A DNA stretch of 43,577 nt, taken from positions 1 to 43,577 of the forward strand of contig CBDBIJ010000128.1 of the NCBI GenBank assembly GCA_965205655.1, given 5' to 3'. Positions 1-43,577 of this stretch are shown here, one piece after another. Each line of letters opens with the position of its first letter. The first letter of the stretch is position 1. Below the pieces are notes generated by a model. The model ran no database searches and was not told where the DNA came from. It worked only from the letters and a program-made list of their open reading frames with translations. Source of the stretch: Candidatus Latescibacterota bacterium (GTDB lineage Bacteria > Latescibacterota > UBA2968 > UBA8231). The position numbers were made by a program, and so were the translations under genes.

Positions 1-245
1 GCGAGCGCATCCGCGTCAATGCCCTGTGTCCGGGGCCGCTGAGAACGGAGCTTCTCATGAAGTACCTCGACACGGAGGAGAAGCGCCAGCGGCGGCTCGT
101 CCACATACCTATGGGCCGCTTCGGGGAAGCCGAGGAGATCGCCAATACCGTGCTCTTCCTCGCCTCGGAGGAGTCTTCATTCATAACCGGTACAGCCTTC
201 GTCGTCGACGGAGGCATCACGGCCGCCTACGTCACGCCGGAGTGA
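1..245 (+). CDS. Short-chain dehydrogenase/reductase, C-terminal part (runs off the window edge)
   Basis: Frame is open from base 3: ERIRVNALCPGPLRT...PMGRFGEAEEIANTVLFLASEESSFITGTAFVVDGG, a typical SDR C-terminus. Confidence 0.9.
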   Translation, partial: ERIRVNALCPGPLRTELLMKYLDTEEKRQRRLVHIPMGRFGEAEEIANTVLFLASEESSFITGTAFVVDGGITAAYVTPE

Positions 246-296
246 GTTGCGCGACAGCAACAGAAGGCGAGTGCGCGCGATCAAGGAGTTTTCCAG

Positions 297-1607
297 ATGA
301 GGCAGTTCTTCAACGGCATCGGCAAGATCGAATTCGCGGGACCAAAATCGAAGGATCCCCTGTCCTTCAAACACTACAACCCAAAGGAGAAGGTCGGGTC
401 GAAGACGATGCAGGAACACCTGCGGTTCTCCGTCGTGTTCTGGCATACGTTTAAGGGCACTGGCTCGGATCCGTTCGGCGGCCCAGTCTACGATCGGCCG
501 TGGGATGAGGCGGCGGACCCGATGGACCGGGCGGAAGACACCATGCGTGCCGCCTTCGAGTTCTTCACCAAGTTGGGAGCCCCCTTCTATTGCTGGCACG
601 ACCGGGACATCGCCCCGGAAGGGGACGACCTGGTGGAGACGAACGAGCGACTCGATCGAATCGTAAAGCTGGCCAAGCGCCTGCAGCGCGACACCGGTGT
701 CAGGCTCCTGTGGGGCACGTCGAACTGCTTTTCCCACCCGCGCTTCACCCACGGAGCGGCAACCAACCCCGACGCCCACGTCTTCGCCTACGCCGCTGCC
801 CAGATCAAGAAGGCGATGGAGTGCACGAAAGAGCTCGGCGGCGCCAACTATGTATTCTGGGGAGGCCGCGAGGGCTACTCGAGCCTGTTGAACACGAATT
901 TGGCGCACGAGCAGGATCAAATGGCTCAGCTCCTCCGCATGGCAGTGGAGCACAAGAAGAAGATCGGCTTTCGCGGCGCCCTCCTCCTCGAGCCGAAACC
1001 GAAAGAGCCCACGAAGCACCAGTACGACTACGACGCCGCCACGGTGCTCAGTTTTCTGCGCAAGTACGACCTGCTCGACGAATTCAAGATCAACATCGAG
1101 GCGAATCACGCCACCTTGGCTGGCCACTCCTTCGAACACGACCTCTCCGTGGCCGCGGCCGATGGCAAGCTCGGCAGCATAGACGCGAATCGTGGCGATT
1201 ATTTGCTGGGATGGGATACCGACCAGTTCCCTAGCGACCTCTACAGCACGACTTTCGCCATGATGGTCGTCCTCAAAGCGGGAGGCCTCGGTCGGGGTGG
1301 CGTCAACTTCGACGCTAAGGTGCGGCGGGGCTCGTTCGACCCGGTGGATCTGTTCCATGCCCATATCGGCGGCATGGACTCATTCGCCCGGGGACTCAAG
1401 ATCGCCCACAGAATCATCCTGGACGGCGTCCTCGACGAGTTTATCGCCGAGCGCTACACCTCCTACAGGCGCGGTATCGGCAGGAAAATCATGACGGGCA
1501 AGACGAGCTTCGAGGAGCTCGAGCGGTATGTCATCGCGCACGGCGAGCCCGAGAAGATCAGCGGCCGCGAGGAGCTGCTCGAGAACATCGTCAACAGTTA
1601 TATCTAG
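297..1607 (+). CDS. xylA: Xylose isomerase (class II)
   Basis: 436 aa; motifs FWHTF, WHDRD, VFWGGREGY, LEPKPKEPTKHQYDYD, NIEANHATLAGH, GWDTDQFP, NFDAKVRR; AAGGAG RBS upstream. Confidence 0.97.
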   Translation: MRQFFNGIGKIEFAGPKSKDPLSFKHYNPKEKVGSKTMQEHLRFSVVFWHTFKGTGSDPFGGPVYDRPWDEAADPMDRAEDTMRAAFEFFTKLGAPFYCWHDRDIAPEGDDLVETNERLDRIVKLAKRLQRDTGVRLLWGTSNCFSHPRFTHGAATNPDAHVFAYAAAQIKKAMECTKELGGANYVFWGGREGYSSLLNTNLAHEQDQMAQLLRMAVEHKKKIGFRGALLLEPKPKEPTKHQYDYDAATVLSFLRKYDLLDEFKINIEANHATLAGHSFEHDLSVAAADGKLGSIDANRGDYLLGWDTDQFPSDLYSTTFAMMVVLKAGGLGRGGVNFDAKVRRGSFDPVDLFHAHIGGMDSFARGLKIAHRIILDGVLDEFIAERYTSYRRGIGRKIMTGKTSFEELERYVIAHGEPEKISGREELLENIVNSYI

Positions 1608-2389
1608 TCGCGGCTCTTGAGCTCTCCCCAACCCAGTGCCGCTTCGACCGTTGCGACATCGTCGTACGAAATAACGAGGGTCGGCTGGTTGTCGGGATTC
1701 TCGATATTCCTGCTGTCGAACCGTTTGGCCGTCGACGCCTCATCTTCTTCGCCGCCCAGTAGGATCCAGCCGAAATTCGCCGCCGGCTCCTGGAGCCAGG
1801 ACCGGACATCGGCGGCAAGCTCGTCGGCCTGCCAGGTGTAGCGCCCAACCGCGGTTACCGCCAGCGTCGCACTCAGGATCCCTCCGAAATCCCCACCCGG
1901 ATTCCCCCATGTGCCGTTATCGAAAAAGGTGTGAATCCATGTCGCGTCACCGCTCTGAGCCGGCGCGCCTCCGCCTTCGTTTTCCTCGGCATCGGAGCCC
2001 GCCTCGCCCCAGTCGGCCAGGACGCGATGGACAGCCACCGACTGGGCCGCCTCGGAACTCGTTCGCGACATGTTGAGACTGAGCCTGACATCGGTGACGG
2101 TGGCGCCAGCTGGAACCGCTGCAACCACGTCGAAGAAGATTAGCGTTCGGCGCAGCTCGCCTTTGCCGGATTTACCCACAAACAGGTGAGACCCGACGCC
2201 GTTGCTCAGGCTGCCGTCACCGGTTTCGTAGAGAGTGTTGTCCTTGCCGGGCGGGAGGGACACTTCCTCCGCCGCCAGCGGCAGCGTCAACAGAATGAGC
2301 GTCACGAGTGGCGCTCGCGGCAGCTCCCTGAGCTGGTAGATCGCCCTCATGGGAGAGCACCACGCTGCCAAGATGGTAGTGCGGATCAA
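1604..2389 (-). CDS. Secreted DNRLRE-domain-like (carbohydrate-binding-like) protein; real start may be ATG 2350
   Basis: Signal-like segment LVTLILLTLPLAA, then KDNTLYE, RRTLIFFD, V..W......NFGWIL, FDSR....PTLVISY pattern; short C-terminal tail ...GWGELK. Confidence 0.7.
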   Translation of the reverse strand: MIRTTILAAWCSPMRAIYQLRELPRAPLVTLILLTLPLAAEEVSLPPGKDNTLYETGDGSLSNGVGSHLFVGKSGKGELRRTLIFFDVVAAVPAGATVTDVRLSLNMSRTSSEAAQSVAVHRVLADWGEAGSDAEENEGGGAPAQSGDATWIHTFFDNGTWGNPGGDFGGILSATLAVTAVGRYTWQADELAADVRSWLQEPAANFGWILLGGEEDEASTAKRFDSRNIENPDNQPTLVISYDDVATVEAALGWGELKSRD

Positions 2390-2754
2390 TCGAACTCGAC
2401 CACGTCGGCGCGGATGGCGATCTTTACATCCGTGTATACCAAGAGATTTCGGCTCTCTGAATCATAGCGGACATTCACGAGCGCTAGTCTTCGCCCCTCC
2501 ACGTCGCCGTGGGCCGCCGCGAAGTTGCTCCACAGATCCTCCATAGCCTCCTTGTACAGCTGCCCGGTGCCCCTGAGCCGATACAGCGCCAGGGTGTGAG
2601 TAAAAGATCCCATGGAGCCACTCACTCCGATCAGATAGGCCGCCTCGGCCTCGCCGTTGATGTCGGTGGTGACGAGCTCGTAATTGCCCTCCCGAAGCTG
2701 GACCTCGGTCAGGTTGGCTGCCGAGAATTGGCCGGTAGTGGCACAACCGGCTAG
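2386..2754 (-). pseudogene. 3' part of a lipoprotein gene (DUF6567-like) interrupted by two IS630 elements
   Basis: Reads LAGCATTGQFSAANLTEVQLREGNY...LALVNVRYD...IRADVVEFD. It joins in frame at CTAG to the signal-peptide fragment at 5181-5226. Confidence 0.85.
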
Positions 2755-3933
2755 TGTATTGTCGTACAAATAACTTGTACTAGTACAGTTGTGTGGTTAA
2801 GTTTCATCCAGACCTATTCCACAAACAAGGAACGGAGGAAACTCATGCCACGCGGACGCTTTCTTCCACCTCTCGAAATGACGGGGCAAACTCGGCAGCA
2901 ATTGGAATCAATGGCCAAATCTCGATCCCTGCCGCACGGTTTGGTGCGACGCGCCGAGATCGTGTTGCTGGCCGCCGAGGGATGGCCCAACAAGGCCATC
3001 GGCGAAGCTGTGGGGCTGTCACAAGTGACCGTCGGCAAGTGGCGTCGTCGCTTCGTGGAAAACGGCCTCAACGGGTTGTACGACGAGCTGCGACCCGGTG
3101 CGCCCCGATCGATCTCGGACGAACAAGTGGCCGAGGTGGTATACAAGACACTGAAGACCAAGCCGGAGGACAAAACCCAGTGGACGGTGCGCTCCATGGG
3201 CGAGGAGACCGGCCTGACCAAGGACGCGGTCCATCGCATCTGGCGCACATTCGGCTTACAGCCGCACCGGACCCAGAATTTCAAGCTGTCCACTGATCCT
3301 TTCTTCGTGGATAAGGTGCGCGATGTTGTGGGCTTGTATCTCAACCCGCCCGACCATGCCGTCGTCCTGTGCGTTGACGAGAAGAGCCAAGTGCAGGCTC
3401 TGGAGCGCAGTCAGCCGTTGCTGCCGCTGGGCCTGGGCTACGCGGAGGGCGTCACCCACGACTACAAGCGACACGGCACCACAACGCTGTTTGCCGCTCT
3501 GGATGTGGCCACCGGTGAAGTCCTGACTCAGTGCAAGCCTCGTCATCGCCATCAGGAGTTTTTGCAGTTCCTACGCCATATCGACGCGAACGTGCCTGCG
3601 GATCTGGACGTTCACTTGATCGTCGACAACTACGGCACCCACAAGTACGCCAGCGTCAAGAAGTGGTTGGCCAGCCGGCCCCGATTCCACCTCCACTTTA
3701 CTCCGACCTACGCCTCGTGGCTCAACCAGGTCGAGATCTGGTTCAACATCATCACGCGGCGAGCCATCCGGCGTGGCTCATTCCGCAAGGTCAAAGAGCT
3801 CATTCAGAGGATCGAGCGCTACACCGACAAATGGAACGCCAACGCCCATCCCTTTGGGTGGACGGCCACGGCCGACTCGATCCTTGCCAAGGTCAAACGA
3901 CTATGTCAATGTATTTCTGCGACGGAACACTAG
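2751..3933 (+). mobile_element. IS630-family element (type A), bounded by CTAG sites
   Basis: Imperfect terminal IRs: ctagtgtattgtcgtacaaata (2751) vs the reverse complement of the right end, ctagtgttccgtcgcagaaata (ending 3933). The transposase stop TAG lies in the target CTAG. Confidence 0.92.
2845..3933 (+). CDS. IS630-family transposase (single ORF)
   Basis: GGAGG RBS before ATG 2845; N-terminal HTH; DDE motifs [24 protein letters not shown]. Confidence 0.95.
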
Positions 3934-5184
3934 TGGTTCAACTAGGTAGCAGTGCGGGGTAGAGACGCTTGAGCTTGATTCGTGCATCCGCCGTCGTGAA
4001 ACGCCAATTGATTACGGGCGGGTTTTCGAGGCGCTCCGTGAGCCAGGCCTTCACGTGTTTTCCCAACTGCTGGATCGTCGCGATGCGACGATTGAGGCAT
4101 TGCCGAAAGAGCACGTTCAGTCCGATCTCGGCCATGTTGAGCCAGCTGCCGTGTGTCGGGGTGTAGTGGATGTCGAGTTTGTCAGCGATGCGCTTGGCTT
4201 CCTCCGGTTCGAAGACCTCGTAGAAGGCCGCCTTCTTATGAGTGCTCAAGTTGTCCATCACCAGCGTGATCTCCTCCGCCTCAGGGTAGTGGACGTCGAC
4301 GAGATCTCTGACGGTGTGAGCCCAGTCTCTCATCGTGCGCCGTTCGCTCACTCGGATGTGGGAGCGACCCGTGAAGGGCTCCAGCATCATGAAGACGTTG
4401 GCGACCCCGTTGCGGACGTATTCATGGTGATACCGTGCCGGACACCCAGGCGCCACCGGCAGGGGCCGCTGCGTTTCGCCGATCAACTGCTTGCACGTTT
4501 CGTCCAGACAAACCAACGGGTGCTTCGAGTCGTACGGCCGTTGATAGACATCCAACACGTCCTCCATCGCGCAGACGAACTCGGCACTGGGTTTGCCCGG
4601 CAGGCACCACATCTCCCGCCGCCAAGGCTTCAGCTCGTTTTTTTTAACGTCTTGCGGACCGTTTCCGGGCTGACACCGTCAACCAGCTCCAAGGCCACGA
4701 GGCGGTCTGCCAGCAGCTTCAGGGTCCAGTGCCTCCTCCCCTCGGGGGGCTCACTGCAGGCCAGAGCCACCAGATGGGCTTCGGCTCTGCCGTCGATCTT
4801 CTTTGCTTTCCGATTCTTCTGCTCCTTGCGCAGCAGCGACGCCTCGACGCCCTCTTCCACAAACCGCTGGCGCAGACGCTCCACCGTGCTCGGATGCACG
4901 TCGAGCGCGTGTTCGATCTGCTCATCGGTCCAGTGCTCACCATGCGGACCCTGGTCCGTCTTCAGCAGGATCCTCGCGTGCCGTTGTTTGTAGGCCGCCG
5001 CCTTCCCCCTCGAGATCAAACCGTGCAGGTGAGCTCGCTCCTCTGCTGTCAGCGTGACGATGTATTTCTTCGTGGGCAATGTCGATCTCCTCTCCTGACA
5101 AAGGGGCCTCAGGAGAAGGATACGAGCCCCGGCCTCAAAACGCTAGTTCCAATGTCCCGCAATCCTAACTGGATCAACCACTAG
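3930..5184 (-). mobile_element. IS630-family element (type B, different sequence), tail-to-tail with type A
   Basis: Imperfect IRs: ctagtggttcaactaggtag (3930) vs the reverse complement of the other end, ctagtggttgatccagttag (ending 5184). CTAG at both ends. Confidence 0.92.
3938..5079 (-). CDS. IS630-family transposase, two ORFs joined by a -1 programmed frameshift at an A8 run (T8 at 4638-4645 on +)
   Basis: orfA (4630-5079, HTH) ends KTLKKTS*. A -1 shift at TTA AAA AAA AC gives KTLKKNELKPWRREMWC, continuing into the DDE domain (LDET, MDNLSTH, SWLNMAEI). Confidence 0.9.
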
Positions 5185-5226
5185 TGACAGAGCTGCGGCG
5201 ACAGCGAGCAGTGCTGGTGATTTCAT
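5181..5226 (-). pseudogene. 5' fragment (signal peptide) of the interrupted lipoprotein gene
   Basis: AGGAAGGA RBS, then ATG 5226 encoding MKSPALLAVAAALSL. Removing the IS block restores MKSPALLAVAAALSLAGC (lipobox LAGC). Confidence 0.85.
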
Positions 5227-5269
5227 CGTCGTTCCTTCCTCTCTACTCTACGAGGTTTTGGGTTAGGGA

Positions 5270-5911
5270 TCAGTCGACTGCCGTGAGACCTTGATTGATG
5301 GCGTATTTGGTCAGGCCCGCCACCGAGTGGATGTCCAGCTTGCGGATGATGTGCTCTCGATGGGTCTCCACGGTCCGCACGCTGACGGACAGCCTCACGG
5401 CGACATCGCGATTGCTTAGCCCTTCCGCGAGCACCTGGCATTCCCGCCGTGTCAACTCCGGACGTTCCTTGGCGTCCGACTGGTCGGCGAGCTGTTGAAC
5501 GACCATCTGTGACACTTCTTCGGGGAAGTAGAGCCCGCCGCCGTGCACGGTCTCTATGGCCTCGATCAGATCCTCGGACGGTGCATTCTTGATGATATAG
5601 CCCCTCGCGCCGCTGCGCAGGGCCTGGAAGGCGTATTCCTTGTTGTCGTAAATCGTGAGGACGACGACCCGCGTCGACGGATGCTTGTCCATGATCATCC
5701 GCGTCGCCTCGAGTCCGTTCATTTTGGGCAAGCCGATGTCCATGACGACGATGTCCGGCGACATTGCCTCCACCTGCCGTAGCGAATCCTCACCGTCTGC
5801 CGCCTCACCGGACACGAGGATGTTCTGGCACTCAGCGAGAAGCGCGCGAATGCCATCGCGCACAATCGGGTGGTCGTCCACCAACAACACGCGAATAGGG
5901 TCAGGACTCAT
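5270..5911 (-). CDS. NarL/FixJ-family response regulator (REC + LuxR HTH)
   Basis: IRVLLVDDHPIVRDG, VVMDIGLP, GYIIK, LTRRE...SVRTVETHREHIIRKL; start ATG 5911 overlaps the kinase 3' end. Confidence 0.93.
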   Translation of the reverse strand: MSPDPIRVLLVDDHPIVRDGIRALLAECQNILVSGEAADGEDSLRQVEAMSPDIVVMDIGLPKMNGLEATRMIMDKHPSTRVVVLTIYDNKEYAFQALRSGARGYIIKNAPSEDLIEAIETVHGGGLYFPEEVSQMVVQQLADQSDAKERPELTRRECQVLAEGLSNRDVAVRLSVSVRTVETHREHIIRKLDIHSVAGLTKYAINQGLTAVD

Positions 5912-7100
5912 TCTCTGCAACCCCATCCGAGCGGGCCGGGAAACGCAGCTCGAGCTTCGTGGCGCCATCCGCGGCAGTCTCGATATCGAGAGCGCCGCCC
6001 ACCATACTTGCCCGCTCGCTCATGCTCTCGAAAGGCGCCGCCTCGACCGGGGATCCGCCGAACCCGCGTCCGCCATCGCGGATTTCGGCGACGACGAGGC
6101 GGGCATCAGATGTCATCGCCAGGGCGATCTGCACCTTGCCACCTTCTCCACCGACCATGTTCAGGGCCTCCTGCACGATGCGGTAGACCGTCGTCTTGAC
6201 CTCGAAGGGGAGCTCCACCACGGCATCTGACATGTCGAGAGCGACGGGGATGCCGGTTCGTGTTTCGAACTCCTCACCGAGGCTGCGCAGGGCCGGGGCA
6301 AGCCCGAGATCGTCGAGCAGGCCGGGTCGAAGATTGTGGGATATGCGACGAATTTCGCCTATCGAGCTATCGAGAAGCTGGCGAGTATGCTCGAGGCTCC
6401 GGAGGGCGTCCGAATCCGGATTCCCGAATTCTCGCGCGGCCGCGTCGAGTCCGAAGCCGACGGCGCAGAGAAGCTGGTTGACCCCGTCGTGGAGCTCTCG
6501 CGCCACCCGTCGGCGCTCCTCCTCCTGGTGGCGCACCGTCTTCGAAGAGAAGTCCCGCACAAGCTCCTCGGCGTGCCGGCGACGGGATACCTCCTCCTGC
6601 AGACGATCGTTGTGCCGCTCGAGATTGCGCAGTACCCGCCTGCTCTCCGACACCTCTCTGGCGATGCCTTCGATGGCGGCGAGCGTGCCGGAGCGGTCGT
6701 AGATGGGAAGGCAGCGATGTTCGATCCAGAGGGTGTGGCCGTCCTTGTGACGACAGCGCATGACAAGGGGTCGCCCGAACTCCCCGTCGCGAACGTAGGC
6801 TTCCAGGACAGGGCGGTCCTGGGGGTGGGCCATCTCGAGCGCTAGGTCGGGGTCCGCGTAGAATTCACCGGGAGTGTGCCCAGTGATCTGGAAGACGACC
6901 GGGCTGACGTACTCGACCCCGCGGGACGGGGTGAATCTGTACTTGTAGACGATGTCGCGCGCGTGCTCGACCAGAAGGCGAAAACGCTCTTCGCTCTTCC
7001 TCAGCTCCTCCTCGCACTCGCGGCGTGCACCGATCTCACTTTCCAGCACGCCGATCCGGCGCTGCAGAGCCTCGCTCCCGTTGTTCGATTCTGCCCCCAC
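5901..7100 (-). CDS. PAS-domain HisKA_3 (NarX/UhpB-type) sensor histidine kinase, cytoplasmic
   Basis: PAS/PAC domain; H-box QEEERRRVARELHDGVNQ; LRP..LDDLGL; divergent HATPase domain. Confidence 0.88.
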   Translation of the reverse strand: MGAESNNGSEALQRRIGVLESEIGARRECEEELRKSEERFRLLVEHARDIVYKYRFTPSRGVEYVSPVVFQITGHTPGEFYADPDLALEMAHPQDRPVLEAYVRDGEFGRPLVMRCRHKDGHTLWIEHRCLPIYDRSGTLAAIEGIAREVSESRRVLRNLERHNDRLQEEVSRRRHAEELVRDFSSKTVRHQEEERRRVARELHDGVNQLLCAVGFGLDAAAREFGNPDSDALRSLEHTRQLLDSSIGEIRRISHNLRPGLLDDLGLAPALRSLGEEFETRTGIPVALDMSDAVVELPFEVKTTVYRIVQEALNMVGGEGGKVQIALAMTSDARLVVAEIRDGGRGFGGSPVEAAPFESMSERASMVGGALDIETAADGATKLELRFPARSDGVAENES

Positions 7101-7207
7101 GGCTCAACTCGCTTCTCGGTGCCGATCCTGGGAAAAGCCGCAGTGTATATAGCAATCTCGCCTGTCAAAAACAAGCGAAAAGCCGTCGCTTGCGCGGCGG
7201 TGCTCGC

Positions 7208-7241
7208 AAAAAAGAGCCGGCCACTGATATGAGTGGTCGGC
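7208..7241 (-). terminator. Probable intrinsic terminator after fliG
   Basis: Stem gccggccact/agtggtcggc (7216-7241) with an A-run at 7208-7213 (U-tail on the minus strand). Confidence 0.55.
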
Positions 7242-7275
7242 CTGATGTGGTCTTCGGACTTGCGCCAATCGTGCG

Positions 7276-8319
7276 CTATACGAAGGTATCGTCCGCCTCG
7301 CCCCGGACGATGGTGACCTGGCCCTGCTCCTCGAGCTGACGCACCTGCTGGACGATGCGCAGCTGTACCTCCTCCACTTCGCTCAGACGCATGGGACCCA
7401 GGAATTCCATTTCCTCCTGGATGAAAGTGCGCACCCTCTCCGACATGTTGCCGAGGATCTTTTCCTTGAGTTCCTCCTCGGCCGCCTTCAGGGCAATCAC
7501 GAGGTCCTTCTGATCGACTTCTCTCAGCAGCACCTGCAGCTCGCGGTCCGTCAGTTTGGAGATGTCGGCGAAGACGAACATGAGGTTGCGAACCGCCTCC
7601 GCTACTTCCGGATCCTGCGCGTCCATGAGGTCCAGGACGTTCTTTTCCACACTGGAGCCGGTGAGGTTGAGGATGTCGGCCACCACCTTCGGACCGCCTA
7701 CATCCTGGCTGCCGCCCAGAATGTCTCGCAGGGAGGACTCGAGTGCTTCCTCGATCTCCTTGAGCACTGCCGGCGTGATATTTTCCATGGTCGCTATGCG
7801 GTAGGCCACGTCCGACTGCATGCGCTCGGGCAGCTGGGCGAGGATGCCGGCGCCCTGCGCCGGGTCGAGCTGTGACAGTATCAGCCCCACGGTCTGAGGG
7901 TGTTCGTGAGAGATGAAGGGAGCTACCTGCTCTGGAGCGACGTTCTTGAGCATGTAGAAACCCGAGGAGACGGTGCTGGAGACCCTGTCCAGGATCTCCT
8001 GGGCCTTTCGCGGCCCGACGGCTCGCTCCAGAGCGCCGCGGGCGAAGTCCATGCCTCCCTGGCTGACCCACTCCCCGGCGAGCAGGTGCTGTTCGAACTC
8101 CTCCATCACCTTGTCCTGCATCTCGACGGTGACATTCTTGAGCGCGGCAACAGCCTGGGTGATTTCCTCGAACTCGTAGTCGGTGAGGAATTCCATCACC
8201 TCCCCGGAGGTCTCCTGCCCGAGAGCGACGAACAGGATGGCCACCCGCTGCATTGTCGGAATCTCTGGCTCTTCGTCTTCGCCGCCGCCGTCGTCGTCGC
8301 GATTTTCGTACTGTGCCAT
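7276..8319 (-). CDS. fliG: Flagellar motor switch protein FliG
   Basis: Motifs GGMDFARGALERAVG, EHPQTVGLILS, GGPKVVADILN, MFVFADI, NMSER, LGPMRLSEVEEVQ; start at ATG 8319 (TTG 8340 is possible). Confidence 0.95.
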   Translation of the reverse strand: MAQYENRDDDGGGEDEEPEIPTMQRVAILFVALGQETSGEVMEFLTDYEFEEITQAVAALKNVTVEMQDKVMEEFEQHLLAGEWVSQGGMDFARGALERAVGPRKAQEILDRVSSTVSSGFYMLKNVAPEQVAPFISHEHPQTVGLILSQLDPAQGAGILAQLPERMQSDVAYRIATMENITPAVLKEIEEALESSLRDILGGSQDVGGPKVVADILNLTGSSVEKNVLDLMDAQDPEVAEAVRNLMFVFADISKLTDRELQVLLREVDQKDLVIALKAAEEELKEKILGNMSERVRTFIQEEMEFLGPMRLSEVEEVQLRIVQQVRQLEEQGQVTIVRGEADDTFV

Positions 8320-8402
8320 ATCACCCAGATCCGGGTTCAATCAGTAGAAATGGTACCACTCTCCCCCACAACGTAACGGTATCGGTATGTGGGTCCAGTT
8401 CT

Positions 8403-9395
8403 TTAATTGTCCCGCGGGACGGCCATCATGCGCTCGAGAGACAGTCTGGCTCTGTCCATCACCTCCTCGTCGATGCTGATCTCGTAGCGCTCATCGACGA
8501 GGGAGAAATACACATCCTGGAGTCCGGTGACCTTCATGTATGGACAGTGGAGCCGGCAGCCGATGCAGCCGTCAGCCGGCACGAATTCCTTGTCCGGATA
8601 CAGTTTCTTCAACTGGTGCAGCATGCCGCTCTCGGTGGCGATGATGAAGGTCTGAGCCTCCGGATACCTGCCTACCGCCGCGAGCATGCCGGTTGTGGAG
8701 CAGACCTCATGGGCAGATTCGACCACATCCTCTCGGCACTCGGGGTGCGCGATAACGATGGCCTCCGGGTGCTCATCTCGAGTGCGATCGACGCTGGCCA
8801 GTCGAAGAATGTCGTGGGTCGGACAGACACCGTCGTAGATGGCGAGCTCCTTGTCGGGTAGCTGGTCTGCCACCCAGCGGCCGAGATTGCGATCAGGCGT
8901 GAAGAGGATCCTGTCTGTGTCCAGGCTGCGGACCACGGACACCGCATTCGCGGAGGTACAACAGATGAAGGACTCGGCCTTCACTTCCGCCGAAGAGTTG
9001 ACGTAGGTGACGACTGTATGTGCGGGATACCTCTCCTTCCAGTCTTCCAGACTCTCCGGCGTGATCGAATCGGACAGGGCGCAACCGGCCCCCAGGTGGG
9101 GGAGCAGTACCTTCTTGTCGGGGCTGAGGATCTTGGCGGACTCCGCCATGAAGTGGACGCCGCAGAACACGATCACATCGGCATCCGTCTTCGAGGCCTC
9201 AACCGACAGTCCGAGTGAATCACCGGTAAAATCGGCCACGTCCTGGATCTGCGGAATCTGATAGTTGTGAGCGAGTATGACCGCGTTCTTTTCCTCCCTG
9301 AGGCGCTCGATTTGAGCGACGAGCTCCTCCTCGGGAAGATCGGTGTAGTGGTACTGACCGTTGACGGGTATTCCGGAAGAGATGTCAGTCATCAT
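8403..9395 (-). CDS. nadA: Quinolinate synthase
   Basis: ILAHNYQ, GDSL, FCGVHFMAE, AGCALS, TYVNSSAEVKA, CTSANA, GVCPTH, AHPEC, CPYMK (three Fe-S Cys). Confidence 0.96.
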   Translation of the reverse strand: MMTDISSGIPVNGQYHYTDLPEEELVAQIERLREEKNAVILAHNYQIPQIQDVADFTGDSLGLSVEASKTDADVIVFCGVHFMAESAKILSPDKKVLLPHLGAGCALSDSITPESLEDWKERYPAHTVVTYVNSSAEVKAESFICCTSANAVSVVRSLDTDRILFTPDRNLGRWVADQLPDKELAIYDGVCPTHDILRLASVDRTRDEHPEAIVIAHPECREDVVESAHEVCSTTGMLAAVGRYPEAQTFIIATESGMLHQLKKLYPDKEFVPADGCIGCRLHCPYMKVTGLQDVYFSLVDERYEISIDEEVMDRARLSLERMMAVPRDN

Positions 9396-9600
9396 TGAGC
9401 CTCGCTCCCAGATCGGGCAACACCGCTTCTGTGCCGTTGGGAAAAACGCGCCAGAATTCCTTGCGAATGAGGCCGGTTATTGTGGCGCTCTTACTCGTCC
9501 CGTGATAGTGGGCGATCGCCTCCAGCATCTGAAAGTCCTTCTCGGTGGCCGAGAAGGTTTTCGACTTCGCTTTTCCGATTCCCTCTGTCGTCAATGTCAT
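9385..9600 (-). CDS. Small putative ribbon-helix-helix DNA-binding protein
   Basis: 71 aa; KSKTFSA (strand), EKDFQMLEAIAHYHG (helix), TSKSATITGLIRKEF (helix); overlaps the nadA start. Confidence 0.6.
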   Translation of the reverse strand: MTLTTEGIGKAKSKTFSATEKDFQMLEAIAHYHGTSKSATITGLIRKEFWRVFPNGTEAVLPDLGARLNDD

Positions 9601-9655
9601 ACAGCCAACCCGTATTAGTTAAAAAATAAACAATTTCTATATGGGATTTAGGAGT

Positions 9656-9684
9656 ACATTACCAATCTGGTGGCGGAATGTCAA
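9656..9684 (-). promoter_or_regulatory. Sigma-70-type promoter for the RHH-nadA(-fliG) unit
   Basis: TTGACA (9684-9679), 17-nt spacer, TAATGT (9661-9656) with an upstream TG; AT-rich leader. Confidence 0.6.
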
Positions 9685-9706
9685 CTTGATTTTGGAGCCA
9701 GTGCTC

Positions 9707-11143
9707 TCAGCTGATCTGTTCACCTGAGCGGTGCAGCTTGAGCATGTTCGTCGTCCCCTGCCGCGTGCTGGGAGTGCCGGCGAGAACGACCACCGTGTCT
9801 CCTGGACGCAGTACCTGCTCAGCCTGCAGGGCCCCGTCGACGGATTCGATCATGGCCTCGGTCTCTTCGATGAATTCAGACAGCCGCGGCAGGACGCCCC
9901 AGTAGAGGCAGAGTCGACGCTGAACTGCTTCGTGCTGGGTGTAGGCGTAGATCGGTATCGGAGGGCGATACTTCGAAATCAGGCGCGCTGTAAACCCGGA
10001 CTGAGTGAAGGCGACGATCGCCGCCGCCTTGACGTCATCGGCGGCCCGGCAGGCGCTGTCGGCGACTGCGTCGGGAAAGTTGGCGGGGTCGTCATCGGCG
10101 CGACGGTGCGGCGGCGCGGCCGAAGCTCCACTGTTGAGCTCCGCTTCGCGGACGATTCGGTCCATCATCCGCACCGCCTGGATCGGGTGGCGACCCACGG
10201 CGGTCTCTCCTGACAGCATCACCGCGTCAGTGCCGTCGAGGATGGCGTTCGCCACATCGGACGCCTCCGCCCGCGTCGGCCTCGGCTTGTCGATCATGGA
10301 CTCCAGCATTTGGGTGGCTGTGATCACGGGGACCCGGTAGGCCACAGCCTTGGCGATAATCGTCTTCTGGAAAAAGGGAACGCGCTCGGGCGGCAGCTCC
10401 ACACCGAGATCACCTCGTGCTATCATTACCGCATCGGCGACCTCGAGGATCTCGTCGACGCAGTCGATGGCTTCCGGTTTTTCGAGCTTGGCGACCACGG
10501 GGGTCGTGGCGCCCGCGCCACGGATGAGCTCTTGAAGCTCCAGGATATCGGAGGCCTGCCTGACAAAGCTGAGAGCGACGTAGTCGACGGCCTGGTCGAG
10601 TCCGAATTCCAGGTCTCGCCGGTCTTTCTCGGTCAGCGACGCAGTGCTGAGCCGAGCGCCTGGAAGGTTCATGCCGGCGCGCCCGCGAAGGACGCCGCCG
10701 TCGGCCACGGCACAGATCACGTCGGTGGCCGTCGTCCGCCTCACTTCGAGTCTCAGCAGGCCGTCGCTGAGCAGAATCTGATCGCCGGTTTCCATGTCGT
10801 CGGGCAACGAGCCGAAGTCGGTCGAGACCCTCGCGGCGTCGCCAGGTACCTCCTCGGTAGTGATAGCGAACGTCCCACCGGGCTCTAGTGTCACCGGGCC
10901 ATTGGCCAGGTCGCCGATGCGAATCTTGGGGCCCTGCAGGTCCTGCAGGATAGCGATAGGGCGGTCGAGCTCGGCGGAAAGGCGGCGCAGCTCGCGGATG
11001 ACGCCGGCGTGATCATCGTAGCTGCCATGCGAGAAGTTGAGCCGGGCGACATCCATACCCGCGTCCAGCAGCGAGCGCAGCTCATTCGGCTGGCGAGTTG
11101 CCGGACCTATGGTGCAGACGATTTTGGCTCTGCGATGAGTCAT
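9707..11143 (-). CDS. pyk: Pyruvate kinase
   Basis: Start MTHRRAKIVCTIGPA; ARLNFSHG, DLQGPKIR, AKLEKPEA, MIARGDLGVE, ATQMLESM, DAVMLSGETA. Confidence 0.97.
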   Translation of the reverse strand: MTHRRAKIVCTIGPATRQPNELRSLLDAGMDVARLNFSHGSYDDHAGVIRELRRLSAELDRPIAILQDLQGPKIRIGDLANGPVTLEPGGTFAITTEEVPGDAARVSTDFGSLPDDMETGDQILLSDGLLRLEVRRTTATDVICAVADGGVLRGRAGMNLPGARLSTASLTEKDRRDLEFGLDQAVDYVALSFVRQASDILELQELIRGAGATTPVVAKLEKPEAIDCVDEILEVADAVMIARGDLGVELPPERVPFFQKTIIAKAVAYRVPVITATQMLESMIDKPRPTRAEASDVANAILDGTDAVMLSGETAVGRHPIQAVRMMDRIVREAELNSGASAAPPHRRADDDPANFPDAVADSACRAADDVKAAAIVAFTQSGFTARLISKYRPPIPIYAYTQHEAVQRRLCLYWGVLPRLSEFIEETEAMIESVDGALQAEQVLRPGDTVVVLAGTPSTRQGTTNMLKLHRSGEQIS

Positions 11144-11162
11144 ATGCGACTGTGACGGTGAT

Positions 11163-12389
11163 CTACAGCGAGGCGATGCGTTCCATCGCCTCCTCGACCA
11201 CTTCGCGCTGCTGGAAGGCGGAGAGACGCAGATACCCTTCACCGGCGGCTCCGAACCCCGCGCCAGGCGTACCCACGACGTGGGTTTTGTTCAGCAGTGT
11301 GTCGAAGAAGCTCCAGCTGTCCACGCCCTCCGGCGTCTCCAGCCACAGGTACGGCGCGTTGTCCCCACCGTACACGGTGTAGCCGCAGGCGCCGAGCCTG
11401 TCGCGCATCAGGCCGGCGTTGCTGAGGTAGAACTCGATGAGCTCGCGCACCGCTGCCCGTCCCTCATCGGTGTAGGCTGCGGCGGCGGCGCGTTGCACCG
11501 GATAGGAGACTCCGTTGAACTTCGTCGACACGCGGCGATACCACAGCGGATGGATCTCCCGAGCCTCGCCGGAAGCGGTGCGGCCCATCAGCTGTCGGGG
11601 CACGACGGTGAAAGCGCAGCGCACGCCGGTAAATCCGGCGCTCTTCGAGAGTGAGCGCATCTCGATGGCCACCTCGCGCGCGCCGTCGATTTCGTAAATC
11701 GAGTGAGGAATGGCGGCGTCGGTGATGTAGCCCTCGTAGGCGGCATCGAAAAAGATGATGGCGCCTTCGCTCCTGGCGTAGCCAACCCATTCCTCGAGGG
11801 CCTCGCGACTCATCACCGCGCCCGTAGGGTTGTTGGGCGAGCACATGTAGATGAGATCGACGTGGCGGTCCGGCAACGGGGGCAGGAATCCCCGCTCGAC
11901 AATACAGGGAAGATAGACGATGCCATCGTATCGGCCCTGAGCATCCGCCTCGCCGGTACGTCCTGCCATGACGTTGCTGTCGCAGTAAACGGGGTAAACC
12001 GGATCCGTCAGCGCGATGACGTTTTCGAGGCCGAAAATCTCCTGCATGTTGGCAGAGTCGCACTTGGATCCGTCCGAGATGAAGATTTCGTCGATCTCAC
12101 AATCGACGCCCCGCGACTTGAAATCGTGCTCGACGATGGCCGCGCGGAGATCGTCCTGGCCCTGCTCGGGCGGGTAGCCCTGAAACGAGGCGTCGTGCGC
12201 CAGCTCCTCGGCCGCCGCCTTCATGGCGTCCACGATAACCCGGGGAATTCCCCTCACCACGTCACCGATTCCCATGCGGATGACGGCTGCGTCGGGGTTG
12301 GCCTGCTGAAAGCTGTTGACCCTTCGAGCGATTTCGGGAAACAGATATCCAGCCGTGAGCTTCAGATAGTTTTCGTTGATCAGCGCCAT
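11163..12389 (-). CDS. dapL: LL-diaminopimelate aminotransferase
   Basis: [75 protein letters not shown]. Confidence 0.96.
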
Positions 12390-12571
12390 CTACCCTCTTT
12401 CTCTTCTGCCATGGGAGCAGAATCTATGGAGCGGCTGCCACAACCTCAAGAAATGGTGGCACTTCGAACCCGCAGCGGGATACCGGATGTTTGCGCCGTT
12501 CCTTACCTTAGCGTGGCCAGACCTGGAAGCAGAGTTGAATTCACCTAACAGCGAATTGTGAGTTGTCATCG

Positions 12572-14287
12572 ATGAGCCCGGAGAACGACGGCAGCGAAAA
12601 CGGCCCAGAGGCGGACTCCCGCGACTTCATCAGGAGCATCGTCGCTGAGGATGTCGCCGGCGGTGTGCACGGCGGACGAGTCATGACTCGCTTCCCTCCC
12701 GAGCCGAACGGGTATATGCACATCGGCCACGCCAAGGCGACGTGCCTGAACTTCGGCGTCGCCGAGGAATTCGGCGGCGTCTGCAATCTCCGCTTCGAGG
12801 ACACCAATCCCGAGAAGGAGAGCATGGAGTTCGTCGAGGCGTTCGAAAAGGACGTGCGCTGGCTCGGCTTCGACTGGGGAGACCGCGAGTACTTCGCCTC
12901 CGACTACTACGAGAAATTGTTCGACTTCGCCGTGAAGCTCATAGAGAAAGGCCTGGCGTATGTCGACAGCCTGAGTGCCGATGAGATCAGGGAGCACAGA
13001 GGCACACTGACGGGGCCCGGCAAAGCCAGTCCCTTCCGGGACAGGACGGTGGCGGAGAGCCTCGACCTGTTTCAGCGTATGAGAGCCGGCCAGTTCGCCG
13101 ACGGCGAGCACGTGCTGCGGGCCAGGATCGATATGGCCTCGCCGAACATGAACATGCGCGATCCGACCTTCTACCGCATCCGGCATCAGAATCACTACCG
13201 CAGCGGCGATCAGTGGTGTATCTACCCGATGTACGACTTCACCGAATGTCTCTGCGACGCCATCGAGGGTGTCACGCATTCGCTGTGCGACATCGCCTAT
13301 GAGAATCACCGACCACTCTACGATTGGATCCTTCGGGAAGTGGAAGTCGAGAATCCTCCGCACCAGTACGAGTTCGCCCGACTGAATCTCAGCTACACCG
13401 TGTTGAGCAAGCGCCACCTGCTCCGGCTCGTCACCGAGGGGCATGTCCGGGGCTGGGACGATCCGCGTATGCCGACGGTATCCGGTATGCGACGGCGCGG
13501 CTATACCCCGGAGGCGATTCGCGCCTTCGTCCATGAGGTCGGTATCGCCAAACGCGAGAATCTCGTCGATATCGCCCTGCTTGAGCATCACGTGCGAGCC
13601 GATCTCAACAAGAGTTCCCGGCGTGTCATGGGAGTGCTGGATCCGGTGAAGCTGGTGATCGACAACTATCCCGAGGGACAGGTCGAAGAGCTCGAGGCGA
13701 TCAACAATCCCGAGGACGATGGCATGGGGACAAGAAAGGTACCGTTCTCACGCGAATTGTATGTAGAGCGGGACGACTTCCGCGAGGACCCTCCGAAGAA
13801 GTACCACCGTCTGGCGCCGGGCGCTGAAGTTCGACTGCGATATGGCTACTACGTGACCTGCGTCGACTTCGACAAGGACCCCGAATCGGGCGAGGTCACT
13901 CTCATTCGGTGCACCTACGATCCGGAGACCAGGGGAGGCTCATCTCCCGACGGACGCAGAGTCAGAGGCACCATACATTGGGTGTCGGCCGCAGATGCCC
14001 TCGACGCAGATGTGCGCCTCTACGATCGCCTGTTCGTCGTCGAGGATCCGAACCCACGGGATGCGGATTTCATCGAGCTGCTCAATCCGAATTCCGTTCA
14101 GGTGCTTTCTGGATGCAAGGTGGAACCGAGTCTGTCGGCGGCGACGCCCGGGAGTCGCTTCCAGTTCGAGCGACAGGGGTACTTCTGCGTCGACGACGAT
14201 TCCGCAGCGGGGCACCTCGTCTTCAATCGCACTGTCGCCCTGCGCGACTCCTGGGCCAAGATCGAAAAGGCAGCCAGATCCGCCTAG
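12572..14287 (+). CDS. glnS: Glutamine--tRNA ligase family protein (atypical amino-acid pocket)
   Basis: [53 protein letters not shown]; see findings for the motif deviations. Confidence 0.92.
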
Positions 14288-14288
14288 C

Positions 14289-15773
14289 TTACGACCGGCG
14301 CCATTTCTTCTCCAGCGAGCGCTCCTTCTTCTTCGACAGCCCACCGAGTACCTCGACCGCCCTCAAGAGCCTCGCCCGCGTCATGTCGTTGTCGAGGAGG
14401 GCGATCGACTCGTAGAGCGGCGGTCCCACTCTGTGGCCCATGACGGCGGCGAACATCGGCCCCGTCACGTCGCGGATTGGCCACTCCCAGAATTCACTGA
14501 CCTCCTTTAGAGCCGCCTCGATGCCGTCTCTGTTCCAGTCCGCTATCTGCTCGAGGGCCCACACCGCTGTCTGAAACATTGGGATGACGTCCTCGGCCTC
14601 GCGATTCTTCGGCACCATTTCGTCGGGGCTTGGCTCGACCTCGCGGGCAAAGAAAAAGGAACACCGCGGCACGAAGTCGGCGAGCGTCTCCATGCGCGGC
14701 TGCATCAGCGGGATCATCTGCGATATGTAATCGTCGTTGAGGAGCCAGCCCTTCAACGCTTTCAGCAGCTCGTCCGGTGACAGGTCCTCGCGCAGGTAGC
14801 GACCGTTGAGCCAGGTCAATTTGTCGAGGTCGAACACCGACCCGCCGAGATTGATGCGGGACAAGTCGAAGCGCCGCACCAGGTCGTCGAGCCCAAACTT
14901 CTCCTCGCCTTCGTCACCGGGGGGATAGGCCATCAGCGCCATGTAGTTGAGCATGGCCTGCGGCAGGTATCCGGCGCGGCGGAAGTAGTCGACGGACGTA
15001 GGATTGCGCCGCTTCGACATCTTCGACTTGTCAGGGTTGAGGAGCAGCGGCAGATGGGTGTGCTCCGGCGGATCCCAGCCGAGCCACTCGTAGAGCAGCA
15101 GGTGCTTCGGCATGGAGTTGATCCACTCCTCTGCCCGGATGACGTGGGTGATTTCCATGAGGTGGTCGTCCACGACGACGGCGAGGTGATACGTTGGAAA
15201 GCCGTCCGATTTCAGGATGACCTGATCGTCGATTTCAGCAATGCTGAAACTGATGTCGCCCCGCAGGCTGTCGCTGACAAGGCACTCGCCCTCAGGTGGC
15301 ATTCTCATACGAATCGTATTCGCCTCACCCTGCCCGAATCGCCGGCTCACTTCGGCGCCCTCGAGGTCTCTGCAGAGACCGTCGTACCCCGAGCGTCCGC
15401 CCTTCTCGCTCTGCTCCTTGCGAAGATCTGCCAACCGCGCTGCACTACAGAAACAGTGGTAGGCGTGTCCGTCAGACACGAGCTTGAGCGCCTGCTCCCG
15501 GTACAGGTCCAGGCGCTCGCTCTGACGATACGGCCCGTACGGGCCGCCGATATCGGGACCCTCGTCCCAGGTGAGTCCCAGCCACTTCAGAGCGGCGAGC
15601 AGCCGCAATTCGTACTCGTGGCGCGAGCGCGTCTGATCGGTGTCCTCGGTACGGAGCACCAACCTGCCTTCGTACTTGCGAGCGAAGGCGACGTTGAACA
15701 ATGCGATGTAGGCGTTGCCAACGTGTGGAGCCCCGGTTGGCGACGGGGCGAAGCGCACACGGACCTGTGACAT
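14289..15773 (-). CDS. gltX: Glutamate--tRNA ligase
   Basis: RFAPSPTG.PHVG, EDTDQ, YRQSER, PTYHLAVVVDD, THVIRAEEW, KMSKR. Confidence 0.97.
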   Translation of the reverse strand: MSQVRVRFAPSPTGAPHVGNAYIALFNVAFARKYEGRLVLRTEDTDQTRSRHEYELRLLAALKWLGLTWDEGPDIGGPYGPYRQSERLDLYREQALKLVSDGHAYHCFCSAARLADLRKEQSEKGGRSGYDGLCRDLEGAEVSRRFGQGEANTIRMRMPPEGECLVSDSLRGDISFSIAEIDDQVILKSDGFPTYHLAVVVDDHLMEITHVIRAEEWINSMPKHLLLYEWLGWDPPEHTHLPLLLNPDKSKMSKRRNPTSVDYFRRAGYLPQAMLNYMALMAYPPGDEGEEKFGLDDLVRRFDLSRINLGGSVFDLDKLTWLNGRYLREDLSPDELLKALKGWLLNDDYISQMIPLMQPRMETLADFVPRCSFFFAREVEPSPDEMVPKNREAEDVIPMFQTAVWALEQIADWNRDGIEAALKEVSEFWEWPIRDVTGPMFAAVMGHRVGPPLYESIALLDNDMTRARLLRAVEVLGGLSKKKERSLEKKWRRS

Positions 15774-15980
15774 GGACTTACCATAACTCCGTCAAATGAG
15801 GGGCGCAACGTGGTATCCGTTGTTTGCGTATTCTGCTGCGGTGCATACCTTTGTGTACTCCTCCAATTTCCGCGGCAATCGATCCCCCATATCGACTCAC
15901 CATCCACTCCGTGCTCGGCAATCGGGAGCGGGGCGTCGGACTCGGAACCGCGATATACCATAGGGGTCTGCAAAATCTTC

Positions 15981-17309
15981 ATGAAGTTCACCGAACTCGA
16001 ACTGAGACCCGAAGTTCTAAACGCACTCGAAGAGATGGGTTTCGTCGAGATGACGCCGATCCAGGAGGAGGCCATCCCGCCGGTAATGGAGGGCCGTGAC
16101 CTCGTCGGCCTGGCGGAGACCGGCTCCGGTAAGACCTCGGCGTGCGCCGTACCCCTCGTCGATGGCACCGACCGGGAGCTCAATGCCATCCAGCACCTCA
16201 TTCTCGTGCCCACGCGTGAGCTTGCTCTGCAGTATGTGCAGGAGGTTGGCGAGGTCGCTCGATACGCCGACGTCGCGACCTTCGCCGTCTACGGGGGCTT
16301 CGATATGAGCATCCAAAAGGCGAAGCTCAACCACGGCGTCCATATCCTCGTGGCCACGCCGGGGCGGCTGATCGACTTCATCTGGAACACAAAGCTCGAC
16401 CTCACCCAGGTGCGTACCGTCGTCCTCGACGAGGCGGATGAGATGTTGAACATGGGATTCATCGACGACGTCGATTTCATCCTTTCGTGCCTGCTGCAGG
16501 ACCACCAGACGCTCCTGTTTTCCGCCACCATGCCCCGCGAGATCGCGGTGCTGGCCGACAAGTATCTCACCGACCCGGTGCGGGTCGAGCTCAACAGGGA
16601 CCGCAGGGCCCCCCAGTCGCTCGAGCATCACTTCCTGCATTCCGGTCACGACAGGCTCAAGACCCTCACCGGCTTCCTCGAGGGCAACGGGGTCGAGCAG
16701 GCGATCATCTTCTGCAACACTCGCGATCGCGGCTCCGAGCTGTATGGGCGGCTGCGGCGGCAGTTTTCATCGGTGGATTTCCTCCACGGAGGGTTGGACC
16801 AGAATCGACGCACCTCGATTTTCAACCGCTTCAGGGAGAAACAGATCAAGTACATGGTCGCCACGGATGTGGCCGGCCGCGGACTCGACTTCACCCACGT
16901 GAGCCACGTCATCAACTACGATTTCCCCTTCAATCCATTGACCTACACCCATCGCACCGGGCGCACGGGGCGCATGGGCCGCAAGGGCGTCGCTGTGACC
17001 CTCGTTACGGATCGGGATCTGCGAGGGCTGAAAACCCTGCTACACGCGAACCGCATCGAGCCGCTGTGGAGCGGCCGAGAGCCGGATCTTTCGGGCCTGG
17101 GGCCCTCGAGATCCCGACGGCACAGTCAGGACACCCGCAAATCGGGCGGGGGGAAGGGCAGCTCAGGAGGCCGCCGCCGCGAGCACCACGGCCCACCGCA
17201 TCACGGGGAGCATCACGGCCAGGACGGCGGCACCCGACGCAGTGGCAAGAGCCGCGGGGGCAGGGGCGGCGGGGGTAAGAGAAGGGGCGGCGGCGGTCGA
17301 GCCGCGTGA
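15981..17309 (+). CDS. DEAD-box RNA helicase with Gly/Arg/His-rich C-tail
   Basis: Q motif TPIQ, AETGSGKT, PTRELA, TPGRL, DEAD, SAT, RGLD, HRTGRTGR; start MKFTELEL at 15981. Confidence 0.95.
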   Translation: MKFTELELRPEVLNALEEMGFVEMTPIQEEAIPPVMEGRDLVGLAETGSGKTSACAVPLVDGTDRELNAIQHLILVPTRELALQYVQEVGEVARYADVATFAVYGGFDMSIQKAKLNHGVHILVATPGRLIDFIWNTKLDLTQVRTVVLDEADEMLNMGFIDDVDFILSCLLQDHQTLLFSATMPREIAVLADKYLTDPVRVELNRDRRAPQSLEHHFLHSGHDRLKTLTGFLEGNGVEQAIIFCNTRDRGSELYGRLRRQFSSVDFLHGGLDQNRRTSIFNRFREKQIKYMVATDVAGRGLDFTHVSHVINYDFPFNPLTYTHRTGRTGRMGRKGVAVTLVTDRDLRGLKTLLHANRIEPLWSGREPDLSGLGPSRSRRHSQDTRKSGGGKGSSGGRRREHHGPPHHGEHHGQDGGTRRSGKSRGGRGGGGKRRGGGGRAA

Positions 17310-17485
17310 GCCCTTGCGGGGCCTGTCGATCTTGACAGGGTGCCCACATGTGCATTAACTAAGTCATCTCCCAATCATTATCTTGGCAGGACTGTCGGCT
17401 GCACCCACCGAGTGCTGAGCCGCCCTCCTCCATCCTCCACCTCCTCGCATCGCCCTGCAAACCTGGACCACTACGACTGGAATTT

Positions 17486-19450
17486 ATGAGTACGCCTGCG
17501 CGCTCTCAGACTGACCTGTTCGAGCCCGGTTCAACCCCGGCCCGCCGCAAGAACGGGAGCCGCCGCAATGGCGGCGCAGCGCCCAAGAGCGGACGGGCGC
17601 CCGTGAACGGCAGTGGCCGGACCGGCAATAGCCCGTCCTCGGCGGTGCGCTACGACGAGAGCGTCATCAAGACGCTCAGCTCGCTCGAGCACATCCGTCT
17701 GCGCACCGGTATGTACATCGGCCGGCTGGGCGACGGCAGCGATCCCGACGACGGCATCTACATGCTCATCAAGGAGGTGATCGACAACTCCGTCGACGAA
17801 TTCATCATGGGCTTCGGCAAGAAGATCGAGGTGCAGATCGACCTCGAGTCCGGTCGGGCCGGGGTTCGCGACTACGGGCGCGGCATTCCTCTGGGCAAAC
17901 TGGTGGAGTGCGTTTCCGTCATCAACACCGGCGCCAAGTACAACGACGATGTCTTCCAGTTCAGCGTCGGACTCAACGGCGTCGGCACGAAGGCGGTGAA
18001 CGCCCTGTCGGAGCAGTTTCGCGTCGTCTCCTACCGGGATGGACGGTTCGCCGAGGCCACCTTTCAGCGGGGCCAGTTGCTCAAACAGACGAAAAGGGGC
18101 AGCGCCCCAGATGAACCGAACGGCACTCTCGTGGAGTTCGTTCCAGACCCGGAGATCTTCGGCAGCTACGCCTACAACACCGAATACATTGTACAGCGGC
18201 TGTGGAACTATGCTTGCCTGAACAGCGGCCTGACGTTGCTGATGAACGGCGACCGCTTTCAGTCCCGGAACGGTTTGCTCGATCTGCTGCGTCGGGAGAT
18301 TGGCGAAGGGGAGGGTGAGGAAGCCAGTGCCTACGAGCCGGCGCACTTCGTGTCGAAGCAGCTCGAATTCTCTTTCACCCACATCGGTGGCTACGGCGAG
18401 ATGTACCGCTCATTCGTCAACGGTCAGCACACCAGCGACGGCGGCACACACCTGAGCGCCTTTCGCGAGGGCTTGCTCAAGGGCGTCAACGAGTTCTTGC
18501 GCAAGAGCTACAGCGGCACGGATGTGCGCGAGGGGATTGCCGGCGCCGTCGCGATCAAGCTGCAGGATCCAGTGTTCGAATCACAGACCAAGAATAAGCT
18601 CGGCAATACGGATGTGCGTGGCTGGATGGTCGTCGAAGTCAAAAACGCCGTCATCGACTTCCTGCACAAGAACCGGGACGCCGCCGCTCGGATTGAAGCT
18701 CGAATCGTACAGAACGAAAAGCTCCGCAAGGAGCTCAACGCCGTGAAAAAGGAGGCCAAGGAAGCGGCCCGCAAGATTCAGATCAAGAATCCGAATCTCA
18801 AGGACTGCAAGTATCACCTCGGGCACAGACGCCACGGCGACGAGTCGACGATCTTCATCACCGAGGGTCAATCGGCGGCCGGCTCCATCGTCTCATCCCG
18901 GGACGTCAACACGCAGGCGATTTTCACCCTCAAGGGGAAACCGCAGAACACCTTCGGGCGCACCAAGGCGGACGTCTACAAGAACGAGGAGCTCTACAAC
19001 TTGATGATGGCCCTCGGCATTGAGGACGGCATCGACGGACTGCGCTACAACAACGTCGTCATCGCCACCGACGCCGATGTGGACGGATATCACATCCGCA
19101 ATCTGATCATGACATTCTTCCTCACCTATTTCGAAGAGCTCGTCGTGGCCGGCCACATCTACATACTCGAAACGCCGCTCTTCAGAGTGCGCAACAAGAA
19201 GGAAACGCTCTACTGCTACAGCGATACCGAACGCGATGCTGCGGCCGGCAAGCTGGGTAATGTCGAAATCACGCGCTTCAAGGGCTTGGGCGAAATCTCG
19301 CCGGACGAGTTCGGGCAGTTCATCGGCGACGGTATGCGCCTCGTGAAGGTGAGAGTCAGGTCCATGGCGGCGGTGCCAGGCACGCTCGAGTTCTACATGG
19401 GCAGGAACACACCCGAGCGACGCGAATACATCATGAAGAATCTGGTGTAG
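17486..19450 (+). CDS. parE: DNA topoisomerase IV subunit B (type IIA topoisomerase B subunit)
   Basis: LEHIRLRTGMYIG, EVIDNSVDE, DYGRGIP, GLNGVGTKAVNALS, ITEGQSA, IATDADVDG, RFKGLGE. Confidence 0.88.
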   Translation: MSTPARSQTDLFEPGSTPARRKNGSRRNGGAAPKSGRAPVNGSGRTGNSPSSAVRYDESVIKTLSSLEHIRLRTGMYIGRLGDGSDPDDGIYMLIKEVIDNSVDEFIMGFGKKIEVQIDLESGRAGVRDYGRGIPLGKLVECVSVINTGAKYNDDVFQFSVGLNGVGTKAVNALSEQFRVVSYRDGRFAEATFQRGQLLKQTKRGSAPDEPNGTLVEFVPDPEIFGSYAYNTEYIVQRLWNYACLNSGLTLLMNGDRFQSRNGLLDLLRREIGEGEGEEASAYEPAHFVSKQLEFSFTHIGGYGEMYRSFVNGQHTSDGGTHLSAFREGLLKGVNEFLRKSYSGTDVREGIAGAVAIKLQDPVFESQTKNKLGNTDVRGWMVVEVKNAVIDFLHKNRDAAARIEARIVQNEKLRKELNAVKKEAKEAARKIQIKNPNLKDCKYHLGHRRHGDESTIFITEGQSAAGSIVSSRDVNTQAIFTLKGKPQNTFGRTKADVYKNEELYNLMMALGIEDGIDGLRYNNVVIATDADVDGYHIRNLIMTFFLTYFEELVVAGHIYILETPLFRVRNKKETLYCYSDTERDAAAGKLGNVEITRFKGLGEISPDEFGQFIGDGMRLVKVRVRSMAAVPGTLEFYMGRNTPERREYIMKNLV

Positions 19451-19452
19451 CG

Positions 19453-21339
19453 ATGGCCTATCTGGACAGCCTCTACGAGACCAACTTCGTCGAGTACGCC
19501 TCCTACGTCATCAAAGATCGCGCCATTCCCCACCTCGACGACGGTCTGAAACCGGTGCACCGGCGCATCCTCCACACCCTGCACGAGTTGGACGACGGCA
19601 AGTACCACAAGGTGGCCAATGTCGTCGGCCAGTGCATGAAGTATCACCCTCACGGAGACGCCTCGATCTACTCGGCCCTCGTGGTGCTGGCGAACAAGGG
19701 CCTGTTCATGGACCGCCAGGGGAACTTCGGCAACATCTACACCGGCGACGTGGCCTCGGCGGCACGCTACATCGAGTGTCGCCTTTCGCCGCTCGCCCGC
19801 GAGATGATGTTCGATCCTCAGGTCACTCAGCACACCGACTCCTACGACGGCCGCAATCGCGAGCCGGTCGTGCTGCCCGCACGCCTCCCCGTGCTCCTCG
19901 CACTGGGCGCCGAGGGGATCGCCGTCGGCATGTCCACCAAGATTATGCCGCACAACCTCATCGAGCTCCTTCAGGCCCAGGTCTGCTACATGAAGGACGA
20001 GTCGTTTGAGATCTTTCCCGATCTCCCGACCGGCGGCCTTATCGATATCTCGGGATATGAAGACGGAAACGGCAAGCTGCTGGTACGAGCCAGGCTGGAC
20101 ACCTCAGATCCCAAGAGAATCGTCATCCGCGAGATTCCATTCGGCTCCACGACCGAGTCGCTCATCGCCTCCATCGAGGATGCGGCGCGCAAAAGTAAGG
20201 TGAAGGTTGCCAGCATTCAGGACTTCACCGCCGCGAGTGCCGAGATCGAGCTGAAGCTCGCGCGCGGCGCATACGCAAAAGATGTAGTGGATTCACTCTA
20301 CGCTTTCACCGACTGCGAGCTGTCGATCTCCTGCAATCTCATGGTCATCGACGGAGACCGGCCGCGCGTCATGGCCGTCTCCGACGTACTGGCGCACAAC
20401 GTCGACCGACTGGTGGATGTTCTCAAGGCGCAGCTGAAGATTGAGCAGCAAGAGCTGGAAAAAAGGCTCCACGGCAAGACTCTCGAGCAGATCTTCATCG
20501 AGAATCGCATATACAAGGAAATCGAGGACAAGAAGACGTCAGACGATGTCGTCGCTGCAGTGGCGAAGGGTCTGAAGCCGCATCACAAGAAGATCGGACG
20601 GGATGTGACACGGGAGGACATCGACACTCTGTTGCAGATTCCGATCAGGCGGATTTCGTTCTACGATATCGAGCGGGCGAACAGAGAGGCCAGACAAATT
20701 GGGAAACGACTGAAGCAGGTGAAGAGCGACCTTGCCGGAATCATCCCGTATGCGATTGGATTCCTCGAAACCACGATCGCGAAGTACGGGGATCAGTTTC
20801 CTCGGCGCAGCGAAATCGTGGCCATCGACAAGGTGGGTGTGAGGGAAGCCGCCAGGCGCGATATGAAGTTTGCCTACGACAGGAACACCGGGTATCTGGG
20901 TTATCAGGTGGATGGCGCGACGCTGTTCGATGTGTCGCTTTATGATCGACTTCTCGTCATTCGCAAGGATGGCACCTACTCAGTCACGGACGTCCCGGAC
21001 AAACTGTTCGTGGGCAAGGGCATGCTCCACTGCGACTTTCCGGACAAAGACCAGGTGTTCAACGTCATCTACAAGGATGAGAAGTCATTCACCTACATCA
21101 AGCGATGTCGGATCGACAAATTCATCCTCAACCGGACCTACCAGCTGGTCCCTAATGGCTCGACTCTGCTTAAATTGACGACTGACCCGAGCGGCACCGT
21201 TTCATTGGATTACAAGCCGAAGCCGCGATTGCGGGTGCTCCAGGAGCAGTTTGAGGTCGCGGACTATCCGGTGAGAGGCCTGCGCGCCGGAGGGATTCGC
21301 CTCGCGGGACGCGAGCTGAGGCGTTGCAAGATCATGTGA
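19453..21339 (+). CDS. parC: DNA topoisomerase IV subunit A (short form)
   Basis: DRAIP..DDGLKPVHRRIL, YHPHGD, QGNFG, catalytic AARYIE, GIAVGMST; short C-terminal domain with no recognisable GyrA box. Confidence 0.88.
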   Translation: MAYLDSLYETNFVEYASYVIKDRAIPHLDDGLKPVHRRILHTLHELDDGKYHKVANVVGQCMKYHPHGDASIYSALVVLANKGLFMDRQGNFGNIYTGDVASAARYIECRLSPLAREMMFDPQVTQHTDSYDGRNREPVVLPARLPVLLALGAEGIAVGMSTKIMPHNLIELLQAQVCYMKDESFEIFPDLPTGGLIDISGYEDGNGKLLVRARLDTSDPKRIVIREIPFGSTTESLIASIEDAARKSKVKVASIQDFTAASAEIELKLARGAYAKDVVDSLYAFTDCELSISCNLMVIDGDRPRVMAVSDVLAHNVDRLVDVLKAQLKIEQQELEKRLHGKTLEQIFIENRIYKEIEDKKTSDDVVAAVAKGLKPHHKKIGRDVTREDIDTLLQIPIRRISFYDIERANREARQIGKRLKQVKSDLAGIIPYAIGFLETTIAKYGDQFPRRSEIVAIDKVGVREAARRDMKFAYDRNTGYLGYQVDGATLFDVSLYDRLLVIRKDGTYSVTDVPDKLFVGKGMLHCDFPDKDQVFNVIYKDEKSFTYIKRCRIDKFILNRTYQLVPNGSTLLKLTTDPSGTVSLDYKPKPRLRVLQEQFEVADYPVRGLRAGGIRLAGRELRRCKIM

Positions 21340-21437
21340 ACGGAGACCGTGTCACGTTCCGGGGATGGTTGAGATCGAGTCGCGACCATCCCTTTTTTTG
21401 TGCTCGTGACGCGACATATAGACGGAGGATATCAAGC

Positions 21438-23243
21438 GTGGATGATGTTCAGATGAACTGGGACCTGCAGTCCTACTTCCCCTGCTTCGATGGCCCGGAG
21501 ATGCGGCAGTTTGTGGAGGAGTTGGAGCGCGATGTGGCGGCGGCACAACGGCGGGCGGGCGGGCTCGGCACTTTGTGCCGGCAAAACGAAGCTGAGTGGG
21601 AGGATGCTCTTCTTTGCTTCGAGGATATCGGGAAGCGGCTGTCGCACCTGAGCTCATACCTGGGGTGCCTCACCGCCGCCGATGCGGAAAACGAGGCCTA
21701 CAAGAAACAGGAGGCTGATACATATCGCCTCTATGCCGAGGCTGACAAGCTGGAAGTGGAGCTCATGCGGGGGCTCAAGGAAGCTACCGACGAGGACTTC
21801 ACCCGCATCGGCGCGCGCGAAGGACTTGGGGACAGCGCCTATTTCCTCGCCAGATTGCGCGAGGAGGCGCAGAGGACGATGAGCCCGCCGGAGGAGCGAC
21901 TCGCGGCTGATCTGGGCGTGGACGGTATCCACGCCTGGGGTCGTGTCTACGATGCCGTTTCCGGCAAGATGGAGTTCGACATGGGCTGGCCCGACGGTCG
22001 CACCGAGCGCCTCCCCATGTCACAGCGACGCTCGCTCATGGGCAGGCCCGACCGCGCTACCCGAAAAGCCGCTTTCGAGGGGGGTAACAGCGCCTGGGCG
22101 CAGGTGGAGGACGTGGCGGCGGCGGCTCTCAACGCTATCGCCGGAACTCGACTGTCCCTGAATCGACATCGCGGTGTCGAGCACTTTCTCGATATCGCGC
22201 GGTTTCAGTCGGCGGTCACGCGCCGGTCCCTGGACGCCATGTTCGAGGCGATTTTCGATTCCCTCGACCTGCCCCGGCGCATCCTGCGGCTCAAGGCCAG
22301 AGCGATGAATCTGCCTGGTGTCGCCTGGTACGACCTGGAGGCGCCTTTGCCGCTGCCCGAGGAGCAGCCGATCGACTGGGAGACGGCAAAGGGGATGGTG
22401 TGCACCGCCTTCGATCTGGCCTACCCGGCGCTGGGCCGGTTCGTCGAGAGCGTCTTCGAACGCAACTGGATCGATTGGGAGCCCCGAGCCGGAAAGCGGT
22501 CCGGAGGTTTCTGCACAGGCTCACTGATCACCAACGAGTCCCGCATCTTCATGACCTACAATGAGAGCGCCGGCGACGTGAGGACTCTCGCCCACGAGGC
22601 CGGTCACGCCTTCCATAGCTACGTCATGCGGGATCTGAGACCCTTTGCGCGCCGCTACCCCATGACATTGGCCGAGTCGGCCTCCACATTCGGCGAGATG
22701 ATCTTCACCGAGGGGATTCTGAACAGTGCCGGGATCGACGCTCTTGAAAAAGTGCGGATACTCGACATGGAAACGGCGCACGCCGCCGTCTACCTCATGG
22801 ATATCCCGGTGCGCTACGAGTTCGAGAAACGGTTTCACGAAGAAAGGGCGGACGGTGAGGTGGAAGTCAGCCGGCTCAAGGAGCTGATGAGCCAGACCCA
22901 ACGGCGCATTTTCGGCGACGGGCTTGAAGAGGGCGGCGACGATCCGTACTTCTGGGCCTCGAAGCTCCATTTTTACATCACCGGAGTGACGTTCTACAAC
23001 TTCCCCTACACCTTCGGCTTCCTGCTCAGTCGCGGCCTCTTCGCCCAGTTCAGGGAACGGGGGCCGGAGTTCCTGCCCCGCTACGAAGAGTTCCTGCGGC
23101 TTACCGGCACAGCGCCGGCCGCTCAGGTCGCCGAGCGAGCCATCGGTTGCGACCTGGAGTCGCCCCAGTTCTGGAAGAGCGCGATCGAGACCTTGCGGGA
23201 GCCGATAGAGCAGCTCGAGCAGCTCCTCCCGACCGTTTCCTGA
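21438..23243 (+). CDS. M3B oligoendopeptidase F family
   Basis: GGAGG RBS before GTG 21438; GKRSGGFC, TLAHEAGHAFH, LAESASTFGE, HFY...FYNFPYTFG. Confidence 0.92.
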   Translation: MDDVQMNWDLQSYFPCFDGPEMRQFVEELERDVAAAQRRAGGLGTLCRQNEAEWEDALLCFEDIGKRLSHLSSYLGCLTAADAENEAYKKQEADTYRLYAEADKLEVELMRGLKEATDEDFTRIGAREGLGDSAYFLARLREEAQRTMSPPEERLAADLGVDGIHAWGRVYDAVSGKMEFDMGWPDGRTERLPMSQRRSLMGRPDRATRKAAFEGGNSAWAQVEDVAAAALNAIAGTRLSLNRHRGVEHFLDIARFQSAVTRRSLDAMFEAIFDSLDLPRRILRLKARAMNLPGVAWYDLEAPLPLPEEQPIDWETAKGMVCTAFDLAYPALGRFVESVFERNWIDWEPRAGKRSGGFCTGSLITNESRIFMTYNESAGDVRTLAHEAGHAFHSYVMRDLRPFARRYPMTLAESASTFGEMIFTEGILNSAGIDALEKVRILDMETAHAAVYLMDIPVRYEFEKRFHEERADGEVEVSRLKELMSQTQRRIFGDGLEEGGDDPYFWASKLHFYITGVTFYNFPYTFGFLLSRGLFAQFRERGPEFLPRYEEFLRLTGTAPAAQVAERAIGCDLESPQFWKSAIETLREPIEQLEQLLPTVS

Positions 23244-23273
23244 CTGGCGAGATGTTTTTGAACAGAGAGTAGC

Positions 23274-23301
23274 TCAAGAGCATTCACGTCGCTGCCGATA
23301 T
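23274..23301 (+). promoter_or_regulatory. Putative sigma-28 (FliA/SigD) promoter
   Basis: TCAA-N16-GCCGATAT about 50 nt upstream of ATG 23354. Confidence 0.5.
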
Positions 23302-23353
23302 GGAGAGAGAAAGCGGGATTACGCCCACTCCGTATTCGCAGGAGATTGATTGA

Positions 23354-24526
23354 ATGCAGATCGGCTCCCTACCAAGCCATGGTCACTACATAATACTCGT
23401 CGCAGATCATCGGACTGATCCGGCCTCGGAAAAGGACGCGCGGCAGAGTATCGGCAGAGGCGTCGACGACGAAGGCGTTGCGCAGACGACGCCTCCGGGG
23501 ACCGATCGGAATGAAGACGACGGGACCGTCTCGCTTCTCGAAGCCATTCCGAACACTCCGGGCTCGACCGCCGCACTGAGTCTCACCCTGCCTGTCGACA
23601 GCGCCGTCCCGACGACATCGACCGCCACACTGGCCGCGCCAGCAGATTCGAGCCTACCGGATCGGTCCGTTGAGGCGATCCCAGGCGGCGCGCGAGCTGA
23701 GCTCGGTGAGCTCGCGCCACCAGAGCTTCCACCCGTCGCACCCACGCTTGGCTCACCTTCTGCAGACGATGCGTTCCTGCGGCTTCAGCCCGAGATCGGA
23801 ACCATCGAGCCCGGGCTGCCGTCGGCAGCCTCGCAGTCGCAACCCGGGGTCGGTGCAGCTACGACAGATCCCTCGGCGCCGGCCGGGCCGACCCGCGATG
23901 CAGCGGCCAGGGAATCGGCCGGCGCAGACCCCGCACCGGCGACATCTCCCGCCTCCGGGGCCGAAGTCACGGCCGGTTCCTCCAGCAAGAATGGCAAGGC
24001 GGAGCTTTCGGCAGAGCAGCAGCAGGAAGTGGACGAGCTGAAGTCGCGCGATCGCGAGGTACGTCAGCACGAGCAGGCGCATGCCGCCGCCGGCGGGTCC
24101 TATACTCGTGGCGGTCCTCGATTTGAATACACCACCGGCCCGGACAATCGTCGCTACGCAACCGGCGGCGAGGTCGACATCGATACATCGAAAGTTCCCG
24201 ATGATCCCGAGGGCACCATTCGCAAGATGCAGGTGGTCTACCGCGCGGCTATGGCGCCGGCCGAGCCATCCGGCGCGGATCGCAGCGTCGCCGCGGAGGC
24301 CAAGCAGAAACAGTCAGAGGCGCGCGCCGAATTGGCGCAAGCGCGGCGCGTCGATGCCTCTGATGGAGAAAAAACGGGAGGGAAAGCCGCTGGCGTTCCG
24401 CCACATTCGACCGAGGCAACGGGCGAGTCAGCCTCAGAATCGGCTGACGAGAAATCGGCTACTCCGGCGTCTGGCGAGTTCGTGGCGGGACCCGAACCGG
24501 GCCGGATCCTCGACGAGATGGCCTGA
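23354..24526 (+). CDS. SprA-related family protein (HEXXH, CJM1_0395-like) with a long low-complexity N-terminus
   Basis: [57 protein letters not shown]. Confidence 0.85.
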
Positions 24527-24568
24527 TTTCAGAATCAATTGTCCCGATTCCAAATCGTCTTGTGATTT

Positions 24569-24976
24569 TCAGAAGCGGCCCTCGTCGGCGTCGAGATGGT
24601 CGAAGTACGTGAAGTAGTCTGAGCGTCCCAGCTCTTTTTTCCACTCGGCAAGACGCTTCTGCGCCTCCTCGTCCTGGGGAGTGCGGTGGCGCATCATGTT
24701 GTTGAAGGCGACCTTCTCCGCCTGCGATGGGGAACACTCCGCCTCGACCCACATCGCTATCTCAATGTCGTCAGAGCCCGCCTCGACCGCGTTGCTGAAC
24801 TTTTCCGCGTCGGTGCCGAGGAACTCGAACAACATGACGTCGAGGGGACAGTTGTAGTGGTAGTCTCCGAGTGTGCCCGACTGATGTGCTCGGCATTTGT
24901 CGCTGGTTCGCGGCAACATCACGAGCCCGGCGTTCATGTCGTAGGGACTTCTGGGGAAATTCTTGATCAGATCCAT
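24569..24976 (-). CDS. DUF5069-like protein
   Basis: MDL...PRSP....GLVMLPR..DKCRA...GTLGDYHYNCPLD..LFEFLG; ends ...DADEGRF. Confidence 0.75.
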   Translation of the reverse strand: MDLIKNFPRSPYDMNAGLVMLPRTSDKCRAHQSGTLGDYHYNCPLDVMLFEFLGTDAEKFSNAVEAGSDDIEIAMWVEAECSPSQAEKVAFNNMMRHRTPQDEEAQKRLAEWKKELGRSDYFTYFDHLDADEGRF

Positions 24977-25438
24977 GACTGCTCCGCGTGGCACTCCATG
25001 CAACGCTGCAAAAAATCGCCGACCTGGTCGCGGTCACAGCAGTGCGGGCGGGACTGGCGTCCGAGTGCCGCCGGGGCAGCACTAGTCAGAATCCGGAATA
25101 TATCGAAGGGCCGCACCTCATCCAATCGACCCGGAGTGGGAATCCCCCCGTTGTGGCACAGATCGTTCGTACGGATTTCGAGCGCGACCGCTGATGAAAG
25201 AACGAAGCTTAGCGCTGCTGGCGCATCGACAGTCCGAAGATGGCCAGGAGTGCGATCAGCGGGACTACGAAGAGCAAAGACCCCATGAGTGTCACCTGAT
25301 CGTGGCGGAGTGGTAAACGATTCTCATGCGCGGGAAAGGAGCTACCCCAGGCATGCGCCCGCACGGCTCTATCATAAACCGGGGACGGTTCACGCCATGC
25401 AATCAAGCAATGGCTGTGCCACCTCAGATGAGACTATG

Positions 25439-25471
25439 AAAAAGCCGGCTCATATGGGTCGCGAGCCGGCT
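25439..25471 (-). terminator. Intrinsic terminator after the sigma factor gene
   Basis: Perfect 9-bp stem agccggctc/gagccggct with an adjacent A-run (U-tail on the minus strand). Confidence 0.7.
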
Positions 25472-25505
25472 CTGATGTCTTGTTGGATCGGGCTTGGTAT
25501 CGCGA

Positions 25506-26333
25506 TCAGTTTCTGGAGATTTCGGCGAGGATTTCTCCACAGTCGGTCTTCAGCTTGTCGAGCGCCCGGTTGCGGAGTTGGCGGACGCGCTCCCTGGTCA
25601 CGCCCATCGTCTGGCCGATCTCCTCGAGGGTCATGGGTTTGACCTCGCCGAGACCGAAGTAGCACCGGAGAATCTGGTACTCCCGATCGTCGAGCACACC
25701 CAGGCAGTCGATGACGGTCGCTTTGAGACGCATCTCCTCGAAAAGATCGTCGACCCTCTCCTCAGGGGAAGCGAAGACTGAATGAAGCGTCGTCTCCTCG
25801 TCGGTGTAGGCGGGAGCATCAAAGGAAACATCCTGCTGCCCCACCTCGACGGCGTTGCGGGTGCGCTCCTTGCTGATGTCTACGCTGGCGGCGATCTCCT
25901 CATATGTAGGGTCGCGGCCGAGCCGTTGTGCCAGGCTGCCGGCCTCTTTTTCGAGCTTCTGCAAGTCGTTGATCTGGCTCATGGGAGGGCGCGCGATCTT
26001 GCCCTGTTCCGCCAGCGCTTTGAGAATCGCCTGTTTGATCCACCACACGGCGTAGGTGATGAATTTGAATCCCCTGGTCTCGTCGAAACGTTTGACGGCT
26101 TCCAGCAGTCCCACGTTTCCCTCTGAAATGAGTTCCACCAGGGTCAGGCCGTAGTCCTTGTAATGCCGGGCAACACTCACGACAAATCTCAGATTCGCGG
26201 TGACGATTTCCTCCCGCGCCCGTTCGTCCCCCGCCTTCGCCAGCGTAAACAGCCGTACCTCTTCCTCGCGCTTGAGGGGCTCGGCGTCCCGGATATCCCG
26301 CCAGTAGAGTTCAGTCAGGTTGTCTGCCGTCAT
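25506..26333 (-). CDS. Sigma-70 family RNA polymerase sigma factor (RpoD/SigA-like, no region 1.1)
   Basis: ANLRFVVSVA, LISEGNVGL, RFDETRGFKFITYAVWWIKQAI, TLEEIG..MGVTRERVRQ. Confidence 0.93.
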   Translation of the reverse strand: MTADNLTELYWRDIRDAEPLKREEEVRLFTLAKAGDERAREEIVTANLRFVVSVARHYKDYGLTLVELISEGNVGLLEAVKRFDETRGFKFITYAVWWIKQAILKALAEQGKIARPPMSQINDLQKLEKEAGSLAQRLGRDPTYEEIAASVDISKERTRNAVEVGQQDVSFDAPAYTDEETTLHSVFASPEERVDDLFEEMRLKATVIDCLGVLDDREYQILRCYFGLGEVKPMTLEEIGQTMGVTRERVRQLRNRALDKLKTDCGEILAEISRN

Positions 26334-26471
26334 CGTTCATACACCTCGTTGGACCACATAACCTCTTGCGCCGCAATCCAGTAATCACTCAATATCAGTA
26401 AACGCTCGAATCCGCACCGAGTTCCCGATTCGGGCCCATGGAAGGCAATTTTAATCTTCACGTTAACGTTA

Positions 26472-26500
26472 AGTATATCGCGCGGACCTCTCGTCCGCAA
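26472..26500 (-). promoter_or_regulatory. Putative sigma-70 promoter of the sigma factor gene
   Basis: TTGCGG, 17-nt spacer, TATACT on the minus strand. Confidence 0.45.
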
Positions 26501-26540
26501 GGGCGAGGGGAGGCAGCGGGCAGGCTGACAACCTTGCTGG

Positions 26541-26969
26541 TCAGTCCGGGGTGGGTCGGCGGCGCAGACCCTTTTTTTGTCCCTTGAGCTTCTTGGCCTG
26601 TATGCGGCGCGTGATTGACGCCTTGCTCGGCCGGGTCGGACGGCGGGGGGGAGGCGGAGGGCGCAGACCCTCTCTGATGATTGCGACGAATTTATCGAGG
26701 CAATCCTGACGGTTGCGCGCCTGGGACCGAAATCGGGAGGAACGGACGATGAGATCCCCGGCACCGGTCAGACGCGATCCGAGGGTGGCCGTCAGGCGTT
26801 GTCGCTGCTGTGTCCTGAGCGTCCGACTGTCGGCGACGCGGAAGCGCAACTCGACCCTCGTGTTCACCCGGTTCACATTCTGCCCTCCGGGACCCGGTGA
26901 TCGGTCGAAGGAGAATCGGATCTCACTCAACGGGATCGCTACTGATCGGCTGATCTCAACTGCATCCAT
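26541..26969 (-). CDS. arfB: Alternative ribosome rescue peptidyl-tRNA hydrolase ArfB
   Basis: RSPGPGGQNVNRVNTRVELRF, RSQARNR, basic tail RRPTRPSKAS..RR...KK. Confidence 0.93.
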   Translation of the reverse strand: MDAVEISRSVAIPLSEIRFSFDRSPGPGGQNVNRVNTRVELRFRVADSRTLRTQQRQRLTATLGSRLTGAGDLIVRSSRFRSQARNRQDCLDKFVAIIREGLRPPPPPRRPTRPSKASITRRIQAKKLKGQKKGLRRRPTPD

Positions 26970-27441
26970 GCCATGAAACTACCCCTTCTACCGGGCGCTA
27001 CCAAGCGGTGTCTGGTATATGGGCAAGTGCCAAACGCAGACGCCCCGCCGGGGGCGACCCGACAGGGCGTGTATGCGATTCTTGATGCCGCTGATTCGCG
27101 CCGGAGGCGCTTGGCGGGTTCCGGTTCGGAGTGGGTCGCTCCGGGTCCGGAGAGCTCAGGGTTGGATGGGCCCTGAAAGAGAAGACTATTTGATCGATCG
27201 GATATTTTGGAGGTTCGATTATGATTTAGTATCAAATAGTCTCTGGTTATACTATCGGATCCTCTGCACGAAATCTTTAGTGGTTAATTTCACCTCGTTA
27301 CAATGTGCGTAACTTATTGAAATAAATAACGTTTTGTGCCATTTCTGAAACCAGACTGTAGGATTTATAGTCATATATGATAGTAACAAGTAGTATTCTA
27401 TATATCGGTAAACACAAGGAAAAACTCCAGATCGGTGCTTG

Positions 27442-27469
27442 TTGACAGCACGGGATCGGAGCGTAAGTT
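27442..27469 (+). promoter_or_regulatory. Putative sigma-70 promoter of rpsR
   Basis: TTGACA (27442-27447), 16-nt spacer, TAAGTT (27464-27469), downstream of an AT-rich tract. Confidence 0.5.
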
Positions 27470-27549
27470 TAGTGCTGCTTTGGCCAATTGCCAGTCGCTC
27501 GACTGGTACAGATGAGTGCCGTCGTTTCTGTAATCGAGGAGTAGGAGCC

Positions 27550-27771
27550 ATCGCCAGATCAAGCCGCAAGGAATTCACGGCAAAGTTGAAGCTCGAGGAT
27601 ATCGACTACAAGCGACTCGATATTCTCGCCCGTTTTCTCAATCCGATCGGCAAGATCGACGCCGCACGCCGATCCGGCGCGAATCGCAAGCAACAGGCGC
27701 GAATCGTGCGGTCGATCAAGCGCGCCCGCTATCTCGGTCTGCTGCCGTACAACATCAACGACACGAGATAA
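27550..27771 (+). CDS. rpsR: 30S ribosomal protein S18 (Cys-free form), probable ATC start
   Basis: IDYKRLDILARFL...GKI..ARRSG...KQQ..IVRSIKRARYLGLLPY; GAGGAG 8 nt upstream of in-frame ATC 27550. Confidence 0.85.
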   Translation: MARSSRKEFTAKLKLEDIDYKRLDILARFLNPIGKIDAARRSGANRKQQARIVRSIKRARYLGLLPYNINDTR

Positions 27772-27791
27772 CTGCGCGGCGGTGCGAATAG

Positions 27792-28146
27792 ATGGCAGAG
27801 CGATTGGACAGCTTGTGGGATAGCGTCAAAAGGGGGTCTGCAGGATGGCGCCGCGGTGGCCATGAGCAAGGCCGAGGAGTTGACCCAGCTCGGTCGCGCG
27901 CGGCTGGACATCGCCGCTGCCAAAACACGCCTCAGCAGATTGCGGTCGAATCTAGGTGAGCTGGTCTATGACCAGCTTCAGGCTGGTTCGGCGACGGGCC
28001 TCGCTCAGTCTTCCGAGGTTCAGTCGCTGTGCGATGAAATCAGGTCGGCGATGGATGAGGTGGCGACGAGTGAGGCCACTTTCGAGAGGGTCAAAGCCGA
28101 GCAGGAAGGCGACGAAGAGGAAAGGGTCTCACCGCAAGACCGCTGA
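27792..28146 (+). CDS. Hypothetical helical protein with an apparent frameshift in the G5 run (27832-27836)
   Basis: MAERLDSLWDSVKR from ATG 27792 joins GLQDGAAVAMSKAEELTQLGRARLDI if one G is removed. Confidence 0.6.
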
Positions 28147-28172
28147 CGCGTTTCACGCCTTCTTTTTCTTCT

Positions 28173-29078
28173 TCACCATCTTCTGACCCGCCACTTTTTT
28201 TCTTTTTCTTCTTCTTGCTTCCTTCTCGGCACGTCGACGGGCAGGTCGTCGAGATCCTCATCGAGATCATCGGGTGCCTCTTCTTCTGCAAACAGGGCAC
28301 TCGCTTCTTCCAGCTCCTGCGCCATCTCCTTCTCCGCCCGCTCCTCCAGCTCTGCCGTTGACATGGGTGGCCAATCGAGGAAGAAATCCTCTACCGCAAA
28401 GGTGAGGAAGCTCCCCTTGAGATAGCGCTCGAAAGTGCTGGCGACGACGTGGGAGCAAAGCGGATCCAGGTCGGGCTCGGTCTCGTCGATGACCAGTTCC
28501 ACCAGCTCGTGGAGGAGCAGCGTCTCGATAAGGCCAACTTGCTCGACACCGCCGGACGTAGCGGCGTCCTCATCCCAGTCCTGGAGGACCTTTTTGACGG
28601 CCACGACCAGATGAATCTCCGACTCGCGCTCGAAGGCGACGACCTTCGCCTCCTTGATGGCCTGCAGGTCGGTGCTGCGCACCTCGTTGAAGGGGTGACC
28701 GATAAGTCGGAATGGATCTCCGCTGGCGGGATTGAGACGGTCCGAGAACACGCGGCCGGCCTGGGCGGGGCGTGTGAGGATGTAGTCCAGCACGCTGTCC
28801 TGCGGTGGTGACCAGATGCGGGCGAGGCGGCCAGAGCGGATACTGGCGACCATGCCGGCGTCCTCGTCTTCTCCGGGCTCCTCGAAAAGGGCGGCTATGA
28901 GGGACTTCTTCTCATCAGGGGCGGCGCCACCGCGAAACTTGAAGCTCCCCATCTGTTGCAACAGCTGCACGCGACTTCGGGTCTCGGTGGGCGCCAAGTC
29001 GAGTAGCGTTTCGTAGAAGGTCTGATACCCGTCTTCCTCCGTCCACGTGCGGAACTCGTCCGGACTCCGTTTGAGGGA
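28173..29078 (-). pseudogene. Acidic hypothetical protein, 5'-truncated at the IS30 boundary
   Basis: The frame stays open and protein-like upstream of the called TTG 28997 (SLKRSPDEFRTWTEEDGYQTFYETLLD) up to the IS end at ~29079; contains LLHELVE...SHVVA. Confidence 0.65.
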
Positions 29079-30308
29079 CGCGAGTTCAACCAGTCAACGC
29101 AACACCTTCATTGAAGCGTTCTGCGGGTGAAACGAACCCCAACGTCTTCCGCGGGCGCTGGTTCAGTTGAAGAGCGACTCTGTTCAGGTCGGCTTGGGAG
29201 AATGGCGACAGATCGGTCTTCCTCGGGAAGTACTGTCGAAGAAGGCGATTCGTGTTCTCATTTGTGCCTCGTTGCCAGGGACTCTGAGGATCACAGAAAT
29301 ACACCTCGACGTCAGTTGCGATCGAGAACTCCTTGTGCCGAGCTAGCTCCATTCCTCGATCCCAGGTAAGGGACAACCGCACCGCGGAGGGGAGTCGTTT
29401 CACCTGGCTGATCAGCGCTCTGACAACGGTCTCGGTGTCTTTGCCGTTGAGCTTCACGAGCATCGTGAACCGAGACTGCCGCTCCACCAACGTGGCGATG
29501 TGCGTGTTGTTCGACCCCGAGATCAAGTCTCCCTCCCAGTGGCCGGGAACGGCGCGGTCCTCGATCTCGGCAGGCCGCTCGCTGATGGATACGGCGTCGA
29601 CGATCCGGCCTCTCGGCTGATCGCGTGTGCTTGCCTTCTTGGATCGCCGCATCATCCTTCGCGTCCGCAGATGCGCAATGAGGTCCTTGTTGAGTGCCCC
29701 GCGTGCCTGGATGAAGAGAGTTCGATAGATCGTTTCGTGGGATATCTGCATATTTCCTAAAAGCGCATACTCCCGCTTCAGCCATCCCGATATCTGCTCA
29801 GGTGACCACTTCAGGCGTAGCTTGTCCGCCACGACTCGCCGCAAACGAAGATTGGATGCGAGTCGGCAGCATTTCGGCCGGCTGGCGCGCGTCCAGGCTG
29901 CTTGGTCGGCAACGTTTGCTCGGTACCTTTGCCGCCCGCCATTGCGGGCAATCTCTCGGCTAACCGTCGAGGGTGCACGCTCAACAGCGGCCGCAATTAT
30001 TCGTATCGATTTTCCCGCAGCGATACCTCGAGAGATCTCTTCACGCTCTTCCCAGCCAAGAGCCCATCGAGAGCGTCGACGCGGCATTGGTACGATGCCC
30101 CCATTGGCGGTGATGACACCATGAATCGACGCCGGATGCTTCCCGAGCGCCCGACCAATATCGCTATGCGACTGGCCGCTCTTCCATCGACGCCATACCT
30201 CCAACTTCTGTGACGCGGACAATCCTGGTCGTCCCATTTGAGCCATGTGCAACATCTCCTATGATTAGATTAGTGGGGAGAATGTTGCATTGACCGATTG
30301 AATATACC
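29079..30308 (-). mobile_element. IS30-family insertion sequence
   Basis: IR cores ttcaaccagtcaacgcaaca (29085-29104) and tgttgcattgaccgattgaa (30283-30302), 17/20 match; exact ends estimated about 6 nt further out; no target duplication seen. Confidence 0.9.
29086..30246 (-). CDS. IS30-family transposase
   Basis: WSPEQIS, ISHETIY, GHWEGDL, LTWDRGME, PWQRGTNENTNRLLRQY, LNQRPRKTLG; start ATG 30246 fits the AGGAG spacing. Confidence 0.95.
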   Translation of the reverse strand: MAQMGRPGLSASQKLEVWRRWKSGQSHSDIGRALGKHPASIHGVITANGGIVPMPRRRSRWALGWEEREEISRGIAAGKSIRIIAAAVERAPSTVSREIARNGGRQRYRANVADQAAWTRASRPKCCRLASNLRLRRVVADKLRLKWSPEQISGWLKREYALLGNMQISHETIYRTLFIQARGALNKDLIAHLRTRRMMRRSKKASTRDQPRGRIVDAVSISERPAEIEDRAVPGHWEGDLISGSNNTHIATLVERQSRFTMLVKLNGKDTETVVRALISQVKRLPSAVRLSLTWDRGMELARHKEFSIATDVEVYFCDPQSPWQRGTNENTNRLLRQYFPRKTDLSPFSQADLNRVALQLNQRPRKTLGFVSPAERFNEGVALTG

Positions 30309-31442
30309 ACCGCTTTCCCCACTATCGCCACTGCCATCCAGGCCATGAAGGAAGGCGCTTTCGACTACCTGCCGAAACCTTTCTCTCCCGACCAGCTGAT
30401 CCTCACAGTCGATAGAGCGCTGGAACAGAAACGACTGGCCGAGGAAAATATTCTGTTGCGACGCGCCCTCAAGGTGCGGCCCGGGTTTGACGGCATCGTC
30501 GCCCGATCCCAGGCGATGGAGCGGGTGATGGACCTGGTTGAACGCCTGGCGGACAGCGACAGCAGCGTTCTCATTCAGGGTGAGACCGGCACGGGAAAGG
30601 AGTTGATTGCCCGAAGCCTTCACAGCAACAGCGCCCGGCACGACCGCCCGTTCCTGCCGATCGATTGCGGCGCCCTGCCGGACCAGCTCCTCGAAAGCGA
30701 GCTATTCGGCCACGAGCGCGGGGCCTTCACAGGCGCCTACACTCGTAAACCCGGCCTGCTCGAAGCCGCCCAGGGAGGCACGGTTTTTCTGGACAAGATC
30801 GCGACTCTCAACGTCGACCTTCAGGTCAAGCTTCTCCGCGTCCTGCAGGAGCGCGATCTGCGGCGCGTGGGCGGGACGGAATCGATCGCCGTTGATTTCA
30901 GGCTGATTTCTGCGACAAACGAAAGTCTCGAAGAGGCAATCGAGGCGGGGCGTTTCAGACAGGACCTCTACTACCGCGTCAATGTGGTGTCTGTATCGCT
31001 GCCACCTCTGCGGGACCGGAGAGAGGACATTCCACTGCTCGCCAATCACTTCATCCGGGTGCTCAACGAGACTGGATCCAGGGAGCGGGACGGCATCGCG
31101 CCCGAGGCGCTTGGGCTGCTGGAGCGTTACGAGTGGCCCGGGAACGTGCGCGAGCTCCAAAACGCCATCGAGGGCGCCTTCTCCCTCACTGATTCGGGGT
31201 GGATCACCCCCGCCGGTTTGCCCGGGCGCATAACCGATCGCGAAGGTGGCTCCGGGACAGAAGCACTCTCAACCTATACCGACGCCAAGCGGAGTTTCGA
31301 GCGCGAATTTGTGCTTGAGTTTCTCAGACAGTACGACGGCAATGTCTCGCGTGCCGCCGAGGAGGCCGGGCTCCACCGCTCGTCCTTTCAGCGCCTGATG
31401 AGACGACACGGGATCCACTCAGAGGAATACCGACCGAACTGA
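30309..31442 (+). pseudogene. NtrC/AtoC-family sigma-54 activator with the receiver domain 5'-truncated by IS30 and a Walker B E->K change
   Basis: Begins mid-REC right at the IS end (TAFPTIATAIQAMKEGAFDYLPKPF); GETGTGKE, ESELFGHERGAFTGA, FLDKI, WPGNVREL, Fis-type HTH. Confidence 0.85.
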
Positions 31443-31450
31443 GCAAACAA

Positions 31451-31563
31451 CTGCTTCCCGATCGCGGCACTGCTGCTTTTTAGCACAATCTGATTTATTC
31501 CAATAGAAATCAATTAGTTATCATCGATTTTCGACTCGTTTAGTGCCGCATTTTTGCGGCACT
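31451..31563 (+). promoter_or_regulatory. Putative enhancer (UAS) for a sigma-54 activator
   Basis: Perfect palindrome AGTGCCGCA-TTTT-TGCGGCACT (31542-31563); degenerate copies at 31451-31470 and 31470-31489. Confidence 0.7.
31508..31520 (+). promoter_or_regulatory. IHF-consensus site
   Basis: AATCAATTAGTTA matches WATCAANNNNTTR exactly. Confidence 0.55.
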
Positions 31564-31608
31564 TTGTTCATTACATCCGAAATCGTCCAAACACACTATC
31601 TGTAATAA

Positions 31609-31621
31609 AATCAACAGATTA
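31609..31621 (+). promoter_or_regulatory. IHF-consensus site between the enhancer and the sigma-54 promoter
   Basis: AATCAACAGATTA matches WATCAANNNNTTR exactly, with an A/T tract upstream. Confidence 0.65.
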
Positions 31622-31649
31622 CTGATACCGACACCGGCGGATCAGATGC

Positions 31650-31664
31650 TGGCACGAGGATTGC
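31650..31664 (+). promoter_or_regulatory. Sigma-54 (-24/-12) promoter
   Basis: TGGCAC-GAGGA-TTGC matches TGGCAC-N5-TTGC. Confidence 0.85.
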
Positions 31665-31675
31665 GAGCTATTACG

Positions 31676-32010
31676 GAGATCTCCTGTGGGCGAGTTGAGT
31701 GGGGGCTGGTGGCCAGATTCCGAACCACCTGGCCGACGAGGGGGCGGGAATATTTCCCAGGTACTGGTTACGCACCGAACCAGGCCGGCCCTCTTCGTCG
31801 ACGGGTGTTCGCAGCAGGTTGCTGCCTTCAACGGGTTGGGGAGCGAATCGAAACCTTGCCGGACTACCCATTCGGCGGCTGTTGTGCGATTCGAGAGCGA
31901 CCGACGCTCTGGGAGTATGTCTCCAAGATCAACGGGCGCTCGTCTCCATCGCCAGCGCTCATCCCGCCCGCGGTCCCCTCAGGAAATGATCCTGAGGGGA
32001 TTCTTTTTTT
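31676..32010 (+). ncRNA. Candidate sigma-54-dependent structured non-coding RNA (~335 nt), family not recognised
   Basis: Lies between the sigma-54 promoter and an intrinsic terminator; 5'/3' basal stem plus three multibranch domains found by eye; no protein-like ORF. Confidence 0.6.
31974..32010 (+). terminator. Intrinsic terminator (plus-strand orientation)
   Basis: Perfect 10-bp stem tcccctcagg/cctgagggga, 7-nt loop, then TTCTTTTTTT; no U-tail in the minus direction. Confidence 0.85.
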
Positions 32011-32764
32011 ACCGGGTAAAGACCGTGCCCCTTACGTAGGATCCATCGTCGGAGGCGAGAAAGGCCAGGACCCGGGCGACTCCTATTGGATCGCCGAGAT
32101 CTTTCAGCGCCACCTCCATAGCGCGCTGCGGATCCTCTCCGGACAGCTCCGCTCTTTCTGCGATATTGGCGAGTTTCAGAGGGGTGGCGATGCTGCTGGG
32201 GCAGATGACGTGCACCCTCATCCCTTTTGGTTCGTATTCACTCTGGAATTTCATCCGCATGCCGTGGATGCCGGCCTTGCTGGCGGCGTAGGCGAAGGAG
32301 GAGCTGGCGCCCGTAACTCCGGCGCCTGACGAGATGAGCAGGAGAACGGATTCCTTCGCCGCCACCATCAACGGCACGCCGTATTTCGTTGCCAGAAAGG
32401 TGCCCTTCAAGTTTGTGTCGATGGTCGCGTCCCAGTCCTCCTCGTCGAACTCCTCGATCCCCCGGTGCGCTCCCTTCAACACGCCGGCTCCACACATGAG
32501 GATGTCCAGCTTTCCGTAGCGCCGGGAAACCTCCTCGAAGGCGGCAGCCACGCTGCTTTCCGTCCGCATGTCCGCGTGAAGAAAGAGCGCTGCTCCTTTC
32601 CCCGCCCCTGCAATCCGGTCGCACACCGCTGTTCCTTCGGCCGCGTTGTAATCGAGCACGACCGCCGCGGCGCCCTCGGCGGCGAACAGCTCTGCCGTGG
32701 CGGCGCCGATGCCGGTGGCCCCGCCGGTGATCACCGCTGTCTTGCCCTCGAGTTTCATCGTCAC
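32009..32764 (-). CDS. Short-chain dehydrogenase/reductase
   Basis: TGGATGIG, ISS, YAASK, ICPSSIAT, FLASDD; start could also be ATG two codons in. Confidence 0.93.
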   Translation of the reverse strand: MTMKLEGKTAVITGGATGIGAATAELFAAEGAAAVVLDYNAAEGTAVCDRIAGAGKGAALFLHADMRTESSVAAAFEEVSRRYGKLDILMCGAGVLKGAHRGIEEFDEEDWDATIDTNLKGTFLATKYGVPLMVAAKESVLLLISSGAGVTGASSSFAYAASKAGIHGMRMKFQSEYEPKGMRVHVICPSSIATPLKLANIAERAELSGEDPQRAMEVALKDLGDPIGVARVLAFLASDDGSYVRGTVFTR

Positions 32765-32783
32765 TCCCTGGGCGATGTGGCCG

Positions 32784-33998
32784 TCACCAGCTCAACCATT
32801 GAAAGGGTTCCTGGATGTAATCGCGCACCGTCGACAGGAAGTTGCTGGCGGCGATCTCGTCTAGTTGATCCACATCGAAAGTGAGGCTGAGGCTCACGAA
32901 TTGTCGCGGCTCCATTCGATTTTGAATGACGCCGGGCCTCGTCACCGCCGCTCCCGCTCCCAGCGCGGCGAGCCGTGATTGGCCCAGGGCGGGCCGAAAG
33001 GAGTCGGCGCCATACGGACCCATGTCGACGACGGCGATCGAGCAGTCGCAGTCCTCTTCCAACGGCTCCCCATGCCCGGCTCGCTCTTCCAGCAAGCTGG
33101 ATTCTCGTGCTATCTCGCGCAGAGACTTGGAGGCGACGTCGCGGATCACGCCATACCCGACACCTGCTCCGGTTTCAACTCCTCTCGAGACGTGGACGGC
33201 AGCGCGCCCGCACTGGCGATCGGCCCGTACCTCGTGGTGCTGGGCGAGGGCGACCGCTGTGAGCTTGATGAGCAAATCGGTGCGGCTCGGCGAGGCGTCA
33301 TTCAACGGCGATCCCGCCAGCTTCTCCTGCAGTCTGATGAACTCGGTGGCATCCGCCTCTACCGTTAGTGAGGCCGTTTGTGCGCCCGTCCGCGCGGCTG
33401 TCACAGAAGACGCCGGCGGCGCTTCCGTGACCCGCTCCGCGACTCGCCCCGCGACCCGCCTCACGTCCTGCTCAATGATGCGACCCGTCCGCCCGCTGCC
33501 GCTGATCACTCGCCAGTCGACGCCGAGCTCAAGCGCGATGCGGCGCGCTCGGGGGCTGATCGCCTGCTCTCTCGCGCCTCCAGCCCCCATTCGAACGAGT
33601 GGTCGAGTTGCCGGAGCGGGGAGTGCTGGAGCTGGGAACGCTGAAGCGGTCGCGACGACCGGGTCGGACGGCGCAGTTGTCGCGTTCGTGGGCTGCCGGT
33701 GTGCCGGCGACGGGATCGCCGTTGCGGAGCTCGCTCTTTCGGGGATCTCCTCGCCCTCCTGTACGACCCAGGCGAGTAGCGTTCCCACCGGGACCGTCGA
33801 ACCCGGTTGCGGCGACCCGGAAGGGATGCGGAGGATGCCGTCGTCGAAAATCTCGACTTCGTTGACCGCCTTGTCGCTCTCCACCAGCATGACGATGTCG
33901 CCGGAGGCGACCTCCTCGCCGTCTTCTTTCACCCACTCGACGAGGGTTCCCTGCTCCATCGTCCAGCCGAGACGCGGCATGACAATTTCCACCGCCAT
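32784..33998 (-). CDS. E2-like protein: lipoyl domain + E1/E3-binding domain + degenerate acyltransferase domain
   Basis: MAVEIVMPRLGWTMEQG...VESDKA (lipoyl Lys); ISPRARRIA...GSGRTGRIIEQDV; C-terminal SLTFDVDQLD instead of DHR..DG. Start overlaps the E1b stop (TAATG). Confidence 0.8.
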   Translation of the reverse strand: MAVEIVMPRLGWTMEQGTLVEWVKEDGEEVASGDIVMLVESDKAVNEVEIFDDGILRIPSGSPQPGSTVPVGTLLAWVVQEGEEIPERASSATAIPSPAHRQPTNATTAPSDPVVATASAFPAPALPAPATRPLVRMGAGGAREQAISPRARRIALELGVDWRVISGSGRTGRIIEQDVRRVAGRVAERVTEAPPASSVTAARTGAQTASLTVEADATEFIRLQEKLAGSPLNDASPSRTDLLIKLTAVALAQHHEVRADRQCGRAAVHVSRGVETGAGVGYGVIRDVASKSLREIARESSLLEERAGHGEPLEEDCDCSIAVVDMGPYGADSFRPALGQSRLAALGAGAAVTRPGVIQNRMEPRQFVSLSLTFDVDQLDEIAASNFLSTVRDYIQEPFQWLSW

Positions 33999-34988
33999 TA
34001 TTCGGCCAAGAGATCGCGGATGGCGGCCTCGATATCTGCAGCCTGAGGGATCGCCGCCGCCTCGAGGGTGGCGCTGTACGGAGTCGGGGTGTGAGCTCCG
34101 TTCAGTCGCCTGACCGGGGGCGGCATCGAGATCGTCGAACGCGCCATCGAGCACCTGCGCGGCGATCTCCGCGCCCACTCCGCACGGGGCGAACGTCTCA
34201 TCCACGATGAGCAGTCTCCCCGTTTTGGCTACAGATTCGAGAATCGTGTCGATGTCCAGGGGGGCGATGGTACGCGGATCAATCACCTCGATCGATACTC
34301 CTTCATGTGCGAGTGCCTCGCACACGTCGAGGCTTTTCTGCACCATAGACGTCAGGGCCACGACAGTCGCATCCTTGCCGACCATGCGACCGGAGGCCTG
34401 CCCGAAGGGAACTGAATACTCTTCTTCCGGCACCTCACCCCGGGCGCTCAGCAGCGACTTGTGTTCCAGAAACAGCACCGGATCGTCGGCGGATCGGATC
34501 GACGTCTTCAGCAATCCCTTGGCGTCGTACGGGGTCGCCGGCAGAGCGACGCGAAAACCGGGGAGATGTGCGAATATCGGATAGTAGTTGCCGGAGTGGT
34601 GCGTCGCCGATGCGCCGCCGAGCCCGATGCAACCGCGCAGCACGATAGGCATTTTGAGACGGCCGCTGCTCATGTACTGCATCTTGGCGATCTGATTGAT
34701 GATCTCCCCCATCGCGTCCAGGCCGAAATCGAGAAACATGTAGTCCACCACCGGTCGGGTTCCGGTCATGGCGGCGCCGGCGCACATGCCGGTAAAGCCC
34801 CTTTCGTAGATGCCGGTGTCGCGCAGCCGCATGTCTCCGTAGATCGCGTGCAGGCCCGTCGTCGTGTTGAAGTTGCCGCCTCTCGGGCCGACACCCTCTC
34901 CGACCACGAAGACGGTGGGATCGGCAGCCATCTCTTCGGCGAGACCCTCCAGCGCGGCTTCCGTGTAGGTCAGCTCACGCACGGGCAC
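33998..34988 (-). CDS. TPP-dependent dehydrogenase E1 beta subunit (AcoB/PdhB-like), frameshifted near 34116-34121
   Basis: VVGEGV, RDTGIYE, GTRPVVD, ATHHS, DPVLFLEHK, IDPRTIAPLD; the native tail PVRRLNGAHTPTPYSATLE...LLAE* is in another frame. Confidence 0.85.
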
Positions 34989-36042
34989 CTTCCCGGCTGT
35001 AGACGTGGTCCAGAACGGTAGCGGGGTCCGGCCACGGGCTCTCCTCTGCGAATTTCAGCCCACCCCGTACCTCCGCCTTCAATTCGGAATCGATGGCCTC
35101 GAGCTCCTCTTCAGAAGCAATCTTTCCGGACACCAGCCTCTTGTGCAGCCCGGCAATCGGATCCTTCGCCTTCCACGAGTCGATCTCTTTCTGGGTGCGA
35201 TAGCCGCCGTCGCGCATTCCCTCCGCGTGGGCTCGGGTGCGGTAGGTCTTGCACTCGATGAGAGTGGGGCCGCCTCCAGACCTCGCCCTTCTCACAGCCT
35301 CCCCGGCTGCCGCGTGCATGGCGAGCACGTCGTTGCCGTCGACGGCGACCGATTCGATGGCGTATGCCTCGCCTCTATTCGCCACTTCCGGATTCTGGGT
35401 CGCGGTGCTGAAGGCCACCTCAGTGGCGTAGAGGTTGTTCTCGCAGATGAAGAGGGCGGGAAGCTGCCAGCGCGCCGCCATCGTGAGCCCCTCGTGAAAG
35501 GCGCCATTGCTCACGGCTCCGTCACCGAAGAAGGCGACACCGACTCGATCAGTTCCGAGCAGCTTGAAGGAGTATCCAGCGCCGGTTGCTTGGAGAATAC
35601 AAGGTGCAACGATTCCGCTCGTGCCCATCATCCCGACCTCCGGCTTGAACAGGTGCATGCTGCCGCCCCGTCCCTGGGAGCAGCCGGTGGCCTTGCCGTA
35701 GAGCTCGGCGATGACCTCGCGGATGGGGACGCCCTTGGCGAGGGCGTGACCGTGGCCCCGGTGGGTGCTGAAAACGGCGTCGGTATCCTGCAGGTGGGCG
35801 CACACACCCGCGGCGATTGCTTCTTCGCCAATGTAGGTGTGGCAGGCACCGGGGATGAGTCCGGCCTGGTATGAGCGGGCCAGCTGTTCCTCCGTGCGCC
35901 TGATCTTCAGCATCACTCGGTAGAGCGACAGCGCGGACTCGGTGTCGATGCCGAGTCCAGAGGACCGCGATGCCCGTGGGCTCGTGCGCGCCTTCCGCTT
36001 CGCCGCCTTCTTGCCTGTCGTCTTCTTGCTCGCCGCAGTCAT
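34975..36042 (-). CDS. TPP-dependent dehydrogenase E1 alpha subunit (AcoA/PdhA-like)
   Basis: CHTYIGEEA, STHRGHGH, GRGGSMH, TPP motif FFGDGA...ENN, TYR..AH. Confidence 0.93.
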   Translation of the reverse strand: MTAASKKTTGKKAAKRKARTSPRASRSSGLGIDTESALSLYRVMLKIRRTEEQLARSYQAGLIPGACHTYIGEEAIAAGVCAHLQDTDAVFSTHRGHGHALAKGVPIREVIAELYGKATGCSQGRGGSMHLFKPEVGMMGTSGIVAPCILQATGAGYSFKLLGTDRVGVAFFGDGAVSNGAFHEGLTMAARWQLPALFICENNLYATEVAFSTATQNPEVANRGEAYAIESVAVDGNDVLAMHAAAGEAVRRARSGGGPTLIECKTYRTRAHAEGMRDGGYRTQKEIDSWKAKDPIAGLHKRLVSGKIASEEELEAIDSELKAEVRGGLKFAEESPWPDPATVLDHVYSREGARA

Positions 36043-36150
36043 GGGCGTGGGAACTTATGTCGGCGTTTTGTCGCAATCAAGAAAACACGTGAGTCGGTGT
36101 TGTCGACCGGTGGTGACGAACCGAGACCCCTCAGTCGACGGCGAACAGTG

Positions 36151-36747
36151 TCAATCGACGTCATCAGCCTCCCAGGCCCGCACAAAACTCTCTTGGTCTA
36201 CGCCGAGGGCATCGGCGACCCGGTTGATGTAGTTGAAGTAGCCGACGATTTGAGTGGCGTCGTGGATGGCAGTATCGCCGAAACCGCACCGCCGGAGCTC
36301 GGCGATTTCCCCGTCGCCGACTCGATGCGGTTCGGCGGTCAGAATGTCGGCATAGCTGCACAGGGCTCGATCAGCCGGGCCCAACTCGGCACGGCGCCAA
36401 TCTGAGGCGAGGGCGTGAACGAAACTGTCGCCGGTTGTTGGGTCCGAGATTCCGAAGTCGGCTGCGACCTCTGCACGGAGGTCGTTGGCATGTGCCCGCA
36501 CTCAGTACACGCAGTGGTTGCGCGCCGACACCACGACGGCGAGCATTTCCCGTTGACCGCGGCTCAGTGAGGACGGTCCGTGCATGAGCGCCCCGTAAAA
36601 CTCCAGTGAGGTCTTCAGCACGAGGGGATTCTGGCTCATGATGCTGACGATGTTGCAGATATGGCCGGCTCTATCCTGCGCCGCTTCGTACTGCTTGGCG
36701 AGCTCACCGGTCGCGTCCCCGGGCGAAACCGTCTTTATGCGAGGCAT
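36151..36747 (-). CDS. AhpD/carboxymuconolactone-decarboxylase-like peroxidase-related protein, probable selenoprotein (in-frame UGA at 36502-36504)
   Basis: MPRIKTV...LSRGQREMLAVVVSARNHCVY-TGA-VRAH...FNYINRVADALG; the two halves are in frame and a SECIS-like hairpin follows the UGA. Confidence 0.8.
36465..36484 (-). promoter_or_regulatory. Putative bacterial SECIS element
   Basis: Hairpin CGACCTC-CGTGCA-GAGGTCG starting 17 nt after the UGA; G at loop position 2. Confidence 0.6.
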
Positions 36748-36775
36748 CTGGACAGAAAGTCGCGCGGAGGGTTTT

Positions 36776-37711
36776 CTACTGAGCTGCTTCTGGAGTTGGC
36801 GCGCGCATGGCGCTGTTGATGCTCTCGGCGATGATTCTCGCAGTGGCGGTGAGGGTTTCGAAGCTTTCACTGCGCTCGTCGATGCCTGGCTGATCGTAGG
36901 ACGTGCTCATGACGATTTTTCCCGACGGGATTTCGACGATTCGGCACGTAGCGGTGCCGACGCCGCTGCCGCGCATCCTCGAGTTGATCACGACGACGGC
37001 CCGCACTTCACTGAGACTGCCGAGCTTGAAGTACTGCTCGCCTGCGAGAATGAGACCGAGGTCCTCTCCCAGCTCCCGCACCTTTTGAGTCAACAGCGCC
37101 CGCTCCATCACGTTCACGCCCATTCCGAGGAGTTCGGTGACCACCGCGTCCGGGAGGAACAGACGGTCCGCGTCGCCGAGCACGACGGAAACGGGGAGGG
37201 TCGGATCGAGAGAGACGTCGGTCTGTTGAAAGGTCGAGACGTGCGAATCCGCCTCTTCTGATTCGCCCTCCTCGGTGGGATCGCCATTCGAGTCGGTGAC
37301 CATCTCGCCATCTGCTGGCCCGTCGACGCCGGCTTCGTCGCGGATCGCGGCCTCCGCCTGGGCAGGGGCATTCGCTTCGATAGCGTCGGGAGCTCCCTCT
37401 TCATCCGGGTCGTAGCCCAGTGACTCGAGATGCTTTCTCTCTGCGGCGAGATGCTCCTCCAGCTCCGGCCTTAGTATCTCGAGCTCCTTCGTCACCTCCA
37501 CCTCGCGACGCTCGTAGAACAGGACGTTGTCGTTCACCGAGGCTCGATGTTCGATGATCTCCTGGAGGCGTTCCTGGAGCTTGCGGAGCTCCTTTTCGAG
37601 ATCCGCGACCTCGCTCTTCTGTCGCGAGATGATGTTGGCAGTCGCGACCTTTACGACGACGCTCGCAAAGACGAGAACGACGCTGAACCACATGGTTATC
37701 TCAACCGGCAT
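36776..37711 (-). CDS. Hypothetical membrane-anchored coiled-coil protein with a CsgG/LpoB-like C-terminal domain
   Basis: N-terminal hydrophobic helix, coiled coil, acidic linker, then VTELLGMGVNVMER...CRIVEIPSGKIV pattern. Confidence 0.55.
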   Translation of the reverse strand: MPVEITMWFSVVLVFASVVVKVATANIISRQKSEVADLEKELRKLQERLQEIIEHRASVNDNVLFYERREVEVTKELEILRPELEEHLAAERKHLESLGYDPDEEGAPDAIEANAPAQAEAAIRDEAGVDGPADGEMVTDSNGDPTEEGESEEADSHVSTFQQTDVSLDPTLPVSVVLGDADRLFLPDAVVTELLGMGVNVMERALLTQKVRELGEDLGLILAGEQYFKLGSLSEVRAVVVINSRMRGSGVGTATCRIVEIPSGKIVMSTSYDQPGIDERSESFETLTATARIIAESINSAMRAPTPEAAQ

Positions 37712-37750
37712 GGAAAAGCCTTTTGGAGCTGAGCGATTAAGACCGGAGGT

Positions 37751-38227
37751 CTATTGTCGGGGCTTCCACTCCTCGTGGTATTCCCAGTTGGCGATCCGCT
37801 CGAGGACCTCGAACTCCTTCGTTTTGTCCTGGAGTGCGGCCTTTATCACATCGCCGATTGAGAGCAGGCCGATGAACTCATCGTTCTTGTCGATGAGCAG
37901 GTGTCGCAGGCGCAGGCCGAGAAACTTGTCCATCAGGTCGTAGGCTGTATCGGTGTGTGGGGCGAATTTGAGGCCCTTTGACATGTGCTCGGTCATGCGA
38001 GCGGTCTTCGGGGCGAAGCTCGGGTCGATGCTGTTGCGCATCAGGTCCCGTTCCGTGTAGATCCCCACAATCCTGTTGCCCTCTTTGATGAGCGTTGAGC
38101 CCACCTTGTTCTCCACCATCATGGTCAGCGCCTCGTGAACGGTGGCGTCCGCGGTCACGCTGTAGAGCTCGCCACCCTTCTGACCGAGTATCTGCTCGGC
38201 CGTCATCAAGTCGGTTGCGGTTGCCAT
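37751..38227 (-). CDS. CBS-domain protein
   Basis: TVHEAL..MVENKVGS, VGIYTERD, LRHL, GLLSIGDVIK; AAGGAG RBS before ATG 38227. Confidence 0.9.
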   Translation of the reverse strand: MATATDLMTAEQILGQKGGELYSVTADATVHEALTMMVENKVGSTLIKEGNRIVGIYTERDLMRNSIDPSFAPKTARMTEHMSKGLKFAPHTDTAYDLMDKFLGLRLRHLLIDKNDEFIGLLSIGDVIKAALQDKTKEFEVLERIANWEYHEEWKPRQ

Positions 38228-38305
38228 TTGAGGAGACTCCTTTCGACAGGGAGTTTTCACCCTAACATTACGCAAAACGGGAACCGATGCAACCGATTGA
38301 AGGGC

Positions 38306-41300
38306 CTATACTTCGGCCGGTCGGCGGCAAAGGATGAGGTCGTTGTGGCTGAGGCGGACATCGAAGCAGATGCGGAAGATATCCACGTAGTCGCTGTGGG
38401 CCGCGCTCTCATCGTTGATGCTCTCCACGGTCAGCTGGCGCGCCGCGTGAGAGGGGCGCGCCATCAGGTGTCGCAGCTGCCCGACATAGCGCTCGAGCTC
38501 GGGATCCGTCGCCGCTGCGAAAATGGACAGGGACCTGCCATTGCGCCTGGACACCAGCACCAGCTGCGAGCCGTGGTAGACCAGGTGGTTGCTGGCGATC
38601 CGCGTGGGGAGATCTGCGCCGAGGCCGGGGATCTGAAGGCCGCAGGCGAGATCGGATCGGCGGCGCTGAGCCAGAAGACCTCGCTGGGCGGCTGGCGCTG
38701 CAGCAGGCGGAAGGCCCGTTGAGAGATGAACTGGGGACCCGGGATCTCGTCGAAAAAGCACCCCGCCAGCACCTCGCCGGACAGCTCCATGAGGCGCAGT
38801 GAGCGGAACACCGAGGGCCAGCGAAAAGCCGGTGCTTCTCGCTGCAGCAGCTCACGGAATAGCAGTCCATAGCGTTCCAGCAGGAGACGCGCCCGATCCT
38901 TGCCTCGCTCTTCCACCTCGATGAGGTCGTCGCTCGGCTCCAATTGGGGAAGTAGGTGCCAGTTGCCGGCATAGGGAATCGACCCGCGCCAGCGAGAAAA
39001 GCTCGAGCGCCGCGGACGCGGACCCCCGGTTCGCCGTCCCGGCGCCGGCTGCTCCACCGACTGTTCCCGTGGGATCTCAAAACGGTTTTCAATCCCTTTG
39101 GAAAGCGCCGAGAAGGTGTCGTTGGTAACCAGGCCCTGCCACGCGGCGCTCCACAGCCGCTTCGACAGCGCGGTCGCCGACAGATCGGATGAGCGATGGA
39201 GGGTGGCGAAATCGTATCGCGCCCGTGGGTCGGGAAAGAAATCCGCGATCTCCATACCGGCCGCGGCTGATGTCGCTGCGTCATCGCTGTCGGTTACCGG
39301 CGCGCTCTGTTCATCCAGAAGGTCGAGATCAGGAGCGAAGCAGAACGCCACCCTATTCTCGCCTCGGCCGATCCATCTCAGGGGGCTTTCTCCCATGAGG
39401 GCGTCTAGCTGCGGCGGCGAAAACCGCTCGAGTCGGGCCGGGATGACGTCGGACTCCCATATTGCTGCCGGCGCCTCATAGCACAACAGTTGCTCCATCG
39501 ATCTTGCCAGCCGCTCATCCGACTGTGTCGAGTCGATCAGTCCCTGCCATCTCGCCAGAAACAGAGGGAGCTCCGCAATCGGCAGAGGTTCGAAAAAGGG
39601 GACCGCGGCCGCTCTGGCTATGCGCAGGAGCGTCTCCATATTCTGGCAGTCGCAGATGAGATCCTCTTCCGAGTCGGCGACCAGCCGTCCCCTCACCACC
39701 TGATCTGTCTCCACCAGGTCGTCGAGAGCCCGTTCGAGTGCCTCGACCGTCAGCCCCGAGTTCGCACGCAGTCGCTCCAAGCTCGTGGGGCCATAGAAGC
39801 GCAAGCACTCCGCCAGGACGTCTGTCTGCGTTTCCTCACCCCCTCCTTCGTCCTCTTGAGATGCCTCCGGCGAAGCGGGCTCTACCTCCATGCCGCTGCC
39901 AAGAGACCGCAACGACAGGCTCGACCAGTCAAGGTCCAAAGCGCGGCTGATGCGTGGCACCGACTCCAGAGCCGCCACGAGCGGATTCTCGAGTCGGCCC
40001 CCCGACATCCGCACAAGCCGATCGCCGGCCGCGGCGACCAGCACCCCAGGCTCATCCTCCGCGTCGCGGCGCACGGCCTCGAGCAGGAGGTTCCATTCAG
40101 GTTCGGGGATGAGCTGCCGCTCTACCACCCAGTCCACGAGATCGCGAGTAGTCGACGGCGCGTATCCGGGACTCAACCGCTGCCGCTTCTCCTCGAACCG
40201 GCGCACGAGCTCGGGTTCGACGGCCGGTCGCAGCCCGGGTGTGAGCACCACCTCCCGCAAAAGCTCGCCGCGGAGGTTCGAGCGGCCCTGCCCCTGGGGT
40301 TTGTCGTCCATGTACATGTACTTGTCGATCTGTCTCCACGAGATCCCGCGAGCAAAAGGACTCGGCTGCTGGGTCGTGACCTGGGTCCAGCGAATCGATC
40401 CGGATTCCATCTCCGCGAGCAGCTGGCGCGTCGCCGTGACGTCGAACTCGTCTCTCAGGCAAGTGCGCCATGCCTCCAGGAGCACGGGGAAATCCTCGTA
40501 GCGCGACACCGCGTCGAGCAACTTCTGCGACCGCAGCCGGCTCATCCAAAGTGGCATGCGTTCGTTGAAGCGATTCCGGGGCAGCAGCAGCGCTCGCTGG
40601 GCACACTCGCGGAAGCGGGCGCCGAAAAAACCCGAACTCTCCAGGCGCTGGCGCAGCAATGACTCGAAGCTGGCGCTCGTCACGAAGGCGAGCAGTTCGT
40701 CTCCATCCACCTCGTGAGGCAGAAGCACGGCGATGCTGTCGTTGGAGGGATAGATCTCGAGGCGCTGCCCGAAGCGTTCGTCCCAGGCGGCGTCCAGCGC
40801 CAGGGCGTACGGACGATTCACGCAGCCGCCCCAAAACGTGTGCACGATGACCTGATTGCCGGGGTAGCCGTCGGGACCGGAACTCGTGCGCTCTACTACG
40901 ACATGGTGGCGGTGGGGCAGGTCGCACCGACAGACCTCTTTCTGCTGGCGCAGAAACGACAGCAGCTGGTCGGCGGAGGTGGCGTCCATGGCGCGGTCCC
41001 GCTGCAGGCTGGTGGCGAATTGGGGGTCTTCCAGCCGCTGGTTGGCCTCCTCCAGAAACTGGCCGATGCGCTCGGAGAAATGAAAATCGCGATTGCCGCC
41101 ATCTGCCTTCCAGCACGGCAGATCGACGGGCCTGGGCGGAGCTGGCCTTACGAAGACGTCGTTGTGGGTAATGCGCTGGATGGTCCAGTTCTGTGTCCCC
41201 AGCGTGAAGGTCTGTCCCTCCGAGCGCTCCCAGACGAACTCCTCGTCGAGCTCTCCGATGCGCGCATTCGTATCTTCCCGTCTGAGATGAAAATAGCCGC

Positions 41301-42831
41301 GGTCGGGGATGGTGCCGCCGGATAGGTACAGCTCCTGAAGGGCGCCCTTGCGGGCGGCGACGGAGTTATCGAGACCGTCGAGGGAGATCTTGGGCCTGAG
41401 CTCGCGAATCCGGCTGTGGGCGTAGCGGCCGGCGAGCATGTTGAGAACGAGCTCGAGTTGCTCTCGGCCGAGGTCCCGGTAGGGATAGGACGTCCGCAGT
41501 TGTCGAAACAGATCGTCCCGGTCCCAGGTTTCCACTCCTACCATCGAGACGATAACTTGCGCCAGCACGTCCAGCGGACCGTCCACCGGACGCACCTGCT
41601 CGATGTCCTGCTCCAGGATGCCGCGGGACAACACCGCCGACTCGACGAAGTCGTGAGGGTGAGTCGGAAAGAGGACGCCGCGGCTGACCTCGCCCACCTG
41701 GTGTCCCGCACGACCGAGTCGCTGGATCGCCGAAGACACCGATCGCGGCGATTGCACGAGGATGACGGCATCCAGCGCGCCCACGTCGATGCCGAGCTCG
41801 AGGGAATTCGTCGCCACGATCGCCTTGAGAGCCCCCTCCTTGAGCTTGCGTTCCACCTCTTCCCGGAGCTCGCGCGACAGCGACCCGTGATGGGCGTAAG
41901 CCACAGGCCGGTCGTAAGCGCTGTTGATGAGGAGGGTCAGCTTTTCGCACAACCTGCGATTGTTCGTGAACACGAGCGTGGAGGTATGCCGGTCGATTAT
42001 GTCGCGGAATTCTTCCACGAGCGGGTCCCACACCGAGTCCCCATCCGCGGCGGAATGGGCGGCCGCCTCCGGGAAGCTCACCCTGACGTCGTAGCGCTTG
42101 GCCGCTTTGGAGCGCAGGACGGACACCGGTCGAAGGACGTACTGTGGCTCGCCGCCGCCATCGGCCTCCATGCGAAACCCGCCGACGAACTCGGCCACCG
42201 TTTCGAGCGGCCGCACTGTGACCGACAGGGCGATGCGTTGAAACTCGCCGCACATCGGCACCAGGCGGTCCACTGCCGTGATGAGATGAGTCCCCCTCTT
42301 GCTGCCCACTACGGCGTGTATCTCGTCGAGGATGACCGTGCGTATCCCGGTCAGCAGGGAACGCCCTCCGCCCGAACTGTGCAGCAGGTTCAGGCTTTCT
42401 GGTGTTGTGATGAGAATTTCCGGAGGCCGCGTCAGCATGCGGCGGCGCTCCGATTGTGGAGTGTCGCCTGAGCGGGTCAGCGCCCTTATATGCGGAAACT
42501 CCTCGCCGGCGGTCTCGAAGACGTGGCGCAGCTCGGCGAGGGGTGTGGTGAGATTGCGCTGGATGTCGTTGTTGAGGGCCCGGAGCGGCGACACGTAAAG
42601 CACGCTCGCCTGTCCTGTCGGCCAGGCGCCGGTGACGAGCCGGTCGATGGCCCACAGAAAAGCGGTCAGCGTCTTGCCGCTTCCGGTTGGCGCAGTGACC
42701 AACACGTGCTCGCCCGCGGCGATGAGCGGCCAGGCCTGCGCCTGCACGTCCGTGGGAGTGCCGAGGCGGTCCTTGAACCACCTGGCGATGAGGGGGTGGA
42801 AGAGGTCCAGGCTAGGGTCGCCTACGCCCAT
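38306..42831 (-). CDS. lhr: Lhr-family DEAH-type helicase (long form), apparent frameshift near 38646
   Basis: PTDVQ, APTGSGKT, SPLRAL, TTPESL, DEIH, HHGSLS, ATNSLELGIDVG, QRLGRAGH, GGTIPDRG; the tail CGLQIPG...NHLVYHG continues in another frame to the stop at 38306. Confidence 0.85.
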
Positions 42832-42839
42832 GGAGCGAC

Positions 42840-43577
42840 CTACTGCGCGAGAGCTTCTGTGAAGATGCGGTCGAAATCGGTGCTGCTGACGCGCAGGTCG
42901 ATGTTCTGACAGTCAATGGCCAGTGGCGAGGTCGTGCGATCTGTAAACGACCAGGCTATGGGGAAATCGAAATGCCAGAGCCTAAGCGATCGATAGTAGT
43001 CGGCCAACAGTTCATCTGTCCGGCTGTTTCGCGAGCCGCTCGGGTAGGCGAAGTGGACGGGCACCTGCCCCAGCCGGTCGCGAAAAATCTCATTCGCCGT
43101 TTCGGCCTCCAACACCACGGCGGCATCGCCATCGGAAGCGTGAACCTCGGCCACCTTGCAATGGGTCGCCGTGTGGGCGCCGATCTCCCAGGCGCCATCC
43201 AACAGCTCCTGCACCTGCTCCCAGGTCATGAAGGGCTTTGCCACGACGCCCTCGGTCAGGGTTCGCACTGAGGCCGTGCGCCCGGATGAGGCGGCCTCGA
43301 CTCCGTCTGTTATGGGAAAACAGGTTGCCGTGTACCCCTGCTCCCGAACGACTGGTAAGGCCGTCGTCGCCGTATCGAGCCAGCCGTTGTCGAAATGCAG
43401 GCCGAACACCTTGTTAGAGAGTTCCACATCACCCTCCATCCAGTCGACGATCTGCGTCGTCGACACCGCGTTCCAGCCGGCTTCCGCGACGTGCTCCATC
43501 TGCCGCCGGAAAGCCGCGACGTCGATGATTCCGGCGCCGGTCTCGGCGTCCGCCTGTTGCAGCTCCGGGTCGTCCTC
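42840..43577 (-). CDS. Polysaccharide deacetylase (NodB/CE4) family protein, partial
   Basis: Frame open to the window edge; F..QM..., HFDNG, MTWEQV.EL...WEIGAHTATH, HFAYPSG. Confidence 0.85.
   Translation of the reverse strand, partial: EDDPELQQADAETGAGIIDVAAFRRQMEHVAEAGWNAVSTTQIVDWMEGDVELSNKVFGLHFDNGWLDTATTALPVVREQGYTATCFPITDGVEAASSGRTASVRTLTEGVVAKPFMTWEQVQELLDGAWEIGAHTATHCKVAEVHASDGDAAVVLEAETANEIFRDRLGQVPVHFAYPSGSRNSRTDELLADYYRSLRLWHFDFPIAWSFTDRTTSPLAIDCQNIDLRVSSTDFDRIFTEALAQ

Follow-up and report, generated by a model that had tools for sequence, protein, structure and literature searches.

The window, by which we mean the whole 43,577-nt stretch of DNA analysed, carries on its forward strand a truncated gene for an NtrC-family sigma-54 activator, followed by enhancer-like sites, a sigma-54 promoter box, a predicted non-coding RNA of about 335 nt and an intrinsic terminator that faces a convergent short-chain dehydrogenase gene (Table 1). 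Upstream of the activator gene lie an insertion sequence and a conserved gene that lacks its first codons. Beyond the dehydrogenase gene, a single minus-strand ORF (32784–34988) encodes a dehydrogenase E1 beta part together with lipoyl, E3-binding and acyltransferase domains, and is possibly either a frameshift or a true fusion.

Table 1. Features of the locus in window coordinates, with the evidence for each
Feature	Position	Strand	Evidence or detail
Conserved gene, first ~74 codons missing	28173–29078	-	L073 orthologue aligns (tblastn) from residue 75 at 29075
Insertion sequence	29079–30308	-	transposase ORF 29086–30255; Pfam HTH_38 and rve
NtrC-family sigma-54 activator, truncated	30309–31442	+	Pfam: AAA+ domain, GAFTGA and HTH present
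Distal enhancer-like site	31452–31469		4 mismatches to TGCCGCA-N4-TGCGGCA
IHF consensus site 1	31508–31520	+	exact match
Proximal enhancer-like palindrome	31542–31563		9-bp arms, 4-T spacer
IHF consensus site 2	31609–31621	+	exact match
Sigma-54 -24/-12 box TGGCAC-N5-TTGC	31650–31664	+	2/2000 shuffles
Predicted ~335-nt non-coding RNA	31676–32010	+	fold, Rfam blank, pair probabilities
Conserved core: long stem (31734–45/31788–800) with three-way junction on top	31722–31808	+	covariance model, pair counts
Core helices P2 and P3	31746–50/31754–58; 31760–69/31778–86	+	
Invariant CGCACCGA	31771–31778	+	P3 loop
Second conserved hairpin, 7-nt C-rich loop (31864–31870)	31856–31878	+	motif, pair probabilities
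Intrinsic terminator	31972–32010	+	stem 31972–32002 with T tail
Short-chain dehydrogenase gene, convergent	32009–32764	-	Pfam

The original prediction had placed a consensus -24/-12 box, two exact IHF consensus sites and a perfect palindrome with degenerate copies behind the stop codon of the activator gene. Box and IHF sites were confirmed, two or more exact IHF sites occurring in 1 of 3000 shuffles. The palindrome lies where it had been placed, but it is not perfect, its arms being interrupted by the 4-T spacer; the distal enhancer-like site is a degenerate copy of it. HU/IHF-family genes are present in the genomes but score below the IHF-alpha cut-off, and so do not demonstrate IHF proper. 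Strict sigma-54 boxes number 9 in the 4.0-Mb genome, and a transcription start at 31676 is predicted from the standard spacing to such a box. A second strict box lies in the window at 25421 (-), just past the end of a sigma-70-family gene (25506–26333). A regulon scan of genome G000 gave four promoter-like boxes with an enhancer-like site; the one at C30 lies inside an opposite-strand ORF.

The predicted RNA interval folds at -166 kcal/mol (z -4.70), and none of 100 shuffles was equally stable, which agrees with the structured RNA that had been proposed; after removal of the terminator the fold still reaches z -3.5 (60 shuffles). As had been anticipated, no Rfam 15 family reached its gathering score in the window (even with E relaxed to 10, the best match had 15 bits), and no Rfam 15 match covered the RNA in seven related loci. 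Within the structure that had been drawn by eye, the long basal stem (31684–31712/31949–31973) has a mean pair probability of 0.69, and the first domain stands firm, with 1.0 for its closing stem and 0.91 and 0.99 for its two hairpins. The other two domains were not recovered: the closing stems proposed for the second (31803–11/31860–69) and the third (31879–84/31930–35) both have a pair probability of 0.0, and the AGAGCG hairpin of the third has 0.01. According to the pair probabilities, 31856–63 pairs with 31871–78 instead, and the predicted hairpin so formed takes the place of the second domain. The terminator had been claimed from 31974; its stem was found to begin two positions earlier and to be followed by the expected T tail.

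Relatives of the RNA and their activator genes

When 101 related genomes were searched with the region by blastn, the window alone was returned. Homologues were reached solely via the activator protein, by reading the DNA behind its orthologues. Searching 76 family genomes with the activator yielded nine loci at E below 1e-92, and searching 168 phylum genomes yielded 13 matches (window included) at E of 1e-169 or better, the next one being at 5e-136. A pattern derived from the core matched 13 places in genome contigs, four of them true, and 13 places in metagenome contigs, ten of them true; the chance matches (nine and three, respectively) came without the promoter–activator layout and scored at most 22 bits with the covariance model. 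Nine of the 14 true matches repeated known sequences and were removed. The family comprises ten distinct full-length members (the window, L011, L012, L015, L016, L051, L060, L061, L062 and L069), which amount to nine distinct sequences in the 86-nt core.

Carriers account for 6 of the 168 phylum genomes, with one copy each, in addition to the metagenome contigs. The same six are 6 of the 76 family genomes and belong to four genera of one family. Pattern and covariance model agree on these six, and a reversed-pattern control gave 0. Weak model matches in G002, G042 and G099 (23–30 bits) were not counted as members: the motifs are absent from G042, and in G002 and G099 the loop letters are retained while the P2 helix and the stems are lost. 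Viral contigs contained no activator relative and no pattern match. No description of this RNA was found in the main texts of the openly accessible literature searched, nor in that of bioRxiv 10.64898/2026.10.21.760802, whose supplements could list the motif.

The promoter region is shared by all ten members. Counted from the promoter box, the distal site stands at -193 to -208, and the proximal one either at -106 to -108 or, one helical turn further, at -116 to -119. The two sites are spaced 87–92 bp apart, have 0–4 mismatches to the consensus given in Table 1, and are followed by the box 63–106 nt 5′ of the core. Such fixed phasing would fit the need of an enhancer to be looped onto the sigma-54 polymerase. 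The IHF consensus is exact in three of the ten members and within one mismatch in nine. The gene for sigma-54 itself, rpoN, was present in all five carriers searched, cut by the contig end in G000.

An orthologous NtrC-family activator gene precedes the RNA in nine of the ten members; in L069 the end of an integrase gene, presumably of the IS3 type, stands before the enhancer instead (by eye). The sequence features of an activator-adjacent sigma-54 sRNA module of the Pxr/NrsZ type are found across the family, namely the box with two sites (10/10), the activator upstream (9/10) and a conserved non-coding structure between promoter and terminator. In intact relatives the kinase gene comes first and the activator gene second, followed by the enhancer sites, the promoter box and the RNA. 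The kinases examined contain HisKA and HATPase domains (Pfam), with a PAS domain in L073; in L075 and L076, Pfam found no sensor domain in the called ORFs, and no NCBIfam cut-off was reached. In a tree of 19 activators, which left out L051, L060, L061 and L069 (partial or without the gene), the six carriers included form one clade (99/99).

Among the 13 best activator orthologues, five have the RNA and eight do not. Four of the eight (G024, G012, G055 and G152) have enhancer-like sites and a box, but another sequence follows; the remaining four have no sigma-54 box in the stretch read. Because orthologues keep sites and box before other sequences, the promoter looks older than this RNA.

Structured sequences of other kinds occur in comparable places. 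In L114, a different RNA of about 135 nt (6700–6835, +; z -5.3) with a strong terminator lies behind an orthologous activator, where enhancer-like sites and sigma-54 box come in another order; the covariance model of the present family gave no match to it. In L017 (1130–1262, -) and a matching stretch of L018, the same enhancer and promoter precede another hairpin-rich sequence (z -4.1), which begins GGATCGTAA, as do five members of the RNA family. A profile search with the long forms did not reach the L017, L018 or L114 RNAs.

Conserved core and covariation

The window core matches a covariance model common to nine other sequences (71–99 bits) and is 52–61% identical to the other members. P2 is an invariant GGGA/UCCC helix whose 5-nt loop varies at three positions, and P3 is tipped by the invariant contiguous 8-mer CGCACCGA. 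The invariant letters gather round the junction and occupy both strands of P2.

In the model-fitted alignment, 92.6% of 284 cells are paired and 13 of the 32 core pairs are changed on both sides; 0 of 500 shuffles came as high, and slid-partner controls gave 34–48%. A second test kept the column partition and relabelled the derived letters: pairing survives in 29 of 47 derived pair types (19.0 expected, p 0.001) and in 16 of 21 double changes (8.3 expected, p 0.0004). These values are to be read with the facts that the core structure was derived from five of the same ten sequences, that the alignment leans toward that structure, and that the ten members represent about three lineages. A held-out check at full length is weak, being convincing in only one of five comparisons: changed pairs were kept in 14/18 (8.9 expected), 19/42 (20.8 expected), 4/8 (2.4 expected), 3/6 (1.8 expected) and 1/1 cases. 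G-U cells outnumber A-C cells by 28 to 4, which favours the plus strand. Covariation had been proposed as a check on the regions behind orthologous activators, and it is seen in the core of the first domain.

All ten members fold at z -5.1 to -8.4 relative to their own shuffles. Three of them are about 117 nt long and consist of the core only; the other seven span 268–334 nt and all end in a 3′ terminal hairpin, with weak T tails in some. The second hairpin of Table 1 recurs as the same stem-loop, its loop unpaired, in six of the seven long forms, and its motif has 8 matches across the whole genome. A hairpin loop with ACAGGC occurs in the 3′ domain of six of the seven long forms (L012, L015, L016, L051, L061 and L069) and is absent from the window RNA. 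The conserved unit is the first domain only, a long stem with a three-way junction; a three-domain structure as the essence of the RNA is not supported, domain 1 alone being common to all ten members.

Lesions in the window's strain

The insertion sequence, which we take to be of the IS30 family from its HTH_38 and rve architecture, replaces about 1.9 kb that holds the kinase gene and most of the receiver domain in another strain: in run X2, a single contig joins the two flanks and carries 1898 different letters in the interval from 29078 to 30308. Absent from the window's assembly, which is 84% complete, are the kinase orthologue, residues 1–83 of the receiver and the start of the divergent gene. 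The gene next to the element (28173–29078) has orthologues divergent from the kinase in several carriers. With its L073 counterpart (11470–12660), it represents a conserved ~390-residue protein with an acidic and then lysine-rich tail, to which neither Pfam nor NCBIfam gave a match. The insertion sequence is part of a burst of one IS30-type element in genome G000, with >20 copies at ~99% identity, most of which have a 17-bp duplication of their own end.

A second lesion affects the activator itself, in which the Walker B glutamate reads lysine (base 30795). Walker B DE occurs in 35 of 42 activator relatives, the other seven not being parsed, and the glutamate codon is present in runs X2, X3 and X4, from two studies. 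In these three runs, the 30 letters before 30308 read in-frame as a receiver resembling that of L073 (by eye). Run X1 matches the window and shows both junctions of the insertion sequence; it does not count as independent evidence because it may be the window's source. Loss of the Walker B glutamate blocks ATP hydrolysis. With the kinase gone and the ATPase motif changed, the activator switch is likely dead in the window's strain. Activators trimmed down to the AAA+ domain can act constitutively, as in DctD250 (PMC3844500), and the Walker B change may therefore have silenced a runaway truncated activator.

Two claims of the original prediction are thereby divided. An NtrC-family activator gene is indeed adjacent to the RNA, but it is not intact in this genome. 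Likewise, the sigma-54/structured-RNA module is supported as a property of the family, given a conserved and covarying unit tied to one activator clade that matches no Rfam family and shows no coding signal; it is not supported as a working module here, with the kinase gone, the receiver cut and Walker B changed.

Known counterparts and proposed mode of action of the RNA

The layout is of a known type, exemplified by Pxr, NrsZ and CrcZ, but the present RNA is set apart from each known family by its sequence, a motif or a partner. Pxr of Myxococcus is a 108-nt triple stem-loop sRNA directly downstream of nla19 (PMC5568312). It resembles the present RNA in lying downstream of a sigma-54-dependent response regulator, in having its own sigma-54 promoter and several stem-loops, and in its narrow distribution; the RNA described here differs as a junction-topped rod of 117–334 nt from another phylum, without an Rfam match. 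NrsZ of Pseudomonas lies between ntrC and a convergent gene and has an RpoN box (PMC4253122), so that the activator gene on the 5′ side, the convergent gene on the 3′ side, the box and a conserved loop motif are all shared. However, NrsZ repeats one hairpin, whereas the core here is single and branched, and the activator here scores 390 bits against an NtrC cut-off of 559. ACAGGC also occurs within the NrsZ motif ACAGGCAG, a six-letter likeness that may be chance. CrcZ, whose RpoN box is noted in PMC4253122, has six A-rich stretches, binds Hfq and acts as a protein decoy (PMC4063720). As a long RNA under two-component control (CbrAB) it is similar; in contrast, and as had been predicted, the members here lack its A-rich repeats, with no AAnAAnAA and an A content of 15–20%, and Hfq was found in none of five carriers searched.

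GlmY has a sigma-54 promoter, palindromic activator sites (TGTC-N10-GACA) and two IHF sites, with glrK/glrR downstream (PMC3045617). It is a decoy RNA with promoter and palindromic sites of the kind described here, and its two IHF sites flank the proximal activator site as they do in the window. It differs in its site consensus and in having glrK/glrR behind it, and membership of GlmY/GlmZ fails because there is no Rfam match and RapZ was found in 0 of 5 carriers. The precedents that had been cited for an activator-adjacent RNA hold in so far as such layouts are known, but GlmY lies upstream of glrK/glrR (PMC3045617). CsrB/RsmZ-type RNAs differ as well: unpaired GGA number 0 in all ten members, and CsrA is present in two of six carriers. 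Ro60, the TROVE-protein partner of Y RNAs, occurs in 0 of 76 family genomes. The hallmarks of 6S, SRP RNA and tmRNA were predicted to be lacking, and they are: none is matched by Rfam, SRP RNA lies elsewhere in 5/5 carriers, one tmRNA was called elsewhere in G000 (ARAGORN), and the large central bubble of the ~180-nt 6S rod is not seen here. The RNA family thus appears new, and the kind of module is already known.

What the sequences show is the covarying core and its place after kinase, activator, enhancer sites and box; activation, transcription, action in trans and protein binding are inferred. A cytoplasmic histidine kinase would phosphorylate the NtrC-family activator encoded next to it; bound to the two conserved palindromes that follow its own gene, the activator would open the conserved sigma-54 promoter, and the predicted free-standing non-coding RNA would bind and titrate a protein through its three-way-junction head. 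To this explanation as a whole we assign a probability of roughly 40%; that the locus yields a real non-coding RNA transcribed from the sigma-54 promoter is very probable. Protein binding is a tentative choice for the mode of action, narrowly preferred over loop pairing on account of the invariant letters, which lie round the junction and occupy a helix whose own loop varies. The short unpaired stretches (longest run 5–10 nt) and the blank searches for Hfq and ProQ point the same way. A search for the partner found none among Hfq (0/6 genomes searched, five of them carriers), RapZ (as above), ProQ (0/76 family genomes) and Ro60 (control 2/14), and CsrA occurs in 29/76 family genomes but in few carriers; absence of a partner is not proven by this, since the carriers are 76–93% complete. 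In genus g13, the three genomes that carry the activator orthologue belong to the 4 of 31 with CsrA, which may reflect lifestyle or kinship rather than a link. Rather unlikely is the bolder version in which the RNA would be a signal-induced decoy whose compact junction head titrates a new type of RNA-binding regulator, the lineage being one in which searches for Hfq, ProQ and RapZ were blank, and in which an older enhancer and promoter would have taken up unrelated structured RNAs in sister clades (L114, L017), recording the birth and replacement of sRNAs.

The closest competitor, itself doubtful, keeps the same promoter logic and lets the RNA act in trans by Hfq-independent pairing of its loops with mRNAs, as proposed for NrsZ, through the CGCACCGA loop and through C-rich loops directed at G-rich ribosome-binding sites. 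An invariant 8-mer in an apical loop is what a pairing seed classically looks like, and the P3 loop presents just such a contiguous 8-mer. C-rich loops are exposed in six of the seven long forms, and for NrsZ, which depends on a conserved loop motif, action without any protein partner is proposed (PMC4253122). However, only three bases of the P3 loop are fully unpaired in the ensemble, the complement of CGCACCGA is not over-represented in G000 (309 seen vs 346 expected), and pairing does not require the junction helices to be invariant. A target search in G000 gave 25 rows near possible starts, estimated to be no more than chance. The one candidate followed, a site over the ispD start, was dropped, being absent at the start in 3/3 orthologues in which the start was seen, with one more not readable.

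That the RNA is a cis-acting leader, an attenuator or riboswitch of a following acetamidase/formamidase gene, is improbable. Such a gene (PF03069) does follow the terminator on the same strand in five of the ten members, some terminators have weak T tails, and a compact junction would suit an aptamer, but behind the other five, the window among them, only a convergent gene is found; none of these five has lost an invariant letter, an argument for action in trans. The window RNA has no co-oriented gene to lead, since the convergent dehydrogenase gene follows it. ANTAR protein was found in 0 of 5 carriers, in a search whose control was also blank everywhere.

Much the same standing belongs to the idea that the interval is no functional RNA at all but an element acting at the DNA level, the remnant of a repeat or a small ORF. 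In one frame, two of the variable letters are synonymous (by eye), GC-rich DNA folds easily, and the activator is broken in one carrier strain. Against this, the core covaries with a G-U bias, and the element is single copy in each genome. Three plus-strand ORFs cross the interval, none with a Pfam match or a conserved start or frame, in keeping with the earlier view that no ORF there is credible. The ten members share neither a reading frame nor a start, each plus frame is stopped in some of them, and three of the ten have a one-base deletion within the core, so that the coding signal that could have overturned the original prediction was not seen in the homologues.

Least credible is a divergent 6S-like RNA polymerase decoy under sigma-54 control: RF00013 finds no 6S in five carriers (G000, G013, G019, G033 and G050), none was found next to zapA there, in two carriers zapA is followed directly by the next gene (by eye), and the short forms are rods, yet the longest unpaired run in the members is 5–10 nt with no central bubble, the short forms measure 117 nt, the RNA occurs in so few family genomes, 6S does not figure among the Rfam matches at E up to 10 or 5, and the RF00013 blank says little because that model also misses 9/14 control genomes.

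Titration of a protein under a kinase/activator/sigma-54 switch remains our preferred, if tentative, reading. The result is an RNA family from an uncultured phylum, likely Latescibacterota, that is without an Rfam match and tied to a named switch; its narrow range limits its reach. Kinase, activator, predicted binding site and promoter could be rebuilt in E. coli. Since Hfq, RapZ, ProQ and, for the most part, CsrA were not found in the carriers, a partner or target of this RNA would show riboregulation without the usual partners.
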